Virus record (IMG/VR): IMGVR_UViG_2974702911_000001
Span: 1 to 64,000 of that record
Length of the DNA stretch: 64,000 bases
From: a virus
Lineage: Duplodnaviria; Caudoviricetes
Reading direction: 5' to 3' (one strand)
Shown here: positions 1 through 64,000 of the stretch, in pieces
How the letters are laid out: each line of letters opens with the position of its first letter
How positions within the stretch are numbered: the stretch's first letter is position 1
Translations under genes and position numbers: made by a program
The notes under the pieces: model-generated
Told to the model about the DNA's origin: nothing
Database searches by the model: none
The model's input: the letters and a program-made list of their open reading frames with translations, nothing else

Positions 1-77
1 AGCGATCCCTCTCTCTCTGGAATTTTCGGGCCAAACACTAAGGCCGCTAACACGTAAAAGCGCAGCTCAGGAGGCAT

Positions 78-464
78 TTGCACATGGGACGTAACGCGCC
101 AGGCGCATATAGGGGCGGGAACCGGGGAAGGGACTCGCGTCCGTCTACCAAGGCGAAGTTTGAGCAGAAACAGCAGGAGAAGCCCAAGACGCAGCTTGAG
201 GATTTGGCCCGGACGGCTAAAGCCGAGGGTTGGACTGAGAAGGTGCTCTTTCAGGGGAACAAAACTTACACCCATTCCAAGTGGATCAAGGGTGACACCG
301 AGATAACGGTTACGACCAAGACGGATACCGGGAAAATCCGCAACGTTGACGTGCGCCGTCAGCGTAAAGGGGGCGGTATGGACACGCTGGAAATGATTAG
401 CGTCTCTGAGCGGGACAAACGGAAGCGCAGTAAGGCTGCGTTTAAGAATTTCGGGGGTAAGTGA
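78..464 (+). CDS. hypothetical protein (basic, first gene of left arm)
   Basis: 128-aa ORF whose stop overlaps the start of the next gene (GTGA overlap). Confidence 0.6.
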   Translation: MHMGRNAPGAYRGGNRGRDSRPSTKAKFEQKQQEKPKTQLEDLARTAKAEGWTEKVLFQGNKTYTHSKWIKGDTEITVTTKTDTGKIRNVDVRRQRKGGGMDTLEMISVSERDKRKRSKAAFKNFGGK

Positions 465-841
465 TGGCGTCGAGTGCGAAGAACGCGGTTCCACCTGGCC
501 TGAATCTGGCCGGGATCGACCTTTGGCTTGCTATTGCCGAGGAAAGGGAACTTGACGCTCCGGCCAAGGTGCTTCTGCTCAATGCTTGCCGGATCGCGGA
601 CAGGCTTGATCAGCTTGATAAGGAAATCGACGGGCGGTTGCTTTCGTACAACCAGCGCGGCGACGAGGTTATTAACCCGCTTATCTCTGAGCACCGGCAG
701 CAGTACACGACTCTTGCCAACATTTTGTCGAAGATGGGCTTGGGTGAGCTTCCGAAGGCGAAGCAAGAGGACTCCCGTTGGGATGAGCTAGCCAAGAAGA
801 GGGCTGAGCGGGCCGCTAAGGCACAAAACCAGGCTGTCTAG
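461..841 (+). CDS. terminase small subunit (probable)
   Basis: Helical ~125-aa protein with LLNACRIADRLDQL and INPLISEHRQQ segments typical of actinophage small terminases; upstream of TerL. Confidence 0.65.
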   Translation: MMASSAKNAVPPGLNLAGIDLWLAIAEERELDAPAKVLLLNACRIADRLDQLDKEIDGRLLSYNQRGDEVINPLISEHRQQYTTLANILSKMGLGELPKAKQEDSRWDELAKKRAERAAKAQNQAV

Positions 842-848
842 GGGGATT

Positions 849-1034
849 GTGCCGGGGATGATGCACAGCCGCGTCTCAGGGCGCGGTACGTGGTGTGACT
901 GTTGTTCCGCTTGGACCTCCACTCGGGCGCGTGAGAAGCGCCAGTGGCAGGCCGAGGACTGGGAAGAGGAATACACGGAGGCTGAGTACCGCGCGTTGAC
1001 GCGACTCGCCATTGAAAGGGTGAACAGTGAGTAG
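849..1034 (+). CDS. hypothetical protein
   Basis: 61-aa ORF with a CxxC-like motif, in operon context. Confidence 0.4.
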   Translation: MPGMMHSRVSGRGTWCDCCSAWTSTRAREKRQWQAEDWEEEYTEAEYRALTRLAIERVNSE

Positions 1035-1185
1035 CGAGAATGGCGCGTACCGGCCCGCTGAGGCTCAGTGCCTTAAGCAGGGCTGTGAGGGCGACGTTTG
1101 CGACTTCACGTCCACGTACGGACGGGTCTTTAAGTGCGTTGAGTGTGGGGAGGTAGCCACTAGCGCGCGGCTGAACTTCGACTAA
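1027..1185 (+). CDS. small Cys-rich (Zn-ribbon-like) protein, not in ORF track
   Basis: GTG 1027 to TAA 1185 reads VSSENGAYRPAEAQCLKQGCEGDVCDFTSTYGRVFKCVECGE...; TAATG coupling to TerL. Confidence 0.5.
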   Translation: MSSENGAYRPAEAQCLKQGCEGDVCDFTSTYGRVFKCVECGEVATSARLNFD

Positions 1186-2750
1186 TGGCGATGCAGATAG
1201 TCGAGAGCATCCCGACTATCCGGTCTGTCACGGTTGAGGATGAGCTTTGGATTCCAATTGAAGAGAAAGCTAAGGAATGGAAGGCGAAGGGGCTTGTTGG
1301 CCTCCAAACGCCCCGGCTTAGCAATTACCCGACGTTCTTTACCTCGCTTGAGGACGACGGGATGGACTTCATTGAGGCATACGGCTACGACCTACTGCCC
1401 TGGCAAGAGGCTATCTTCCGGGCGTCTTTAGGTCGTAACGAAAAGGACCGCTGGTCGGCCCGCCAGGTGTGCCTAATCGTGACCAGGCAGCAGGGTAAGA
1501 CGGAGCTTCTGGAAGCGCGCGAGTTTTTTGGGCTGTTCGGCCTTAACGAGAAGATTTTCCACACGTCGCAGCAGGCTAAGACGAACACACAGGCTTGGCA
1601 GGCGCTAACGAGCAAGATCGACTCCTATCCCGACTTGGAAGAGTTGGTGATGCGCCACAAGAACGGCGGCGAAGAGGTTTCGATCCGGCTTAAGAAAACC
1701 GCTAAGAACCCTGAGCCGGGTTATGTGCGCTACATTGCGCGCTCTCCTGACTCTGGTCGTGGCTTCCGTGACATTGACTTGGTGATGTGCGACGAGGCGT
1801 ATGCGCTCACCGCCGCCGAGATTGCCTCTCTTGGCCCTACTCAGCGCGCTAACCGTAATCCGCAGACGTGGTTCACCAGTTCTGCCGGTACGGAGGACTC
1901 GGAAATCCTGAGCGGTATCCGGGACGCTGGGATCGCCCACGCTAACGATGCTCTGCTTTTCGCTGAGTGGTCGCTGCTTGAGGGGGAGGACCCGGAGGAC
2001 CGGTCGCTGTGGCCTTTGGCTCAGCCGTCGCTAGGCGCTCCGTTCTGTTCGATTGAGAACCTTGAGGCTGAGTTTGTCCAGCTTCCGTTTGTTGAGTTCG
2101 CCCGCGAGCACATGGGCATGTGGGATGACCCGCGCGTTAACTCGGTTATCCCGTTCGATGCTTGGGAGGCTTGCAAGCTAGAGGACTTGCCTAACGGTGA
2201 GCAGCCAACCGTGGACGTTGAGTGGACGGTGGCGAGCGTTGACGTGGCTCCGGACCGCGCCTGGGGGTCTATCGCCTTGGCCGGTAAGCGTCCGGATGGC
2301 CGGTCGCACGTTGAGGTCATCGTTCAGGACAAGGGTGTCAATTGGATCGTCCCGACGATGCAGCGGCTTATCAGTTCCAGTAATCCACCTAAGGCGGTGG
2401 CATTGCAGGCCGGTGCCCAGGCTGGCGCGTTCTACGCGGAGCTTGAGCAGATCGGTTACAAGGTCCACATGCTTACCCCGCAGGAGATTGCGGCGGCTAC
2501 GGCGAAGTTCTACGACGACGTTGTGGGCGGGAAGCTGACGCACCTTGACGACGACACGTTGGTTAAGGGTTTGGCCGGTGCCACTAAGTACCCAATCGGA
2601 AAGATCGAAATGGGTGGTTGGGGCTGGCTTCGTAAAGGGACCAACGTCGATATCACTGGCATTGTCGCGTGTTCTTACGCCAACCGGATTCTCACATTGG
2701 AGTCGGCTGAGGAATCGCTGACCAAAAAGAAGCGATACAGGATGGTGTAA
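1185..2750 (+). CDS. terL: terminase large subunit
   Basis: LLPWQ, Walker A-like VTRQQGKT, Walker B MCDEA, C-terminal nuclease with SVDV and DITG. Confidence 0.95.
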   Translation: MAMQIVESIPTIRSVTVEDELWIPIEEKAKEWKAKGLVGLQTPRLSNYPTFFTSLEDDGMDFIEAYGYDLLPWQEAIFRASLGRNEKDRWSARQVCLIVTRQQGKTELLEAREFFGLFGLNEKIFHTSQQAKTNTQAWQALTSKIDSYPDLEELVMRHKNGGEEVSIRLKKTAKNPEPGYVRYIARSPDSGRGFRDIDLVMCDEAYALTAAEIASLGPTQRANRNPQTWFTSSAGTEDSEILSGIRDAGIAHANDALLFAEWSLLEGEDPEDRSLWPLAQPSLGAPFCSIENLEAEFVQLPFVEFAREHMGMWDDPRVNSVIPFDAWEACKLEDLPNGEQPTVDVEWTVASVDVAPDRAWGSIALAGKRPDGRSHVEVIVQDKGVNWIVPTMQRLISSSNPPKAVALQAGAQAGAFYAELEQIGYKVHMLTPQEIAAATAKFYDDVVGGKLTHLDDDTLVKGLAGATKYPIGKIEMGGWGWLRKGTNVDITGIVACSYANRILTLESAEESLTKKKRYRMV

Positions 2751-4391
2751 ATGGCTATTGAGCTACCGGAGTCAATCTCCGATGGTGAGGTTAAGAAGTT
2801 CATTGAGAACGTGCTATGGCCGGAGTTCGTTAAGAAGCGCGAGGGTCTGGACAAGATCGCTAAGTGGGCGCGTGGTGACCAGCCGGATTATCTGATTCAG
2901 AACGCTAATGCGGAGAAGCGGGCGCTGCTTAAGCTCGCTAAGACGCCTTGGCTGGGTCTGGTGGTTACGCACTTCACGCAGGCGCTCTTTGTGGACGGCT
3001 ACCGCGCGGAAGGCGCTAAGGAAAACGCTAGCGGGCCGTGGCAGACGTGGAACGCGAACAACATGCAGTCGCGGCAGATCGGTATTCACCGGGCCGCACT
3101 GACGTACGGGTACGCATTCGCACGCGTTTTGCCTGGTACGGCGCTTGACGGCGCCAATCAGGCCGAAATCCGCGGTGTGTCTCCGCGTCGGCTCCTGGCC
3201 CTCTATGAGGATCACGTCAACGACGAGTACCCGAGGTACGCGCTTGAGCTTGCGAACAACGGTAAGTACGTGCGGCTCTACGACGAGAACCACTACTGGG
3301 AACTTAAGATGCCGCATCCGGGCCAGTTCCGGACTGAGGACACTCCTAAGAAGTACCGGCACGGCGTGGGCGTCTGTCCGTTTGTTCGCTACCTGAATAT
3401 GCAGGACTTGGACGGCTTCACGATGGGTGAGGTTGAGTACCTGATCCCGGTTGCGTCGAAGATCGACAAGACGGACTACGACCGGCTGCTAGCGCAGCAT
3501 TACAACTCTTGGAAGGTTAAGACTGCTACCGGCATCGACGACCTTGACTCGGATGCGACGGAAGAGGACCAGGCGCGCGCAAAGCTGATCCTGGCTCACG
3601 ACGACATTCTGATGCACGGTAACGAGCACGCTAAGTTCGGGACCCTGCCGGAGACGAGCCTTGACGGCTTTATCGCGGCGCATGTGCAGGACGTTGAAAT
3701 CCTCGCTACGAACGCTCAGGTCCCGGTGTGGGTCCTTAATGGGTCGCTCGCCAATCTTTCGGGAGACGCGCTTACAGCGGCCACTAAGAGCACGATTCAG
3801 AAGCTCTACGAACGGCAGATCACGTTTGGCTCGGCGCACAACCAGCTTCTACGGCTGGCGGCGCATGTTGAGGGTGATAAAGAGGGCGCGCGTGACTTCA
3901 CGGCCAGTGTGTCGTGGCAGGACACGTCGGTTCGCTCGCTTGCTCAGGCGGTAGACGCTTACGGCAAGGCCGCGACGATGCTCGGTATGCCGAAGGAATT
4001 CCTGTGGGGTCTGATTCCGGGGATTACTAAGACGGACGTTGAGCAGATGCGCCAGCACTTCAACGATGACGACGATATGACGCAGATGCTTCTTTGGTGG
4101 ACTGCTAATGGCCCTGGTGGTCAGTTCGCAGCCGACATTGAGGTTGATACGCAGGAGCGCGTGATCGAAGCGCAGGGCGCGGTTCAGAAGGACTTGCAGG
4201 ACGCTCAGGCTAAGGCTCAGAAAGAGCTAGCTAAGCAGAATGCGGAGGCTCAGGCGAAGGCGGCGGCTCAGGCTGCGCGTGTTCAGCCTGCGGCTGCTTC
4301 TGGCGCGCGGAAAACGTCGAGCACGACTAAGCGGACGCCTAAGAAATCTGGCGGGGTCAACGGTAATGACCCGTCGAGTAGGGCGGCATAA
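2751..4391 (+). CDS. portal protein
   Basis: Follows TerL; SPP1-like portal features (YGYAF, VCPFVRYLN, ANLSGDAL, VSWQDT). Confidence 0.92.
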   Translation: MAIELPESISDGEVKKFIENVLWPEFVKKREGLDKIAKWARGDQPDYLIQNANAEKRALLKLAKTPWLGLVVTHFTQALFVDGYRAEGAKENASGPWQTWNANNMQSRQIGIHRAALTYGYAFARVLPGTALDGANQAEIRGVSPRRLLALYEDHVNDEYPRYALELANNGKYVRLYDENHYWELKMPHPGQFRTEDTPKKYRHGVGVCPFVRYLNMQDLDGFTMGEVEYLIPVASKIDKTDYDRLLAQHYNSWKVKTATGIDDLDSDATEEDQARAKLILAHDDILMHGNEHAKFGTLPETSLDGFIAAHVQDVEILATNAQVPVWVLNGSLANLSGDALTAATKSTIQKLYERQITFGSAHNQLLRLAAHVEGDKEGARDFTASVSWQDTSVRSLAQAVDAYGKAATMLGMPKEFLWGLIPGITKTDVEQMRQHFNDDDDMTQMLLWWTANGPGGQFAADIEVDTQERVIEAQGAVQKDLQDAQAKAQKELAKQNAEAQAKAAAQAARVQPAAASGARKTSSTTKRTPKKSGGVNGNDPSSRAA

Positions 4392-4407
4392 CTAAAGAGG
4401 GGGTTGA

Positions 4408-5478
4408 GTGGCTGAGGCCGACGAACAGGATAAGGCCACTTCCCCGCTAATCGCGGTGCCTGCCTTGGCTGAGCTTTATGCGACTGAGCATGTGCTCGCC
4501 CAGGAGGCCATCGCGGCTAGCACCACGGCAGGCTTAGCCCTGTTGTGGCCGATTATCCAATTCGACGCTCTGGACAGTTCAACAACGGCCTGGTTGCACG
4601 CAACCACGCTACAAATCAAATTGGGCTACGAGGAATCAGCCGACGCGGCGTTTGAGTACGTGCAGAAGGCGTTGTTCGCGGCTGTCCCAGATGCAGACCC
4701 GCCAGTAAAGGCGGCGGTTAATTTCCCAGCGCAGGAAATCCAAACTGCGATGCGGGTTAAGGGTCCCGTCCAGGTGAAGCGCGCCGTAGCGCGCGCGATC
4801 CCGGAAGAGGACGCTATGGAAGCCGGTAACGCGGCCTCACAAGGTGTGGGTGCTGCTAAGGCGACTGACGGCGGTCGCGCACAGGTTCTTGACTTCGTTG
4901 CCAAGCAGGCGGCTAAAGAGTTCAAGGCTGCGGAGAAATCCGGGGCTAAGGGCAAGCCTGCGATTGGTTACGCACGCAAGACCGACTCAAATCCGTGCTC
5001 ATTCTGCGCCATTCTGGCGTCACAAGGGGCGGTGTACTACAAAGAGACCGCTTTCGCGGCTAGCAATAGCAAAATCCGCGAGGTCAAGTGGTCTAGCAAT
5101 AGCGACAAGGGCACGAAGCGCGCGTTCATAGGTGATGGCCCGGCCAAGGTGCATGACAACTGTAAATGCACCATGCGACCGGTCTTTAGTCAAAGAGACA
5201 AATGGGATGAGCGCGCTAAGTATTTCCTTGAACAGTGGGAAAGGTACGGCAAGGCGGGGGTTGGCGAGGACGGTAAGTACCGGTCCGCAGAGCTTAACTT
5301 CCGTCGTAACTATGTACCGCCACCACCTTACAGCGCAGATGTGCTGGATTTAAGCGAGCGTCGGCAGATTATCGCCGATGTTCAACGAAACCGTGAGCGT
5401 CTACTTGCTCGCGGCTTCGCGGCGGATTCGCCAAACGTCAAATTCATTGACGACTCAATTAAGAAACTGAGCGCTTAG
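4408..5478 (+). CDS. capsid maturation protease / MuF-like head morphogenesis protein
   Basis: Between portal and scaffold; YARKTDSNPCSFCAILASQG and HDNCKC motifs. Confidence 0.75.
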   Translation: MAEADEQDKATSPLIAVPALAELYATEHVLAQEAIAASTTAGLALLWPIIQFDALDSSTTAWLHATTLQIKLGYEESADAAFEYVQKALFAAVPDADPPVKAAVNFPAQEIQTAMRVKGPVQVKRAVARAIPEEDAMEAGNAASQGVGAAKATDGGRAQVLDFVAKQAAKEFKAAEKSGAKGKPAIGYARKTDSNPCSFCAILASQGAVYYKETAFAASNSKIREVKWSSNSDKGTKRAFIGDGPAKVHDNCKCTMRPVFSQRDKWDERAKYFLEQWERYGKAGVGEDGKYRSAELNFRRNYVPPPPYSADVLDLSERRQIIADVQRNRERLLARGFAADSPNVKFIDDSIKKLSA

Positions 5479-5532
5479 CTCAGGACGCGGAACAGTCGCG
5501 CATTTACTGACTGGTTTATTTAAGGATCACTA

Positions 5533-6132
5533 ATGTCTGATATTGATACTCCCGATACCCCTGATACTCCGGATACGCCGGATGATGGTGGTAAGGAAAC
5601 TCCGTCCTTTAAGGCTATTACCTCGCAAGAGGACTTCGATAAGGCTGTTCAGCGGCGTCTAGCGCGCGAAGCCAAGAAGTACGAGGGCTATGACGACTTT
5701 AAGGCTAAGGCCGCTGAGTTGGACAAGCTACAGGCCGAAAAGGGTTCGGATATCGAGAAGCTGACCCGTCGCGCCGAGAAGGCCGAAAAGGATTTGGCTG
5801 CTCTAACGGAGAAGCTGACTAAGGCTGAGCGCCTTGAGCTTGTCCGGGATATCGCTGACGAACTGGGCCTGCCTAAGAAGCTGGTCAAGCGCGTTGCGGG
5901 CGATAACGAAGAGGACATTCGCGCAGACATTGAGGACCTTTTGGACGGTCTGCCTAAGAGTGAAAAGAAGGACGCGCCTAAGGACGGCGAGGACAGCAAG
6001 AAGCCGCCCTCAAATCAGCCAAAGGCACGCATGACGTTTACCACGCCTGGTGAGGACACCGACGAGGTTTCCGTTAGCGCGGACGACATTCTTAAGGACC
6101 TTCCGCGTGGCGGTGGGCTTAGGGCTTCCTAA
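5533..6132 (+). CDS. scaffolding protein
   Basis: Charged coiled-coil with ITSQEDFDKAVQRRLARE; precedes capsid gene. Confidence 0.85.
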   Translation: MSDIDTPDTPDTPDTPDDGGKETPSFKAITSQEDFDKAVQRRLAREAKKYEGYDDFKAKAAELDKLQAEKGSDIEKLTRRAEKAEKDLAALTEKLTKAERLELVRDIADELGLPKKLVKRVAGDNEEDIRADIEDLLDGLPKSEKKDAPKDGEDSKKPPSNQPKARMTFTTPGEDTDEVSVSADDILKDLPRGGGLRAS

Positions 6133-6191
6133 GCGTTCCGTCTCTCTTAATTCCCATTTCCGTAGTTAACAACTAAATAAAGGAGAGCATT

Positions 6192-7349
6192 TTGCCTACT
6201 CCCGCACATATCTTTGTCAAGCCGGAGCTTGTCGCTGAGATTGGCGTTAAGCAGCTTCAGCGCGAAATCGTGCTTCCCGGCCTTGTGTGGACTAACCCGC
6301 TGACCAACTTCGGCGGTTCGCAGGGCGACACCATTACGGTGCGCGTGCCTGCCATCACCACGGCTAACCGGCGCGACCTGCGTTCGGAGGACCGTACCGT
6401 TGTGGCGAGCGAGCTGGTTGAGCACTCGTTCGGCGTGACGCTTGATAAGCACATCTACCACGCGCTCAAGTTCACGGACGAGCAGCGCACGTTGGATATC
6501 CGCGACTACTCGCAGCAGGTTCTTATGCCTCAGGTGAGCGCGGTTGCTTACGAGCTTGAGGACTACATCGCGGAGCTTATTGAGGGTGCGCCTTACGAGG
6601 AAACCATTCTCATTGATCCTACCGATACGGTCCCTGCGTTCATCACGGCTGATCAGCGCATGGGTGAGGCCAAGGTTCCTACCGATGGCCGCACGCTGGT
6701 TGTTGGTTCGGCTGTCGCTGCGGCGCTGGCTAAGGACAAGCAGTTCCGTCACGCCGACTGGTCGGGCGATATGGCTAACTCGGCTCTGCGCGAGGCTCAC
6801 GTTGGGCGTCTGGCGGGCATGAACGTCATCAAGTCGCTGGCTATCGCCCCTGATAAGGCGTACCTGTGGCACCGTACGGCGTTCATCCTGGCTTACCGGA
6901 CTCCGGTTGTGCCTGAGGGCGCTAAGGCTGGTGCTTCGTTCAGCGCTAACGGCGTTGCGCTGCGCTGGCTGGCCGACTACGACTACTCGCAGCTTGGCGA
7001 CCGTACCCTTCTGGACGTGTTCGCTGGCCGCAAGGTCGTGAGCGAGGTTGACGGTTCGTTCGTGCGCGCGGTTGAGCTTCAACTGACGGCTGAGAGCATC
7101 ACCGTTGTTGGTGGCAACTTCGCGCTGCCTACGCGTACGGCGACTAAGCAGCTTAAGGTCCGCGACAGCAACGGCACCGACGTTACGGCGCGCTGCACGT
7201 TCGCTTCTGCGGATGCGACCAAGGCGACGGTTTCGGCTAGCGGCCTGGTGACGGGTGTCGCGGCTGGTACCTCGGTGATCACCGCTTCGTACGTGCCGCC
7301 GCAGGGTGGTACGGCTAAGACGGCCACCGCTACGGTCACCGTTCCGTAA
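6192..7349 (+). CDS. major capsid protein with C-terminal Ig-like domain
   Basis: GDTITVRVP motif, HK97-type position; C-terminal ASADATKATVSASGLVTGVAAG (Big_2-like). Confidence 0.92.
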   Translation: MPTPAHIFVKPELVAEIGVKQLQREIVLPGLVWTNPLTNFGGSQGDTITVRVPAITTANRRDLRSEDRTVVASELVEHSFGVTLDKHIYHALKFTDEQRTLDIRDYSQQVLMPQVSAVAYELEDYIAELIEGAPYEETILIDPTDTVPAFITADQRMGEAKVPTDGRTLVVGSAVAAALAKDKQFRHADWSGDMANSALREAHVGRLAGMNVIKSLAIAPDKAYLWHRTAFILAYRTPVVPEGAKAGASFSANGVALRWLADYDYSQLGDRTLLDVFAGRKVVSEVDGSFVRAVELQLTAESITVVGGNFALPTRTATKQLKVRDSNGTDVTARCTFASADATKATVSASGLVTGVAAGTSVITASYVPPQGGTAKTATATVTVP

Positions 7350-7359
7350 GTAGCTCCTA

Positions 7360-7836
7360 ATGGCGGGTCTAGCGACTATTAGTCAGCTACAGACCCTCAT
7401 GTCTACGACGTTTCCTGAGGGGAGCGATGAGCTAGCGCAGGCCGAGCTTGTGCTAGCCATCGTTTCCTCTTGGGCGCGGGTGGTGTCGGGTCGAGCGTGG
7501 CCCGACGCCCCTGTGGGCGTCCCAGAGGACGTGACGGCTGTGGTGTTGCAGGCGTCTCGCCGGGAGCTTAAAAACCCTGACCGCGTTATCTCGCGGCAGA
7601 TGGGTCCGTTTAACGTGCAGTTCTCCGCGCCACCGGACGGGTTCTTTTATCCGGCTGAGTTGGCGATTCTTAAGCGCTTTAAGCGCTCCGGGGGGTTGCA
7701 GACGGTAAGCGTTTCTCGCGGCGAGGACGGACGGCCTTGGGCCGGTAATACGGGATTCCTGCATCACGGCGAGGGGGACGGACTGTTCCCGTTCTGTGGT
7801 GGGGATGAAGGATACGGAGACGCGGTTCCCTGGTGA
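7360..7836 (+). CDS. head-to-tail adaptor
   Basis: Synteny; NPD...RQMGPF motif. Confidence 0.75.
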   Translation: MAGLATISQLQTLMSTTFPEGSDELAQAELVLAIVSSWARVVSGRAWPDAPVGVPEDVTAVVLQASRRELKNPDRVISRQMGPFNVQFSAPPDGFFYPAELAILKRFKRSGGLQTVSVSRGEDGRPWAGNTGFLHHGEGDGLFPFCGGDEGYGDAVPW

Positions 7837-8171
7837 ATGAGGAAACTTTAACGGTCACTCGGGGTGACACCGATAAGTACGGCAATCCCAACAAAGAGAT
7901 TCACGGCACCGTTAAGGGCATCTTTGCGTGGGGACCCGGTACTTCTACTAACAAGTTCGGGCGTGACCGAAACTTTAAGGGCGAGTCCAACTCTCTGACG
8001 GCTGAGCTTTATGTGAAGCGGGGGAGCGACCTTAAGGCGAGGGATCGCGTACAGCGTGCTAACGGCGAGGTTTATGCCGTCGTGGGGCACGCAGCGTGGG
8101 ACCAGAACGACCCGTTCGGCGGGTACGACTTCGGTTACATGGTGTTTCAGGTTGAGGCGGTGAATGCGTAA
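7833..8171 (+). CDS. head-to-tail stopper
   Basis: Synteny; beta-rich with DRVQR and YAVVG segments. Confidence 0.75.
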   Translation: MNEETLTVTRGDTDKYGNPNKEIHGTVKGIFAWGPGTSTNKFGRDRNFKGESNSLTAELYVKRGSDLKARDRVQRANGEVYAVVGHAAWDQNDPFGGYDFGYMVFQVEAVNA

Positions 8172-8587
8172 TGCAGGCAGGTCAGACCATTGGGCACCGG
8201 CTAATCGACGTTGACGTTCCTAAGCCCAATAAGGGGCTAGCGGAGCTTCTGCTAAGCGACAACATGATGCTCCTAATGGACATTATGGGCATGGAAGTCG
8301 TGATGCAGTACCGCGCTAAGGTCGCTAAGCGTACCGGCAAGCTGATGGCTTCGGCTGAGTCCAAGCCAAAGGTCGGCGGTCATGCTAATGACCGGTGGAT
8401 CGGTTACGTCACTATCGGTGGCGAGGGTCCGGTGGCTAAGTGGTATAGCCCGCGCAACCCTAACCCTGGCGATTTGTTCTATTACGGCGTTCTGCATGAG
8501 CACGGCGACGGTGGCAATCCCCCTTCGGGTTGGGACTTCCCGGCGCACAAGGACTTGCGGGAAGCCGTTATCGCGGCAGGCTTCTGA
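8171..8587 (+). CDS. neck/tail completion protein (HK97 gp10-like)
   Basis: Synteny; KRTGKLMASA and YGVLHEHG motifs. Confidence 0.6.
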   Translation: MQAGQTIGHRLIDVDVPKPNKGLAELLLSDNMMLLMDIMGMEVVMQYRAKVAKRTGKLMASAESKPKVGGHANDRWIGYVTIGGEGPVAKWYSPRNPNPGDLFYYGVLHEHGDGGNPPSGWDFPAHKDLREAVIAAGF

Positions 8588-8596
8588 GGGGGGTAA

Positions 8597-9082
8597 ATGG
8601 CGTTGGAGCTACCGGATTGGTACGAGGACCCATTCGTAAACGTCGAGAACTTGTTCATTGACATTTTCTCGGCCCTGCTGCCCGGTGTGATTACCGGGTG
8701 TTGGGCACCTGACGACTGGCTAGAGCAGGCGACTCCTGATCCGACTATCTGGTTTTTCCGGCTTCCGGGAGGCCAGGTCGATTTCCAGGGTCGAAAGGAT
8801 GAGTGCCAGTTACAAACCACCATTGTTACGGGTAGCCGTGACGATTCGTGGGCGCTAATGAACTTCGTCCGCGCAATGCTTCTGCCTTTGCAGGGCGACA
8901 AGTTCAAGATGGCTGACGGTTATACGGCGCAGATTCGTTGCGCTGGGGAGATTTCCGGGCCGCAGCTACTAACGCCGAACCAGCGCATTGATAACCGCGT
9001 GATTAACGCGGTGTTCAAGGTTTCGGTGAACCTGAAAACCGCAAAGGACTACAAGCAGTATTTCTATGCAGCGAGTTCTTAG
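8597..9082 (+). CDS. tail terminator
   Basis: Immediately upstream of major tail gene; RLPGG motif. Confidence 0.7.
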   Translation: MALELPDWYEDPFVNVENLFIDIFSALLPGVITGCWAPDDWLEQATPDPTIWFFRLPGGQVDFQGRKDECQLQTTIVTGSRDDSWALMNFVRAMLLPLQGDKFKMADGYTAQIRCAGEISGPQLLTPNQRIDNRVINAVFKVSVNLKTAKDYKQYFYAASS

Positions 9083-9111
9083 CGCATAACTAAATAGAGG
9101 GACAACTGAAT

Positions 9112-10011
9112 ATGACGGATTTTTACACGATTAAGGACGCGCAGGCCGATCTTGCTATCGCCCCGCTTAACCTGACCGTGCTTCTGGCTCCGTACAGCAC
9201 GACTCCGGCGCTTACGCTTGAGTCGCCTACGGACGGCTCGCTGACTATCCCTGAGGGGTATAAGTCGGTTGGTCATTTCCAGAAGGCCGCTGGTCTGACG
9301 CTGGGCAACGAGTTTGACAGCAAGGACATTGAGGCTTACGGCGAGCCTGAGCCTATCCGGACGATCATCAACAAGCGGACCACGACGTTCGACTTTTCGA
9401 TGTACCAGAACCAGCGCAACGTGCTGGAACTGATCTGGACGCAGGACTTCTCTGACGTTCAGCCTTCGGAGTTCGGTGGCATCGTTCTTGAGGCTCCTAA
9501 GGTGCCTAAGAACATCTACTACCGGGCGATCCTGGTTGGCCTTGACGACCGTAACGACCGCGAGGTTTGGGTCTACTGGCTGATGCCGAAGGTGAAGCTG
9601 GACAAGCTGGACAACCAGACGCTCAATGACGACAACGTTCTTGAGTACAAGCCGACGCTTAAGGCGTTCCGCGATGACGTGGCGGGCTACTCGGTGGCTC
9701 AGGGCTTCGCGGGTCCGGGTTGGCGCGACATTGTGGCTCAGGCTGGCTTCGGTCAGGCGCTTACGGCCCTGTCGGTTACGCCTGGCTCGCCTGCGGTGAC
9801 GGTGGCTACCGGTGCTTCGCACACGGCTCAGCTTCTGGTTGAGGGCGATAACGGTATCAACTACACGCCTGACGTGACGTTCACGTCGAGCGATCCGACC
9901 AAGGCGACCGTTTCGGCGTCTGGTCTGGTGACCGGTGTTGCGACGGGTACCGCAACGATTACGGCTACGAAGGGCGCGCTGACGGCTACGGCCACAGTGA
10001 CGGTTTCCTAA
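9112..10011 (+). CDS. major tail protein with C-terminal Ig-like domain
   Basis: GYKSVGHF, EAYGEPEPIR motifs; C-terminal SSDPTKATVSASGLVTGV. Confidence 0.92.
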   Translation: MTDFYTIKDAQADLAIAPLNLTVLLAPYSTTPALTLESPTDGSLTIPEGYKSVGHFQKAAGLTLGNEFDSKDIEAYGEPEPIRTIINKRTTTFDFSMYQNQRNVLELIWTQDFSDVQPSEFGGIVLEAPKVPKNIYYRAILVGLDDRNDREVWVYWLMPKVKLDKLDNQTLNDDNVLEYKPTLKAFRDDVAGYSVAQGFAGPGWRDIVAQAGFGQALTALSVTPGSPAVTVATGASHTAQLLVEGDNGINYTPDVTFTSSDPTKATVSASGLVTGVATGTATITATKGALTATATVTVS

Positions 10012-10112
10012 GTCGCTTTTAACGGGGAATGAGGGGGAGTGGTCATATAGCGGGCCGCTCCCCCTTACCTCGTCGTCTCAAAAAATAACTAACACTAAGG
10101 GGATAAATTCTT

Positions 10113-10388
10113 ATGGCTGAACTGAACGAGCTTGTGGGTTCTCTGTTCAAGGAACTGATCGACTCTGTGCGTATTCCGGAGCCGCTTGAGGTTGCGCCTG
10201 GCCTGACGGTCACTAACCCGACTAAGAAGCAGGCTAACGAGCTTATGAAGGCCACCACGGAGGAAGAGGCTCAGCGCATCATCTTCGGCGACCAGTTCGA
10301 TAAGGCTATGGAACTGTTTGATCCGCAGCCTGTGCAGGTCTGGAACGCTTTCATGGAGAAGTACAACGAGCACTTTTTTCGGAAGTAA
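10113..10388 (+). CDS. tail assembly chaperone (short form)
   Basis: Between major tail and tape measure genes. Confidence 0.85.
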   Translation: MAELNELVGSLFKELIDSVRIPEPLEVAPGLTVTNPTKKQANELMKATTEEEAQRIIFGDQFDKAMELFDPQPVQVWNAFMEKYNEHFFRK

Positions 10389-10935
10389 GTCTCAGGATCA
10401 AATCTGCTTAGTCGCGCAGTTGTTTGAGAGGTACTGGAAGGCTCTTAACTGGGACTTCCAGCACCTTCTTAACCACAACGTGTTGGACTATTTCGCGGCT
10501 CCGTGCAGATGTGGTCAGTGCCGGGAGCGGCATGGAGACTTCGCTAACCGCTATGTGTCGCGCCGTACGTGGGACCAGTTCATTTCGCACTACGAGTGCT
10601 TGCTGGCCTGGCGCGGCTCTTACACGCAGGCGATGTACCTCAGCGATCCTGAGGTTATCGACATGCAGGCGAACGCGCCGGATGAGGATTGGAAGTCTGG
10701 CGGTAAGCCGGGCTTGTGGCAGTGGACTAAGGAAATGGATGCCGCGTACTACATCGCGGATCAGGTGCAGGCTGGTCGTATCCGTAATCCGGATGACTTT
10801 AGGCCGTACCCGCGTCCTGAGCTTCCCGCCGAAAAGGAACGTAAGAGGCGTAAGGAACGGAAGGTCAATTCGGGCATTGAGGCTGCTTTGGCGCGCGGCG
10901 CTGAGGCGGCTAAGGCCAACTGGGTCCAACTATAA
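10113..10935 (+). CDS. tail assembly chaperone, frameshift-extended form (shift near 10374-10380 into the 10318..10935 frame)
   Basis: Downstream frame has no good start of its own and looks like a chaperone C-terminus; only the +1/-2 frame is open across TTTTTTC. Confidence 0.7.
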
Positions 10936-10963
10936 CTGAATAACAACTTAATAAGGGGGCACT

Positions 10964-13900
10964 GTGGCTGAATTTGTTGCCGCCCAGGCGTCGGTGCTTA
11001 TCGTGCCGACGCTTGGGAAGGGTGCCAACAGCTTCCATACGAAGCTAAAGGGCGAACTACAGAAGGTCCGCGAGTCGGTTGACGTGCAGGTCAAGGCCGA
11101 CACGGCGAAGATGATGGCCGAGGTCCAGACGGCTAAGAAGGCGCTGGAAGCGGACGCGATTAACCTGCGCGTTGCAGTCGATAATGACGGGTTTAAGACC
11201 CTGGTCAAGGACGTGCAGCACATTCAGACGGTCTATCAGGACCTCAAGTCAGACTTCAAGAAGGGGCTTTACCTTAACCTTAAGGTAGTTGGCCTTAGCA
11301 CGCTTAACATGGCCGCTTCGGCGGTGGGTGCCCTTAATGCCTCGCTGGTGCAGCTTTCGCAGTCAGCGCTTGTGGTGCCGGGCATTATGGCGGGGCTTGC
11401 GTCGTCGCTGGCGGCGGGCGTAATTGGCTCGCGCGGCCTCGCGGATGCGTTCAAGGCGCAGGCGAAGGCGACTAAGGACGCGACGGACTCGGCGCGGCAG
11501 CAGCGTGACGCGAATAAGGCTGTGCGCGATTCGACGCGCGACCTTAACAACGCCATTAAGGACGCTAAGCGCAACCTACAGGATTTGAACGACCAGCTTC
11601 GGGACGCTCCGCTGGACGAAGCGGAAGCGATGATGAACCTGGCCGAGGCTCAGGCTGAGGCGAACAACAGGCTGGGCAAGTCGGCATTTGACCTACAGAA
11701 GGACCAGCTACGACTACGCCGGGCCGAGAACGAGCTTGCGGACACGCGTAAGACGAACGGGCGTCTGGCTCAGGACGTGGCTGAGGCCAATAAAAAGGGC
11801 ATTGCGGGTAACGACGCGGTTGTTGCGGCGACGGAGCGCCTGACGGCGGCTCTTGAGGATCAGCGGCGCGGCGCGGATGCGGTGAATGAGCTTGCGGACG
11901 CGATGGCGAAGCTGTCTCCGAATGCTCAGGATTTCGTCAACAAGGTCAAGGCGCTGAGCGGCGCGTGGGATGAGCTACGCAACGCGGTGCAGGACCGTCT
12001 ATTCGCCAATCTGGGCGACGATGTAACGACCCTGGCGGGTAAGAGCCTGCCCATGCTCCAAAAGGGGCTGTCGGACGTTGCAGGGTCCCTTAACGGCAAT
12101 CTGCGTACGGCGCTACGTGAGCTTGGGTCGGATCAGAACCAGGGATTCCTAGAGAACATCTTCGGCAACACGGCTGAGGCTGGGAAGGTTTTCGATCAGG
12201 CGATTAAGCCGCTCCTAGATGGGATTCTGCGGCTTAGCTCGGTTGGGTCGGACTATCTGCCTCGCCTGTCGGATGCTTTCGGCGATGTGATGCGGCGCTT
12301 TGACAACTTCATCACGCGCGCGGACGAGGACGGCAGTCTAGATCGGTGGATTGATCAGGGGCTTACGGCTCTGACGGAGCTTGGTAACACGCTTCTCAAT
12401 ATCGCTTCGATCATGAACACGGTGTCTGAGGCGTTTACGGGCGCTGGTGGCACGTCGGTCACGAAGTGGCTTGAGGACAACACTAAGCGTCTTGCGGATT
12501 TCCTTAAGGGTCCTGAGGGTCAGCAGAAGTTGCGCGACATGTTCGCTAATGCGCGCGCGGAGTTCTCCAAGTGGGAGCCGATTCTAAAGACGCTTCCGGG
12601 GATCATTAAGAACATCGCTACGGCGGCTCAGAACTGGGCTGACATTGTGATGCCGTTCCTGACGACGGTTGCTCCGATCTTGCGGGATCATCCGGGCTTG
12701 GTTATGGCGATCTTCACGGCGTACATGTCGTGGAAAACGTTCATGCCGATCATCAAGGGCGTTAACACGCTGATTGGTGCGGATACCGGCCTGGTGGGTG
12801 CGGCTAAGCGTGCTGGGCGGTCGATTGCGGCTGCGGACGGCCTGACGGGCAAGATGCGCGCGTTCGGTCAACTGATCGGTCCTGGTGGGCTGGTCATGGG
12901 TGGCCTGACTGTTCTGGCGGGGTTCCTGATCAACGATTGGGTTAACGCGCAGCAGACGGCAGCGGACGCGGTTCAGCATCACGCGGACATGGTTGACCTG
13001 CTTAAGCAGAACTTGGATTCGCTGTCTGGGTCTATGACTCAGCAGGGCTTGATCAACACGATTAACGGTTTGAGTTCGTGGACGGACCCTCGCGGTAACC
13101 GGCGCGACATTCCGATGATCGCTAAGGACTTGGGCCTTACGGATCAGTTCACGCGGGCGGTCAATCCTACGGATCAGGCCGGGCGTAACCAGTTCTCGGG
13201 TTCGGTGCGCGAACAGCTTCGCCAGGAGCTTGGACCGAAGCTCAAGGAAACCGTTGACTCGGTTAACCATGAGCGGGATTCGCGCGGTGGCGATTCGACG
13301 GGCACTCCGGTTCTTACGGAAGATGCGTTCCTAGACGCTCTGTTGAGTGGTCCGCAGACGCGTACGGACTTCGCCAAGAAGTATTTCATGCGCGAGACGC
13401 TGGACGATTTCATTTTCGGCAGCAAGGGCGGTCCGCTCGGTATCGGTTCTACGTCGGGTCTGTCGGATAGGGCTAAGAACCTTATCTCGCTTAACGCGGC
13501 TACTAACGAGGCAGTGGACTCGGGTCTGGTCCAGGGTGACCTTAACCGGACGTTGGGTCTGTCATTGTCGGGGCAAAAGGCTGAGTTCCAGCCGAATAGT
13601 CCGTTCTCGCAGTTGGGTTCGCCTCGCGCGTTCTACAACATTAACCGCGACGGCGGTGCTGTCATTGAGGTTGATACGCCTCCGGACAAGCTGCCACCGG
13701 ACCTTAAGGAAAAGCTCGGTGACTACAACATCACGCCTCTGGCTAACGGGTCGGGGTCGCACATTGTTGTTGACCCTGAGTTGGCTAAGCAGTTCTTGGT
13801 TCCGGCGTTCGCGTCGGGCGGCATGTTCCGTGGTCCCGGTAGTGGCACGTCGGATTCGATTCTGGCGCGGGTGTCTAACGGTGAGTTCATCACTCGGGCA

Positions 13901-16339
13901 TCTGTGGTGGAGCGGAATCCTGAGCTATTCCATGCGTTGAATGCTGGTCTGATTGATCCGGCCATGCTGCCTGCGTTCGCGGGCGGTACGCCGTTCCCGC
14001 TGGACATTCCGGCGCTGCCGGGTGGGCCTACGGTCCCTCCGGGTTACACGGCGACGAATGGTCCGACGAACGGGTTCGTCCCGGCGATTGCGGGCGCTCC
14101 TACGGTTCCGTGGGATCAGTTCAATGCTGGCGGCGGCGGTGCTCAGGTGGTTGGTACGCCTAGCGTGAGTCAGTACAAGACGTTCACGCCTCCGGCTCCG
14201 GCTCCTGCGGCTCCTAAGCCTGCTACGGCTCCTAAGCCTGCGGTTTCGTCGAGCGGGACTCCGCACCTTAGCGGTGCGGTTCCTGGTCCTACGCAGCACC
14301 TAACCGGCCCTAACGGGTCTCCGGTGCTGCCTGGTCCGTCTGTGGCTGGTGTGCCGGGTATCCCTGGTACGTCGAGCGGCAGCGCGGCGAATCCGACGCT
14401 GACGCCTAGTGCGAACGATCCAATGGGCCTTGCTGGGCTTCCGGATAACTTGCAGCCTGTCTCCATCTTGGAGCAGGCCGGGGAAATCCTGCTTAGCGCG
14501 GTTCTTGGGTTCTTTGGCATTGATCCGACGTACTTCAATATCGGTAAGAAAATCTTTACGGGACTTACTGGTAAGAGGGACGGTCAGGATAAGCAGCAGG
14601 GGGCGGTTCCGGGTGTAGACGGTCTGTTGGGGGTTAACCCTTATGACTACTACGGGATCGGTCAGCCGGGCACGGCTCAGCTTGTGCCTAACGCTAATAG
14701 CACTGACTACTTGGGCAGTATGTCGTCTGTGGCCTCGCAGTTTGGGCTTAGCCTGACTTCGGGAATGCGCGATGAGGCCGGTTCGCTTCACAGCACCGGT
14801 ACGGCGGGCGATTTCTCTAACGGCAGTGGTAACACGCCGGAAATGGAAAAGTTCGCCAACTTCATGGCTGATAACTATGCGCCGTACATCACGGAGCTTA
14901 TCTATGACTCGCCTACGTTCAATAAGACCATCAAGGATGGCAAGGTCGTTGGCAAGTTTGGTGAGTTCTACACGATGGCGCAGGCCGGTAATCACCAGAA
15001 CCACGTTCACCTAGCGGTGGACATGCCTCCTATGCTGGCGCAACAGGCGTTCAACCAGTACCAGCAGCAGGCGGGCGTGGGCGGTGTGGCGGCTCCGGTC
15101 GGCGGCGGTGCGGCGGCTTGGCGTCCTAACGTGCAGCAGGCAGTGGCTAACGTCGCTGCTCAGTACGGGATCACTAACCAGGCTGCGGTTGTTGAGGACA
15201 TTCTGGGGCAGATCGACTTTGAGTCTAAGGGTGACGCGGGAGCGCTTAACCCGAATGACTCGGACGGTCTACCGGCTATCGGGCTGGGGCAGTTCAAGCA
15301 GGGCACGTTCAACGCTCACAACATTACGGGCGGCAGCATCAACGACGGTAACGCTCAGATTTACGCGATGATCGACTACTTGGCTTCGGGCAAGTACGGG
15401 ATCATTCCGGGTGGCGGCGTTAACTGGAAGGGTGTTGGTTGGCGTAATGGGATGGGTTATGCGAATGGTGGTCTGCTAAGGGGTCCTGGGAACGGTACTT
15501 CGGATTCGATTCTGGCGCGCGTTAGCAATGGCGAGTTCATTACTAAGGCGTCGGTGGTTTCTCGTAATCCGGCTCTGTTCTCGGCGTTCAACTCGGGCGC
15601 TCTGGACCCGGCTATGTTCCCTGGTTTCGCGGACGGTACTCCGGTGCCGTTGCAGATCGCGGGTATGCAGCCTCAGACGCCTCAGCAGGCGGGTCCTCTG
15701 CCTCCACCAGCGGCTCCTATGGCGGGTCCTCCGGGACCTGACCCTCAGGCTCCACAGAGTCAGCCTCCGGTAACGGATACGGCGGCTCAGGCGCTCGGGG
15801 GTATCAGCCTTGGCGGTACTAGTGCGGCAGATGGCGCTCAGCCGGGCGCTGAGGGACCGGAAGGGGCTAACCCGGAGATTGACCCACGGTCGATTCTCGG
15901 TGCGGCTCCGGCGAACACGGACCACAACAACCCTGCTTTGTCTAAGGGCATTCAGGGTGCGTTTAGCACGGTGGGTTCGATTGCATCTATGGCGGCGGCG
16001 GCAGCAATGTCGGCGGGCACTATGGGCGCGGGCGCGGCTGCGGCTGGGCCTGCATCGTCTGGTATCCAGGCGGGCGCTCAGATGGCCGGTCAGGTCGCTA
16101 CGGGTGCTCTCAATATCCTGTCGAGCTTGCTTGTTGGTACGGCTCCTGGTCAGACGGGCACGACGCAGAACGCGTACGGCGCTCCTGTGCTACCTCAGGG
16201 TCCTCCGCAGAGTCAGCCACGCGGACCGGCTGTGGTGAACAACTACGGCGATATCCATACGGCTAACTACGAAGAGTTCCATAGGGGACAGCAGCGTAGG
16301 GAGGCGCAGACGCAGGCACCATTCCTGCCGATGCGATAA
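10964..16339 (+). CDS. tape measure protein with C-terminal peptidoglycan-hydrolase-like domains
   Basis: 1791 aa, Ala-rich helical; HSTGTAGD...HVHLA peptidase-like and FESKG...GLGQF lytic-transglycosylase-like segments. Confidence 0.95.
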   Translation: MAEFVAAQASVLIVPTLGKGANSFHTKLKGELQKVRESVDVQVKADTAKMMAEVQTAKKALEADAINLRVAVDNDGFKTLVKDVQHIQTVYQDLKSDFKKGLYLNLKVVGLSTLNMAASAVGALNASLVQLSQSALVVPGIMAGLASSLAAGVIGSRGLADAFKAQAKATKDATDSARQQRDANKAVRDSTRDLNNAIKDAKRNLQDLNDQLRDAPLDEAEAMMNLAEAQAEANNRLGKSAFDLQKDQLRLRRAENELADTRKTNGRLAQDVAEANKKGIAGNDAVVAATERLTAALEDQRRGADAVNELADAMAKLSPNAQDFVNKVKALSGAWDELRNAVQDRLFANLGDDVTTLAGKSLPMLQKGLSDVAGSLNGNLRTALRELGSDQNQGFLENIFGNTAEAGKVFDQAIKPLLDGILRLSSVGSDYLPRLSDAFGDVMRRFDNFITRADEDGSLDRWIDQGLTALTELGNTLLNIASIMNTVSEAFTGAGGTSVTKWLEDNTKRLADFLKGPEGQQKLRDMFANARAEFSKWEPILKTLPGIIKNIATAAQNWADIVMPFLTTVAPILRDHPGLVMAIFTAYMSWKTFMPIIKGVNTLIGADTGLVGAAKRAGRSIAAADGLTGKMRAFGQLIGPGGLVMGGLTVLAGFLINDWVNAQQTAADAVQHHADMVDLLKQNLDSLSGSMTQQGLINTINGLSSWTDPRGNRRDIPMIAKDLGLTDQFTRAVNPTDQAGRNQFSGSVREQLRQELGPKLKETVDSVNHERDSRGGDSTGTPVLTEDAFLDALLSGPQTRTDFAKKYFMRETLDDFIFGSKGGPLGIGSTSGLSDRAKNLISLNAATNEAVDSGLVQGDLNRTLGLSLSGQKAEFQPNSPFSQLGSPRAFYNINRDGGAVIEVDTPPDKLPPDLKEKLGDYNITPLANGSGSHIVVDPELAKQFLVPAFASGGMFRGPGSGTSDSILARVSNGEFITRASVVERNPELFHALNAGLIDPAMLPAFAGGTPFPLDIPALPGGPTVPPGYTATNGPTNGFVPAIAGAPTVPWDQFNAGGGGAQVVGTPSVSQYKTFTPPAPAPAAPKPATAPKPAVSSSGTPHLSGAVPGPTQHLTGPNGSPVLPGPSVAGVPGIPGTSSGSAANPTLTPSANDPMGLAGLPDNLQPVSILEQAGEILLSAVLGFFGIDPTYFNIGKKIFTGLTGKRDGQDKQQGAVPGVDGLLGVNPYDYYGIGQPGTAQLVPNANSTDYLGSMSSVASQFGLSLTSGMRDEAGSLHSTGTAGDFSNGSGNTPEMEKFANFMADNYAPYITELIYDSPTFNKTIKDGKVVGKFGEFYTMAQAGNHQNHVHLAVDMPPMLAQQAFNQYQQQAGVGGVAAPVGGGAAAWRPNVQQAVANVAAQYGITNQAAVVEDILGQIDFESKGDAGALNPNDSDGLPAIGLGQFKQGTFNAHNITGGSINDGNAQIYAMIDYLASGKYGIIPGGGVNWKGVGWRNGMGYANGGLLRGPGNGTSDSILARVSNGEFITKASVVSRNPALFSAFNSGALDPAMFPGFADGTPVPLQIAGMQPQTPQQAGPLPPPAAPMAGPPGPDPQAPQSQPPVTDTAAQALGGISLGGTSAADGAQPGAEGPEGANPEIDPRSILGAAPANTDHNNPALSKGIQGAFSTVGSIASMAAAAAMSAGTMGAGAAAAGPASSGIQAGAQMAGQVATGALNILSSLLVGTAPGQTGTTQNAYGAPVLPQGPPQSQPRGPAVVNNYGDIHTANYEEFHRGQQRREAQTQAPFLPMR

Positions 16340-16359
16340 CTAAATACGGAAACGCGGTT

Positions 16360-16403
16360 AGGCCGCTCGGTTAAGGGTTCCAATCCTTTGGCCGGGCGGC
16401 CTT
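16360..16403 (+). terminator. hairpin after tape measure gene
   Basis: AGGCCGCTCGGTTAAGG...CCTTTGGCCGGGCGGCCT followed by only a short T tract. Confidence 0.5.
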
Positions 16404-16427
16404 TCCCGTTAGAAAGACAACTGAATA

Positions 16428-17318
16428 GTGACCGATTTTCTCAAGATTGAATTGAAGGGTCGGGACGGTTCGCTTTGGAATCTATCGGGTCCCGGCATGG
16501 GCGCGCAGGGTGTGACGCTTTCGCCTGGTGCGTTGGAGAACTTCTACGACGCTCCGGTTAAGACGCTTTACGTCCCTGGTCCGTTCGGTGAGGAATACGC
16601 CGGTAAGCGCGCGCAGCGCCGCGAGATTGTGTTTACGGTCCAGGCGTTCGACGGCGAGGCCGAAACGTGGTCAACCATCGACTCTAAGTGGCGGTGGGCG
16701 TGGGATTACGACGAGGAATCTGAGCTAAGGGTTACGACGGCTGACGGTACTCGGTACCTGAGGGTGCGCCTGATGGAAGCGCCTAAGCCTTACTACGAGA
16801 AGGACCCGCATATCACTGCGGATAACCCAATCGTGATGACTGTGACCGCTACGTTCCCTTATTGGCGGGAAACCGCTAAGGAATACAAGTGGTCAACCCT
16901 GCAAACGCAGGACATGACGACTTTTGACATTTTCAACTTCGGCGATGTGCCGATCTTTTTGCGGTGGTTCGTTACCGCTCCTGGTCTGTGGATTCTCCCG
17001 GACTTCTCTTGGGGCAACGACATGTACTCGCGCGGCCTTGAGGATCAGGGCCGCACCATTCCTCTGCCTGAACTGGTGGAGAACGAGCACTGTTCGGTGG
17101 ACTCGGACCCTCGCGTTCAGACGATCATTGCGGTTAACGGCTCCCCGGTGCAGCACCGCTGGAAGGGCAACGACCTGCTTTACCCGCTGATGCCGGGTAA
17201 GGGCGGGAAGGTCCCGGTTCGGCTTAAGAATGCTCCGCAGGGTGGCGCTATCAAGCTGACGCAGGAGCGTTGGCATTCGCGGCCTTGGTCGCGGCCAGGG
17301 GTGTTGCCTAATGGCTAA
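16428..17318 (+). CDS. minor tail protein (distal tail-like)
   Basis: First gene after tape measure; typical size and motifs (LKGRDGSLWNLSG, PYW). Confidence 0.85.
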   Translation: MTDFLKIELKGRDGSLWNLSGPGMGAQGVTLSPGALENFYDAPVKTLYVPGPFGEEYAGKRAQRREIVFTVQAFDGEAETWSTIDSKWRWAWDYDEESELRVTTADGTRYLRVRLMEAPKPYYEKDPHITADNPIVMTVTATFPYWRETAKEYKWSTLQTQDMTTFDIFNFGDVPIFLRWFVTAPGLWILPDFSWGNDMYSRGLEDQGRTIPLPELVENEHCSVDSDPRVQTIIAVNGSPVQHRWKGNDLLYPLMPGKGGKVPVRLKNAPQGGAIKLTQERWHSRPWSRPGVLPNG

Positions 17319-19074
17319 TACCGACTGGCAGAGCATCTTGGCGGCGGCTGACGGCGACGAGTGGGCGGCGTTTAGCTCGCTTGAGGATCAGGCGCAGACG
17401 GTGCGTGATCAGCACGCGGGCATCCGGCGCGCTAAGCCGCTAATCCGACTTTGGATGAACAACCCGGACGGTGATGCGGGCCTGGTCTACGTGGGCCGCG
17501 TCGATTACGACGACACCATTAACGGCAGCTTCCCGTTCAAGAACAACACGCCGTCTCAGGGCATTTTGAACCTTCGGGATGATCACTACTTGGCGGTGTG
17601 GCTTAAGCGGCTGCCTAACGATCCGGCGCTTAAGAAGAACGTCGTTATTACGGTGGACTTCTACGGCGGTAAGAAGCGGTGGAGTGGGCTTCTAGATCAC
17701 TGGAAGATTGTCACTAAGGAACACGTTAAGCAGCTTGAAGTTACGTTTAACGATGACCTGACGTTCTTGCAGTACCTTTTGTGTCCTCCTAACCCGTTCT
17801 TACCAATCCCGGTCCTGCAATTTCCGCGCATTTTCGGGCTGGCTGGCCCGGCAAAATGGACGATTAGCGTCCTAATCCTGATCAACCTAATGCGTGTCCA
17901 GGGGAACTGGTGGAACCTGCCGGATGACCCCTTTGACCTTGAGTCTTGGGACGACGCGTTTGACTGGTCGGATTGGCAGTGCTTCGTTAAGGCCAATTCG
18001 TTCCTACTAGACGATTCGTCGCTGTGGACTTTCGTGTCCTCGCGTATGAATCCGATTGACTCGGTTATTGCCGATTCGCTGGACGACGCGCAGCTTACGA
18101 TCACGTACCGGCGCATCCTGACGGATGACGGCGAGGTTAGCGATATTCCGGGTGTTCCTAACCCTAAGAATGGCGCTCTCGTCTTTGAGGTTGTCGATAA
18201 CTCTAACGCTACGGCGCTTGAGGGGACCTTCTTTGAGGGGACCATCGTTGACGGCTTCGCGCGGTCGGTGCTGGTGTACGGCGGCGGCTTTGTTGAGGAC
18301 ACGCTGAGCACGGTTGGCGACGACCAGACGTTGCAGCCTGACGAGTATTACCAGTCGGGATTCCTAGCGACTATGGCGAAGATGCCGTGGCTGGTGGTCC
18401 GAGATAACGAGTGGACGCCTATTGAGTCGTCTGATCTGAGTTGGGGACCGGCTAAGAACGTTAGCGTTGTGGTCGGTGGCGATAACCCGGCTGCGGATGC
18501 TATCGCTAAGCTGATCATCACCACCACTGGAAATTTGCTGGGTTATTTCTTGCTCGGCGGCTTCTCTAGTGCCGGTGATATCGCAGCGGACATAATCATG
18601 CCGTTTATCGTCGGCACGATTGCAGCGTGGCTGTACTGGAAAAACACCGGTCGAGCTACGCAATTGGGGTGGGTCCACTACTGGGAGCTTTACCAGCAAG
18701 GCGCGGAGTCTAACTCCTGGTCGCTAGCGGCCCTTGCAGCTTTGCGAGGCGGGTTCCTGGTTGGGCGTGCGGAGACCGTTCACACGATGGCTCTGCATGA
18801 CTCTTGGATCATTCCGGGTCTGCATATCGACATTGGTCAGCGCATGGGATCGACGGTCAACTCTAAGGGCGTCGAGCAGATCATCTGGGTTAACCAGCTT
18901 GAGGAAATGACGGCGGCTTGGGATCACTCGGGCGGCGGTGAAATGCCGCTTAGCTGGGTGCTTAAGGCCGGTAAGTCTGATCGCGCTATGAGCATGGGCG
19001 AGCGTATGGCTCGTTTGACGAAAAAGATGAGTGAAGCTCTCAACAACGTTGGTGTCCAACTGGTTGCGAGCTAA
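17311..19074 (+). CDS. minor tail protein (baseplate hub/Tal-like)
   Basis: PLIRLW, DDLTFLQYLLCPPNPFLP motifs typical of mycobacteriophage minor tail proteins. Confidence 0.88.
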   Translation: MANTDWQSILAAADGDEWAAFSSLEDQAQTVRDQHAGIRRAKPLIRLWMNNPDGDAGLVYVGRVDYDDTINGSFPFKNNTPSQGILNLRDDHYLAVWLKRLPNDPALKKNVVITVDFYGGKKRWSGLLDHWKIVTKEHVKQLEVTFNDDLTFLQYLLCPPNPFLPIPVLQFPRIFGLAGPAKWTISVLILINLMRVQGNWWNLPDDPFDLESWDDAFDWSDWQCFVKANSFLLDDSSLWTFVSSRMNPIDSVIADSLDDAQLTITYRRILTDDGEVSDIPGVPNPKNGALVFEVVDNSNATALEGTFFEGTIVDGFARSVLVYGGGFVEDTLSTVGDDQTLQPDEYYQSGFLATMAKMPWLVVRDNEWTPIESSDLSWGPAKNVSVVVGGDNPAADAIAKLIITTTGNLLGYFLLGGFSSAGDIAADIIMPFIVGTIAAWLYWKNTGRATQLGWVHYWELYQQGAESNSWSLAALAALRGGFLVGRAETVHTMALHDSWIIPGLHIDIGQRMGSTVNSKGVEQIIWVNQLEEMTAAWDHSGGGEMPLSWVLKAGKSDRAMSMGERMARLTKKMSEALNNVGVQLVAS

Positions 19075-19197
19075 GGGACAAACACCCGCGTACCTACTGA
19101 CGTGGGCAGCCCATATAAGTGCTGCCGTAAATCGAGTCCGGGTTATCAGCCACGCCGAGGGGCGTAAAGGCGTGGCACCAAACTTTAAGGGGTAATT

Positions 19198-19647
19198 GTG
19201 GCTAAGACGCAAGCGGAGTCCAATCTGGACGATCCGAAGGAAATGTTCGCGTGGATGTTTGCGGCGGGTGTCCCTGACCCAAGGGATACGGACGGCAAGT
19301 TTCCCAACCAGCCGCTTATCCCGCCGATGTGTTTCCCGGCGCTGAGCGAAATGCTTTACAAGATGGGCGCGCGGTTCCACCCGGAATTGCAGACGGTGTG
19401 GGTTAAGCCGGGTGTGGGTCCGGAGCGGAATTTCCAGGCTAACGGCACGACGGACATTAAGCCTGAGGACATTGAGGGCGATGTGGCCGAAATGTTGGCC
19501 GATCAGTTCCCGGAAATCGCGCAGAAGATTCGGGAAGTTACTCCGGCTACTCACCAGGCCGCGCTTGAGCAGACCAGTAAGGAACTGCTCGCCAACCTGG
19601 CTGAGCTTAAGAAGGCGCGCGCGCAAATGGAGGGAGGTAGCGCCTAA
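19198..19647 (+). CDS. conserved tail-region protein (DUF2744-like)
   Basis: DDPKEMFAWMF and GARFHPELQT segments; synteny. Confidence 0.6.
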   Translation: MAKTQAESNLDDPKEMFAWMFAAGVPDPRDTDGKFPNQPLIPPMCFPALSEMLYKMGARFHPELQTVWVKPGVGPERNFQANGTTDIKPEDIEGDVAEMLADQFPEIAQKIREVTPATHQAALEQTSKELLANLAELKKARAQMEGGSA

Positions 19648-22160
19648 TGGGTGCCAGTCTCCCTAATGGTCAGGCCGGGCTTGACCCCGGCGCTTGGCTC
19701 GCTCATTGGATGCTTACCAATGACCTGTCCAAGCTGGCTAACCGCACAGAGGAAGAGGTACGCGAGTATTTCGCCGCTCAGGTGCAGCAGGACGGCGGGT
19801 GGAACGACGCTTCGACCACGTTCTTTCAACTGATCCTTGGCGGCTTTCAGAGCCTTGGCGAGTTCTCTTCCCTGATCGTTCAGGCGATTACGGGGGAGCC
19901 GGGCGCGCTAACGGACCTTAGCGCTTTCCTTAACGAGCGCTGGGCCGATCTGGCGGCGGCATTCGGCGCTATTGGCGACTTGATCGACGCGATTGCGGGC
20001 GAGGCTGGCTCGTCGCTGGCTGATGCGATTGAGAAGCTGGCGACCTACCTGACGGAGGCGTCCCCGCTTAACGCTCTTAACCTGTTCGGCCAGATCGCGC
20101 CGGGCAACATTGGTCAGGTCGGCTTGGGCGCTATCGGCAACGTGTCACCGGAGTTGCTTGACAACGGCGGCATGAATAGCGCGATTTCGGTCAAGAACAA
20201 CCCGGACTTTGTGTGGGACGGCACGGTGGGCCGGTCCAACGTGGGGTCGGCTAAGACGACCGCTAACGGGACGATTAAGACGCTGCGCTCCAACACGGTG
20301 GGTGTCACGCAGGACGAGGAACTGGCCGTGTCGGTGTGGGCCAGGTACACGGGCGTCACGGCGACGGCGGGCCAGGACGGCATCCGCATGTCGGTGTCGG
20401 CCTACGCGGACCCAGGCGGTGATGGCGTCCTGTCGCTCGTCAGCACGACGATGCTGGGTGGCGTTGAGTCTCCTACGGGTGATTCGGCGGGCTGGGTTCA
20501 ATTTGTAGACACGTACGAGGTTCCGGCAGGGGTTGACTACGTGGTGGTCGAATTGACCGTCACAAGCGCTGTGAGCGCCGGAACGGTCTGGTTCGATGAC
20601 GCGTCCCTGAAAAAGAACGCGAACTTCCGCATGGAGTGGGTTAGCGGTCTGCTGTCTCGGTTCAACCAAGTCACCGCTGAGCTTGAGGACGCCATTAGTC
20701 AGGTGTTGCACCTTGAAGAGTGGCAGGACTTTCTAGATCAGGTTAAGGGCGGCGTCGGCGGGACGATTAACGACCTGCTTAGCAAGATTCAGTGGCTCAC
20801 TGGCGGCGGTCTGTTCGATGCGTCGAAGCTAACGAACGCTAGCAACGTTGTGGAGCTTCCGGGTACCAAGGTGACCGGCATTGCGACGAACATCGTCGAG
20901 GACTTCCAGAACAACATTGACGCGCTGGTGAACCGGCTGTTCGGCAGCAATAACTCAAACCAGACGCTAGCGGACGCTAACGAGGCGCTTAAGTCGCTTA
21001 AAGAGACTGTTATGGGCCTGTCGCAGGACGTGCAGGACTTGAAGATTCAGACGACCGGCAATAACAACTCGGGTAAGAACTACCGGGTTGATTTCACTAA
21101 GCTGCCTCCGTCGTCGGACTTTTCGACGGCTCCGTTCGATCTGACGTATCTCAACAGCACCGGCCATCTGCGGATTAACGGACAGGCTGAGTGGGTCGAG
21201 GGCAGCGGCGCGGACAACTATGTGCTGGCTCGCTATACGGGCGGTGTCACGGATACCGACTACCAGTTGATTCAAGCGACGGTGGCCGGGCCTCCGGAAG
21301 TGGGCGCGACTAACTGGGCGTGCGCGCGCATGAGCGCCGACAAGGGCACGTTCGTCTATGCCAAGGGCTACCGGGCGGGCGCGTTTGGCTTGGGCTTCTA
21401 CGCGGAGCTTGGCTGCTATGTGGGCGGCGTTCCGCACGTCTTTCTGACGAATATCCCGGCGACGTACAACTACAACCTTTCGGTCCGCGTGGGTATCTCA
21501 GGTAACCCTTACCGGTTCCAGGTGCTAAGCGGCTCTAAGGTCGTGGCCGATTACACGGACACGACGCATGTAAGCCAGATGGGCGCGAGCTATCGCGGCT
21601 GGGGCTTCATGTCCACGACGGGTAACTCCGGCTCGGCGTCTCCGGCTCCGGCTGCTTTCGTCGGGTGCTCGGATAACGCTCCGGTGGCAGTGATTGGTAC
21701 CACGATGCGCGCGTACCGGTCGGTGACTACTAACGTCACGCCGTCTACGGGTGATGTGGTCCTGCCTGCTAACACGTTCGATGTTGTCGATTACAAGAGC
21801 GACGACTTGGTGTGGAATCCGGCGACTAACGCGGTAATGGTCACTAAGGACGGTACCTACATCTGCACGATGCGTCTTGAGTACGACAACGTTGCAGGCA
21901 TGGGCGCTACCGACTGGCATTCCATTTGGTACGTCAACGGTGTCAATAAGGCGATTGGTAAGCCAACTAAGTCGGTGGCGATTAACGGTTTCGGTGTCCC
22001 GGCCACGTCGTTGGACTCGGGTATCGGCGGCGATCCGTTCATCTATTACCTCAAGGCGGGAGACATTCTCCAATTGGGCATGGGTTCGTCTGGTTCAACT
22101 CAGATCAAGGGTGAGAGCACCGGTAAGTGGACGTACTTCACGGTAACTAAAATGGGCTAA
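19647..22160 (+). CDS. minor tail protein (carbohydrate-binding-like domains)
   Basis: 837 aa; SPLNALNLFG, VWFDDASL motifs. Confidence 0.85.
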   Translation: MGASLPNGQAGLDPGAWLAHWMLTNDLSKLANRTEEEVREYFAAQVQQDGGWNDASTTFFQLILGGFQSLGEFSSLIVQAITGEPGALTDLSAFLNERWADLAAAFGAIGDLIDAIAGEAGSSLADAIEKLATYLTEASPLNALNLFGQIAPGNIGQVGLGAIGNVSPELLDNGGMNSAISVKNNPDFVWDGTVGRSNVGSAKTTANGTIKTLRSNTVGVTQDEELAVSVWARYTGVTATAGQDGIRMSVSAYADPGGDGVLSLVSTTMLGGVESPTGDSAGWVQFVDTYEVPAGVDYVVVELTVTSAVSAGTVWFDDASLKKNANFRMEWVSGLLSRFNQVTAELEDAISQVLHLEEWQDFLDQVKGGVGGTINDLLSKIQWLTGGGLFDASKLTNASNVVELPGTKVTGIATNIVEDFQNNIDALVNRLFGSNNSNQTLADANEALKSLKETVMGLSQDVQDLKIQTTGNNNSGKNYRVDFTKLPPSSDFSTAPFDLTYLNSTGHLRINGQAEWVEGSGADNYVLARYTGGVTDTDYQLIQATVAGPPEVGATNWACARMSADKGTFVYAKGYRAGAFGLGFYAELGCYVGGVPHVFLTNIPATYNYNLSVRVGISGNPYRFQVLSGSKVVADYTDTTHVSQMGASYRGWGFMSTTGNSGSASPAPAAFVGCSDNAPVAVIGTTMRAYRSVTTNVTPSTGDVVLPANTFDVVDYKSDDLVWNPATNAVMVTKDGTYICTMRLEYDNVAGMGATDWHSIWYVNGVNKAIGKPTKSVAINGFGVPATSLDSGIGGDPFIYYLKAGDILQLGMGSSGSTQIKGESTGKWTYFTVTKMG

Positions 22161-22169
22161 GGGGGGCTT

Positions 22170-23369
22170 ATGTCGTGGGATATAAGCCCACCTGATCGGA
22201 CGCATAGCCCGGCGCGGGGTTGGTTTCCTCCGATTGACAGCACGCCTCCGACATATTCGGCGGGTTGGTGGGTGGTTCTCAACGTGGAGAACGCCTTATC
22301 GGTGCATTGCGTTACGGAGGCTGAGCTTGGCGCGCTGCTGAATCTGGACATGGTTGCGGCGGTTGAGGCTGACCGGGACGCGGCTCTGCGCCAGGTGTCC
22401 ATGCTGGTTGCGGATAGCCCGATTGCGGTTGACCGTGTGCTCCACATAAGCGCGACGTTCCAGTTCGACGCTGAGTTGTCGGTGGCCGTGGAGAGGTCGC
22501 TTGGGTTTTCCCGGACTACCGGTCTGGACTTGGCGGCGCTGATTACGGCGAACCTGTCAGCCGGGCTTAGGTCAGTCGGCCCTCTTAGCACTCCGCTAAG
22601 CGTGTCGGCCAACCGGGCTGCGGCCTTCACGAAGGTTGCACCGCTGACCTTGGCGAGGTCGGTGTCGGTGGATCAGGCCGCAGAGCTTGCCATTCGGTCG
22701 AGCATTGACGCGGCTCAGACGATCACCGGCAACCGGGCGCTTGAGCTTGCGCGGGTCAATTCGATTAGCGCGGCTCAGACGGTTAACGCTGCCCGCTACG
22801 CGGAAATGGGTTTCCCTCCGTACACGGCAGCCGGGCAGACGTTTACGGCGGTGGGCGCTTACACGTACACGATTCCGCGTAGGTGCAACTTCATTGACGT
22901 GATTCTGCTCGGCGGCGGTGGTGGTGGTCGCGGGATGATCAACTTCGGTGCCTGGGGGCAGGGGGGGCGCGCGTCATCGTGGGCCATCGTGACTCTTACG
23001 CGCGGTGTGCATATTCCGTGGGGCACGTTGACGATCACCGGCTCTGTTGGGGACGGCGGCGCTGGTAGCGCGGCGGGGTTCCTTCCCTCTGCGGGTTCCC
23101 CTGGCGGTAATACGACGGCGGCGGCTGCGGGCTGGGGCGGGCTTACGTCTACGGGCGGGGCTGGCGGCGGTAATGCTGTGGACCCCGGTGGACAGGGTGT
23201 GGACCCGCAGACTCAGACGCTTAACGGTCAGACCTATACGGGCGGCGGGCTAACCGCTGGCGGGGATGACGCTGGCGTTCCTGGTGGCGGTGGCCCTGCG
23301 GGAATCGTGACCTTTTCTGCGGGCAAAAAGGGTGGTCGCGGTCAGGCGTGGTTTTACGCATATCAATAA
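22170..23369 (+). CDS. minor tail protein, glycine-rich C-terminus
   Basis: FTAVGAYTYTIP...VILLGGGGGG motif. Confidence 0.85.
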   Translation: MSWDISPPDRTHSPARGWFPPIDSTPPTYSAGWWVVLNVENALSVHCVTEAELGALLNLDMVAAVEADRDAALRQVSMLVADSPIAVDRVLHISATFQFDAELSVAVERSLGFSRTTGLDLAALITANLSAGLRSVGPLSTPLSVSANRAAAFTKVAPLTLARSVSVDQAAELAIRSSIDAAQTITGNRALELARVNSISAAQTVNAARYAEMGFPPYTAAGQTFTAVGAYTYTIPRRCNFIDVILLGGGGGGRGMINFGAWGQGGRASSWAIVTLTRGVHIPWGTLTITGSVGDGGAGSAAGFLPSAGSPGGNTTAAAAGWGGLTSTGGAGGGNAVDPGGQGVDPQTQTLNGQTYTGGGLTAGGDDAGVPGGGGPAGIVTFSAGKKGGRGQAWFYAYQ

Positions 23370-23396
23370 CTCAATAACAACTTCATAGGGGGCTTT

Positions 23397-23780
23397 ATGG
23401 CGTACGGAATTTCAACGTACCTTGCTAACAAGCTGCTGGATCACGCGTTTAGGAATGTGGCTTATACGCCACCTACCGCGATTTACGCGCGTCTGCACCT
23501 GGGCGATCCGGGCGCGGCGGGCACTTCTAACGGCTCGGCTCTGACCACGCGTATTGCAACGACGTTCTCTGCTGCGGCTTCCGGCGTTATCGCTATCTCC
23601 AATACTCCGGAGTTCACGCTTAACGCGACGGAAACCATTGTGGGTGTCTCGTTCTGGGACGCGTCTACTGGCGGCAACTTTCTGTACTCGGTGCAGGCGG
23701 CGGTATCTAAGGGTGGCGCTTCGGGCGACATTATCCGCCTGGCTACTAACACGTTCGGTTTGTCGCCGATTGCTGCTTAA
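23397..23780 (+). CDS. minor tail protein
   Basis: YLANKLLDH, LHLGDPG, FWDASTGGNFL motifs. Confidence 0.8.
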   Translation: MAYGISTYLANKLLDHAFRNVAYTPPTAIYARLHLGDPGAAGTSNGSALTTRIATTFSAAASGVIAISNTPEFTLNATETIVGVSFWDASTGGNFLYSVQAAVSKGGASGDIIRLATNTFGLSPIAA

Positions 23781-23791
23781 GGGGGTTAAGG

Positions 23792-24733
23792 ATGCTTAAC
23801 CTCGCTCCGACGATGGAAACGCTCGCCTTGTCGGCGGGCAGCGCGTTTGAGATTCCGGGTTGGCGGCTTAAGGGCGCTTACCCGGCTGGCACCGTGGCGA
23901 AGATCGTTTTCACGGATGACGCGGGCGGTCTGCTGGGGGAGTTCTCCGGCTCGGTGACCGCTAAGGAAATTCACTACATTCAGACTGCGGATGACGTTAA
24001 GGACATTCCGCACGGCGCTAACTTTCAGATGTTCGTTCAGTACCCGGCCATGCAGCCGATCTGTACGCATTACGGAACGGTGATTCGGCGCGAGCCGCGT
24101 TATCCGCTTAGCACGGTGGTTAGTCCTGAGGACTCGGCGGTGCAGTACACGGCGAACTTCATTGGCGAATATATCGGGCCGATGTGGAAGCCGATGGGTA
24201 ACGGCTGGGGATCGCTTGGGATTCACACGCACGCACTGATCAGTCAGGACCCGTCAATGGGTCCGAACTACTCGCTGTTTAGCGAGGCGTGCGCGCGCTG
24301 GCTGTGGCCGCTGAATATGGACTCGGTAACGATCAACATTAAGGTCCTTAACGTCGGTGCCGGAAAGATGAATGTCATCGTCTGCGGCGATTACTCGCTT
24401 GAGTCGTACATGGGCATTCAGTTTGAAACCGGGGTCAGCAATAACCGGGTCCGGGCGATTACCGGCAATGGTCCTTTGGAATACGACTACCAGGGGAGCG
24501 CGGTCAATAACACGGTCGCTAATGGTGACGTTTATCAGGTCAAGTACAACTTCCTGTCTAACAAGCTGGCGCTCTATAAGGGCACCAGCCTTACCCCGCT
24601 CTTGGAGTGGGAGGACGTAGACAACATCGTTCCGCACGGCGAGGGGTTCCGTTATACGGCTCTCGCTTGGCAAACGTCGCTGTTTACGCCGGGCGTTGAG
24701 CCTACAGCTTGGGAAGCCAAGGACGGCGTTTAA
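23792..24733 (+). CDS. minor tail protein
   Basis: Beta-rich; last tail-module gene; HGEGFRY motif. Confidence 0.7.
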   Translation: MLNLAPTMETLALSAGSAFEIPGWRLKGAYPAGTVAKIVFTDDAGGLLGEFSGSVTAKEIHYIQTADDVKDIPHGANFQMFVQYPAMQPICTHYGTVIRREPRYPLSTVVSPEDSAVQYTANFIGEYIGPMWKPMGNGWGSLGIHTHALISQDPSMGPNYSLFSEACARWLWPLNMDSVTINIKVLNVGAGKMNVIVCGDYSLESYMGIQFETGVSNNRVRAITGNGPLEYDYQGSAVNNTVANGDVYQVKYNFLSNKLALYKGTSLTPLLEWEDVDNIVPHGEGFRYTALAWQTSLFTPGVEPTAWEAKDGV

Positions 24734-24758
24734 GCCGGTTAAGAGAAGAAAGGAACAG

Positions 24759-24866
24759 ATGAAGCTAAAGGCAATTCTATTCGTGCTAGGTCTGGCCGTG
24801 AAGGTTATCCCCGGCAAGGTGGATGACGAGGCTTACGAGCTGATCAAGAAGCTGCTAGGTCAGTAA
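24759..24866 (+). CDS. small hydrophobic protein upstream of lysin A, not in ORF track
   Basis: AAGGAA RBS; MKLKAILFVLGLAVKVIPGKVDDEAYELIKKLLGQ; TAATG coupling to lysin A. Confidence 0.6.
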   Translation: MKLKAILFVLGLAVKVIPGKVDDEAYELIKKLLGQ

Positions 24867-26338
24867 TGCCTAGAACCGTTTACGGAAACGATTGGTCCGA
24901 AAACGGTTGGAGAATGATTTGGGACACGGAGTGCCAGTGGACGACAATCCCTGGCACTTCGGTTTCATTGCAGATCGCTAAGGGGTGGCCGCTCGCTATC
25001 ATGCGGGCGTTCGCCGCCGATTTCAACGCTTATGTCGAACCTCTGCGTGACCCGGACTCTGCGTGTTGGACGCTAACCAACTCGGTTGGCACGTCTAACC
25101 ACCTGTCGGGCACTGCGATGGACCTTAACTGGAATTCGCACCCGTTTAAGATCGCTAACGCGGGCTTTGACGCGGCGAAGATCGCTACTATCCGGGAGCT
25201 TTTGGCTTTCTACGAGAGCACGATTTTCTGGGGTAACGACTGGACTTCGCCTAAAGACGCGATGCATTTCCAGATGGGTTACAACACGTACGGCCAGGCG
25301 CGTGTGGGCGACTTCATTGCGCGCAAGATCAGGGCTGACGGGTTCTCTACGTTCCGGCGCGGGAATGCGCCTCAGGCGTCCGATCCGGCGCTGATCCTGT
25401 CTCGGGCTACCGGCCTGACGATTAATCGCGCACAGGAGATTCTACCGGCTGTTGCGGCGGGTCTGAGGCAGTCGGACTGCCTGACCCCGGCCCGTATCGC
25501 TATGTGGCTCGCTCAGTGCGGCCATGAGTCGGCGGGGTTCAACGCGACGGAGGAATACGAGAGCGGCGACGAGTCGCAGGAGCGTTGGAAGTACAAGGGT
25601 CGGACGTGGATTCAACTGACGTGGCTTAGCGCTTATCGCGGCTTCGGTCAGTGGTGCTACGCGCGCGGCCTGGTCAATGACCCGGAAGTGTTCGTTAAGA
25701 ATCCGAAGTCCCTGGCCGATCTGCAATGGGCTGGCCTTGGCGCTGCCTACTACTGGACGACGACCGTCCGGAGTACGCGCAAGTATCCGACGCTTAATGA
25801 GGCTTCGGACGCGCGCGACGTGTTGGTGGCAACTCAAATCATTAACGGTGGGACTAACGGCCTTAGCGACCGTCAGGACCGCTACAACCGTGCCGTCGCT
25901 GTTGGCGACGATCTAACGCTAATTGTCAATGAGGGGGATGATTTCTTGTCTGCACTAAGCGCTGATGAGCAGCGCGAAATGCTGGCGTACTTACGGTGGG
26001 CGTTTAAGCCTGTCACTGGCGAACTAACAAAGCAGTTCCCGCACCGTTCTATGTACGCGGGTAGTCCGGATACGGACACCTTCGCCGGTCGGGCGATTAG
26101 CGCTCATGCCTTTGGCTGGGATTACCGCGTGGAGTATTCGGCGCGGCTCGGTGAGGAATGGGCTATCGACACTATCGCTCAAGCAGCGGCGGGCACGCTG
26201 TGGGGCGTTAAGCGTGATGACGGGTCTGTTGACCAGTTCCGCGTTAACCACGCTAAGAGCGTTCTAGCCGATCTGGAAAAGAACCATCCGGATGTGCTTG
26301 AGGCGTATCTAGCTAAAAAGAGGGGAGGGGCTGCCTAA
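24866..26338 (+). CDS. lysA: lysin A (M15-like peptidase + GH19-like domain)
   Basis: SNHLSGTAMDLN...DAMHF zinc-peptidase motifs; HESAGF...YKGRTWIQLT and INGGTNGL GH19 motifs. Confidence 0.92.
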   Translation: MPRTVYGNDWSENGWRMIWDTECQWTTIPGTSVSLQIAKGWPLAIMRAFAADFNAYVEPLRDPDSACWTLTNSVGTSNHLSGTAMDLNWNSHPFKIANAGFDAAKIATIRELLAFYESTIFWGNDWTSPKDAMHFQMGYNTYGQARVGDFIARKIRADGFSTFRRGNAPQASDPALILSRATGLTINRAQEILPAVAAGLRQSDCLTPARIAMWLAQCGHESAGFNATEEYESGDESQERWKYKGRTWIQLTWLSAYRGFGQWCYARGLVNDPEVFVKNPKSLADLQWAGLGAAYYWTTTVRSTRKYPTLNEASDARDVLVATQIINGGTNGLSDRQDRYNRAVAVGDDLTLIVNEGDDFLSALSADEQREMLAYLRWAFKPVTGELTKQFPHRSMYAGSPDTDTFAGRAISAHAFGWDYRVEYSARLGEEWAIDTIAQAAAGTLWGVKRDDGSVDQFRVNHAKSVLADLEKNHPDVLEAYLAKKRGGAA

Positions 26339-26751
26339 TGGGTCCTAAAATTCGTCAGTCCATTTATTATCTCGGCGCAATTGTGCCGGGGCTTATGGGT
26401 CTGTTCATGCTCTGGGGCGGTCTGACCCAAGACGACGCTAACAGCATTGAGAGCATCGTCAGCGGTGTCGTTGCGATTCTCGGGTCTGCGGCTCCGGCCA
26501 CGGCTGCGGTCAAGGTTCAGCAGCAGCGTAAGGATGGGACGTTCAATTCCGTTAGCCCGGCTGAGGCCGTCGTTAACGGTGTCCAGGCGGTGCTTGAGGC
26601 GCAGGCTACGGCGGCGGCTGAGGTTGACAAGGTTAAGACCGCCATTACCGGCGCGGTTAACCAGATTCCGGGCTTCGGTCCGCTGGCCGCTCAGGTAATC
26701 CAAGCGTCGGGTTTTGACACTCTTCCGGATATCTGGAAGCCACAGGGCTAA
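26338..26751 (+). CDS. holin
   Basis: Two hydrophobic helices; located between lysin A and lysin B. Confidence 0.8.
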   Translation: MGPKIRQSIYYLGAIVPGLMGLFMLWGGLTQDDANSIESIVSGVVAILGSAAPATAAVKVQQQRKDGTFNSVSPAEAVVNGVQAVLEAQATAAAEVDKVKTAITGAVNQIPGFGPLAAQVIQASGFDTLPDIWKPQG

Positions 26752-27795
26752 ATGCCTTTGAAGTTGGGCGACCGTAACGAATCGGTGCGCCAGTGGCGGG
26801 TAAAGATGAATGCGTGGTTTGGCGGGCTTTATACCCGCCTCCACGGCCCGCTGCCTATGGATACAGACGAGTTCGGCCCTCGCGCCGTGCTCTGGCAGAA
26901 AGAGTATGAGTTCCGGACCGGGCAGGTTCAGGATGGCGTGGTTAGCGATAACGACCTTAACGCGCTTAAGGTGCCGCTGCCTGTGGTCGTCGGTCCGTCG
27001 ATTATCCACTTCTCAATCAACGGTGCCGGTTCTACGTGGGACATGGGTTACCCGTATGACATTGGCGAGCTTCTAGATAAGCGGAAGTGTTATCACCAGC
27101 CGGTCGGCTATGACACTTCGCCGGTGCCTATGAGTCGTGGCGTTAAGACGGGCGTTGAAGAGTTCATTCGGCTTTTGCGTCTGCACAACTGTCAGGTTGT
27201 TCCGTGGTGCTTCACCGCGTACAGCATGGGTGCCATCGTCGCTATGACGGTGCTTATGCGGGTCCTGTACGGCGATCTGCAAGAGTTTAAGGCCACCTAC
27301 AAGGGCAGTAATGCGTTCGGCAATCCGATGCGTCAGAACGGGCATACGTTCCCCGGCTGCGCGTACTCGGACGGTGAGGGAATCGTGCTGCCTAACGCGC
27401 ATGACACTCCGGCTGAGCACTGGGACTTCACGTCGGATAAGCGGATGGTTGGCGCTAAGGGGGATGACCTCTACTCGTCGTTCGCTAAGCCGGGTACCTC
27501 GGCTGATCAGAACGAGAACATGCGCGCTGTCTGGGACATTGTGAATACCGGTAACCCGCTTAACTTGGGTAAGCAGGTATTGGAGTTGGTTCTGTCTCCG
27601 ACGTGGCACGAAGCGCAGGGCGCTTTCACTGCTGCGTGGGACGCGATTGTGTTCTTTATCGCTAAGGGCACTAGCCCGCATACGACGTACCAGTTCATCA
27701 AGCCGATTCCCGGCGATCCGCGCGACTGTTGGCAGATCGCGCTTAATCACATGCAAGACATTGTTGCCAGCGTGCCTATGCGCGCGGCGGCTTAG
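26752..27795 (+). CDS. lysB: lysin B (cutinase-like serine esterase)
   Basis: N-terminal PG-binding-like segment; AYSMGA nucleophile motif; FGNPMR; late His (SPHTTY). Confidence 0.9.
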   Translation: MPLKLGDRNESVRQWRVKMNAWFGGLYTRLHGPLPMDTDEFGPRAVLWQKEYEFRTGQVQDGVVSDNDLNALKVPLPVVVGPSIIHFSINGAGSTWDMGYPYDIGELLDKRKCYHQPVGYDTSPVPMSRGVKTGVEEFIRLLRLHNCQVVPWCFTAYSMGAIVAMTVLMRVLYGDLQEFKATYKGSNAFGNPMRQNGHTFPGCAYSDGEGIVLPNAHDTPAEHWDFTSDKRMVGAKGDDLYSSFAKPGTSADQNENMRAVWDIVNTGNPLNLGKQVLELVLSPTWHEAQGAFTAAWDAIVFFIAKGTSPHTTYQFIKPIPGDPRDCWQIALNHMQDIVASVPMRAAA

Positions 27796-27807
27796 GAGGA
27801 ATGAGAA

Positions 27808-28269
27808 TTGTTGGTATATGACGAGCAGTTGCCGGTGCTGGACGACAGCTTTGAGGGCAACGAGGTAAATCTGCTGGCGGTCCGTGGCCGCAAGGTTGAC
27901 CCGCACTTTCGCCGGAACTACGCATGGGCTAAGCACGCGATTGATCGCGGCGCGCTCCGCAAGGTGGTTGTGATCGTGGCGCTTGGCTCGGACTCTTGGG
28001 TCCATACGGTCGGCGCGGTCACGTCGGCGCTCTCGGGCGGCAAGCTGCACCAGGGCGCGCGGTTCAAGGTGGACGCTGAGGTTAGCGACATTGGCACCGA
28101 CAAGGTGACGCAGGTGCTCGCGGCGCTCAAAGAGCTAGAGGGTCCTAAGGACGTGTACGTTCTGGACAATCCGAGGGCGCTTGCCACTAAGCAGCCTAAG
28201 CCGAAGCCAGCGCCGAAGCCGGAGCCTGAACAGCCGGTGGAGGATACCCCGCCAGTTAGCGAAAGCTAA
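27808..28269 (+). CDS. hypothetical protein
   Basis: AGGA RBS; in operon. Confidence 0.55.
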   Translation: MLVYDEQLPVLDDSFEGNEVNLLAVRGRKVDPHFRRNYAWAKHAIDRGALRKVVVIVALGSDSWVHTVGAVTSALSGGKLHQGARFKVDAEVSDIGTDKVTQVLAALKELEGPKDVYVLDNPRALATKQPKPKPAPKPEPEQPVEDTPPVSES

Positions 28270-28271
28270 GC

Positions 28272-28691
28272 ATGGAGACGGGCGACTGGACTGTAATGCT
28301 GACGACGAACTGGCCGACGATTGCGCTTGTCGCGTCGTTGGCGTTCGGCATCTTTGTCATCGTCCGTTTCCTGGCTGGGACTTTTGAGGCGTTTGGTGAT
28401 GCGCTCGGGCCGGTAGGGAAGTGGTTCCAGGCTCGGCGCGCTATCTCTCAGGCTGAATCAGATGATATGCGGCGTCAGATCGTGGCCCTAGATAAGCGGG
28501 TCCGGGCGCTGCTGTATCGGGACGAATGTTACTTCGCGTACATGATGACGGATGCGGAGTGGCACCGTAGGGCAGAGCTAAGGGCAATCGCTATGGGCTG
28601 GGACCTTGAGCCACATACCCCGTTCCTCCGTTTCCGCGACTCATGGATGCGCGAACGAGGTATTGGAGAGGAACTAGATATATGGACGTAA
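28272..28691 (+). CDS. membrane protein (lysis-cassette accessory)
   Basis: N-terminal TM helix followed by coiled coil. Confidence 0.65.
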
Positions 28692-28948
28692 CGGTGTACT
28701 CGCCGTCTACCCCTTGCACCGGTTGCATGGCTACGAAGCTCGCGCTTAAGAAGAACGGAATCCCGTTTGCTGCGGTGATCGCGTCTGATGAGCAGATTGA
28801 GGCGTTCAAGGCTGATGGGCACGCTGCGTTCCCGGTTGTTGTCGTTGATTGCGGCGACGGCGCTACGTGGACGTGGAGTGGTTATCGCCATGACGACATT
28901 AAGCGACTGAAAGAACTAAGTGAGGAAACGAAGCCGTTAGCGGCTTAA
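28682..28948 (+). CDS. NrdH-like glutaredoxin
   Basis: VTVYS..PCTGC..TK motif; WSGYR; GAGGA RBS before ATG 28682. Confidence 0.85.
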
Positions 28949-28954
28949 CAAACT

Positions 28955-29012
28955 CGGGCACTCGCGCTCCCTCTATTTCCCCGGAGGTTGAGCGCGGGTG
29001 CCCGCTTTTTTT
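28955..29012 (+). terminator. intrinsic terminator ending the left-arm operon
   Basis: CGGGCACTCGCGCTC / GAGCGCGGGTGCCCG stem followed by T7. Confidence 0.85.
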
Positions 29013-29267
29013 GTGTCCAAAAGAGGACCGACCCGACAACAGTGCAACAGCCGATTACCCTTTACGTGCGGGCCGGTCCCCTCGCCTTTGGATGGGGAGG
29101 CCAGGGCTAGATTGTCGGCCAGTCCTAGCCTCCCCTAAACGGCTGCCGGAGGTTAACAATGGACCGGGGGGAGGGGGTGTCCATCGCCGTCGTCCGACAG
29201 CCGTCGAAAACCCACGGTACGGCCCTTTTGCCACCTGTCAAGTTCGGGAATTAGATTCGTTTTTTAG

Positions 29268-29543
29268 CTAATTTTCGGGCCAGGTTACCGGTGGGTATTC
29301 CCCGTAGTAACCGCGCAGTTCGTCGCCCCGCAGCAAAGCTGAGTCCTGCTCGTACGCCCTGTGAACCAAGTCACGTTGGAGTTTCCTGTGAGCGTCTACC
29401 CGTCGCAGCACGTACGCAACTGACCGCTTAGTAAGTTTGAACGTCAAGTACAGCGCCAGACCGAGAAGGACCCACTTCCAGATCGCAGAGACAACCGCGA
29501 ACAGGACCGCTCCGACTACCAGCCAGACAATGAGTTCTCCCAT
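29268..29543 (-). CDS. membrane protein
   Basis: Hydrophobic N-terminal helices. Confidence 0.65.
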   Translation of the reverse strand: MGELIVWLVVGAVLFAVVSAIWKWVLLGLALYLTFKLTKRSVAYVLRRVDAHRKLQRDLVHRAYEQDSALLRGDELRGYYGEYPPVTWPEN

Positions 29544-29552
29544 ACGGAGAGC

Positions 29553-30293
29553 TTAGACTTGCGCGCCTTGGAAATACCAGACCCGGCGATGCACATTAAC
29601 GAGCCAATCGTTAACAACGTCCATGTCCGGGCGCAGCGGCAGCTTAGAGGTTTGCCCCGCCTCTTCGATCCGCTCCCGCCAATAGACGATTTCCTCAAGC
29701 GCCCTAGCCTCGCTTAGCTCGCCATTGCGGACGCTAAGCAGAAAATCGCGCGCGAGGTCATGCATGGGCATGGTCATCGTTTGGTGCGTCAGCATTTCGT
29801 GACCCTGAATCAGTAGCCGGATCGCGTGGAACGCGGCCTTGGTGTCGTAACCGTGCTTAGCGATTAGTTCGGGCCGGTTGGTCCTGGGCGCGCGCACGCC
29901 GGTCAGCCGGTCGTACATTCCGTTGGCGTACCCGACGTGGGTTACCGCGATCTGCCGGGACAGGAGGTTAGGCGCGAATGCCTGCAAGCCGATTGTGTCG
30001 GGCCATGCCAGGTTCGGCGTGAATAGCAGCGTGTGCAGCGTCGGGTTACCCTTGACGATTTCGCTGACGAACTTCCGGAGGCCGTAGTAGACAATCTCCG
30101 TGTCTCCCGGCTCGCTCTTAACCCCTTCGGCCCGGTCCCTCACTTTGAACGCTCCACGGAGCGCTGAGAGGCCAATAAGCCCCTCTGGCGGGTCGGCGTA
30201 GACCGCGATGTAGTCGTGATCGCTCTCCGGCACGCCCAGGCCGTGTGCGATTGATCCGATTTCCCCCATGATGAGCGGCTGTACGTCAGCCAT
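29553..30293 (-). CDS. predicted nucleotidyltransferase (RlaP/YcgL-like, Pol-beta fold)
   Basis: GSIAHGL...SDHD, KGNPT, YDTKAAFHAIRLL motifs; GGGGAGA RBS. Confidence 0.85.
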   Translation of the reverse strand: MADVQPLIMGEIGSIAHGLGVPESDHDYIAVYADPPEGLIGLSALRGAFKVRDRAEGVKSEPGDTEIVYYGLRKFVSEIVKGNPTLHTLLFTPNLAWPDTIGLQAFAPNLLSRQIAVTHVGYANGMYDRLTGVRAPRTNRPELIAKHGYDTKAAFHAIRLLIQGHEMLTHQTMTMPMHDLARDFLLSVRNGELSEARALEEIVYWRERIEEAGQTSKLPLRPDMDVVNDWLVNVHRRVWYFQGAQV

Positions 30294-30388
30294 GTTTCTC
30301 CCCTAAAACGGAGCTAGCCCCGATGCGATCCCCCTCCCAGAGGCGCACCAGGGCTAGCGGTCCGTGTACGTCCGTGACGTACCCCCGT

Positions 30389-30829
30389 TTACGTTCCCGA
30401 AAACGCGGGTTCGTCCTTTTTGGCGGTCGGCGCTTTTTTGGCCGGTGCGGCTTTCTTAGCCGGTTCCGGCTTGTCCTCGGACGTTGCGGCTTTCCATGCT
30501 CGCACGACCTCGGCGCTGACGCGACCCTTCTCCGCTACGTCCATGCCGTTTGCCTGTGCCCAGGCACGGATTTCCGCGAGCGGCAGACCCGGCTCTCCCC
30601 CGGAATGCGTGATCCGCGTACCGCTGCGCTTACGCGCCCGGCCTGTGCCGGTGCCGGTACGGGACGCAACTTCGGTCCACTTCGCCATGTCCGCGTCGAA
30701 CAGCTTCGCGTTCTTTTCGGACAGGTCCAGGTGGTACCCGACGTTGCCAACCGAGAACTCGCGCTCGGTCTCCGCGTCCAGGGTGTCGTCCAGGTCATCG
30801 AACAGTGTGACCGTTACGCGCTTACCCAT
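30389..30829 (-). CDS. lsr2: Lsr2-like nucleoid-associated protein
   Basis: MGKRVTVTLFDDLD, YHLDLSEKNA, EIRAWAQANG...KGRVS hallmark motifs; start refined to ATG 30829. Confidence 0.92.
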   Translation of the reverse strand: MGKRVTVTLFDDLDDTLDAETEREFSVGNVGYHLDLSEKNAKLFDADMAKWTEVASRTGTGTGRARKRSGTRITHSGGEPGLPLAEIRAWAQANGMDVAEKGRVSAEVVRAWKAATSEDKPEPAKKAAPAKKAPTAKKDEPAFSGT

Positions 30830-30913
30830 CTTTATCCCTTTCTCGGTTTCGTATCCCATCTTAGGTTGGGTACGTGGTGTGACCACTAAAGCACCCGGTT
30901 GCTAATCCGTCAA

Positions 30914-31297
30914 CTAGTGAAGTGGATTAGTTAGCGTTTGAGCGATGTAGAGCACCAGTAGCGTAAGGGCCACGAAGGCGACTGTACCCCCGATTAGCAG
31001 GGCGATCCTGTTAGGACGCTTACGGCGCGCGGGCGGCTTAAGACGAGGGCCGCGTTCCTCTAGCACTGGCGGGCGCGGGCGAGGCCGGGGCGCTGATAGC
31101 TGGCGCTCACGTTCAAGCAGGTAAGAGGGTGGAATGCCCATAACAGCTTTGCGGAACTCTTCGCGGTTCTTTGCGTAGCTCTGCACCATGCGTTCGTACT
31201 CGCGGCGCTGGCTCTGTGCGGCATTGATCATGGCTTGGCGCTCGCGCGTGATCTGCGCGTCAAGCTCCCGGAGGAAGTCGTCGGTGAACCTCGTCAT
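30914..31297 (-). CDS. coiled-coil protein with C-terminal TM helix
   Basis: Hydrophobic C-terminus; AAGGAG RBS. Confidence 0.6.
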   Translation of the reverse strand: MTRFTDDFLRELDAQITRERQAMINAAQSQRREYERMVQSYAKNREEFRKAVMGIPPSYLLERERQLSAPRPRPRPPVLEERGPRLKPPARRKRPNRIALLIGGTVAFVALTLLVLYIAQTLTNPLH

Positions 31298-31525
31298 CGC
31301 GCGCGCGTGTCTCCTTCCGCACTTAACAGAGCGTGTGTTTTTATCTTGCTTGTTTAACTACTCAAGGTGACGTTCCGTAGGTGGTTATCTCTTGTCGTTG
31401 CGAGAGTGGGGAACGGCACTAGCAGAGGGTCTTTTAAGAGCATCCTCGTTTTTTTGACTTTCTGAAATATTAGAAAACCCTAAGGGCCGGTTTGCGGTGC
31501 GTCGGCGCGTCCGCAGGTCCCGGAG

Positions 31526-31765
31526 CTATACCTATCCCTAGCTGCGGCGATGCCCCAGGCGGGGGTCCGTAAGTGATAGTTTTAGGTATAGCGACCGCGA
31601 AAAACGCTCTGACCTGCATGTTCTTAGGGTCACCAGAGGCTTAAAAGTCCCCACATAGGACCCCGCATAACCTGCTAGAATCTGTCAAATGCCCAGCTAA
31701 GCGCCTTAGCGTGCGCCTATGCGTGCCTATGCAGGCACACGCTAAGGTATAGCGCTCAGGTATAG
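31526..31765. promoter_or_regulatory. putative attP with integrase arm-type repeats
   Basis: AGGTATAG at 31584, 31745, 31758 (+) and 31526-31533 (-); GCCTATGC x2 at 31715 and 31725; directly upstream of the integrase. Confidence 0.65.
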
Positions 31766-31802
31766 TTGGGCCGGTTCCGGCACCGAGTGGAGGGGCAGAA
31801 AA

Positions 31803-33095
31803 GTGACAGACGACACAGAGAAAACCAAGAGACGCAACAGGGGCGACGGTGGCCTGTTCTGGTCCGAATCGCAGCAGTTGTGGGTGGCTCAAGTGTGGGT
31901 CAACGGACCGGACGGGAAGCCCAAGCAGATACGGCGCACGTCCAAGGTCAAGAGCGAGGCGCAAAAGAAACTCAACAAGCTCCGCGCGGACCTACTCAAC
32001 GGCAAGATTCAGACGGGTCCCAACAAGGCGCAGACCGTCGCGGAGCATCTGGACTACTGGCTGACCGTAAAGAAGCGCGAGAATCGACCTGGGGGCTACG
32101 AGAGCTATGCGGGAACGGCGCGGCTGTACCTCAAGCCGCACCTGGGGGACTACCGGCTAGACAAGCTGACGACCGCTCACGTCCGGACGATGCTGGCAGC
32201 GCTACAGGACGGCGGCTCCACGCGGAACGCCCAGAAGGCGTACCAGGCGCTTAACAACGCGCTTAAGCTCGCGGTAGACGAGCAGATGATTGAGCGCAAT
32301 CCCTGCGATCCAATCAAGATGCCCAAGCACGTCAAGAAACAGCGCGGCGCGTTTGAGACGAGCGCGGCGGTCCACGTCCTTAAGACGGCGGCGGCGCGGG
32401 ACGACGAGAACCACCCACGGCGACCTAAGCTCGCTAGTCGGTTCGTGGCCGCGTTCATGACCGGCGCGCGCCAGGCCGAGTGCTTAGGGCTGGAATGGGA
32501 TCGCGTTGACTTCGACAGGGGCTACTTGGATATCTCCTGGCAGCTACAGCGGCTTAAGTACGCGCACGGCTGCGGGACGAAATCGGACGGCTCGCCTAAG
32601 TGCGGTAAGCAGCGGGTTGGCTTCTGCCCGGACAAGAAAGAGGACTTCCCGCCCGGCTTTGAGCACCGGCACTGCCACCGGTCCCTGTTCTGGACGCGGC
32701 CTAAAACGTTAGCGGGGGAGCGGTTTATCCCAATGGCTCCGCTACTGCTTGAGAGCCTTAAGGTCCATAAGCGGATGGATAAGGACCCCAATCCGCACGG
32801 TCTGGTGTGGCATCACCGGGACGGTAGGCCGATCAGCCAAGAGGACGACAACCAGGAATGGAACATGCTTTTAGCGGCTGCCGGGATTGAGAAGGAATCG
32901 CGCGAGGTCGTGTTGCATGAAGCGCGGAATACGGCGGCGACGATGCTTCTAGAGAGCGGGGTTGACGCGAAGGTCATTCAGAGCATCTTGGGCCATGCGT
33001 CCATCTTGCAGACGCGGGAGTATCAGCGGGTGAGTCTGGAATTGAGTAAGAGCGCCGTCGCTAACGCGTTCGACGCTCTACTCCCGAAGGCTTAG
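31803..33095 (+). CDS. int: tyrosine integrase
   Basis: RNRGDGGL arm-binding N-terminus; TGARQAE (Arg), LHEARNTAAT (HxxR), LGH, Tyr near the C-terminus. Confidence 0.96.
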   Translation: MTDDTEKTKRRNRGDGGLFWSESQQLWVAQVWVNGPDGKPKQIRRTSKVKSEAQKKLNKLRADLLNGKIQTGPNKAQTVAEHLDYWLTVKKRENRPGGYESYAGTARLYLKPHLGDYRLDKLTTAHVRTMLAALQDGGSTRNAQKAYQALNNALKLAVDEQMIERNPCDPIKMPKHVKKQRGAFETSAAVHVLKTAAARDDENHPRRPKLASRFVAAFMTGARQAECLGLEWDRVDFDRGYLDISWQLQRLKYAHGCGTKSDGSPKCGKQRVGFCPDKKEDFPPGFEHRHCHRSLFWTRPKTLAGERFIPMAPLLLESLKVHKRMDKDPNPHGLVWHHRDGRPISQEDDNQEWNMLLAAAGIEKESREVVLHEARNTAATMLLESGVDAKVIQSILGHASILQTREYQRVSLELSKSAVANAFDALLPKA

Positions 33096-33883
33096 AAGGA
33101 TTCCAGTTGGTGCTTAGGCTGCTTACGCGCCTTAAGTACGTCGGCGTGAGTAGCCTTGCCCCTGCGGACCTTTTTCCACAGTCCGGTTTTCATGTGGCGC
33201 TGTTTAAGCTGCCATGAGATTGCAGAGGTAATCCCGAAGCCGCACGCGGCGAGCGCGGTCAGTCCCCACGCGTGGCGGTCGTAGTCGCTGTTGTAGGCAA
33301 CGCCCAAGATGCGCTGGGCACCGGCCAGTAGGGCTAGCGCGCAGCAAGTGAGGTAGGCGCGCATGATGCCGCGCGAGCGGGGGTCGGTCGTGTAAATGAT
33401 GACCAGGAGCCGCCCAATCTGGAAAATCCACCAGGCGAATGCTGCCGTTAGGAGTGCGTCAACTTCCCTGTCGTCGCACAGGGGCGAGTAGAACACACCG
33501 ATCAGGGTCGGGCTGATAATTGTTACGGGAAGCGTGATGTTGCGCGTGACCCATCGCATCCGCTCGTCGTCGTCGTAGTCGAGCCGGGACGCGAGCGCGT
33601 ACAGGAACGCGGCCATGCCCATAAGGATGAAGCCGTCACCGATGATCTGGGGGATAGGTAGAAGCTCGTCCACCAAGCCCAATTCCGGCCACACCTTCTC
33701 GCGTACGAAAGGCGATCCCATCGTTAGGCCGAAGGTGCAGCAGGCACCGCAGAACGTCGTCGCGGATTCCCACCGGCACCGCCAGGTAGCTCGTCTAGTC
33801 CATTGAATGTACGCCGAAGCCAGAAACACGCCGATGAGGATGAGGTTGTAGTACCGGAGGTCCAGGGGGACGTACGTGGACAT
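33092..33883 (-). CDS. multi-pass membrane protein downstream of repressor
   Basis: About 6-7 hydrophobic helices; start refined to MSTYVPL. Confidence 0.75.
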   Translation of the reverse strand: MSTYVPLDLRYYNLILIGVFLASAYIQWTRRATWRCRWESATTFCGACCTFGLTMGSPFVREKVWPELGLVDELLPIPQIIGDGFILMGMAAFLYALASRLDYDDDERMRWVTRNITLPVTIISPTLIGVFYSPLCDDREVDALLTAAFAWWIFQIGRLLVIIYTTDPRSRGIMRAYLTCCALALLAGAQRILGVAYNSDYDRHAWGLTALAACGFGITSAISWQLKQRHMKTGLWKKVRRGKATHADVLKARKQPKHQLESF

Positions 33884-34047
33884 ACGCAATGGGACTTTCT
33901 CGAACACGCCCGCCATGCCTAGACGGGCGCAATGTGGGAGGGGGACTGCACTGCTGTCGCTGTTCCGTGGCAAACCGTTACAGCGGGTGTACGCCTGGGA
34001 CACTAGTCCCAAATCTGGGAAAAGCGCAAGCGCGCCAACCTAACCCA

Positions 34048-34434
34048 TCACATTGGCGGGCTGTCGAGTCGTGCTCGGACCCGTCGCCGCCTACTGCGGA
34101 CCGCTCGGCGGGTCACTGTCGGAGGGTGGGGGAGGCCGTAGTCCTCGCCCTCGTCCTCCTCAACGTCAACGACGCCCGCGTTAGCGAGGTAGTCAACAAG
34201 TTCCTTCTGGTCTAGGTGGCCGAAGCGAACCAGTAGGTCCACCTTGTTAAGGCCGAACGCGTCGGCAATAAGCATGAGGTTAGGCACGCTGTTGAGCACC
34301 CCCTTGTCCCGCTGCTCGTAATAAGTCGAGCGGGACATGCCCAGCGCGCTTAGCGCCTCCTGCATACGCACCTGCCGTTTGAGCAGGTAGGACACGACGA
34401 CGATGAGGTCGTTGTCCTGATCATTGGCCGACAT
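34048..34434 (-). CDS. immunity repressor (HTH)
   Basis: QEALSALGMSRSTYY HTH; divergent from Cro-like gene; near integrase. Confidence 0.8.
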   Translation of the reverse strand: MSANDQDNDLIVVVSYLLKRQVRMQEALSALGMSRSTYYEQRDKGVLNSVPNLMLIADAFGLNKVDLLVRFGHLDQKELVDYLANAGVVDVEEDEGEDYGLPHPPTVTRRAVRSRRRRVRARLDSPPM

Positions 34435-34470
34435 GCCGCTCAGTGTGTCGGATTTTCCGGACACTTGCAA
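34435..34470 (-). promoter_or_regulatory. leftward leaderless repressor promoter with operator in its spacer
   Basis: Minus strand reads TTGCAA-17 bp-CACACT-7 nt-ATG; operator-like 18-mer at 34446-34463. Confidence 0.7.
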
Positions 34471-34511
34471 GCGCTCTGACCAGCGGAAGCAAACTGACAC
34501 GGATGTAATTT

Positions 34512-34529
34512 TGTCCGGATTTCCGGACA
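34512..34529. promoter_or_regulatory. palindromic operator TGTCCGGA-TT-TCCGGACA
   Basis: Perfect 8-bp inverted repeat; variants at 34446 and 52447. Confidence 0.8.
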
Positions 34530-34571
34530 CGTTTGACCCTGAGTCGGACTGGGTATGTTACGTTTCTTTCC

Positions 34572-34871
34572 GTGCCGATCACCCCTCCCAACACCGCAAA
34601 CCACAACATCGAATGGATTCCCCAGGCAGTCGAAAACCTGCTCCACAACCACGACATAATGACGCGCAACGAGCTTGCCAAAGTGCTCGGAGTCGCCAGG
34701 TCCACGGTCTACAGCGCATTTGCGGAGGACTGGACTGGTGAGCCGTCAATCAAGATGCTCGCCCAGATGACCGGATACTTCCGCGTACCTATCGGCTCGC
34801 TCGTCACGGAGCCTGGGCGTAAGGCCGCTAAGCGTGTGTCACGGCGTGTAAATGTCCGGATAAGCGCATGA
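34572..34871 (+). CDS. Cro-like HTH protein
   Basis: TRNELAKVLGVARSTVY HTH; extended -10 TGtTACGTT lies 7 nt before GTG 34572 (leaderless start inferred). Confidence 0.8.
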   Translation: MPITPPNTANHNIEWIPQAVENLLHNHDIMTRNELAKVLGVARSTVYSAFAEDWTGEPSIKMLAQMTGYFRVPIGSLVTEPGRKAAKRVSRRVNVRISA

Positions 34872-35083
34872 GCACGGCAACGCTGAGCGGTCCGGAAAAC
34901 CTGACACCCCTGATGGTGACCCGCCAGGACGCGGCCCGGCTCCTGGGCCTGAGCCTGCGCGAGGTCGATAACCTCCGCGCTTCCGGTCGCCTGATGGCTA
35001 AGAAGCACGGCTCCAAAGTTCTGTTCCCCCGCGCTGAGCTTGAGCGCTTCGTTAACGACCTGCCTTGGGAGATTGACCAGTGA
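34868..35083 (+). CDS. excisionase / RDF-like HTH protein
   Basis: LMVTRQDAARLLGLSLREV...GSKVLFPRAELERF (MerR-like wHTH). Confidence 0.8.
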   Translation: MSTATLSGPENLTPLMVTRQDAARLLGLSLREVDNLRASGRLMAKKHGSKVLFPRAELERFVNDLPWEIDQ

Positions 35084-35475
35084 CCGAACAGCCCGAACTT
35101 GAATACCCGTTTCACCTAACGCTGACCGAACCCGATAACGACTCCGCTAAGGCGCTTAAGGACGCGCTAGAGCTTCTACGAAAGGATGGATGGGGACGTG
35201 GAAAGTTTCACGATGAGTCCACAGGCAAGCGCGACTCTCTTGGGGCGCTCGGAGCGCCATTCGGGAACGTCCGACCAGAGGCAGTCGATTACCTCGCCTA
35301 CGCCGTGCGGATGCGTGACGGCGCTCCCCCTATCCCGGCAAGCATGGACCCGCAGCGGGTCGTCATCGCGTGGAACGACGGCTTCCGGCGCAAGTTCTCA
35401 GAAGTCGAGTCAGTGTTCAAGGCAGCTATTCGCTACGCAGAGGGTAAGGGCGTCTCAGTGCGACAGGGCCGTTAG
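35080..35475 (+). CDS. hypothetical protein
   Basis: Coupled GTGA start; VIAWND motif common in actinophage early genes. Confidence 0.6.
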   Translation: MTEQPELEYPFHLTLTEPDNDSAKALKDALELLRKDGWGRGKFHDESTGKRDSLGALGAPFGNVRPEAVDYLAYAVRMRDGAPPIPASMDPQRVVIAWNDGFRRKFSEVESVFKAAIRYAEGKGVSVRQGR

Positions 35476-35646
35476 GGACACGATTCTCTGCGCGTTCTCG
35501 CTTGCGGCTCTGATCCTCATTGGAGCCATCGTTCTCAATGCTTGGTTTGGAGGTTGGTTCTAATGGAGTCATGCGCTGTAATCAGCAGTCCTATTATTTC
35601 CGATAGGCGACTCTTCCCGTTATCCTATAAAGGTGAGGGTGAGGGG

Positions 35647-35970
35647 ATGAGAAAGTTCAAGGACGTGATCGCGGAAGCGCGAATGGTCGCAATGCTTAAC
35701 CCTCTTGGTCGCAATGAGAATGCGGCTTACACGGAGAGGGACGGAGAGCCATGCTGCATCTTCGGTCACGTTCTTGAACGCCTGGGAATCGGAATCGCGT
35801 CCTGGGAAGTGCTTAACAACTTCACGCTCGCTGAACTGCCTTGGGCCGACTTTGGCTTTGAGGAACCTAATGGCTACCAGATTCTTTGGACTACTAAGGT
35901 CCAAGCCGCTGCGGACAGCGGGGACGCATGGATCATCGCAATTGCGATGGCCGACGCAACCCTGATCTAA
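35647..35970 (+). CDS. hypothetical protein
   Basis: GAGGGG RBS; PCCIFGHVL motif. Confidence 0.6.
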   Translation: MRKFKDVIAEARMVAMLNPLGRNENAAYTERDGEPCCIFGHVLERLGIGIASWEVLNNFTLAELPWADFGFEEPNGYQILWTTKVQAAADSGDAWIIAIAMADATLI

Positions 35971-36209
35971 GCAGCACTTAGTAACAACCATACGTAGTTG
36001 ACCTCTACGAACTAACCCCGTTGCCGGGGAGCCTGTGAACATGTACCGGGCTGCTGAGTGGTTCGCCAGCAAGTAAGTCAACGTGAGTACGTAATCGCAC
36101 AAGCCGGGTGTATCGACGGCCAAGACAAATCTTGGACACCCGCTATGCCGCGAGAAGCCTAACTAAGGGTGGATTGGTATATGCGGAGGCAGAGACGGAT
36201 TGTGCGGGA

Positions 36210-36305
36210 GCGATGGGTAGCGGCTAGTGCCAGATCGGCGGCTACACGTCAGGGCGTAATGAGTAAGGACCCTGAGTCCGGGTGCAATCCCCGGTCATCG
36301 CACCA
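36210..36305 (+). ncRNA. tRNA-like RNA with acceptor stem, T-arm and encoded CCA but no canonical anticodon loop
   Basis: GCGATGG/TCATCGC-A-CCA; CCGGG-TGCAATC-CCCGG; TCAGGG/CCCTGA closes a 15-nt loop. Confidence 0.6.
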
Positions 36306-36449
36306 GGCCGGGGCGGTTGAGACGCACGGAACGACGGGCATCGTTCTTATGGGGCGCGGACGCGTAAGGGTGTGACGCTACGCAGCACCGCTGCTGCTCC
36401 CCCCCGGCCATTCTCTTAAGTCACCACAACCACAACGAAAGGGCACGCA

Positions 36450-36812
36450 ATGACGGGTGTTATCTATCTCGGTGAGCCGACCGGCCCACGACTGCGGAGC
36501 CTTAGCCTCGCTAAGACGCGTGAGCTTGACGCGTGGTTGACGCACGCAATTTCCTTCGGCGCGTCTAAGCACGATAAGGACTTGCCGGTGGATTACACGC
36601 GGGCGCTTAGCACCCTGGCGCAGCGCCGGGGCATCCGGTTCCACTTCAACGGGGACCGTATGCGCGTACCGGGTGAGGTCCCGCTGGGATCGAACATTCC
36701 GGGCTGCGTGGGTGGCTCTAAACGAAAGATCACCGTTACCGACGAACGCACGAACGCATCGAAACATGGACAGGCCGTCGAACCGTGGAATATGCGGGAT
36801 TGGCGGGAATAG
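36450..36812 (+). CDS. hypothetical protein
   Basis: GAAAGG RBS; 120-aa ORF. Confidence 0.55.
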   Translation: MTGVIYLGEPTGPRLRSLSLAKTRELDAWLTHAISFGASKHDKDLPVDYTRALSTLAQRRGIRFHFNGDRMRVPGEVPLGSNIPGCVGGSKRKITVTDERTNASKHGQAVEPWNMRDWRE

Positions 36813-36862
36813 TTGACACCTTCCGTACATGCCGTGTACGGTATCAATCAGTGGAGGTCCGA

Positions 36863-37024
36863 ATGGCCCAACTCTCCTGCGAACTGAATTGCGGGGCTAG
36901 CTACACCGAGGAATACCAGCTTCACCTTCACCACTACGCATCCGAAAAGGGCATCCTTCCCACCTGTGGTAAGGGCCGCGAGCGAAAGGCGCGCAATGCC
37001 GAGCGAGGAAATCAGGTCGCCTGA
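36863..37024 (+). CDS. small Cys/His-rich protein
   Basis: GGAGG RBS; C..C...H..H..C pattern. Confidence 0.5.
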   Translation: MAQLSCELNCGASYTEEYQLHLHHYASEKGILPTCGKGRERKARNAERGNQVA

Positions 37025-37805
37025 CAAGCTGATGCTTGCGGGGGACTGGCACGGTAACTTGCCGTGGGCGTTCAAGGCGCTGCACTACGCGAAGTCGGAA
37101 GGTGCGGACACGATTCTGCACCTGGGCGATTTCGGGTTCTGGCAGACCTCTAACCCCCGGACCGTGCAGTTCCTTAGCGAGGTCGATAAGGAGCTTAAGG
37201 CTCTTAACATCGACCTGCTTTGGGTTGACGGCAACCATGAGGATCACGCGTTCTGGAACACCTTCAACCGTCCGGGCGCGGAGCCGGTCACGCTCTCGTC
37301 TTGCTCCAACATCACGCACCTTCCGCGCGGTTACCGCTGGGAGTGGTGGGGCGATACGTGGATGGCGCTGGGAGGCGCGCATTCCATCAACTCGTATTAC
37401 TGCACGCCGGGTGAGGACTGGTGGCCGGGCGAGTGGATTGACGACGAACAGCTTGAGTACGCGATGCGTCCCGGCAAGGTGGACATAATCGTCGCTCACG
37501 ACGCGCCGACTAACGCGGACATTCCGGGGATCGTTCCCGGTAAGGCCGTTTACCTCCATATCGGGGGGATGAAGCGGCGCATGACGACCGGCGACATGTT
37601 CAAAGCTCAGGAACACCGGGAGCGTATTCAAGCCGTGTGCGATGCGGTTAAGCCGGTGGAGTTCTACCACGGCCATTACCACAAGGCGTACAACACCCTG
37701 GCTCGCGTTAAGGGCGGCTCCTACGTCAACGTGCGCGGGCTGGACAAAGACGAAACGACTATGGCAGCGAACACCCATTTCATCACGGAAGGTTTGAACG
37801 ACTAA
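36996..37805 (+). CDS. metallophosphoesterase (calcineurin-like)
   Basis: GDWHG, LGDFG, DGNHED, HDAP, HGHYH motifs. Confidence 0.92.
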   Translation: MPSEEIRSPDKLMLAGDWHGNLPWAFKALHYAKSEGADTILHLGDFGFWQTSNPRTVQFLSEVDKELKALNIDLLWVDGNHEDHAFWNTFNRPGAEPVTLSSCSNITHLPRGYRWEWWGDTWMALGGAHSINSYYCTPGEDWWPGEWIDDEQLEYAMRPGKVDIIVAHDAPTNADIPGIVPGKAVYLHIGGMKRRMTTGDMFKAQEHRERIQAVCDAVKPVEFYHGHYHKAYNTLARVKGGSYVNVRGLDKDETTMAANTHFITEGLND

Positions 37806-38023
37806 TGCTGGACACCGCAGAGCGTAAGGTCACCCGTCGTCCGGACGGTGACCTGACGATTGAGGGCACAAGCGTTTGGATGCCCGCTGACCCTAAGGCG
37901 CTTGCCCAGGAGCGCGCGGAGGTCATGCAGCGGCTCGCTGATCTGACGCGGGCTGAGTTGTTTCTTGCCACGACACCTAAGCCCACCTACATGTTCAAGG
38001 GGGATTACTACCGTGAGGGCTAG
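37805..38023 (+). CDS. hypothetical protein
   Basis: TAATG-coupled ORF. Confidence 0.55.
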   Translation: MLDTAERKVTRRPDGDLTIEGTSVWMPADPKALAQERAEVMQRLADLTRAELFLATTPKPTYMFKGDYYREG

Positions 38024-38549
38024 TGAGCGCCTAGAGCAGCGCAACGACATTCTGGAAGTCATCGCCCAGATAGATGACGACCTTAAGGGGCTTAGCGACG
38101 ATAAGTCTTTCCGGTCTGCCCAACAGGCGCGGGAAATGTTGGAAACGCGGCACGAACTGTCGCGCGAGTTGCAATCGCTCGGGTTCCAAGCACCTGAGCT
38201 TGACGAAAGGTTGCGGAACCGTGAGGGCAATCCTGGCTCTCGTCGTCCTCGCTTTGGTGGTGGCGGCGATCCTTCTCGTACTGGCGTCGTTGCGAAGCGC
38301 CGTATTGGCCCGGCGAGCGCGAGCTAAGGCGCTCACCGACAAGTACCCGCTTCTGGGCGTGCTTAAGGGCGCGGACCGTAGGCGCTACTTGGCTGAGCTA
38401 GTCGAGCGGGAGCAAGAAGAGTACGACGAGGATAAGCACGAACGCTTTGTGGATATCCTCAAGCGCACTAACCCATAACTGAATATCGCATCCGAAAAGG
38501 GACCCCTGAGGCTACGGCTTCGGGGGTCCTTTCCTATGAAAGGGAAAAG

Positions 38550-39482
38550 TTGAACCGTAAGCGCATTGCGGCTTTCGCGGTGGCGGCTCTGGCCGTCCTG
38601 CCTATCGTCGCGTGTTCTACGTCGGTGCCAGCGGGCGTTACTGCGGTCAAGGTGGAGGACTACGCGTTCATCCCGACTGACCCGACCGTTGAGGGCTGCA
38701 TTAAGCCTGAGACGAACGAGTACAACCCGATTGGCGGCTTCAAGGCGTACATGTACCCGGCCCGCCAGATCAGCTACGACGCGCTGGACGCGCAGGACGC
38801 AGAGGCTCCGGCCACGGTCGTCGTGTCTAACGCTTCGGCTCCGGCTGAGCTTAAGGTCCCGGTTACGGTGACGTTCGATCTGACGCAGGACTGCGAGCAG
38901 CTTAAGAACTTCCACCGTGACTTCGGTACCAAGTACCAGGGCTGGCTTAACGATGACGGCTCGGTGTCGCAGGGCTGGAAAGACCTCCTGAACTACGTGG
39001 TGGGCCAGCCGTTGCAGAACACGCTCGTTTCCATCGCGCAGAAATACGAGTGGCGCAAAATCTGGAACGACGAGGCTGTCCGGGTCGAGTTCCAGAACGC
39101 GCTTCGGGAGCGCCTGCCTAAGGCGTCGTCTGAGCGCACTAACGGCGTGGACTACTTCACCAACTTTCAGGTCACGGTCATGAAGCCTGATCCGGTGGAC
39201 GCCAACCTCAAGAGCGCGATTGTCGCGGAGCAGAACAGCATCGCGCAGGCTCGGGCGGCTGAGGCTAAGGGCGTGGCTGACGCTAACGCTGCTAAGGCCA
39301 AGGCTGAGGCTGATATCGCGGCGGCTGAGGCGCAGACGCGTGTGGCTGAGCAGGAGGCTCTTAAGCGGGCTGCGGAGATTCGCGGTTACCCGTCTGCGGA
39401 GGACTACCTCAAGGCCATCGCCATTGAGAAGGGCATCACGCCGTGGCCCTCTCCGGTGATCGCGGGCGCTCCGGCTCGCTAA
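38550..39482 (+). CDS. SPFH/band-7-like lipoprotein
   Basis: Signal peptide plus lipobox (IVAC); C-terminal Ala/Glu coiled coil typical of SPFH proteins. Confidence 0.75.
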   Translation: MNRKRIAAFAVAALAVLPIVACSTSVPAGVTAVKVEDYAFIPTDPTVEGCIKPETNEYNPIGGFKAYMYPARQISYDALDAQDAEAPATVVVSNASAPAELKVPVTVTFDLTQDCEQLKNFHRDFGTKYQGWLNDDGSVSQGWKDLLNYVVGQPLQNTLVSIAQKYEWRKIWNDEAVRVEFQNALRERLPKASSERTNGVDYFTNFQVTVMKPDPVDANLKSAIVAEQNSIAQARAAEAKGVADANAAKAKAEADIAAAEAQTRVAEQEALKRAAEIRGYPSAEDYLKAIAIEKGITPWPSPVIAGAPAR

Positions 39483-39493
39483 GTACCACAGCC

Positions 39494-39796
39494 TGCCGTC
39501 TGGCTGATGTTCGCTAAGCGCACTTAGCGGCGATAGACGGCATCGGTGGGGCGCGGCATCGTGCAAATCCGCTAATCGCGGGGAACCAAACAACGCCACC
39601 GAACCTAAGTCCCTGCCACATAGGTAAGCCGTGAGGTCGGTGGAATATGGGCACGCTTGATAACGGGGCGCGAGAGCGCGAAAGGTATCCGTCGCTGTCC
39701 GTGACGCTAAACGTCGGACTCCCAAAGACCGGGCTAGGCCGGTTAGGGATAGGACGGTCCGGTATTCCATTCCTAAGCAATGGACCCGGACCGTCC
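39494..39796 (+). ncRNA. candidate ~300-nt structured RNA upstream of tRNA-Tyr
   Basis: Six or more consecutive stems, e.g. TGCCGTCT/AGACGGCA, TCGGTGG/CCACCGA, GGACGGTCCGG/CCGGACCGTCC. Confidence 0.5.
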
Positions 39797-39800
39797 GCTT

Positions 39801-39883
39801 GTGGCGAAGGTAACTGCTGGTTTGTTACACCTGCCTGTAAAGCAGGCGCTTCGGCTTCGGGGGTTCAATTCCCTCTCGCCACA
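39801..39883 (+). tRNA. tRNA-Tyr(GTA), atypical D-arm, no encoded CCA
   Basis: GTGGCGA/TCGCCAC acceptor; CCTGC-CTGTAAA-GCAGG; long variable arm; GGGGG-TTCAATT-CCCTC. Confidence 0.8.
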
Positions 39884-39916
39884 CGCTTTACCAGTAACCA
39901 AACCCTTAAGGATGAC

Positions 39917-40312
39917 ATGAGTAAGAGCAATCTCTTTGATCAGCCGGGCGTCGAGCAGATGATTCCCGGTAAGGAACTGCCGGTGGCCGTTAAGGTGACC
40001 GGTCGCAACATGCACGCGGTGTCGCTGCTGGTGTCGGTGGCCGGTGAGCAGACTGGCGTCCGTACCGCTGTGTCGGCGTTCTTTGAGTCGGACGGCTCGC
40101 TTGATCACGTCAAGCTGACCGCGCCCGGCTACGACCAGGACGTTGAGGCCGGGGACTACCTCGTTCTGAGCGACGACAAGACGACCATCGTCGTTACGGA
40201 CCAGGAAACCTACGAGTACAGCAAGGCGCTGTTCCCGATCCTGTCCGCTGTCGATGAGGCCGTTAGCGCCGTCGCGGATGCGCTCGGTTCGACGCTGGGG
40301 CTGGTGAAATGA
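39917..40312 (+). CDS. hypothetical protein
   Basis: AAGGA RBS before ATG 39917; the longer upstream start runs through RNA elements. Confidence 0.6.
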   Translation: MSKSNLFDQPGVEQMIPGKELPVAVKVTGRNMHAVSLLVSVAGEQTGVRTAVSAFFESDGSLDHVKLTAPGYDQDVEAGDYLVLSDDKTTIVVTDQETYEYSKALFPILSAVDEAVSAVADALGSTLGLVK

Positions 40313-40554
40313 GCCTCTTCAAAAAGGCCGCAGCGCCCGTCGTCGTTAAGGCTCCTAAGACCGTGGCATCCATCACGGCGGGGCTGACCGACACGCTCGC
40401 GGAGCTTGAGGCCCACGCTGACGAGCAGACCACGCAGGCCGAGGCCCAGCGGCAAATGGCTGAGTACGCGCTGGCCGCTGCCGATAAGCACAAGGCTGAG
40501 TCTGAACTGGCGGTTAAGGTCGCCGGGAATATCAAGGCTCTGCTCGGCGCGTGA
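40309..40554 (+). CDS. coiled-coil hypothetical protein
   Basis: ATGA-coupled ORF. Confidence 0.6.
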   Translation: MSLFKKAAAPVVVKAPKTVASITAGLTDTLAELEAHADEQTTQAEAQRQMAEYALAAADKHKAESELAVKVAGNIKALLGA

Positions 40555-40809
40555 TCGGAACTGTTATGAGGCACCTGTTCGCGCTCCATTACTTCCGTAA
40601 GGAGCGCGGCAGGTTGCCAACACCCAGAGAGCACTACCGAGAGGTAACAGGTAAGTGATTCGCTTTAAGGTTCTCGGCTACACCATTGCGTCGGTCGAGT
40701 TTGAGATTCCCGAGTCCGTTGTTGAGCCGGAAGAGGCCCAGCCGGTCACCAAGCTCGCGCAACGCCTCGTTAAGGGCGTTAGCCGTCTGTGGGTTAAGGG
40801 GATGGCGGC

Positions 40810-41046
40810 GTGAGCGGTTTTGAGGGCGTAAAGAAGCGCACCGAGGAACAAGGCCGCATCGTCATCACCCTTGAGTACGACGTGTCCAAGTCGTACTGGA
40901 AGCAATACGCGGAGAGCCGCAAAGCCACTATCACTGATGCAGTCGATTGCCTGCGGCTGAACGTTCAGGATTACGAGGCTGGCGAGCTTTCCCTAGAGGA
41001 ATTAATCGACGGCGCTAGCGAGATAAGCGTTACCGCCACTAAGTAA
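40810..41046 (+). CDS. hypothetical protein
   Basis: GTGA-coupled ORF. Confidence 0.55.
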   Translation: MSGFEGVKKRTEEQGRIVITLEYDVSKSYWKQYAESRKATITDAVDCLRLNVQDYEAGELSLEELIDGASEISVTATK

Positions 41047-41057
41047 GAAAGACGACG

Positions 41058-42497
41058 ATGACCACATTCCTACGCAGCCTGCAAGAGCAGTTCAACCACA
41101 CCACGACGGAGAACGGCGCTCTGGCCCATAAGAGCAGCTTTGATCCGGTGGTGGATTACTTCGGACTGGCGGGCGCTATGCGTAACCGGGCTGAGGCTTC
41201 GGCTGACCTGTTTGAGACGGCGTTCCGCTCGGACGTGCAGGCCGCGATCCGGACCCTGTTCTATCTGCGCGATGTGCGCGGCGGTCAGGGCGAGCGCGAT
41301 GTGTTCCGCGCGGGCCTTAAGCGGCTCGTCGGCCTTAGCCCCGTTAAGGCTGGCCGGGTGTTGCAGCACGTCCCGTTCTATGGGCGCTGGGACGATCTGC
41401 TGATTGAGGGTGTGTTCCAGCACCCGGAGGTCCAGAAGATCATCCTTAACCAGTGGACGGCTGACGTTGCGGCGTACGAGCGCGGCGAGGGCGTGTCGCT
41501 GATGGCTAAGTGGCTCCCGTCCGACAAGGCGGCGAACAAGGAACTGGCTATCGCGGTCCGTAAGTCGTTGGGCTTGTCGCAGCGCGAGTACCGCCAGACC
41601 CTTAGCGCGCTTAGGTCGCGGATCGGCCTGCTTGAGCAGTCCATGTCCCGGAACGATTGGGATATCGACTATGGCAAGCTCCCGGCGCAGGCGCACCGTA
41701 AGCACGTCAAGGCGTTCCGTCGTCACGCGGAGGGTGAGTACCAGGCGTACTTGGATGCCGTCGAGCGCGGCGAAGCCAAGATCAACACGTCCACGCTGTA
41801 CCCGCATGAGCTTTACGACATGGCGACCCGTTATGGCGGCGACCGTAAGGCCGCTGACGTGATGTGGAACAACCTGCCGGATTACACGCGGGGTACGGAG
41901 GCCATCGTCATGGCTGACGTGTCGGGGTCCATGCACCAGTCGTGGAGCCAGGGCGCTAACCCAATCGCGGTGTCGGTGTCGCTGGCGCTGTACTTCGCGG
42001 AGCGGAACCAGGGCGACTACGCGGGGTACTTCATGACCTTTGCGTCCACTCCGGCGCTCATGAAGGTGCCTTCCGGGGACCTGAGCGCCCGTCTGAGCGC
42101 CATTGAGAACTCTACGGGGTGGATGGGTAGCACGGACGTTGGAAAGGCGTTTGACGCGATCCTGGCGGCTGGCGTGAAGTCAGGCACTGTCCCGGCGACT
42201 CTCTACATCATTTCGGACATGCAGTTCGACCAAGCGATTGACGACGGAAACGATACGACGTTCCAGACGGCTAAGCGGAAGTTCGCGGCTGCCGGGCTGG
42301 AATTGCCGCACGTCGTGTTCTGGAACGTTGACGCTCGGAACGACCAGCTTCCGGCGACGATCTTGGACGGCCAGGTCACCTTGGTTTCCGGGTTCTCGCC
42401 CACGGTGTTCGGGATGGCGGTAGAGGGCAAGACTCCGCGCGAGCTTGTGGACTCCGTTATCAACGGTGAGCGCTACGAGCGGATTAATCCGTTCTAA
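41058..42497 (+). CDS. Ro60-like RNA-binding protein (DUF2828-type helical domain + vWA)
   Basis: TTENGA, RDVRGGQGER, YGRWDDL, AKWLPS; vWA MIDAS DVSGSM; ISDMQFD; VFWNV. Confidence 0.85.
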   Translation: MTTFLRSLQEQFNHTTTENGALAHKSSFDPVVDYFGLAGAMRNRAEASADLFETAFRSDVQAAIRTLFYLRDVRGGQGERDVFRAGLKRLVGLSPVKAGRVLQHVPFYGRWDDLLIEGVFQHPEVQKIILNQWTADVAAYERGEGVSLMAKWLPSDKAANKELAIAVRKSLGLSQREYRQTLSALRSRIGLLEQSMSRNDWDIDYGKLPAQAHRKHVKAFRRHAEGEYQAYLDAVERGEAKINTSTLYPHELYDMATRYGGDRKAADVMWNNLPDYTRGTEAIVMADVSGSMHQSWSQGANPIAVSVSLALYFAERNQGDYAGYFMTFASTPALMKVPSGDLSARLSAIENSTGWMGSTDVGKAFDAILAAGVKSGTVPATLYIISDMQFDQAIDDGNDTTFQTAKRKFAAAGLELPHVVFWNVDARNDQLPATILDGQVTLVSGFSPTVFGMAVEGKTPRELVDSVINGERYERINPF

Positions 42498-42500
42498 AAA

Positions 42501-42529
42501 TTCCATAGTTGCGGGCTAGGCCGTAAGCT
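42501..42529 (+). promoter_or_regulatory. putative promoter for the ncRNA array
   Basis: TTCCAT-17 bp-TAAGCT; predicted start near 42536, just before module 1. Confidence 0.5.
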
Positions 42530-42539
42530 ATGCGATAGG

Positions 42540-42592
42540 TGGACACAGACAGCAATTACTTTGTTTGCATACAACAGAGAAACGTGTCCAGT
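42540..42592 (+). ncRNA. Y-like RNA module 1 (CAT-centred 7-nt loop)
   Basis: TGGACAC/GTGTCCA stem; ACAGCAA at 42549; CTTTGTT-TGCATAC-AACAGAG hairpin. Confidence 0.7.
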
Positions 42593-42600
42593 AATGCTTG

Positions 42601-42730
42601 TGGACCCCCACAGCAATTAACAACTCACAGGAAAAACTGCGGGTCGCGGGTTCAAATCCCGCCACCGGGCCATAAACCCGGTGTAGCTCAGTGGTAGAGC
42701 AGCGGTCGAAGTTAACAAACGGGGTCCAGT
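42601..42730 (+). ncRNA. Y-like RNA module 2 with circularly permuted tRNA (YrlA-like)
   Basis: TGGACCCC/GGGGTCCA stem; ACAGCAA at 42610; T-arm, then loop-closed acceptor stem, then D-arm. Confidence 0.85.
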
Positions 42731-42741
42731 TAAAGCGGTTG

Positions 42742-42798
42742 TGGACGGTAACAGCAACCTAAAACTTTCACTGCTAATGAAATCAAATTCCGTCCAGT
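42742..42798 (+). ncRNA. Y-like RNA module 3 (Ser-GCT anticodon stem-loop)
   Basis: TGGACGG/CCGTCCA stem; ACAGCAA at 42751; TTTCA-CTGCTAA-TGAAA. Confidence 0.75.
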
Positions 42799-42814
42799 TC
42801 TACCGCGCTTAGAT

Positions 42815-42846
42815 GCCGACCGTCCTCCGGGACTGGTCGGCTTTTT
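42815..42846 (+). terminator. intrinsic terminator of the ncRNA array
   Basis: GCCGACC...GGTCGGC stem followed by T5. Confidence 0.85.
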
Positions 42847-42870
42847 GCTGCCCAAACTAAGGGAGACACC

Positions 42871-43212
42871 ATGAGAAAGATCATTGGCGGCGCGCTGGTC
42901 GCTGCGGTCGCGCTGGCGCTGCCCGCGTGCGCCACGCAAAACCAGCACTGGGAGAACAACTGCAAGGTCACGTCCAAGGACACCATTTACGACAAGGATT
43001 CCGAGGGCGGCGTTAAGCGCGTTAAGCGGGTTAGCACGACGTGCGGCGCGTTTAACGTGGAGGACGCCTGGGAGGCCGGGTCCTTCAACAGCTACGACCT
43101 GTGGGCCAAGCTGGAAGAGGGCAAGGTCTACGACCTCAAAGTTGGCGGCATCCGCAACGGCTTCTTTTCCATGTTCCAGACGGTGCTTGAGGTCAAGGGT
43201 CCGAATGGCTAG
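42871..43212 (+). CDS. secreted/lipoprotein
   Basis: GGGAGA RBS; signal peptide plus LPAC lipobox. Confidence 0.7.
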   Translation: MRKIIGGALVAAVALALPACATQNQHWENNCKVTSKDTIYDKDSEGGVKRVKRVSTTCGAFNVEDAWEAGSFNSYDLWAKLEEGKVYDLKVGGIRNGFFSMFQTVLEVKGPNG

Positions 43213-43522
43213 CCGGATCGTTCGGGAGGCCATCGCTAAGTACGCGGAGGCGAAGGGCCAGGACACCGGGCTAGATACGTTCTACCCGGTGCCTAACCGC
43301 GCGATGAAGCGGGCGTTCACCTTCGGAGGCAAGAAAACCCTGATCCCTAGCGGTAACGGGGTGCCTGCGGTGCTGATGCGCGAGGGCCGGTCGCGGATTA
43401 CGAGGGGTACCTCGCGGCCTAAGCCTCGCGGCAAGGTGCTAACGGACGGCCTTAAGCCGATCTTCGTTGACGAGCACGGCGAGGTCGTGGACATGGCGAA
43501 GTTCTACGAGGCGGCGGCGTGA
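43205..43522 (+). CDS. hypothetical protein
   Basis: ATG 43205 overlapping the previous stop. Confidence 0.5.
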   Translation: MASRIVREAIAKYAEAKGQDTGLDTFYPVPNRAMKRAFTFGGKKTLIPSGNGVPAVLMREGRSRITRGTSRPKPRGKVLTDGLKPIFVDEHGEVVDMAKFYEAAA

Positions 43523-43814
43523 TCGAAGAGGCGTTGCTTACGACGGCGGTCATGCTGCTGATCATTCTGTGGCTTTTCGTGCCCTGGTATGTGATCGCGG
43601 CTATCGCGGTCGCGTTCGGCGCGGGTTTCGTCTACGGGGGAGGGACGTATGAGTTTCCGCGTAGAGGTTAAGTGCGCTAAGGGCGAGCCGCGAATCATGG
43701 TCACCGACCGTGAGCCGGTCGTCGGAAAGATCGGAACGTTAACCGTCCTTAAGGACTCGTCGTACGTGGTGTACGGGCCGGGTTATTGGCAGAGCTACAG
43801 CGTGGAGGAACACA

Positions 43815-44006
43815 ATGGAACCTAAGCACCCGATTGGCACCGTGCTCTACAAGCGGTTCCCCGACGTTGGCCCGGACGCGTTCGACGTGTTCGTGATGAC
43901 GCATTACGGGTGGGTCGCGGTTGACCAGTACGGCATTCAGACCGGCCAGTTCCCGCAGTTCGACGCGGAGACGGTCAACATCACGCCGAAGGTTAGCGAG
44001 GCGTAA
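43815..44006 (+). CDS. hypothetical protein
   Basis: GGAGGA RBS. Confidence 0.6.
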   Translation: MEPKHPIGTVLYKRFPDVGPDAFDVFVMTHYGWVAVDQYGIQTGQFPQFDAETVNITPKVSEA

Positions 44007-44983
44007 TCACCGACTATCAAGTAAAGCGAGACTACTGGGATAGGCCAATCGTCTGGCCCGAAGGGGAGACGGACCTATCCGGGGAGTGGAAAGACGGGAG
44101 GGGGCGCGATGGCAAGCCAAAGCGATGGTTCCGGCCAAGGTCCAAAGGCGCTAAGGGCTATAGCCGCGCGTCAGGTGCCGGGAAGGGGCTTGACTCCAAA
44201 GACGGCCTTGTCGATTGGGCAGCCTGTCAAGCAGCCGTTGGAATCATGTTGGATGCCTCCGCGCGCTCAGAGGTCACAACGCTTATCAACGAGTACGAAG
44301 CCGACCCTTGGAACAAAGGGGACGACGGAGGTACCCGCTCCGGTAAGCAGCGGCTTAAGGACGCAGTTGAGCAAGCGCGTAACACTGCGGGTCAGCACAC
44401 TGCTGCTTCTGCTGGGACTGAGTTCCATAAGCTCGGCGAGCTACGCAATAAAGGTAAGAAACCGCATGTCGTCCAAGAGCACCTAAAGGAACCGCTCTCT
44501 AAGTACGACGCGGCGGTTGAGCCGATTGAATTCATTAGCCAGGAAATCCTTATCGTCAACGACGCTCTGGAACTGGCTGGCTCGGTCGATTACCTCATGG
44601 GCTTGCCTCCGGGGATCACCACGCCTGACGGGGTGTTCCACGAAAAGGAATTGGTTGTGGTTGGCGACCTTAAGACGGGTCGCTGGGACGCGCGGTATCC
44701 GCTTAGCGTGACGTGCCAATTGTGCGCCTACGGGACCGGTGTGCGTTATGACCAGGAGACGAACACTCGCTCTCCGCTGCATAACCAGATCAATACCAAG
44801 TGGGGCGTCATGGTGCATTTCCCGATCATGACTAAGGACCCGGAGGTTCGCTTCTATTGGGTGGACTTGGAAATGGGCCTTAAGGCGTCTCTGCTCGCTA
44901 AAGAGGTTCAGGCTATGCGTAACCAGTTCAACTCAAAGGACGCGCAGCTTACGGAATTGGATTTGAGCAAGTATCAATGGTGA
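44006..44983 (+). CDS. RecB/Cas4-like PD-(D/E)XK exonuclease (start uncertain; ATC at 44006 or ATG at 44246)
   Basis: AGTEFH, LAGSVD, VGDLKTG, QLCAY motifs; frame open from 43997; sits next to ERF. Confidence 0.85.
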   Translation: MTDYQVKRDYWDRPIVWPEGETDLSGEWKDGRGRDGKPKRWFRPRSKGAKGYSRASGAGKGLDSKDGLVDWAACQAAVGIMLDASARSEVTTLINEYEADPWNKGDDGGTRSGKQRLKDAVEQARNTAGQHTAASAGTEFHKLGELRNKGKKPHVVQEHLKEPLSKYDAAVEPIEFISQEILIVNDALELAGSVDYLMGLPPGITTPDGVFHEKELVVVGDLKTGRWDARYPLSVTCQLCAYGTGVRYDQETNTRSPLHNQINTKWGVMVHFPIMTKDPEVRFYWVDLEMGLKASLLAKEVQAMRNQFNSKDAQLTELDLSKYQW

Positions 44984-45762
44984 ACGGAGAGCAATTGAGT
45001 GAAGAGTCCGTAAAGGCTGCGCCTAAGAAGTTCACGCTGGCTGAGGCTGAGGCCCAGATCGGTGACCTGACGGCGCTAGTGGAGGACATTCAGGCGCGCG
45101 GCGGTACCGGCGACAAGCCGACTGTCTTTGAGTCGTGGAACCGGGTAATGCGCGACGTGCAGGCGATCCGCAAAGACTCGTACAACTCGGGTCAGAAGTT
45201 CAACTTCCGTGGCATTGACGCGGTGATGAACGCGGTTGGCCCGGCGCTGCGCGAGCATGGCGTTACGGTCGTCCCCCGCGCGCTTAGCGCAGAAGCGGAG
45301 CGTTACCAGACCGCTAAGGGCGGTCAGATGTGTAACCGCACCGTGGAAATGGGCTTCCGGGTGTTCGGCCCGGCTGGCGACTACTTCGACGGCACGGCGT
45401 ACGGCGAGGCTGCCGACTCGGGCGATAAGTCGATGACCAAGGCTGAGTCGGTCGCGCTTAGGACGTTCCTGCTGCAATCGCTGATGATCCCGACTGACGA
45501 TCCGGACCCTGATGCTGAGTCGCATGAGCGGGCCACTCCGGCTACCGCTGCACGCTTGCAGGCTCCGGTTCCGGTGGGTAACGCGGACTCCGCTAAGGCT
45601 CGCGCTGAGCTTAAGGAACTGGCCGGGCAGAAGGGCTGGGACCTGAACGCGATTGCCGACAAGTTCGCAGCCGACAACAACGGCAAGTTGCTTAAGGACG
45701 CGACCGGCGAAGAGGTCACGGCCTATAAGAACCTTCTAGAGACAGGGGCGGTAACCGTCTAA
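44977..45762 (+). CDS. ERF-family single-strand annealing protein
   Basis: QKFNFRGIDAVMNAVGPAL; GEAADSGDKSMTKAESVA motif. Confidence 0.88.
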   Translation: MVNGEQLSEESVKAAPKKFTLAEAEAQIGDLTALVEDIQARGGTGDKPTVFESWNRVMRDVQAIRKDSYNSGQKFNFRGIDAVMNAVGPALREHGVTVVPRALSAEAERYQTAKGGQMCNRTVEMGFRVFGPAGDYFDGTAYGEAADSGDKSMTKAESVALRTFLLQSLMIPTDDPDPDAESHERATPATAARLQAPVPVGNADSAKARAELKELAGQKGWDLNAIADKFAADNNGKLLKDATGEEVTAYKNLLETGAVTV

Positions 45763-46030
45763 TGCTTAACAACACGATTGCGGGTGTGCCGGTTGGCCTC
45801 GTTGAGGCTCCGGCGCACCTGTTCGTGCCCTGCGAGCAGTGCTTTGAGAAAGAGGCTGAGTTCGCAGTCGGGCACTCGGATCACAAGCTGGTGTGTGAAT
45901 CCTGCTTGGACTGGGGCGACTCGCGCCGCTGGTGGCATCTTGAGCCACGTCAGGCGCTCCGGGGGAGCGGGGCTATCGGCCTGCACCACGACGCGGAGCA
46001 CGACGCTTACACGTATTGGGTGTGGGCCGC

Positions 46031-46342
46031 GTGAGCTTCCCACCTGTACTGCCTAACGCTAAGGGTGCGCCGGTCCTGTGGGACCCGCGCCAGCTTATTT
46101 CCTCGTTTGAGGACGGTAACGAACACGGCTGGCATGAGGAACTGCAATTCCTGTGGTTTGACGACCGTGAGCGGACCATGAAGCTACTGGACGAGGTTGG
46201 CGACGTGGGCCGGATCATGGAGCCGGTCACCGTGGGTCACGACCGCCGCGTGTGGGACGGCCATCACCGGATCGCTGTAGCGCTGGCGCTTAGCTTGCCG
46301 GTTCCTGTTGTGTTCGCGGAAGAACAGGAGCCTAGTGAGTGA
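46031..46342 (+). CDS. ParB-like small domain protein
   Basis: PVTV...VWDGHHRIAVA motif. Confidence 0.6.
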   Translation: MSFPPVLPNAKGAPVLWDPRQLISSFEDGNEHGWHEELQFLWFDDRERTMKLLDEVGDVGRIMEPVTVGHDRRVWDGHHRIAVALALSLPVPVVFAEEQEPSE

Positions 46343-46706
46343 GCCAACCCACGAATACAACCCGGTAAGCATTGAGCAGGAAATCCTAGCGACGGTTAAC
46401 GAACTGTCGAAGGGGATTGTCACCGCGCGTGACGCGCATGAGGCGGCGCTGGCTGCGGAGCGTGCCTACAAGCGCGCTTACGCGAAGGCGTTCATGGAAC
46501 ACAAGGGTCCGCAGACCGAAAAGAAGATCGCGGCCAACATTGTTCCTGAGGTTATGGACGCGGAGGATATGCGCGACGTTACCGACGTTGCTTATTCCTA
46601 CGCTAAGGACCTTAACAACACGCTCGGTAAGAAGTTGGACGCTATTCGCTCGGTGGGCGCTTCGGTGCGCCAGGCGTACGCGAACGCTGGCCGTGGCGAG
46701 TGGTGA
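46335..46706 (+). CDS. coiled-coil hypothetical protein
   Basis: AGGAG RBS; conserved-looking LDAIRSVGASVRQAY tail. Confidence 0.6.
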   Translation: MSEPTHEYNPVSIEQEILATVNELSKGIVTARDAHEAALAAERAYKRAYAKAFMEHKGPQTEKKIAANIVPEVMDAEDMRDVTDVAYSYAKDLNNTLGKKLDAIRSVGASVRQAYANAGRGEW

Positions 46707-47025
46707 GGCGTACTGCCGTCGTGTCCTAAAGGACCGCTCTGGGGGCTTCTGCGAGCGATGCACACGCTGGGGACACCTAACCCTGCATCACCGCAAGAAA
46801 CGCTCTCAGGGCGGTCTCTGGACGCCTGATAACTGCGTGCTCCTGTGCGGCCACGGTACGACCGGCTGTCACGGATGGATTGAGCATCACCCGGACCGCG
46901 CTGAGGCGCAGGGCTGGCATGTGCGTCCTTGGCAGGAACCGTCTGAGGTCCCGGTGCTGTGGCGCGGAAACGAATGGTCACTTTTAACCCCCGAAGGAAC
47001 AATCAATGAGTATCACGTTGGATGA
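46693..47025 (+). CDS. HNH endonuclease
   Basis: CERC...HHRKKRSQGG...NCVLLC...CHGWIEH. Confidence 0.8.
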   Translation: MASGEAYCRRVLKDRSGGFCERCTRWGHLTLHHRKKRSQGGLWTPDNCVLLCGHGTTGCHGWIEHHPDRAEAQGWHVRPWQEPSEVPVLWRGNEWSLLTPEGTINEYHVG

Positions 47026-47467
47026 TGCGCGCGCTGATCTGTCGGACAAGATCGAAGAGGGCACCGACTGCCCTTGCTGCGGTCAGTTCGCCAAGGTCTA
47101 CCGGGTTAAGTTCCCGGCTACTGCGGTCAAGCTGATGATCGAAATGCTTAAGCAGCACCGCCAGGGCGTGCAGTGGGTCCACGCTCCTACCGCTGGTCCT
47201 CCCGGAGGTAACCCGGTTAAGGCGCGGCACTGGGGGCTGATTGAGCCTATGCCGGATGCGGTGCGCGAGGACGGCTCTAAGCGCGTCGGCCTGTGGCGGC
47301 TTACGACGAACGGTTATGCGTTCGTGCGCGGCATGTTGAACGTGCCTAAGTACGCCAACCTGTTCAACAACGAGTGCCTGGGGCTGGACGCGAGCGAGGG
47401 CTACGTGTCTGCCGAAGAGGCGCTTGGTCACAACTTCAACTACCGGGAGCTAATGGCGGGTGTCTGA
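47006..47467 (+). CDS. hypothetical protein (CPCC motif)
   Basis: Coupled ORF in the replication operon. Confidence 0.65.
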   Translation: MSITLDDARADLSDKIEEGTDCPCCGQFAKVYRVKFPATAVKLMIEMLKQHRQGVQWVHAPTAGPPGGNPVKARHWGLIEPMPDAVREDGSKRVGLWRLTTNGYAFVRGMLNVPKYANLFNNECLGLDASEGYVSAEEALGHNFNYRELMAGV

Positions 47468-48140
47468 CTTCGGCAGGATTGACCGGAAGTTCTGGGATCA
47501 TCCCAAAGCTAAGCAAGCCGGTAACGCTGCTCTAGGTCTGTGGGCTAAGGCGAACTCCTGGTGCCGGGATAACCGGTCCGGGGGGTTCGTCCCCCGCGAG
47601 GTCGTGCTAGAGCTTGGCACTCGGGACGAGGCAAACGCGCTCGTCACCGCGCGCCTCTGGAAGAGGGTCGATAAGGACGGCGCGTTTATCGGCGTGCAGT
47701 TCAACGATTACGACCATTGGAACGACGACGTTGAGCCAAACACCGTCGCGGGCGATTTAGTCCGCAGGGTCATTCCGGAATCCCAGCCGCTAAGCATCCG
47801 TAAGCAGTTGGTCAAAAAGACTGCGGAAATGCTGCGGGAGGGGATCGACGCGGAGATTTTGGAGCGCGCACTTAACCTCTGGCTCGCTAAGGAATTCGGG
47901 CCGGGCATTCTGCCCAACCTCGTTAGTGAGGCGCAGAAAGAGGCGCAGCGCGCGGCCACGCTCCGCAACACCATTACCAAGTGCCTTGAGACGGGGCAGG
48001 TCAGTCCGCTTAAGGCTTACGGCTACATCTTTACGCCTCCCGTACCTCCGGACGGTCTGGACGTGCAAGCGCGTCGGGCATGGATGGACGGCGCTAAGCG
48101 GGATTGGCTAAACGAACTGAGAGGACGGGTCGCAGCTTGA
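47460..48140 (+). CDS. replication initiator / helicase loader-like protein
   Basis: FWDHPK...AGNAALGLW...GFVP N-terminus; directly before DnaB. Confidence 0.7.
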   Translation: MSDFGRIDRKFWDHPKAKQAGNAALGLWAKANSWCRDNRSGGFVPREVVLELGTRDEANALVTARLWKRVDKDGAFIGVQFNDYDHWNDDVEPNTVAGDLVRRVIPESQPLSIRKQLVKKTAEMLREGIDAEILERALNLWLAKEFGPGILPNLVSEAQKEAQRAATLRNTITKCLETGQVSPLKAYGYIFTPPVPPDGLDVQARRAWMDGAKRDWLNELRGRVAA

Positions 48141-49402
48141 GCGAAGCTCAGCCACCGCAGGACGCTAACGCTGAACAGTGCGTAATCGGGTCCATTCTCA
48201 TGTCGGCTAAGGCTCTTAACGAGCTTTCGACGATGATTACGGCTGAGGATTTCTACCGGCCTATCCACGGCGAGATTTTCGCTGCTGCGATGGGCCTGCT
48301 GGCTGCCGGTGAGCCGGTGGACGCGATGACGACCGCCAAAGAGCTTGAGTCGCGCGGCCAGCTTCGCAAGGTCGGCGGGGCACCGTACCTGCTGACCTGC
48401 CTTGAGGTCACACCTACGGCGACGAACGCTCGGGCGTACGCGCAAATGGTGCTGGACAAGGCGAAGCTCCGGCGCATGGCTGAGCTTGGTAACAGGCTTA
48501 AGCAACTGGCCTACTCGGAGACGAGTAACAGCGAGGACGTGGCGGCGCTCCTGGGCGAGGGTGAGAAGTTCTTTCGGCAGGAGCATGAGCCGGATGACTC
48601 CGCGCTCAGCATGGGCAAGATGATTGAGTCCTGGGAGCACTGGCAGTCCACGGCTGAGGGCTATATCAAGACTCCGTGGGATGCCGTCAATGAGCGGCTG
48701 AACGGCGGTCTACAGCGTGGGCGGCTCTACACCATTGGTGCTAGGCCGGGCGTCGGTAAAAGTGTCGCAGCGTTGCAGATAGCGGCCAATTCGGCGTTCT
48801 GGGGCTTCCCTGCGGCGTTCTTTACGTTGGAAATGTCGTCGGATGAGGTCACGTCGCGTCTGGTGTCGTCCGGATCAAGCGTGGATTTCGGGAAGATCAT
48901 GCGTAAGAAGATCGACCTTGAGGACCGCGCGAAGATCGACAACTACCTAAAGCTGAACGACACCATGCCGCTACAGGTGGTTGACCGGGCGACGATCACC
49001 ACGGAGCAGATCGTGGCGCATTGCCGGGCGGTCGGGAATCTGGACACGGTTGTTGTGGATTACCTGCAACTGATTAAGGCCAGTGATCCGAAGCTGTCGC
49101 GTGAGCAGCAAGTGGCGCACATGTCGCGGTCGCTAAAGATCGCGGCGCGTGAGCTTAACGTCGCAATGGTCGTGTGTTCGCAGCTAAACCGCGGTCCCCT
49201 TAAGGACGGTAAGACGCGCGCTCCGAATATCGGGGACCTACGCGAGTCGGGCGCGGTCGAACAGGACTCGGACGTGGTTCTGCTTTTGCACCATGACGAG
49301 GACGACCCCGGAATCATTCAAATGATTATCGGCAAGAACCGTAACGGGAGGATGGGCGATCTTGCGCTCAACTTTGAGGGCCACTATCAGCGGATCACAT
49401 GA
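48137..49402 (+). CDS. dnaB: DnaB-like replicative helicase
   Basis: AEQCVIGS, GARPGVGKS, VVDYLQL, SQLNR, LRESGAVEQDSD, IIGKNRNG. Confidence 0.96.
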   Translation: MSEAQPPQDANAEQCVIGSILMSAKALNELSTMITAEDFYRPIHGEIFAAAMGLLAAGEPVDAMTTAKELESRGQLRKVGGAPYLLTCLEVTPTATNARAYAQMVLDKAKLRRMAELGNRLKQLAYSETSNSEDVAALLGEGEKFFRQEHEPDDSALSMGKMIESWEHWQSTAEGYIKTPWDAVNERLNGGLQRGRLYTIGARPGVGKSVAALQIAANSAFWGFPAAFFTLEMSSDEVTSRLVSSGSSVDFGKIMRKKIDLEDRAKIDNYLKLNDTMPLQVVDRATITTEQIVAHCRAVGNLDTVVVDYLQLIKASDPKLSREQQVAHMSRSLKIAARELNVAMVVCSQLNRGPLKDGKTRAPNIGDLRESGAVEQDSDVVLLLHHDEDDPGIIQMIIGKNRNGRMGDLALNFEGHYQRIT

Positions 49403-49668
49403 GTAAAGAGATTGAGGCGCTTATGTCGCCTAAGCCTCTGCATTGGACCGAAGAGGCGCTTTGTCATGATGACCGGCGCTTTACCGGGCGCTATGAGGAC
49501 ATGGGTCCGCAGGACTGGACTGAAATGGCCGCTAAGTGTTTCGACTGCCCGGTGATAAAGCAGTGCGCGGACTGGGCTTACCGCGAGCAAGTAACCGATG
49601 TGTTCGCAGCGGGGTATTGGAGGAACCTAAATGAGCAGGGGAAAAGCGCCGGAGACGGCGGCGACTGA
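49399..49668 (+). CDS. divergent WhiB-like protein
   Basis: WTEEALC...AKCFDCPVIKQC. Confidence 0.6.
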   Translation: MSKEIEALMSPKPLHWTEEALCHDDRRFTGRYEDMGPQDWTEMAAKCFDCPVIKQCADWAYREQVTDVFAAGYWRNLNEQGKSAGDGGD

Positions 49669-50103
49669 ATCACAGGCTAAAGCGTGGCGCTTGCAGAAGT
49701 TCACTCCGGTCACTGGAAAGAACCGGCTGCTCCTGTCATATGAGGGCGGCGACGAGCTTCTGACTGAGAAGGGTGTCAACGCGGCGCTAACCAGGCTTAG
49801 CGAACAGCTAAGGGGCGTGAAGTGACCGCTTACTTCAATGTGCTGCGGGCGGCTGCTGGTGAGAACCCTTGGGGTCACGGCTGCGCGGGCTGCGGCCAAT
49901 CCACGTACGGCCAGCGGCACGGCGCTTGCGAGCGCTGCGAGGGCGGCTACGACGACGAAGAGGACTACCCGCGTGACTGAGCCGGATGACGACTACGAGA
50001 ACCCGGTAGGGGAAGTGCTGGACGAGGACACGGTTAGGGACCTGGCCTCCGCTCACTTCACCTACTCCATTGCCGGTTTGTTGGGAATCAAGTTAGGGAG
50101 TCC

Positions 50104-50964
50104 GTGGTGGCCGTTTACCTGAGGGCTTACACGCCTGAGCTTGGCACTATTCGCAACGTCGCTGAGAAGTTCCAGTTTCCCGGTGGTGAGGTAGACCTTA
50201 AGCACGTTCACCCGTTCTACAGCGGCATGGACGTTACGTGGGTCGCGGACGTACGCGGTGCGGCGCTTGACGACCTCATGGCGGCGCTTCTGCTGGCTGA
50301 CCACGCCTTTGAGCGTGACGACAAGTTCGTGCTAATGCTGCCTTACCTCCCGGCCGCTCGGGCCGATAAGGGGTCCCCACTAGGCGCTCGCGCTTATGCC
50401 GACATGCTCAACTATCGGCGGGGGACGTTCGGTAAGCAGGTCATCACCATTGACCCGCATTCTGAGGCCGGGGCGGGGCATTACAACTCGCTTACGGTGC
50501 TTGATTCGCTGCCGCTGCTGGACCGGGCTTTGGAGAGCCAGGGGCATTGGCGTTACGACGGGATCATTTCGCCAGATAAGGGCGCGATTGATCGGGCAAG
50601 CAGGGTCGCGCAGCATTACGGGCTGGACCTGTACGTGGGCGATAAGAAGCGGGATCAAGCCACCGGCAAGATTCTTAGCTACGACCTAAGTATTCCTAAG
50701 CTCGGCAAGTATCTCGTCGTTGACGATATTTGCGACGGCGGGTGGACCTTCACGGAGCTTGCGCGCGCGAGCGGCGTTTATCAGCCGCAGTTGGATTTGT
50801 GGGTGACGCACGGAATCTTTTCCGGTAACGCGCATCACCTTAAGCGGTATTACCGGCGCATTCTCACGACCGACTCGCACCCCGGCCATAACCGGGTGGG
50901 TGTCGCTACGACGATTGTGCCGACTTTCACTTACATGCATGAGGCAATGGTTAAGGGGCTTTAG
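50104..50964 (+). CDS. ribose-phosphate pyrophosphokinase-like enzyme (Adps-like)
   Basis: FPGGE, PYLPAARADK, DPHS, SPDKGA, VVDDICDGGWTF PRT motif, THGIFS. Confidence 0.9.
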   Translation: MVAVYLRAYTPELGTIRNVAEKFQFPGGEVDLKHVHPFYSGMDVTWVADVRGAALDDLMAALLLADHAFERDDKFVLMLPYLPAARADKGSPLGARAYADMLNYRRGTFGKQVITIDPHSEAGAGHYNSLTVLDSLPLLDRALESQGHWRYDGIISPDKGAIDRASRVAQHYGLDLYVGDKKRDQATGKILSYDLSIPKLGKYLVVDDICDGGWTFTELARASGVYQPQLDLWVTHGIFSGNAHHLKRYYRRILTTDSHPGHNRVGVATTIVPTFTYMHEAMVKGL

Positions 50965-52439
50965 TGAGCACGAAATTCGCGCCGGTTGCGGCGCTGTTCC
51001 AGACGGACGCATACAAGCTGGGGCACATTCAGCAGTACGCGCTTAGCGGGAACGTGACTAACGTCTATTCCAACTGGACTAACCGGAAGTCGCGCCTGCC
51101 GGGCGTCGATAAGGTCGTTCACTTCGGGTTGCAGGCTTATATCGCTAAGCACCTGATGGAAGCGTTTGAGCCGTTCTTTGACGCTGATGAGGACACGGTT
51201 GCCGCGCTGTACGAGGAACGCGTTACGCAGATTCTCGGGCCTAACACGATTGGCTCTGGTCATATCCGCAAGCTGCACCAGAAGGGCTACCTTCCGCTGC
51301 GGTTCTGCGCGGTGCCGGAGGGGACGATGGTTCCTATCGGCGTGCCCAGCTTCACCGTGGAGAACACGGACCCGGAGTTCTACTGGCTGACCAACTATGT
51401 GGAGACGGGCATTAGCGCGGGTGTGTGGCAGGCCAGCACTAGCGCGACCATCGCTAAGGAATACCGGCGCGTGATGATGGACGCGGCGCGGCTTACCGGT
51501 GCGGACACGGTTGGCGTTGACTGGCAGATTCACGACTTCTCTTACCGGGGCATGTCCTCGCATGAGAGTGCGGCTGTGTCGGGCGCGGCTCACCTGTTGA
51601 GCTTCACCGGGACGGACTCGCTGGTGGCGCTTGATTGGATCGACCGCTACTACGGCGGCGAGTACATCGCCGGTTCGGTCCCCGCCACGGAGCATTCGGT
51701 GATGTGTACCGGCATTGAGACGGTGGGCGAGCTTGAGACGTTCCAGCGGCTCTTGGCGCTGTACCCGGAGGGGATCGTTAGCGTCGTTAGCGACACCTTC
51801 GACCTGTGGCGGGTGCTGTGGGAGTACCTGCCTGCGTTGCAGAAGCAGATTCTCGCGCGCAACGGCAAGCTGGTGATCCGGCCCGACTCGGGCGATCCGG
51901 AAAAGATCATCTGCGGTGATCCTGACGCGCCAGTTGGCTCTAAAGAGTGGTACGGCGTGCTGGGCGCTCTCTACGAGCACTTCGGCGGCAAGCAGAACGC
52001 GGCGGGCTTCATTGAGATTGATTCGCACGTAGGCGTCATTTACGGCGACTCCATCACTCTTGAGCGCGCTAAGAGCATCACTGACCGGATGGCGAAGCTC
52101 GGCTATGCCTCTTCCAATGTGGTGTTCGGCGTGGGCAGCTTCACCTACCAGCACAACACGCGCGACACGTTCGGGTCCGCGATGAAAGCGACGTGGGTCA
52201 AGGTCGGCGGTAACACGTACGACCTGCTTAAGGACCCGGTTACGGACGACGGCACTAAGAAGTCTGCGACCGGGCGTCTGGCGGTGCTGCGCGATCTGCA
52301 CGGCGAGCTTGTCTTGCTGCAAAAGGCCGACTGGATGGACGAATACTCGTCGGAGCTTCGTCCGGTTTGGGAGAACGGAAAGTTCCTCACCCACCAGTCA
52401 TTCGCCAACGTCAGAGGCGTGCTCGGGCTGTACTCGTAA
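50964..52439 (+). CDS. nicotinamide phosphoribosyltransferase-like enzyme (Nampt/Namat-like)
   Basis: TDAYKLGH, HDFSYRG, PATEHS, VSDTFD, IRPDSGDP, YGDSIT, FGSAMKAT, KKSATG. Confidence 0.95.
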   Translation: MSTKFAPVAALFQTDAYKLGHIQQYALSGNVTNVYSNWTNRKSRLPGVDKVVHFGLQAYIAKHLMEAFEPFFDADEDTVAALYEERVTQILGPNTIGSGHIRKLHQKGYLPLRFCAVPEGTMVPIGVPSFTVENTDPEFYWLTNYVETGISAGVWQASTSATIAKEYRRVMMDAARLTGADTVGVDWQIHDFSYRGMSSHESAAVSGAAHLLSFTGTDSLVALDWIDRYYGGEYIAGSVPATEHSVMCTGIETVGELETFQRLLALYPEGIVSVVSDTFDLWRVLWEYLPALQKQILARNGKLVIRPDSGDPEKIICGDPDAPVGSKEWYGVLGALYEHFGGKQNAAGFIEIDSHVGVIYGDSITLERAKSITDRMAKLGYASSNVVFGVGSFTYQHNTRDTFGSAMKATWVKVGGNTYDLLKDPVTDDGTKKSATGRLAVLRDLHGELVLLQKADWMDEYSSELRPVWENGKFLTHQSFANVRGVLGLYS

Positions 52440-52446
52440 ATTCCAG

Positions 52447-52464
52447 TGTCCGACTTTCCGGACA
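52447..52464. promoter_or_regulatory. remote operator-like site
   Basis: TGTCCGACTTTCCGGACA (2 mismatches to the 34512 palindrome), plus a half-site at 52475. Confidence 0.65.
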
Positions 52465-52524
52465 GATTCGCGTCTGTCCGGACTGTCGGTGCTTGACTAA
52501 TTGCAGACGAGAAAGGGGGTCAGA

Positions 52525-53484
52525 ATGGCTCTGACTCTTACCGCGATGCGGGGATACCCCGGCTCGGGTAAAAGCACCAAGGCGCGGGAGATTGCGGACG
52601 CTACCGGCGCTGTCGTGGTGTGCAGGGACGACCTGCGGAAGATGCTGCACGGCGTGTACTTCAACACCGGGGATAACCACCCTAAGACGCCTAAGGAATT
52701 TGAGGATCAGGTAACCATCGCGGAGCGTGCGGCGGTTCAGGCTTACCTCAAAGAAGGCGTGTCGGTTGTCGTGGACGCTACGCATTTGGAGCCGTCTTAC
52801 CTCCGTAAGTGGGCGAAGATGAGCGCGCAGTACGGCGCTGAGTTTGTCCGGGTCGATGTGCCTACTCCGGCATGGGAGTGCATTCGGCGGGACGCGGAGT
52901 ACCGCTCGGGGACGCCTAAGTATGTCGGGCCGGAAGTGATTACCCGCATGGCTAAGCGTCACCCGATTAAGAACTGGCCGAATATCCAAGCGCCTCCGAC
53001 GTTCAACCCTGAGCCGGTTGAATGGCAAATGGGCCTGCCTGCGGCAATCATTGTCGATATCGACGGGACGCTGGCTCACATGGCGGGCCGGAGTCCTTAC
53101 GACTACACACAGGTCCACACCGACACGGTTGACGAGCAAGTTCGGTGGCTAGTGAACACGATTCACCAGCAGTCGAGTTTCTTTAACGAACCGAGTCCAA
53201 AGGTGCTGATTGTGTCCGGTCGGGACGACACCTGCCGGGAGGCTACGGAGAAGTGGCTGGCTGAGCACGGCATCCGCTACGACGCCTTACATATGCGGCC
53301 TACTGGCTCTGTGGACAACCACGGAAACAAGCTGCCGGATTACATGGTCAAGTCGGCCCTGTTCGATAAGCACATTCGCGGCAAGTACAACGTCCGTTTT
53401 GTGCTGGACGACCGTAATCAGGTCGTGGACCTGTGGCGCTCGCTCGGGCTTAAGTGCCTGCAAGTTCAACCGGGAGATTTCTAA
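52525..53484 (+). CDS. pnk: polynucleotide kinase-phosphatase (T4 Pnk-like)
   Basis: P-loop GYPGSGKST, RDDLR; HAD DIDGTLA, SGR, DDR. Confidence 0.93.
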   Translation: MALTLTAMRGYPGSGKSTKAREIADATGAVVVCRDDLRKMLHGVYFNTGDNHPKTPKEFEDQVTIAERAAVQAYLKEGVSVVVDATHLEPSYLRKWAKMSAQYGAEFVRVDVPTPAWECIRRDAEYRSGTPKYVGPEVITRMAKRHPIKNWPNIQAPPTFNPEPVEWQMGLPAAIIVDIDGTLAHMAGRSPYDYTQVHTDTVDEQVRWLVNTIHQQSSFFNEPSPKVLIVSGRDDTCREATEKWLAEHGIRYDALHMRPTGSVDNHGNKLPDYMVKSALFDKHIRGKYNVRFVLDDRNQVVDLWRSLGLKCLQVQPGDF

Positions 53485-53666
53485 TGCCGACGATAAGCAT
53501 TACCCCCAACGGGGTGCAGTTCCCGATTCCGGATTGTGACGCTGAGGTCTTTTATGACCCTAAGACGCGCACTCTCCTGATTGAGGGGCTGACAGACGAG
53601 GACCGCATTACCACGCGTTCCGACAGTAGGGACGGCTCACAGGCGGTCTTTATCCGGATCGCGTAA
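53484..53666 (+). CDS. hypothetical protein
   Basis: TAATG-coupled ORF. Confidence 0.5.
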   Translation: MPTISITPNGVQFPIPDCDAEVFYDPKTRTLLIEGLTDEDRITTRSDSRDGSQAVFIRIA

Positions 53667-54059
53667 GTGGAGCACCGGCTAACAGTGCCTTTCAAACGGC
53701 CACCCATGACCGCTAATGATCAGCGGCGCGCACACTGGGCCGTAGTTGCTAAGGCCAAGAAAGAAGTCGGAGACGTAGTTGAGTGGCAGGCGCGGCGGGC
53801 GGGGATTAAGGACTTAGGTCCGTCCGTCGTGTCGGTCCTCTGGTACACGCCCACTAAGCGTGCCACCGACTCCGATTCGCTCGGGCCGTTCGTTAAGGGT
53901 GCTCTGGACGGCTTAGTAAGGGCCGGGGTCTGGCCCGACGACAACTCGCGTTACGTCAAACAGACCTGCATGGCAGTTAGTGACGGGGATACGAAAAACC
54001 CACGCATCGAGATAAGGATTAGAGAAGTTGGCGACACAGGAATTGAAGTGGTGGCATGA
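53667..54059 (+). CDS. rusA: RusA-like Holliday junction resolvase
   Basis: DSDSL...KGALDGL...PDDN...PRIEI. Confidence 0.85.
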   Translation: MEHRLTVPFKRPPMTANDQRRAHWAVVAKAKKEVGDVVEWQARRAGIKDLGPSVVSVLWYTPTKRATDSDSLGPFVKGALDGLVRAGVWPDDNSRYVKQTCMAVSDGDTKNPRIEIRIREVGDTGIEVVA

Positions 54060-54342
54060 GGCTGAATGCCAGTACGTCGGGCTTGAGATTTTCTACAACG
54101 AGGGCAGGGGTAACGGAAAGAACGTCTTTTCCGACGCCCGCAAAATCTGCTCGGTGTGCCCGGTCGTTAAGGAATGCCTTGAGGACGCCATGCGGGAGGA
54201 ACGCGGGCTGAGCCGCGATAGGCGATTCGGTTTTCGTGGCGGCTTAACCGCTAACGGGCGATACAACCTCGCTAAAGAGCGCGGCGAAGCCTCGCTTCGG
54301 GACCTGCGGGACAACGACGACTTGATTGGGGAGGCGGCGTGA
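54028..54342 (+). CDS. WhiB-family transcription factor
   Basis: AEC...ARKICSVCPVVKEC...GFRGGLT. Confidence 0.88.
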   Translation: MATQELKWWHEAECQYVGLEIFYNEGRGNGKNVFSDARKICSVCPVVKECLEDAMREERGLSRDRRFGFRGGLTANGRYNLAKERGEASLRDLRDNDDLIGEAA

Positions 54343-54659
54343 CCGTACAGGCTCTACACCTGTCCGGTGTACGGACCCGGCAGATTCCGGAGATGGACAT
54401 TCCGGCCCTCCCAGGAGCGCTCTGCAAGGGTCATGACGACCCGGACCTATGGCACCCCGGCCCAGGCGCGGGAGGCCGTAACAGGCGCGATCAGGCCATC
54501 GCAATCTGCAAGCAGTGCCCGGTACAGGCCGCGTGTCTGGAATACGCACTGGACTGGGACCGGGACCACACCTACCTAGACCGCGTGCAGGGCGTCTGGG
54601 GCGGTGTCGCTGAGCCTGACCGCAGGAAAATGCTTAAGGAGAATAAGGGTGCTGCTTAG
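54339..54659 (+). CDS. WhiB-family transcription factor
   Basis: ALC...AIAICKQCPVQAAC...GVWGG. Confidence 0.9.
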   Translation: MTVQALHLSGVRTRQIPEMDIPALPGALCKGHDDPDLWHPGPGAGGRNRRDQAIAICKQCPVQAACLEYALDWDRDHTYLDRVQGVWGGVAEPDRRKMLKENKGAA

Positions 54660-54892
54660 CACAAAGATCAAGCTGGACTGCGGAGTTCTGGACTACTCCT
54701 ACAACCCGGTGCGGGACAACCATTGCGTGAAGTTCCAAGCGGGCTGCACGCGCGGCATGTTCGTCAAGATCGTTCAGCTTCCCGGCGAGGCGATCAACCT
54801 TATCGCTAAGTACCGTGAGGACCCGACTGGCGGCGACGACGTTAAGGCGCTGATCAGTTGGCTCGCCAGCCAGGCCAAGTTGCCGCGCCAAT

Positions 54893-55459
54893 ATGGCGGC
54901 TGAGCCACGGTGCCGGTCTGGTAAGCGGTGCGTTAGCCGTACGGGGGATGGACCGGCGCTGGTCGCGCTCCGTCCCCTGTGCGACGGCTGCGTTAAGGAC
55001 ATTCAGAAGTGCCTTGACGAACTGCCCGGCTACATAGGGATGCTTGAGCTTTACAAGGGCTACACGCCCGGCTCGGTCGGGCAGTCCAAGGTTAGCAACG
55101 GCTCTACGGAGCCTAGAGCGCCGCTGAACATGACGGTCATTGATCTGATCGGCCAGGCGTACGCGGTGATCCGTCGCGTGGACGGCTATCTGGTGCGGGA
55201 CCTAATCACGCTTAGCGGCGGCTTAGAGATCGCGTTGGATATCCGCGATGTGCATTCCAAGGCTGACGGGATTATCGGCCTGCAAAGGGTGTGGGAGCGG
55301 CGGCGTGTCCCTTGCCCGGATTGCAACCTAGCCACTCTCGGGGGATGGCTGGGGGAGGACCGCATTTACTGCACTAACAGTGAGTGCATGTCCGTTTTTA
55401 CTAAAGCGCAGTACGAAGAGTATTGCTTAGCGAAATCGAAAGAGAGAAAGCGTGGCTAA
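54893..55459 (+). CDS. Zn-finger-containing hypothetical protein
   Basis: CRSGKRC, LCDGC, CPDC, CTNSEC. Confidence 0.6.
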   Translation: MAAEPRCRSGKRCVSRTGDGPALVALRPLCDGCVKDIQKCLDELPGYIGMLELYKGYTPGSVGQSKVSNGSTEPRAPLNMTVIDLIGQAYAVIRRVDGYLVRDLITLSGGLEIALDIRDVHSKADGIIGLQRVWERRRVPCPDCNLATLGGWLGEDRIYCTNSECMSVFTKAQYEEYCLAKSKERKRG

Positions 55460-55835
55460 CGCAGCGATTCAGATTCAGGGCAACCTCACCGCTGATCCGG
55501 AACTGAGGTTCTTGGACTCTGGCGTGGCGGTCGCTCAGTTCTCGGTGGCGTCTACTCCCCGCAAGTTCAACAAGCAGACGAACGAGTGGGAGGACGGCGA
55601 AACCGTGTTCCTCCGTACGTCGGTGTGGCGCGAGCTTGCAGAGGGCGCGGCTGAGAACCTGCGTAAGGGTGACAACGTTGTCGTGATCGGCAACCTTAAG
55701 CAGCGCGCCTACGAGAAGGACGGCCAGACTCGGACCGTCTTTGAGATTGACGGCGAGTTCGTCGGCAAGAGCGTGCGTGCGCGTAAGAGTGGTGGCGGCT
55801 CTAAGGCTGCCGCTAACGACGGTCCCGGCTGGTAA
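55452..55835 (+). CDS. ssb: single-stranded DNA-binding protein
   Basis: GNLTADPELRF, WEDGETVFL, LRKG..V.V.G.LKQR. Confidence 0.95.
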   Translation: MANAAIQIQGNLTADPELRFLDSGVAVAQFSVASTPRKFNKQTNEWEDGETVFLRTSVWRELAEGAAENLRKGDNVVVIGNLKQRAYEKDGQTRTVFEIDGEFVGKSVRARKSGGGSKAAANDGPGW

Positions 55836-55858
55836 CAGCCACCGTCCACGAAACTCTT

Positions 55859-56077
55859 ATGTCTCACGAAAAGACTTCCGAAGTAGTTCGGAAAATCCAT
55901 AAGGCTGCGCGCGTCCGGGGGATGGACCTAACCATCCTCCGGCGCGGCGGCAATCACACCATTTACGACTTAGACGGTCACATGGTCACTATCCCTAACG
56001 GCTCTAAGGTCACGCGGGTTGAGGCCACTTACCGGCAATTGCAGCCGAAACTAGGAAAGGGCTGGTGGCGGCAATGA
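55859..56077 (+). CDS. HicA-like (dsRBD-fold) protein
   Basis: RRGGNHTIY...VTIP...LGKGWW pattern. Confidence 0.65.
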   Translation: MSHEKTSEVVRKIHKAARVRGMDLTILRRGGNHTIYDLDGHMVTIPNGSKVTRVEATYRQLQPKLGKGWWRQ

Positions 56078-56406
56078 CTGTTTATCGCAATCGCCAGGGG
56101 AGCGGGTTGTTCATCGTCTTTAAGTACGTAGACGGTGAGCTTGATACCGGCAGCTATACCGGCAGCTATGCGCGTAAGCCACCGGCCCGCACATACAACA
56201 TGCCCGGCCAAGCTAAGGCGCAGTGGAACCGGTTCATTAAGGACGGTTACGACGCGCGCGCGGCTGAAATCGGCTTTGACGAGAGCGGCCAGCCATTCAT
56301 CCGCTTCATTGACGAAGAGTGGACGCCCACCGTCGAGCTTTGCAAGTACAGCAAGTACGGCAAGACCTGCAAGTTAAAGAAAGATCACGAAGGGATTCAC
56401 CAGTGA
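56074..56406 (+). CDS. hypothetical protein
   Basis: Coupled ORF; C-terminal C..C.L...H.G.H. Confidence 0.55.
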   Translation: MTVYRNRQGSGLFIVFKYVDGELDTGSYTGSYARKPPARTYNMPGQAKAQWNRFIKDGYDARAAEIGFDESGQPFIRFIDEEWTPTVELCKYSKYGKTCKLKKDHEGIHQ

Positions 56407-57701
56407 GCTTCGACGCGCCGGAGAACGTTAACTACGCGGCGACCATCGTTAAGCTGCCTGAGCCTCAGGCGGTGCCGGGGCTGGACAACCTCGTCGGTAT
56501 CCCGATGTTCGGTTACCAGGCGCTAACGCAGAAGGACTCCGCTAAGGCGGGGGACCTCCGGGTGCTGTTCGTCGCGGAGACGCAGCTTGACCATGAGTAC
56601 GCGAGCGCGAACAACCTGTACCGGGAGGCGACCCTTAACGCGGACTCCACGCAGACCGGCTACCTAGAGCAGAACGCTCGGGTTAAGGCGATCCGGCTCC
56701 GTAAGAACCAGTCGGACTGTCTGCTGATGCCGCTTGAGTCGCTGGCCTACACCGGCTACGACGTGAGCACGCTCAAGGTCGGGGACACGTTCGACAAGCT
56801 GAACGGCCACGTTGTTTGCCGGAAATACGTTCCCGCTGGTCAGCGCACCGCCGGCTCGGTTGCTGGGGCGCCCAAGATTCGCCAGCGGGTTGACCAGAAG
56901 TTGTTCCCGATGCATCTGGACACGGAGCACCTGTTCCGGAACCTCCAATGGTTCCGTAAGCCCCGCCACGTCGTCATCACGCAGAAGTTGCATGGGACTA
57001 GCTGGCGCGGCGGGAACGTGCCTGTGCGGCGCGATAAGGGCCGTTTGGAGCGCCTTGTGAACCGGTTGGGGATCAAGACTCCGGACACGGAGTACGAGCA
57101 TGTGTTCGGCTCGCGCCGGGTGGTCAAGGGCAAGAGCACCGACAACCACTACTACGAGTCCGATCTGTGGACCGACTACGGGCAGAAGCTCTTGGGGCTT
57201 ATCCCTAAGAACTTCATGGTCTACGGCGAGCTTATTGGGTGGGTGGACGACCAGTCCCCGATTCAGAAGGGCTACACGTACAACCTGCTGCCGGGCACCG
57301 CTGAGCTTTACGTGTACCGGGTGGCGACGGTTAACGAGGACGGCGTTATCGCTGACCTGTCCTGGGAGGGCGTTAAGGACTTCTGCCGGTCGCTTGGGCT
57401 TAAGTGGACGCCTGAGCTTTGGGCGGGGATCGAATGCGTGCCGCAGTCGGTAGACGATGAGAGCTTCGTTTCCGGCTACCAGTTGGACTACTTGGACGTG
57501 CGGTTTACCGAGAGTCCGGGTGCTGAGCATTTCAACGAGGCTCCGGTGCCGCTTAGCAACGCTAAGACGGTGGATGAGGGCATTTGCGTGCGGATTGAGG
57601 GTCAGATTCCGCGCGTGTTCAAAGCCAAGTCTCCCAAGTTCTTGGAACACGAGACTAAGGCGCTTGACAACAATGAGGTCGATTTGGAGGCCGCTGCTTA
57701 A
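56403..57701 (+). CDS. ATP-dependent RNA ligase (Rnl2-like)
   Basis: Motif I TQKLHGT, YGEL, DEGICVR, FKAKS. Confidence 0.88.
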   Translation: MSFDAPENVNYAATIVKLPEPQAVPGLDNLVGIPMFGYQALTQKDSAKAGDLRVLFVAETQLDHEYASANNLYREATLNADSTQTGYLEQNARVKAIRLRKNQSDCLLMPLESLAYTGYDVSTLKVGDTFDKLNGHVVCRKYVPAGQRTAGSVAGAPKIRQRVDQKLFPMHLDTEHLFRNLQWFRKPRHVVITQKLHGTSWRGGNVPVRRDKGRLERLVNRLGIKTPDTEYEHVFGSRRVVKGKSTDNHYYESDLWTDYGQKLLGLIPKNFMVYGELIGWVDDQSPIQKGYTYNLLPGTAELYVYRVATVNEDGVIADLSWEGVKDFCRSLGLKWTPELWAGIECVPQSVDDESFVSGYQLDYLDVRFTESPGAEHFNEAPVPLSNAKTVDEGICVRIEGQIPRVFKAKSPKFLEHETKALDNNEVDLEAAA

Positions 57702-58354
57702 TGACTACTGACTACAAAGAGGAACTTCGGGCGTACCGGCTGCGTGAGCTTAAGGCTAAGGCTGAGCTTGCGGAGTTGCACGTTTCTCAGGCCGCGCGCC
57801 AGGAGGCCCATTTCCTAGCGACCGATGACATGGTGCGTAAGCACTACTTCATTGGTGGCGTGGACTCTAAGAACGTTGCGGACTGCGCGCAGCATCTTGA
57901 GTTCTGGCACCGGATTGACCCGACGTGCGACATGACCATTGAGATTCACTCGGGCGGCGGCTCGGCGCTGGCGGGGATCAACCTGTTTGAGCACCTGACC
58001 CGCTACAGCTTGCAGGGCGGCGGGACGCACAAGCTGACCATGCATGTGTGCGGCCTGGCTGCCTCTATGGCGACGGTGCTGGTGCAGGCTGCCGACGAGC
58101 GCGTCATTGGGCCGGAGTCGTGGTTCATGGTGCATGAACTGTCGGGCCAGACGGCGGGCAAGATCGGTGAGCTTGAGGACACGATGAGCTTCTACCGGCG
58201 TCTTAACGACCGTATTGGCGAAATCTATGTGGCCCGGTCGGGCGGCAAGTTGTCCCCGGAGGGCTTTAAGGCTCTGTGGACGCGGCAGGACGTGTGGCTG
58301 ACGCCTGTCCAGGCGCTTGACTTCGGCATGGTGGATCGGATTGGAGGCGTTTAA
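57701..58354 (+). CDS. ClpP-like protease
   Basis: EIHSGGG, AASMA (Ser), FMVHE (His), ALDFGMVD. Confidence 0.88.
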   Translation: MTTDYKEELRAYRLRELKAKAELAELHVSQAARQEAHFLATDDMVRKHYFIGGVDSKNVADCAQHLEFWHRIDPTCDMTIEIHSGGGSALAGINLFEHLTRYSLQGGGTHKLTMHVCGLAASMATVLVQAADERVIGPESWFMVHELSGQTAGKIGELEDTMSFYRRLNDRIGEIYVARSGGKLSPEGFKALWTRQDVWLTPVQALDFGMVDRIGGV

Positions 58355-58899
58355 TGAGCTTTAAGGCTCCTACCCTGAGGGATCAGGGCGCATACGGCGT
58401 GCAGCCGCATGAGGTCGCGTTCGCGCCTCAGGCTCCGGTGTCGCAGCCGGTGTCCAAGATCAAGGCGATTAAGGCGGCGCGCGATGCCGTCGAGCAGGGC
58501 GGGTTTGGCAACCGGCTGGGCCTTAAGGACGCTAAGGACGCGGTTGAGGCCGTGTTCCAGTCCATTGAGGACCAGGGGTTCAAGCTCGTTGACTCGCCGG
58601 TCGGTGAGGATGAGGTTGTCCTGAGTGACGCGGAGACCAAGGCGGCGCGTAAGGCGCTGACACAGGTCCACGCTAACGCGGACGTGAAGCTGGCGGCGGT
58701 GCTGGCGGCGATCAACAACATTCGCAACAACGATCCGGTCGGGACGCTGCGTAAGAACAGCAAGGGCCAGTACGCGTTCTCTTACGAGCCGGGTAAGTGG
58801 CTGCTGATCGACGTGGACAAGCCCGCTTACCGGGCTGAGGAATCCCCGGCGCAGAACGCGGCCATTCAGGGTTCCTGGGCGCTGGTCGCTAAGGGCTAA
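58354..58899 (+). CDS. protein with ribosomal L7/L12 C-terminal-like motif
   Basis: KIKAIKAARD...LGLKDAKDAVE. Confidence 0.65.
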   Translation: MSFKAPTLRDQGAYGVQPHEVAFAPQAPVSQPVSKIKAIKAARDAVEQGGFGNRLGLKDAKDAVEAVFQSIEDQGFKLVDSPVGEDEVVLSDAETKAARKALTQVHANADVKLAAVLAAINNIRNNDPVGTLRKNSKGQYAFSYEPGKWLLIDVDKPAYRAEESPAQNAAIQGSWALVAKG

Positions 58900-58999
58900 T
58901 GGCTAACAACTTCGCATGGTGGTGCGTGGGCGTGTTCTCGGGGATCGCGCTCACGCACTACCTCGTTATGACCGGTCAGATTGAGATTGAGAGGGAGCA

Positions 59000-59230
59000 G
59001 TGAGGTACACGCTGCTGGCCGGGTCGCGCGACGGCCTGGCACTGGTGATGCATGAGGACGGCGAAACTTACCGCTACAACCTGAACGGGCAGGTCATCGC
59101 CTACCAGCTTGCGGACCACGCGGGGGCGTTCTATCCGGGCACGTCGGAAACGTGGCATTACGTCGGCAAGACGTTTGACTCCGTGCAGCAGATGCAGGTT
59201 TGGTGGCGCTACGAGCGGACGGGTGTCTAA
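59000..59230 (+). CDS. hypothetical protein
   Basis: GAGG RBS. Confidence 0.55.
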   Translation: MRYTLLAGSRDGLALVMHEDGETYRYNLNGQVIAYQLADHAGAFYPGTSETWHYVGKTFDSVQQMQVWWRYERTGV

Positions 59231-59567
59231 GTGGCCGTGGCCGTCAGATACTAAGGACGACCGGTACAGGAGAATCATTGACCATTACCGGTCGGCTCTG
59301 GCGGATATCGACTTGGAAGCGTGCTTGGTGGTCGATAAGAAAATGGCTGAGTATGGTCAGCCGTGGGTTTCGGACAATTCGGTTGTAGACGTTAACGAAA
59401 TGCTTAGCGCTAAGCAGTTGGCTGAGCGATTCGGGCTGTCTGAATGGAATGTCCGCGACTGGGCACGCCGTCATCCTGACAAAATCCGTAAGCACAAGGC
59501 TGCAAATGGTCGGACGCTTTTCCGGGTGGGTGACGTTCTCACGTACAGCGCAACTAAGGGGACCTAA
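59223..59567 (+). CDS. HTH DNA-binding protein
   Basis: LSAKQLAERFGLSEWNVRDW. Confidence 0.75.
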   Translation: MSKWPWPSDTKDDRYRRIIDHYRSALADIDLEACLVVDKKMAEYGQPWVSDNSVVDVNEMLSAKQLAERFGLSEWNVRDWARRHPDKIRKHKAANGRTLFRVGDVLTYSATKGT

Positions 59568-59746
59568 AGTGGAGATAGCGGGTTTTGTTGCCCTGGCGCT
59601 CGTCGGGGCGTTTCTCGGCCTGGTGCTCTTTGGCTTGTTCAGCTACGCGGTGGTTATGACCATCGTCAGGGTCATTGAGTGGATTGCGGGCTACTAAAGG
59701 GAACTTGTGAGCGTGCTTTAATTAAAGAGGGGAAAAGTGTATCTAA

Positions 59747-60154
59747 ATGTGGGCTGAGTCTCCGCTTGTGCCCGGCATTCAGGTTTCCGATCAAGGCATT
59801 GTCAAGGGTCCCCGCAAAGAGCTTTCACAGTGGCCGGATGAGCGGGGCTGTATGCGCGTCAAAGCGGGCGGTAGGCCGTATGCGGTACATCTGCTGGTGT
59901 TGACGGCGTTCGTCGGTCCACGGCCCGATGGGGCGTCTCCACGGTGGCTTAACGGTGACCCTACGGACAACCGGCTGGTGAATCTCACCTGGCAGCTTCC
60001 GGATGAGCCGGAAGTGCTGACGCGGATCAATCGCTGCCGGAACGGTCACGTCTACTCACGCGAGAACACGAAGGTTTGGGGATCAGGTCACCGGATTTGT
60101 TTGGACTGCGAACGCGGCCATCCCCCGGTGACACAGCTTCCGGAAGTTCTATAG
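59747..60154 (+). CDS. HNH endonuclease (NUMOD4/HNH-type)
   Basis: VSDQGIVK, VHLLVLTAFVGP, GDPTDNRLVNL. Confidence 0.8.
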   Translation: MWAESPLVPGIQVSDQGIVKGPRKELSQWPDERGCMRVKAGGRPYAVHLLVLTAFVGPRPDGASPRWLNGDPTDNRLVNLTWQLPDEPEVLTRINRCRNGHVYSRENTKVWGSGHRICLDCERGHPPVTQLPEVL

Positions 60155-60240
60155 CGCGCACGCCCAGGCGAGGGCGGTTCTGGCTGCGCTAGCGGACGGT
60201 CATATAGCGGGCCGTCCGTTCTTTCGCGTTAGGAGGTCAG

Positions 60241-60510
60241 ATGCCAAAGCTAAGGCCGTCCGATATCGCGTGGCTAAGCATGGTTGCGGGCATTCTCGCT
60301 TACGAGTGGCGCGCGCCTGCGGGGGAGCTACTTAGCGAGGGTTGGGATCGGTACTTGCAGAGTCATCCTGTCGCGGCTCGGGTGTTCCCGTTGCTGCTGA
60401 TTCTGCATGTCATTAACGCGCTGCCGCAGAGGGTTGACCCATTTCATTGGGCTTTCTGCGCTATGCAGGCAGCGGGGAGAAAAGCAATTGACCACGAAGG
60501 ATGCAATTAA
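60241..60510 (+). CDS. membrane-associated hypothetical protein
   Basis: AGGAGG RBS; GELLSEGWDRY motif. Confidence 0.65.
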   Translation: MPKLRPSDIAWLSMVAGILAYEWRAPAGELLSEGWDRYLQSHPVAARVFPLLLILHVINALPQRVDPFHWAFCAMQAAGRKAIDHEGCN

Positions 60511-60829
60511 CCCGTCGCACTACAAAGACGGTTGGTCGAATGGCGCTGAGGTCATCGACATTACCGAGAATTTGAACTTTAACCGTGGCAATGCGGTCAA
60601 GTACATTGCCCGCGCTGGGGCTAAGGACCCGGATAAGACCGTTGAGGACCTTGAAAAGGCTCAGTGGTACTTGCAGCGCGAGCTTAAGCGCCTTAAGCGC
60701 GAGGCCGATAAGCCTAAGGGTCAGGTCGTCGATACGACGATTCTGATTAACGGCGGGCCGGTCGCGGGGCAGCTTATGAACGAGGACTACTACAGGTCGC
60801 TCGCAAAAATGCCGAGGGGGTTTGCGTGA
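60488..60829 (+). CDS. DUF3310 / SaV-like protein
   Basis: INPSHY, NFNRGNAVKYIARAG.K, DLEKAQWY. Confidence 0.85.
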   Translation: MTTKDAINPSHYKDGWSNGAEVIDITENLNFNRGNAVKYIARAGAKDPDKTVEDLEKAQWYLQRELKRLKREADKPKGQVVDTTILINGGPVAGQLMNEDYYRSLAKMPRGFA

Positions 60830-61608
60830 GCGCTAAGGTTCTGGTCCTAGACATTGAGACGCAGCGAGCGATCGTTGAGACGTTTTCCCTGTTCAGGCCG
60901 TTTATCGGCATTGACCGGGTGATTAAGCCGACGCGCGTCCTTTGCTTCGCCGCTAAGTGGCGCGACCAGGACAAGGTGATCTTCAAGTCCGCGTGGGACG
61001 ACGACGACGAGGACGCCTACCTCCGCATGATGCAGGCCGCCTGGGACCTGCTTAACGAGGCAGACATTGTGGTCACTTGGAATGGTGACCGGTTCGACGT
61101 GCAGTGGTTTGAGGCTGAGTTCCTGCGCCTGGGCCTGGGCCGTCCGCTCCCGTACAAGAGCGTTGACCTGATCAAGACGGTTAAGCGCTGGTTCAAGGGC
61201 GGGCTTATGTCCATGAAGCTGGACTGGTCATCGCGCATCGTCCTTAGGGACCGCAAGGTGCATCACGGCGGCGCTGATCTGTGGCATGACATTCGTTGGG
61301 GGACCCGCGCTGAGAAGCGGGCCGCGCAGAAGCTAATGCGTGAGTACAACGAGCATGACGTGGTTCTTACGGGTCGCCTGTTTGAGCATCACTTGCCGTA
61401 CCTGACGAATTTGAACCTGGCTCTGTATGAGCAGAACGAGGACGGCGAATTGCACTGCACTAAGTGCAACAGCACGAACCTAAAGAAAGACGGAGTGAAG
61501 GCTTACGTCACTAGCGCGGGTGTCTATCAGATGTTCCGCTGCAAGGACTGTGACGCCACGTCTAAGGGCAAGAAGATTCGCTCCACTACGGAATTGAGGC
61601 CGGTGTGA
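60826..61608 (+). CDS. DnaQ/RNase H-fold 3'-5' exonuclease
   Basis: LDIET, WNGDRFD, YNEHDV; C-terminal CxxC pair. Confidence 0.88.
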   Translation: MSAKVLVLDIETQRAIVETFSLFRPFIGIDRVIKPTRVLCFAAKWRDQDKVIFKSAWDDDDEDAYLRMMQAAWDLLNEADIVVTWNGDRFDVQWFEAEFLRLGLGRPLPYKSVDLIKTVKRWFKGGLMSMKLDWSSRIVLRDRKVHHGGADLWHDIRWGTRAEKRAAQKLMREYNEHDVVLTGRLFEHHLPYLTNLNLALYEQNEDGELHCTKCNSTNLKKDGVKAYVTSAGVYQMFRCKDCDATSKGKKIRSTTELRPV

Positions 61609-62043
61609 CCGTAGTTACCGACCCTGCCGATTTCAATTGGCCGGATGGTGACCATGCGGGTTGCAGGGTTATGTCGCTGACGCCTGGCGGGCCGTGGGAG
61701 TGCGTGGGAATGCACTGCGCTTACTGCGGTAAGCCATGCGGCGCTCAGGGGCATATGAAGTGCTTTGAGGAGAATAGACATGAAGCCGGTAGCGCAGCCG
61801 AATAAGCATCACCAAGTGATGCTGGCGAGCTTGCTTACCAACAAGCGGGGGACGCTTGCGAACAACGTCTCCGCTTTCAACATGGACTTGGCGGCTAAGC
61901 GGTGGATTAAGTGAGTAAGGCCGCTGCGAGTCGTCGCCAGGAGTTACGGCGGTCGAACGCAGCGGTCCCTCACCGCAACCGTTATCGGGAGCACAAGAGC
62001 GGAAAGGGTCAGCATGGGCAGGCCGTAGCAGAGGGGGTCGCTG

Positions 62044-62463
62044 ATGCCTGGGAATCTTCGCAAGAAGAGTGGGGCTGGCAAGACTGAGCGTGATTACCTC
62101 CGGGCGCGTAGGCGCGTCCTAAGGCAGTCGCAAATCTGTGCCTATCCTCCCTGCCGTAAGGCAATCGACCTGAAACTCAAGCCGATCTGTCAGTTCGTGG
62201 ACACGTCATTGTTCACGGTTGAGACGGCACACCTAATCCCGCTGACTTGTGGGGATGGCTGTCGGGAAGCTAAGCACGCACGCAAGGCTAACCCGTATGG
62301 CGCGTCCGCTAACCACAAAATCCCGGTGTCGCAGTTGCCTCCGGATTCCGACATGCTCGCTTCTGCTAAGAACCTTGAACCTATGCACCTTAAGTGCAAT
62401 CAGGAACTTGGGGACGGCGACATTAAGCCTAGAAATAAGACTTCTAGAGATTGGTTCGCATAA
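62044..62463 (+). CDS. HNH-like endonuclease
   Basis: ICAYPPC, NHKIPV, NLEPMHLKCN. Confidence 0.7.
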   Translation: MPGNLRKKSGAGKTERDYLRARRRVLRQSQICAYPPCRKAIDLKLKPICQFVDTSLFTVETAHLIPLTCGDGCREAKHARKANPYGASANHKIPVSQLPPDSDMLASAKNLEPMHLKCNQELGDGDIKPRNKTSRDWFA

Positions 62464-62693
62464 TGGGTGATGAATTCGATCCTGATACGGCTGGGGACGA
62501 CGGCAATTTGTTGGTCGCTGAGCTTAGGATCATTCAATACATCGACGCTGACGGTAACCTAAACACCGTCGATTTCTCGCAAGGCGCTGGCGGCGTCGAG
62601 CTTGAGGAAAATGATTACGCGAAGCTGCTGGACTGGGCGCGGGCGTTTGTGCTTGCTCCTAAGGTGGCGGCGATTCTCGCCGGTAATGACTGA
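62463..62693 (+). CDS. hypothetical protein
   Basis: TAATG-coupled ORF. Confidence 0.55.
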   Translation: MGDEFDPDTAGDDGNLLVAELRIIQYIDADGNLNTVDFSQGAGGVELEENDYAKLLDWARAFVLAPKVAAILAGND

Positions 62694-63179
62694 GGTTTAT
62701 AAGTCGGACGTTGAGTGCCGGTGCCTTAGCTGTGACGACATGATCCGGCTAGGTGATGAAGTGCAGGAACTATCGGGAGAGCTATTCCATGCCGAGTGCA
62801 TTTAAGCCTTACGACCGTTGGGGACCGTTGCCGACTGTTAATCAGGTAGAGGCGATCTATCAGGCGGTGGGCTACTCGTACGAGGCCGGTGACTTCCCGG
62901 ATGACATGGACCCGTACACGGAGGCTTTCGTGGTGGGGGACGGCGGGCTGCTTAACGCGCTGTCGGCTCTTAAGCGGGCGCTGTGCCTGTTGGACGTTCA
63001 AGCTGCGGAGCGGCGGCGTGGGCAAGCCGGGTGACGTAAGCCCGGAGGTCGCGGCGGCGACGACCTTTAGCGTGCTCGGGTCGGCTGTTGAGTACGCGCG
63101 CAAGAACATGCCTGAGTTCGTCGCGGAGCTTGAGTCGCGGCACCTTAAGGCTGCTAAGCGGCTGGTAGAGATTGACCAG

Positions 63180-63251
63180 GCCACCTTAGCTCAGGGGTAG
63201 AGCAGCGCCTTCGTAACGCGCAGGTCAACGGTTCGATTCCGTTAGGTGGCT
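63180..63251 (+). tRNA. tRNA-Thr(CGT)
   Basis: GCCACCT/AGGTGGC; GCTC-AGGGGTA-GAGC; loop TT-CGT-AA (C:C mismatch at stem base); AACGG-TTCGATT-CCGTT. Confidence 0.85.
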
Positions 63252-63276
63252 CTGTAAACAAACATTGGAGGTAAAG

Positions 63277-63477
63277 ATGGACCCGGTACTAGTTGAGAAG
63301 GAACGGCGCGGCGCTGTGCAGGAGCTTCGGGACCGTAACGCTTGGCCTAAGGTGGTCGAGCCGGAGGTTGAACCAGAGGCAGAGGTTGAGAAGCCTAAGC
63401 GTGGTCGCCCGCCGAAGCAGGACGCACCGGAGCCTGAGCCTGAGTCTGAGGGCATTGAGGTCGCGGTCAGCGAATAA
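63277..63477 (+). CDS. Pro/Glu-rich hypothetical protein
   Basis: GGAGG RBS; KPKRGRPPK AT-hook-like motif. Confidence 0.6.
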   Translation: MDPVLVEKERRGAVQELRDRNAWPKVVEPEVEPEAEVEKPKRGRPPKQDAPEPEPESEGIEVAVSE

Positions 63478-63598
63478 GCATTACCACCCATCGTCCGATA
63501 CGGGCTGCTAGCCGCGCACGTTGGGTCTTTTACTGGGAGCCGTAGTCCCCCGTTGAAATTGCTAGCAGAAGCCCATACGCGTTAGGGCAACTACGCAT

Positions 63599-63672
63599 CT
63601 GGTTGTAGCGCAGCTTGGTAGCGCGCCTGATTTGGATTCAGGGGGTCGGAGGTTCAAATCCTTCCAGCCAGA
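63599..63672 (+). tRNA. tRNA-Pro(TGG)
   Basis: CTGGTTG/CAGCCAG; GCGC D-stem; CCTGA-TTTGGAT-TCAGG; GGAGG-TTCAAAT-CCTTC. Confidence 0.92.
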
Positions 63673-63673
63673 C

Positions 63674-63847
63674 ATGATTGAGCTTGATAAAGAGTCCACT
63701 TACCGTGACCGTTTAGGCCGTAAGTGGGAGTGGTCAGACCTTAACGGCTGGGTGATTAATCGCATGGCTACGTTTGGGGGGTTCTGGCCGGATGATGAGT
63801 ACGCACCGTTCACGGTTATTGATCCGTGTCCGACGTGTGGGAGGTAA
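63674..63847 (+). CDS. hypothetical protein
   Basis: ATG immediately after tRNA-Pro; YRDRLGRKWEW motif. Confidence 0.5.
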   Translation: MIELDKESTYRDRLGRKWEWSDLNGWVINRMATFGGFWPDDEYAPFTVIDPCPTCGR

Positions 63848-64000
63848 GGGCGCACGCTAGCCTCACGGTTAGTGGCCCTTCGGTTATGTCCCTACCGACT
63901 GAAAGGGATCGTTGCAGAACTTTCGTATAACTGTCGTCCTGCCGGGGGTTGCGTAACACTGACCTATACCCGGTCGCTGTATGGCTCCACGGTGTTAAGC

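What the first reader, a model, noticed from the sequence alone, without database searches (positions are those of the whole stretch)
42559..42782. Isolated anticodon stem-loops as cargo in modules 1 and 3
Module 3 has a canonical anticodon arm, TTTCA-CT GCT AA-TGAAA (42766-82; Ser-GCU), with no other tRNA part. Module 1 has a 7-bp stem closing TG CAT AC (42559-79), i.e. CAU centred in a 7-nt loop. Established: mycobacterial VapC and MazF toxins and anticodon nucleases cut specific tRNAs in the anticodon loop. Inference: these loops are decoy substrates or sensors presented on the Ro-like scaffold.
Basis: partly seen in the sequence, partly recalled or inferred. Interest (0 to 1): 0.75.

Follow-up and report, generated by a model that had tools for sequence, protein, structure and literature searches.

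The report
Anticodon-arm look-alike on phage Y-like RNA
A mycobacteriophage encodes, right after a Ro60-shaped protein gene, three small RNAs built on one shared "handle"; the tip of the third is shaped like a tRNA anticodon arm, a design that recurs in many unrelated phages and may bait enzymes that attack or read tRNA anticodon loops.

Summary
Both hairpins are in the sequence at the stated coordinates. They are the variable tips ("cargo") of two short Y-RNA-like modules (M1 42540-42592, M3 42742-42798). These flank a YrlA-like tRNA-mimic module (M2) downstream of a Ro60-fold DUF2828/vWA gene in a cluster L mycobacteriophage.

M3 (UUUCA-CUGCUAA-UGAAA) fits the anticodon-arm pattern. M1 (7-bp stem, UGCAUAC) does not, because it has G where U33 should be. 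M1 belongs to another conserved loop class.

- In 109 loci around related Ro-like genes, the same stem+ACAGCAA frame occurs 200 times on the gene strand and 8 times on the other.
- Seven nucleotides is the commonest cargo loop length.
- 16 of 35 non-redundant 7-nt loops read Y-U-NNN-A-A/C, 11 of them on exactly 5-bp stems.
- The same rule is met by about 3% of chance hairpins in the same loci, by about 0.2 per set of shuffled cargos, and by 85% of real phage tRNAs.
- The pattern occurs in 18 of 46 Ro-like lineages that carry modules.

The structural mimicry is therefore well supported. The decoy function remains inference. The M3 stem is thermodynamically weak, a loop-handle pairing competes with it, and known mycobacterial VapCs do not target Ser-GCU.

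Earlier reports of this scan found the handle-plus-cargo family in other genomes. I found no published description of it.

The parts
41058..42497 (+). Ro-like protein gene (DUF2828 + DUF7788/vWA). The predicted fold matches Ro60 over its full length.
   Evidence: ORF. Pfam PF11443 and PF25043, no TROVE hit. AlphaFold2 pLDDT 80. The twelve best Foldseek PDB hits listed (all at E<=0.001) are Ro60/Rsr/TROVE chains: 9l5y, 2nvo, 9kop, 1yvr and others.
42502..42535 (+). Hairpin between the Ro-like stop codon and module 1. It may be a processing site or a weak terminator.
   Evidence: Folded in both MFE and centroid structures. A different GC-rich hairpin sits at the same place in L1/L2 phages.
42540..42592 (+). 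Module 1, a short Y-like RNA. Closing stem 42540-46 / 42584-90, handle ACAGCAA 42549-55, cargo 42556-83, trailing GU.
   Evidence: Module finder. Stem covariation in alignment A1.
42559..42579 (+). M1 cargo hairpin CUUUGUU-UGCAUAC-AACAGAG. It is not anticodon-like (G at '33'). It belongs to the loop class UGCAUAY/UGCGGAU.
   Evidence: The same loop, UGCAUAU, sits on a CCU/AGG stem in L031-L035, and UGCGGAU occurs in L2 phages.
42601..42728 (+). Module 2, a YrlA-like tRNA mimic. Same closing stem and handle, with T arm about 42645-62, a closed acceptor-like stem 42663-85 and a D arm about 42686-702.
   Evidence: Rfam RF02553 gives 38.3 bits, E 8e-7, below the gathering score of 69. Module finder.
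42735..42806 (+). Extended lower helix around module 3: GCGGU 42735-39 pairs with ACCGC 42802-06.
   Evidence: Read. It covaries to GCGGC/GCCGC in Bromden, Douge and LeBron.
42742..42798 (+). Module 3, a short Y-like RNA. Closing stem 42742-48 / 42790-96, handle ACAGCAA 42751-57, cargo 42758-89, trailing GU.
42766..42782 (+). M3 cargo hairpin UUUCA-CUGCUAA-UGAAA. It is an anticodon-arm look-alike: 5 bp, 7 nt, C32 U33 GCU A37 A38.
   Evidence: Identical in all L3-type phages fetched. CUGUUAA sits on the same stem in CELFI, and CUGCUAA on UUCUU/AAGAA in M1 of Douge, Chaser and DyoEdafos. Class statistics.
42815..42846 (+). Intrinsic-terminator-like hairpin (GCCGACC-GUCC-UCCG-GGAC-U-GGUCGGC) followed by U5, ending the RNA array.
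   Evidence: The consensus scan missed it because of a bulged U. A GC hairpin plus T-run sits at the same place in all 15 cluster L loci.
52501..53484 (+). Polynucleotide kinase-phosphatase (context: RNA end-healing).
   Evidence: Pfam PF25109 HAD_PNKP 1.5e-48 and AAA_33.
56319..57701 (+). RNA ligase (context: RNA sealing).
   Evidence: Pfam PF09414 4.3e-10.

Best explanation
The two hairpins are the exchangeable tips of two short Y-RNA-like molecules.

The ~350-nt non-coding stretch after the Ro60-fold gene is one transcription unit, ended by a terminator. It holds three modules. Each module has a covarying closing stem and a single-stranded ACAGCAA 'handle', which I infer to be the docking site for the Ro-like protein. 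Each also has a variable cargo that I infer to be displayed.

M2 displays a tRNA body without an anticodon arm (YrlA type). M3 displays a free-standing anticodon-arm look-alike: a 5-bp stem and the loop C-U-GCU-A-A. M1 displays a different conserved loop, UGCAUAC.

Most likely function (inferred, not shown): the Ro-like particle presents the M3 arm as a pseudo-substrate or bait for host proteins that read or cut anticodon loops. This would draw them away from real tRNAs, or couple such damage to the phage's own Pnkp/RNA-ligase repair.

I put about 0.75 on the structural identification (anticodon-arm-class cargo on a Ro-like handle) and about 0.3 on the decoy/bait step.
For: Shown:
- The closing stems covary: 90.8% of cells paired, 4 pairs with double changes, and 25-43% paired when the partner is slid.
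- The frame is specific to the gene strand beside Ro-like genes: 200 against 8 modules in 109 loci.
- The protein has the Ro60 fold.
- Cargo hairpins of short modules peak at 7-nt loops, 43 of 100.
- Among 35 non-redundant 7-nt loops, C32 occurs 19 times, U33 24, A37 30 and A38 22. Sixteen loops fit Y-U-NNN-A-[AC], against 1.35 under within-loop permutation (0 of 20000 permutations reach the observed count). Eleven of the 16 sit on exactly 5-bp stems.
- Dinucleotide shuffles give 0.19 such loops per set. Chance hairpins in the same loci meet the rule 2.9% of the time. Real phage tRNAs in the same loci meet it in 86 of 101 cases and have the same position profile.
- The middle triplet varies (GUU, UCU, UUU, GCU, UGA, UCC, CAU, GAU, GUA and others) while the flanks stay constant, in 18 of 46 Ro-like lineages with modules.
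- The loops CUCAUAA and CUGUUAA are identical to those of real tRNA-Met and tRNA-Asn in these phages.

Context for function:
- Pnkp and RNA ligase are in the window.
- Modules lie among tRNA genes in the Felix O1-type and Bacillus (FADO) phage loci and directly after three tRNA genes in the Campylobacter phage locus.
- An RtcB-like ligase lies near the Listeria phage homologue.
- The Ro60-like gp130 of Felixounavirus Bas63 counters the Ppl defence system (PMC11482910).
- Bacterial Ro60/YrlA sit in the RtcBA repair operon, which is regulated by damaged tRNAs (PMC7790460 abstract; PMC4201824).
Against: - There is no expression, binding or cleavage data for this phage.
- The M3 stem is all A-U apart from one C-G pair. 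It has dG 0 on its own and is out-competed in silico by AGCA/UGCU pairing with the handle.
- Cargo stems in general are far more AU-rich than real anticodon stems, which are 43% AU.
- Only about one fifth of cargo hairpins are anticodon-like. Other recurrent loop classes exist (AUU(U)GG, UGCAUAY, GCUAA(A)), and M1 is one of them.
- Loops complementary to the handle are over-represented: 11 of 35 against 2.9 expected.
- The exact M3 arm is found in no tRNA gene of 185,579 representative genomes.
- tRNA-Ser(GCU) is described as not targeted by the known mycobacterial VapCs (PMC10264068).
- The handle is not the published Ro60-binding motif (GGUCCGA or GNCGAAN0-1G).
Confidence: 0.4

Rival explanations
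1. Adaptor rather than decoy. As classical Y RNAs tether Ro60 to PNPase, the anticodon-arm-like tip would recruit a tRNA-binding enzyme to the Ro-like ring. Candidates are phage Pnkp/RNA ligase, host t6A37 or other anticodon-loop modification enzymes, an aaRS or the ribosome. The particle would then work on damaged tRNAs or RNAs.
For: The published model has the Y RNA acting as a tether (PMC4201824). Pnkp and RNA ligase are in the same genome. Twelve of the 16 strict loops are C-U-N-N-U-A-A, the loop of ANN-decoding, t6A37-bearing tRNAs (from my own knowledge), against 32 of 101 with U36-A37-A38 in real phage tRNAs. That bias suggests one common reader of U36-A37-A38 rather than many different nucleases.
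Against: No partner has been identified. The varied triplets are not needed for a single common partner. The stems are weak.
Confidence: 0.22
2. Loop-handle pairing. The UGCU of the M3 loop (and UUGC at the M1 loop) pairs with AGCA/GCAA of the conserved ACAGCAA handle, as a pseudoknot or an alternative fold. This would gate access of the Ro-like protein to the handle. On this view the resemblance to an anticodon arm is a by-product.
For: RNAfold prefers AGCA/UGCU in M3, with pair probability 0.72-0.81. Eleven of 35 loops carry at least 4 nt complementary to AACAGCAA, against 2.9 expected. CUGUUAA, the commonest loop, matches AACAG.
Against: Twenty-four of 35 loops have no such complementarity yet keep C32, U33, A37 and A38. 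The handle hardly varies (two G-for-A variants in cluster L: ACAGCGA and GCAGCAA), so it gives no usable covariation. The variant ACAGCGA shows no matched loop change.
Confidence: 0.12
3. Structural cap only. The tips merely close the modules. A 7-nt loop with a U-turn on a short stem is a compact, nuclease-resistant fold that selection finds repeatedly, and nothing reads the loop.
For: Cargo is very diverse, with 4-10-nt loops and several classes. Within cluster L the tips change between subclusters. [quoted passage not shown]
Against: Identical loops recur on different stems in distant lineages: CUGUUAA four times, CUUCUAA twice, CUUUUAA twice and UGCAUAY twice. A cap would not need C32, A37 and A38 together, nor an exact 5-bp stem.
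Confidence: 0.15
4. Chance resemblance in an AU-rich spacer.
For: A single 17-nt hairpin is weak evidence. The exact 17-mer occurs at chance frequency in bacterial genomes: 79 hits against about 70 expected (my estimate).
Against: Shuffles, within-loop permutations, background hairpins and the strand control all reject chance for the class. M3 is invariant across L3-type phages while its flanks vary.
Confidence: 0.03

Closest known systems
Bacterial Y RNAs bound by Ro60/Rsr: YrlA (Rfam RF02553), YrlB, and D. radiodurans Yrn1/Yrn2 (Chen et al. 2014, PMC4201824)
   Same: They are encoded beside a Ro60-fold gene on the same strand, several per locus, and processed from one precursor. Each has a terminal stem plus a displayed module. 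One member mimics tRNA (T, D and acceptor arms), and others are long hairpins with a small loop. Yrn1 was drawn with a possible 'anticodon arm' of 5 bp.
   Different: The protein here is DUF2828/vWA, not a Pfam TROVE Ro60. The handle is ACAGCAA after the 5' stem strand, not GNCGAAN0-1G or GGUCCGA. M1 and M3 do not match RF02553, and M2 falls below its gathering score. The free-standing 5-bp/7-nt anticodon-arm class with variable triplets was not described; the Yrn1 loop has 6 nt.
Handle-plus-cargo RNA arrays beside DUF2828 genes, as noted by earlier reports of this scan (e1-3496497, e1-5822128, e1-2125920, e1-4045630)
   Same: They share the frame: a ~7-bp closing stem, ACAGCAA and a trailing G. 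They share the protein family and the tRNA-mimic cargo. One note already mentions anticodon-arm mimics.
   Different: Those are unreviewed AI notes on other genomes. This report adds a quantitative test of the anticodon-arm class and places the two cluster L tips in or out of it.
Ro60-like gp130 of Felixounavirus Bas63 (PhageMaP preprint, PMC11482910)
   Same: It is a homologous protein family: Felix O1-type phages are hit by tblastn with the window protein at 34-35% identity. It lies next to tRNA-like genes. The authors suggest some of these 'tRNAs' may be Y RNAs, and they show that gp130 counters the Ppl defence.
   Different: It comes from a different phage and host. The RNAs were not defined and no anticodon-arm cargo was described. 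Ppl is not known to act on tRNA.
Phage answers to anticodon nucleases: T4 Pnkp+Rnl repair of PrrC-cut tRNA-Lys, and nuclease-insensitive phage tRNAs (PMC10264068, PMC11555353)
   Same: The conflict is the same (host cleavage of anticodon loops), and Pnkp and RNA ligase are present in this phage.
   Different: Those mechanisms repair or replace tRNAs. An RNA decoy of the anticodon arm has not been reported in the papers I could search.
E. coli thrS mRNA operator hairpins, which mimic the tRNA-Thr anticodon arm (from my own knowledge; not checked here)
   Same: It is an isolated anticodon-arm mimic outside a tRNA that is read by a tRNA-binding protein.
   Different: It is a cis-regulatory mRNA element bound by its own synthetase. 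It is not a stand-alone RNA on a Ro-like scaffold.

Membership tests
tRNA anticodon arm (as a mimic) | 5-bp stem closing a 7-nt loop | tested here: met
   Met for M3: UUUCA/UGAAA with a 7-nt loop. M1 has a 7-nt loop but a 7-bp stem. Eleven of the 16 strict-class loops in relatives sit on exactly 5 bp.
tRNA anticodon arm (as a mimic) | U33 preceded by a pyrimidine at 32 | tested here: met
   Met for M3: C32 U33. NOT met for M1, which has U32 G33. Only 1 of 101 real phage tRNAs in these loci has G33.
tRNA anticodon arm (as a mimic) | Purine at 37 and A/C at 38, able to form the 32-38 pair | tested here: met
   M3 has A37 A38. M1 has A37 C38. Real tRNAs have A37 in 92 of 101 and A38 in 84 of 101.
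tRNA anticodon arm (as a mimic) | Constant flanks with a variable middle triplet across homologues | tested here: met
   Twelve different triplets occur in 18 lineages, with C32, U33, A37 and A38 kept.
tRNA anticodon arm (as a mimic) | Stable helix comparable to a real anticodon stem | tested here: not met
   M3 alone has dG 0 and pair probability about 0.1 within the module. Real stems are 43% AU, whereas cargo stems are almost all AU.
tRNA anticodon arm (as a mimic) | Recognised by an anticodon-loop enzyme (nuclease, modification enzyme, synthetase) | not testable with these tools
   This needs biochemistry.
Y RNA (Ro60 partner) | Encoded next to, and on the strand of, a Ro60-type protein gene | tested here: met
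   M1 starts 43 nt after the stop codon of a gene whose model matches Ro60 structures. The strand bias across loci is 200 to 8.
Y RNA (Ro60 partner) | Stem formed by the 5' and 3' ends | tested here: met
   The closing stem has compensatory changes. M3 has an additional lower helix, 42735-39 with 42802-06, which covaries.
Y RNA (Ro60 partner) | Published Ro60-binding motif (GGUCCGA helix or GNCGAAN0-1G near the 5' end) | tested here: not met
   The conserved element is ACAGCAA. GUCGAAG occurs only inside M2, on the 3' side.
Y RNA (Ro60 partner) | Physical binding to the Ro-type protein | not testable with these tools
   This needs a pull-down or RIP experiment.
YrlA (Rfam RF02553) | Score at or above the gathering threshold, with T, acceptor and D elements | tested here: not met
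   M1 and M3 give no match at E<=10. M2 scores 38.3 bits against a threshold of 69, matching model positions 24-84 only.
Handle-plus-cargo RNAs beside DUF2828 genes (family seen by this scan, unpublished) | At least 7-bp closing stem, ACAGCAA 0-4 nt after the 5' strand, trailing G, next to a DUF2828 gene | tested here: met
   All three window modules meet this.

The most novel reading that the evidence does not exclude
Phage Ro-like particles would be programmable RNA decoys. A constant handle loads onto the Ro-like ring, and a swappable anticodon-arm tip, whose triplet is tuned to the host's tRNA-cutting defences or toxins, soaks up or senses those nucleases. That would be an RNA-based counter-defence class parallel to nuclease-resistant phage tRNAs. 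The strong C-U-N-N-U-A-A bias would then point to the ANN-decoding, t6A-bearing tRNAs (Lys, Asn, Arg, Ser, Met, Ile, Thr) as the contested targets.
Probability: 0.2. Interest if true: 0.9.

Novelty: new variant of a known kind. Interest (0 to 1): 0.66.

Why it matters
Ro60/Y-RNA particles are known, and so is their tRNA mimicry. What their displayed RNA modules are for remains an open question. This report describes a widespread phage version of the system, found in 46 of 55 sampled Ro-like lineages. In it, one cargo class is a statistically solid copy of the anticodon arm alone, with a triplet that changes from phage to phage.

Host cleavage of anticodon loops is a major anti-phage strategy, and a homologous protein has been shown to counter a defence system. 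This gives a concrete hypothesis that can be tested in a safe laboratory model (M. smegmatis and cluster L phages): RNA decoys or baits for anticodon-loop enzymes.

It also warns annotators about the region. ORFs such as Finnry gp55, called across this spacer, are probably not genes.

Tried and rejected
- **Rfam:** at permissive E-values over 42300-43000 only the YrlA-like core of M2 matched. Nothing matched M1 or M3.
- **Pseudoknot idea (loop UGCU with handle AGCA):** kept as a rival but rejected as the general explanation. Most anticodon-like loops have no complementarity to the handle.
- **Extended-stem reading (U33 pairing with A37):** rejected. A37 stays constant whatever base sits at 33, so there is no 33/37 covariation (loop list).
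- **M3 arm copied from a real tRNA:** the exact 17-mer occurs 79 times in 596 Gb, close to the ~70 I expect by chance. None of the hits lies in a tRNA gene or after a handle.
- **Matching the triplet to the phage's own tRNAs:** the near-identical phage Whirlwind has no tRNA-Ser(GCU) and no tRNA-Met, so no simple correspondence exists.
- **Consensus scans:** the terminator scan missed the obvious terminator because of a bulge, and no sigma-70-like promoter was found between the gene and M1. Co-transcription with the Ro-like gene, or a non-consensus mycobacterial promoter, remains open.
- **Whole-array fold:** the full-length MFE of the array mispairs distant parts and was not used for conclusions.
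- **Supplementary tables of Chen et al. 2014** (the list of 22 phages) are not held. I could not check whether cluster L phages were among their YrlA hits.
- **The Annual Review on bacterial Ro60** (PMC10870794) is not held.
- **Host comparison:** I did not obtain the M. smegmatis tRNA-Ser(GCU) sequence for a stem comparison.

Full report
**What the window is.** The region matches cluster L mycobacteriophages (Lumosvirus). Finnry and Whirlwind are about 94% identical over the 381-nt query. The ORF at 41058-42497 is annotated in relatives as 'Ro-like RNA binding protein'. By Pfam it is DUF2828 + DUF7788/vWA, not TROVE. Its AlphaFold2 model (pLDDT 80) has Ro60 structures as its best full-length PDB matches: Thermus phage phiLo Ro60, D. 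radiodurans Rsr, and Xenopus and human Ro60, all at probability 1.00. 'Ro-like scaffold' is therefore justified at the fold level. The same window also encodes a polynucleotide kinase-phosphatase and an RNA ligase.

**The observation.** Both hairpins are present as described. M3 is UUUCA-CUGCUAA-UGAAA at 42766-82. M1 is CUUUGUU-UGCAUAC-AACAGAG at 42559-79. Neither ARAGORN nor Rfam calls a tRNA there. M3 satisfies every sequence rule of an anticodon arm. M1 does not, because it has a 7-bp stem and G at the position of U33. Thermodynamics gives one caveat. The M3 hairpin alone has dG 0, and in the module context RNAfold prefers pairing of the loop's UGCU with AGCA of the conserved handle.

**Anatomy of the locus.** The 373-nt spacer holds three modules with one frame:
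- a closing stem (UGGAC+N / N'+GUCCA);
- the motif ACAGCAA 0-4 nt after the 5' strand;
- a variable cargo;
- a trailing G.

The closing stem is supported by compensatory changes among 19 distinct module sequences (GGAC/GUCC, GGUC/GACC, GAGC/GCUC). Of all cells, 90.8% are paired, against 25-43% when the partner is slid. M2's cargo is a YrlA-type tRNA mimic with T arm, closed acceptor stem and D arm. It scores 38.3 bits on RF02553, below the gathering score. M3 has an extra lower helix (42735-39 with 42802-06) that covaries in other subclusters. A GC-rich hairpin plus U5 at 42815-46 ends the array. All 15 cluster L loci examined keep the three modules.

**Tips within cluster L.**

| Module | Subcluster or phage | Cargo tip |
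|---|---|---|
| M3 | L3 type | CUGCUAA |
| M3 | CELFI | CUGUUAA on the same stem |
| M3 | Bromden group | AAUGG / ACUGG |
| M3 | L1 | ..CGCUAA.. |
| M1 | L3 | UGCAUAC |
| M1 | L2 | UGCGGAU |
| M1 | Douge, Chaser, DyoEdafos | CUGCUAA on UUCUU/AAGAA |
| M1 | L1 | AUGGUAA on UUUCA/UGAAA |

The tips are exchangeable, and an x-U-G-N-U-A-A loop recurs in both module positions.

- I fetched 8 and then 80 IMG/VR loci around relatives of the protein, down to about 34% identity. I added 8 named phages infecting Salmonella (Felix O1 type), Listeria, Bacillus, Enterococcus, Campylobacter, Staphylococcus, Vibrio and Aeromonas.
- A simple finder looked for a stem of at least 7 bp whose 5' strand ends 0-4 nt before ACAGC[AG]A. 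It found 200 modules on the gene strand and 8 on the opposite strand.
- Of 160 distinct cargos, 102 are short (60 nt or less).
- RNAfold on these short cargos gives 100 hairpins. Their loop length peaks sharply at 7 nt: 43 loops, with the next classes at 13 each.
- After removing redundancy, 35 seven-nt loops remain. They have C at 32 in 19, U at 33 in 24, A at 37 in 30 and A at 38 in 22. Twenty fit Y-U-NNN-R and 16 fit Y-U-NNN-A-[AC]. Eleven of those 16 sit on exactly 5-bp stems.

**Controls.**
- Dinucleotide shuffles of the cargos give 5.8±2.3 seven-nt loops and 0.19 strict loops per set.
- Permuting bases within each loop gives 1.35 strict loops, and 0 of 20000 permutations reach 16.
- 3,567 chance 5-bp/7-nt hairpins elsewhere in the same loci, with tRNAs and modules masked, meet the strict rule in 2.9% of cases, or 3.7% if AU-rich.
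- As a positive control, 86 of 101 real phage tRNA anticodon arms from the same loci meet it, with the same position profile.

Clustering the Ro-like proteins at 70% identity gives 55 lineages. Forty-six of them have modules and 18 have at least one strict anticodon-like tip. The middle triplets differ: GUU four times; UCU, UUU, UGA, UCC and GCU twice each; and CAU, GAU, GUA, CAA, GAA and AUU once each. The prediction 'constant flanks, variable triplet' therefore holds, and the stated refutation condition ('random inner hairpins with no anticodon-loop consensus') is not met.

**Limits of that support.**
- Anticodon-like tips are the largest class but make up only about a fifth of cargo hairpins. 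Other recurrent classes are AUU(U)GG, GCUAA(A) and UGCAUAY/UGCGGAU.
- The window's M1 falls in the last class. The same UGCAUAU loop sits on an unrelated CCU/AGG stem in loci L031-L035. The loop is therefore probably functional, but it is not an fMet anticodon mimic.
- Cargo stems are far more AU-rich than real anticodon stems.
- Eleven of 35 loops carry at least 4 nt complementary to the handle, against 2.9 expected. A loop-handle interaction therefore cannot be dismissed, especially for this window, where both tips have it.
- Twelve of the 16 strict loops are C-U-N-N-U-A-A, a stronger bias to U36 than in real tRNAs (32 of 101). This hints at one common reader of U36-A37-A38. From my own knowledge, this is the signature of ANN-decoding tRNAs that carry t6A37.

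**Function.** Nothing here measures function. The arguments for a role in tRNA-centred conflict are contextual:
- Pnkp and RNA ligase are in the same genome, as LeBron's are in PMC13148394.
- In the Felix O1-type and Bacillus (FADO) phages the modules are interspersed with tRNA genes, and in the Campylobacter phage they directly follow three tRNA genes.
- An RtcB-like ligase lies near the Listeria phage gene.
- Bacterial Ro60/YrlA belong to the RtcBA repair operon, which is regulated by damaged tRNAs (PMC7790460).
- The Ro60-like gp130 of Felixounavirus Bas63 is needed to overcome the Ppl defence system, and its authors guessed that nearby 'tRNAs' might be Y RNAs (PMC11482910).

Against a specific decoy for known mycobacterial toxins:
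- The VapCs discussed in PMC10264068 cut Ser-GGA/UGA/CGA/AGA, and that paper calls Ser-GCU untargeted.
- The phage itself carries no Ser-GCU or Met tRNA, judging by its 94%-identical relative Whirlwind.
- The M3 arm is not a copy of any tRNA arm in 185,579 representative genomes.

I therefore commit to 'displayed anticodon-arm mimic that engages anticodon-loop-reading proteins, most likely as bait or decoy', at about 0.3 for the functional step. The adaptor model is the main rival.

**Comparison with what is known.** Chen et al. 2014 (PMC4201824) established several points:
- YrlA-type tRNA mimics lie next to Ro60 in more than 250 bacteria and 22 phages.
- There are several Y RNAs per locus, processed from one precursor.
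- A second 'long hairpin with small loop' Y RNA exists in each of three species.
- Yrn1 has a possible 5-bp 'anticodon arm' with a 6-nt loop.

The present RNAs work like Y RNAs, but they fail two membership tests for the published families: the Ro-binding motif and the RF02553 threshold. They also accompany a different protein family. I found no paper describing the ACAGCAA handle or anticodon-arm cargo.

Earlier reports of this scan have met the handle-plus-cargo family beside DUF2828 genes many times in other genomes: 108 notes held all my search words. One of them mentions anticodon-arm mimics. These are unreviewed notes. My counts were made independently before I read them. They agree with those notes on the frame and add the quantitative test.

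**Verdict.**
- The finding is a new variant of the Ro/Y-RNA kind and is of real interest, because it yields a sharp, testable counter-defence hypothesis.

Noticed in passing
window 42502-42535: A stable hairpin (CAUAG-UU-GCGG...CCGU-AAG-CUAUG) lies between the Ro-like stop codon and module 1. L1/L2 phages have a different GC-rich hairpin (GGAUACCGG...CCGGUAUCC) at the same place. It may be an attenuator or a processing site.
   Followed up: partly
L001 819-1034 (Finnry gp55); window ORF 42539-42697: A 'hypothetical protein' is annotated across modules 2-3 in Finnry, MiniLon, MiniMac, MsGreen and Samty. The region evolves by compensatory stem changes and its relatives lack the ORF, so this is probably a false gene call.
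   Followed up: partly
window 42663-42685: M2's acceptor-like stem is 7 bp (CACCGGG/CCCGGUG) and is capped by CCAUAAA, so a CCA follows the 3' strand. [quoted passage not shown] The phage RNA may likewise be split into halves.
   Followed up: no
window 50104-52439: A phosphoribosyltransferase and a NAPRTase/NAMPT-like gene lie side by side, suggesting NAD salvage. This could be a counter to NAD-depleting defences. They lie upstream of Pnkp (52501-53484).
   Followed up: no
L101 3230-4080 (Salmonella phage FO1a), L103 780-1500 (Bacillus phage FADO), L104 760-1500 (Enterococcus phage iF6): Handle-bearing modules are interspersed with tRNA genes in FO1a and FADO, and stand in an unannotated gap upstream of the DUF2828 gene in FADO and iF6 (iF6: four modules, three with tRNA-like cargo). 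Their 3' ends read ...YYUG rather than the ...CCAGU of cluster L.
   Followed up: partly
L019 about 3130-3215 and L093 1288-1377: Some modules combine an anticodon-arm-like hairpin (UUUUCA-CUCAUAA-UGAAAA; AUUUCC-CUUCCAA-GGAAAU) with a T-arm-like hairpin but have no D arm or acceptor. These are intermediate forms between 'arm only' and 'tRNA body' cargo.
   Followed up: partly
Bromden, CELFI, Chaser and DyoEdafos M2 (e.g. L007 about 830-850); L104 about 815-830: In the tRNA-like modules the hairpin at the variable-arm position is itself anticodon-loop-like: UCC-AUGAUAA-GGA, CCA-CUGGUAA(A)-UGG and ACAU-CUGAAAA-AUGU.
   Followed up: partly
short-module cargos of L036-39, L041, L100, L108, L007, L022: A second recurrent tip class has 5-6-nt loops reading A-(A/U)-U-(U)-G-G (AAUGG, AUUGGA, AUUUGG) on unrelated stems. 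Its meaning is unknown.
   Followed up: no
hits H59/H60 (Caulobacter phage CcrColossus 109361-109420): The T-arm/acceptor part of M2 matches a 60-nt stretch of a Caulobacter jumbo phage at 84% identity, with nothing annotated there. It could be a tRNA or another YrlA-like element.
   Followed up: no
window 39801-39884: A tRNA-Tyr(GTA) with a long variable arm lies 1.2 kb upstream of the Ro-like gene, apart from the main tRNA cluster at the window's end (63180 onward).
   Followed up: no
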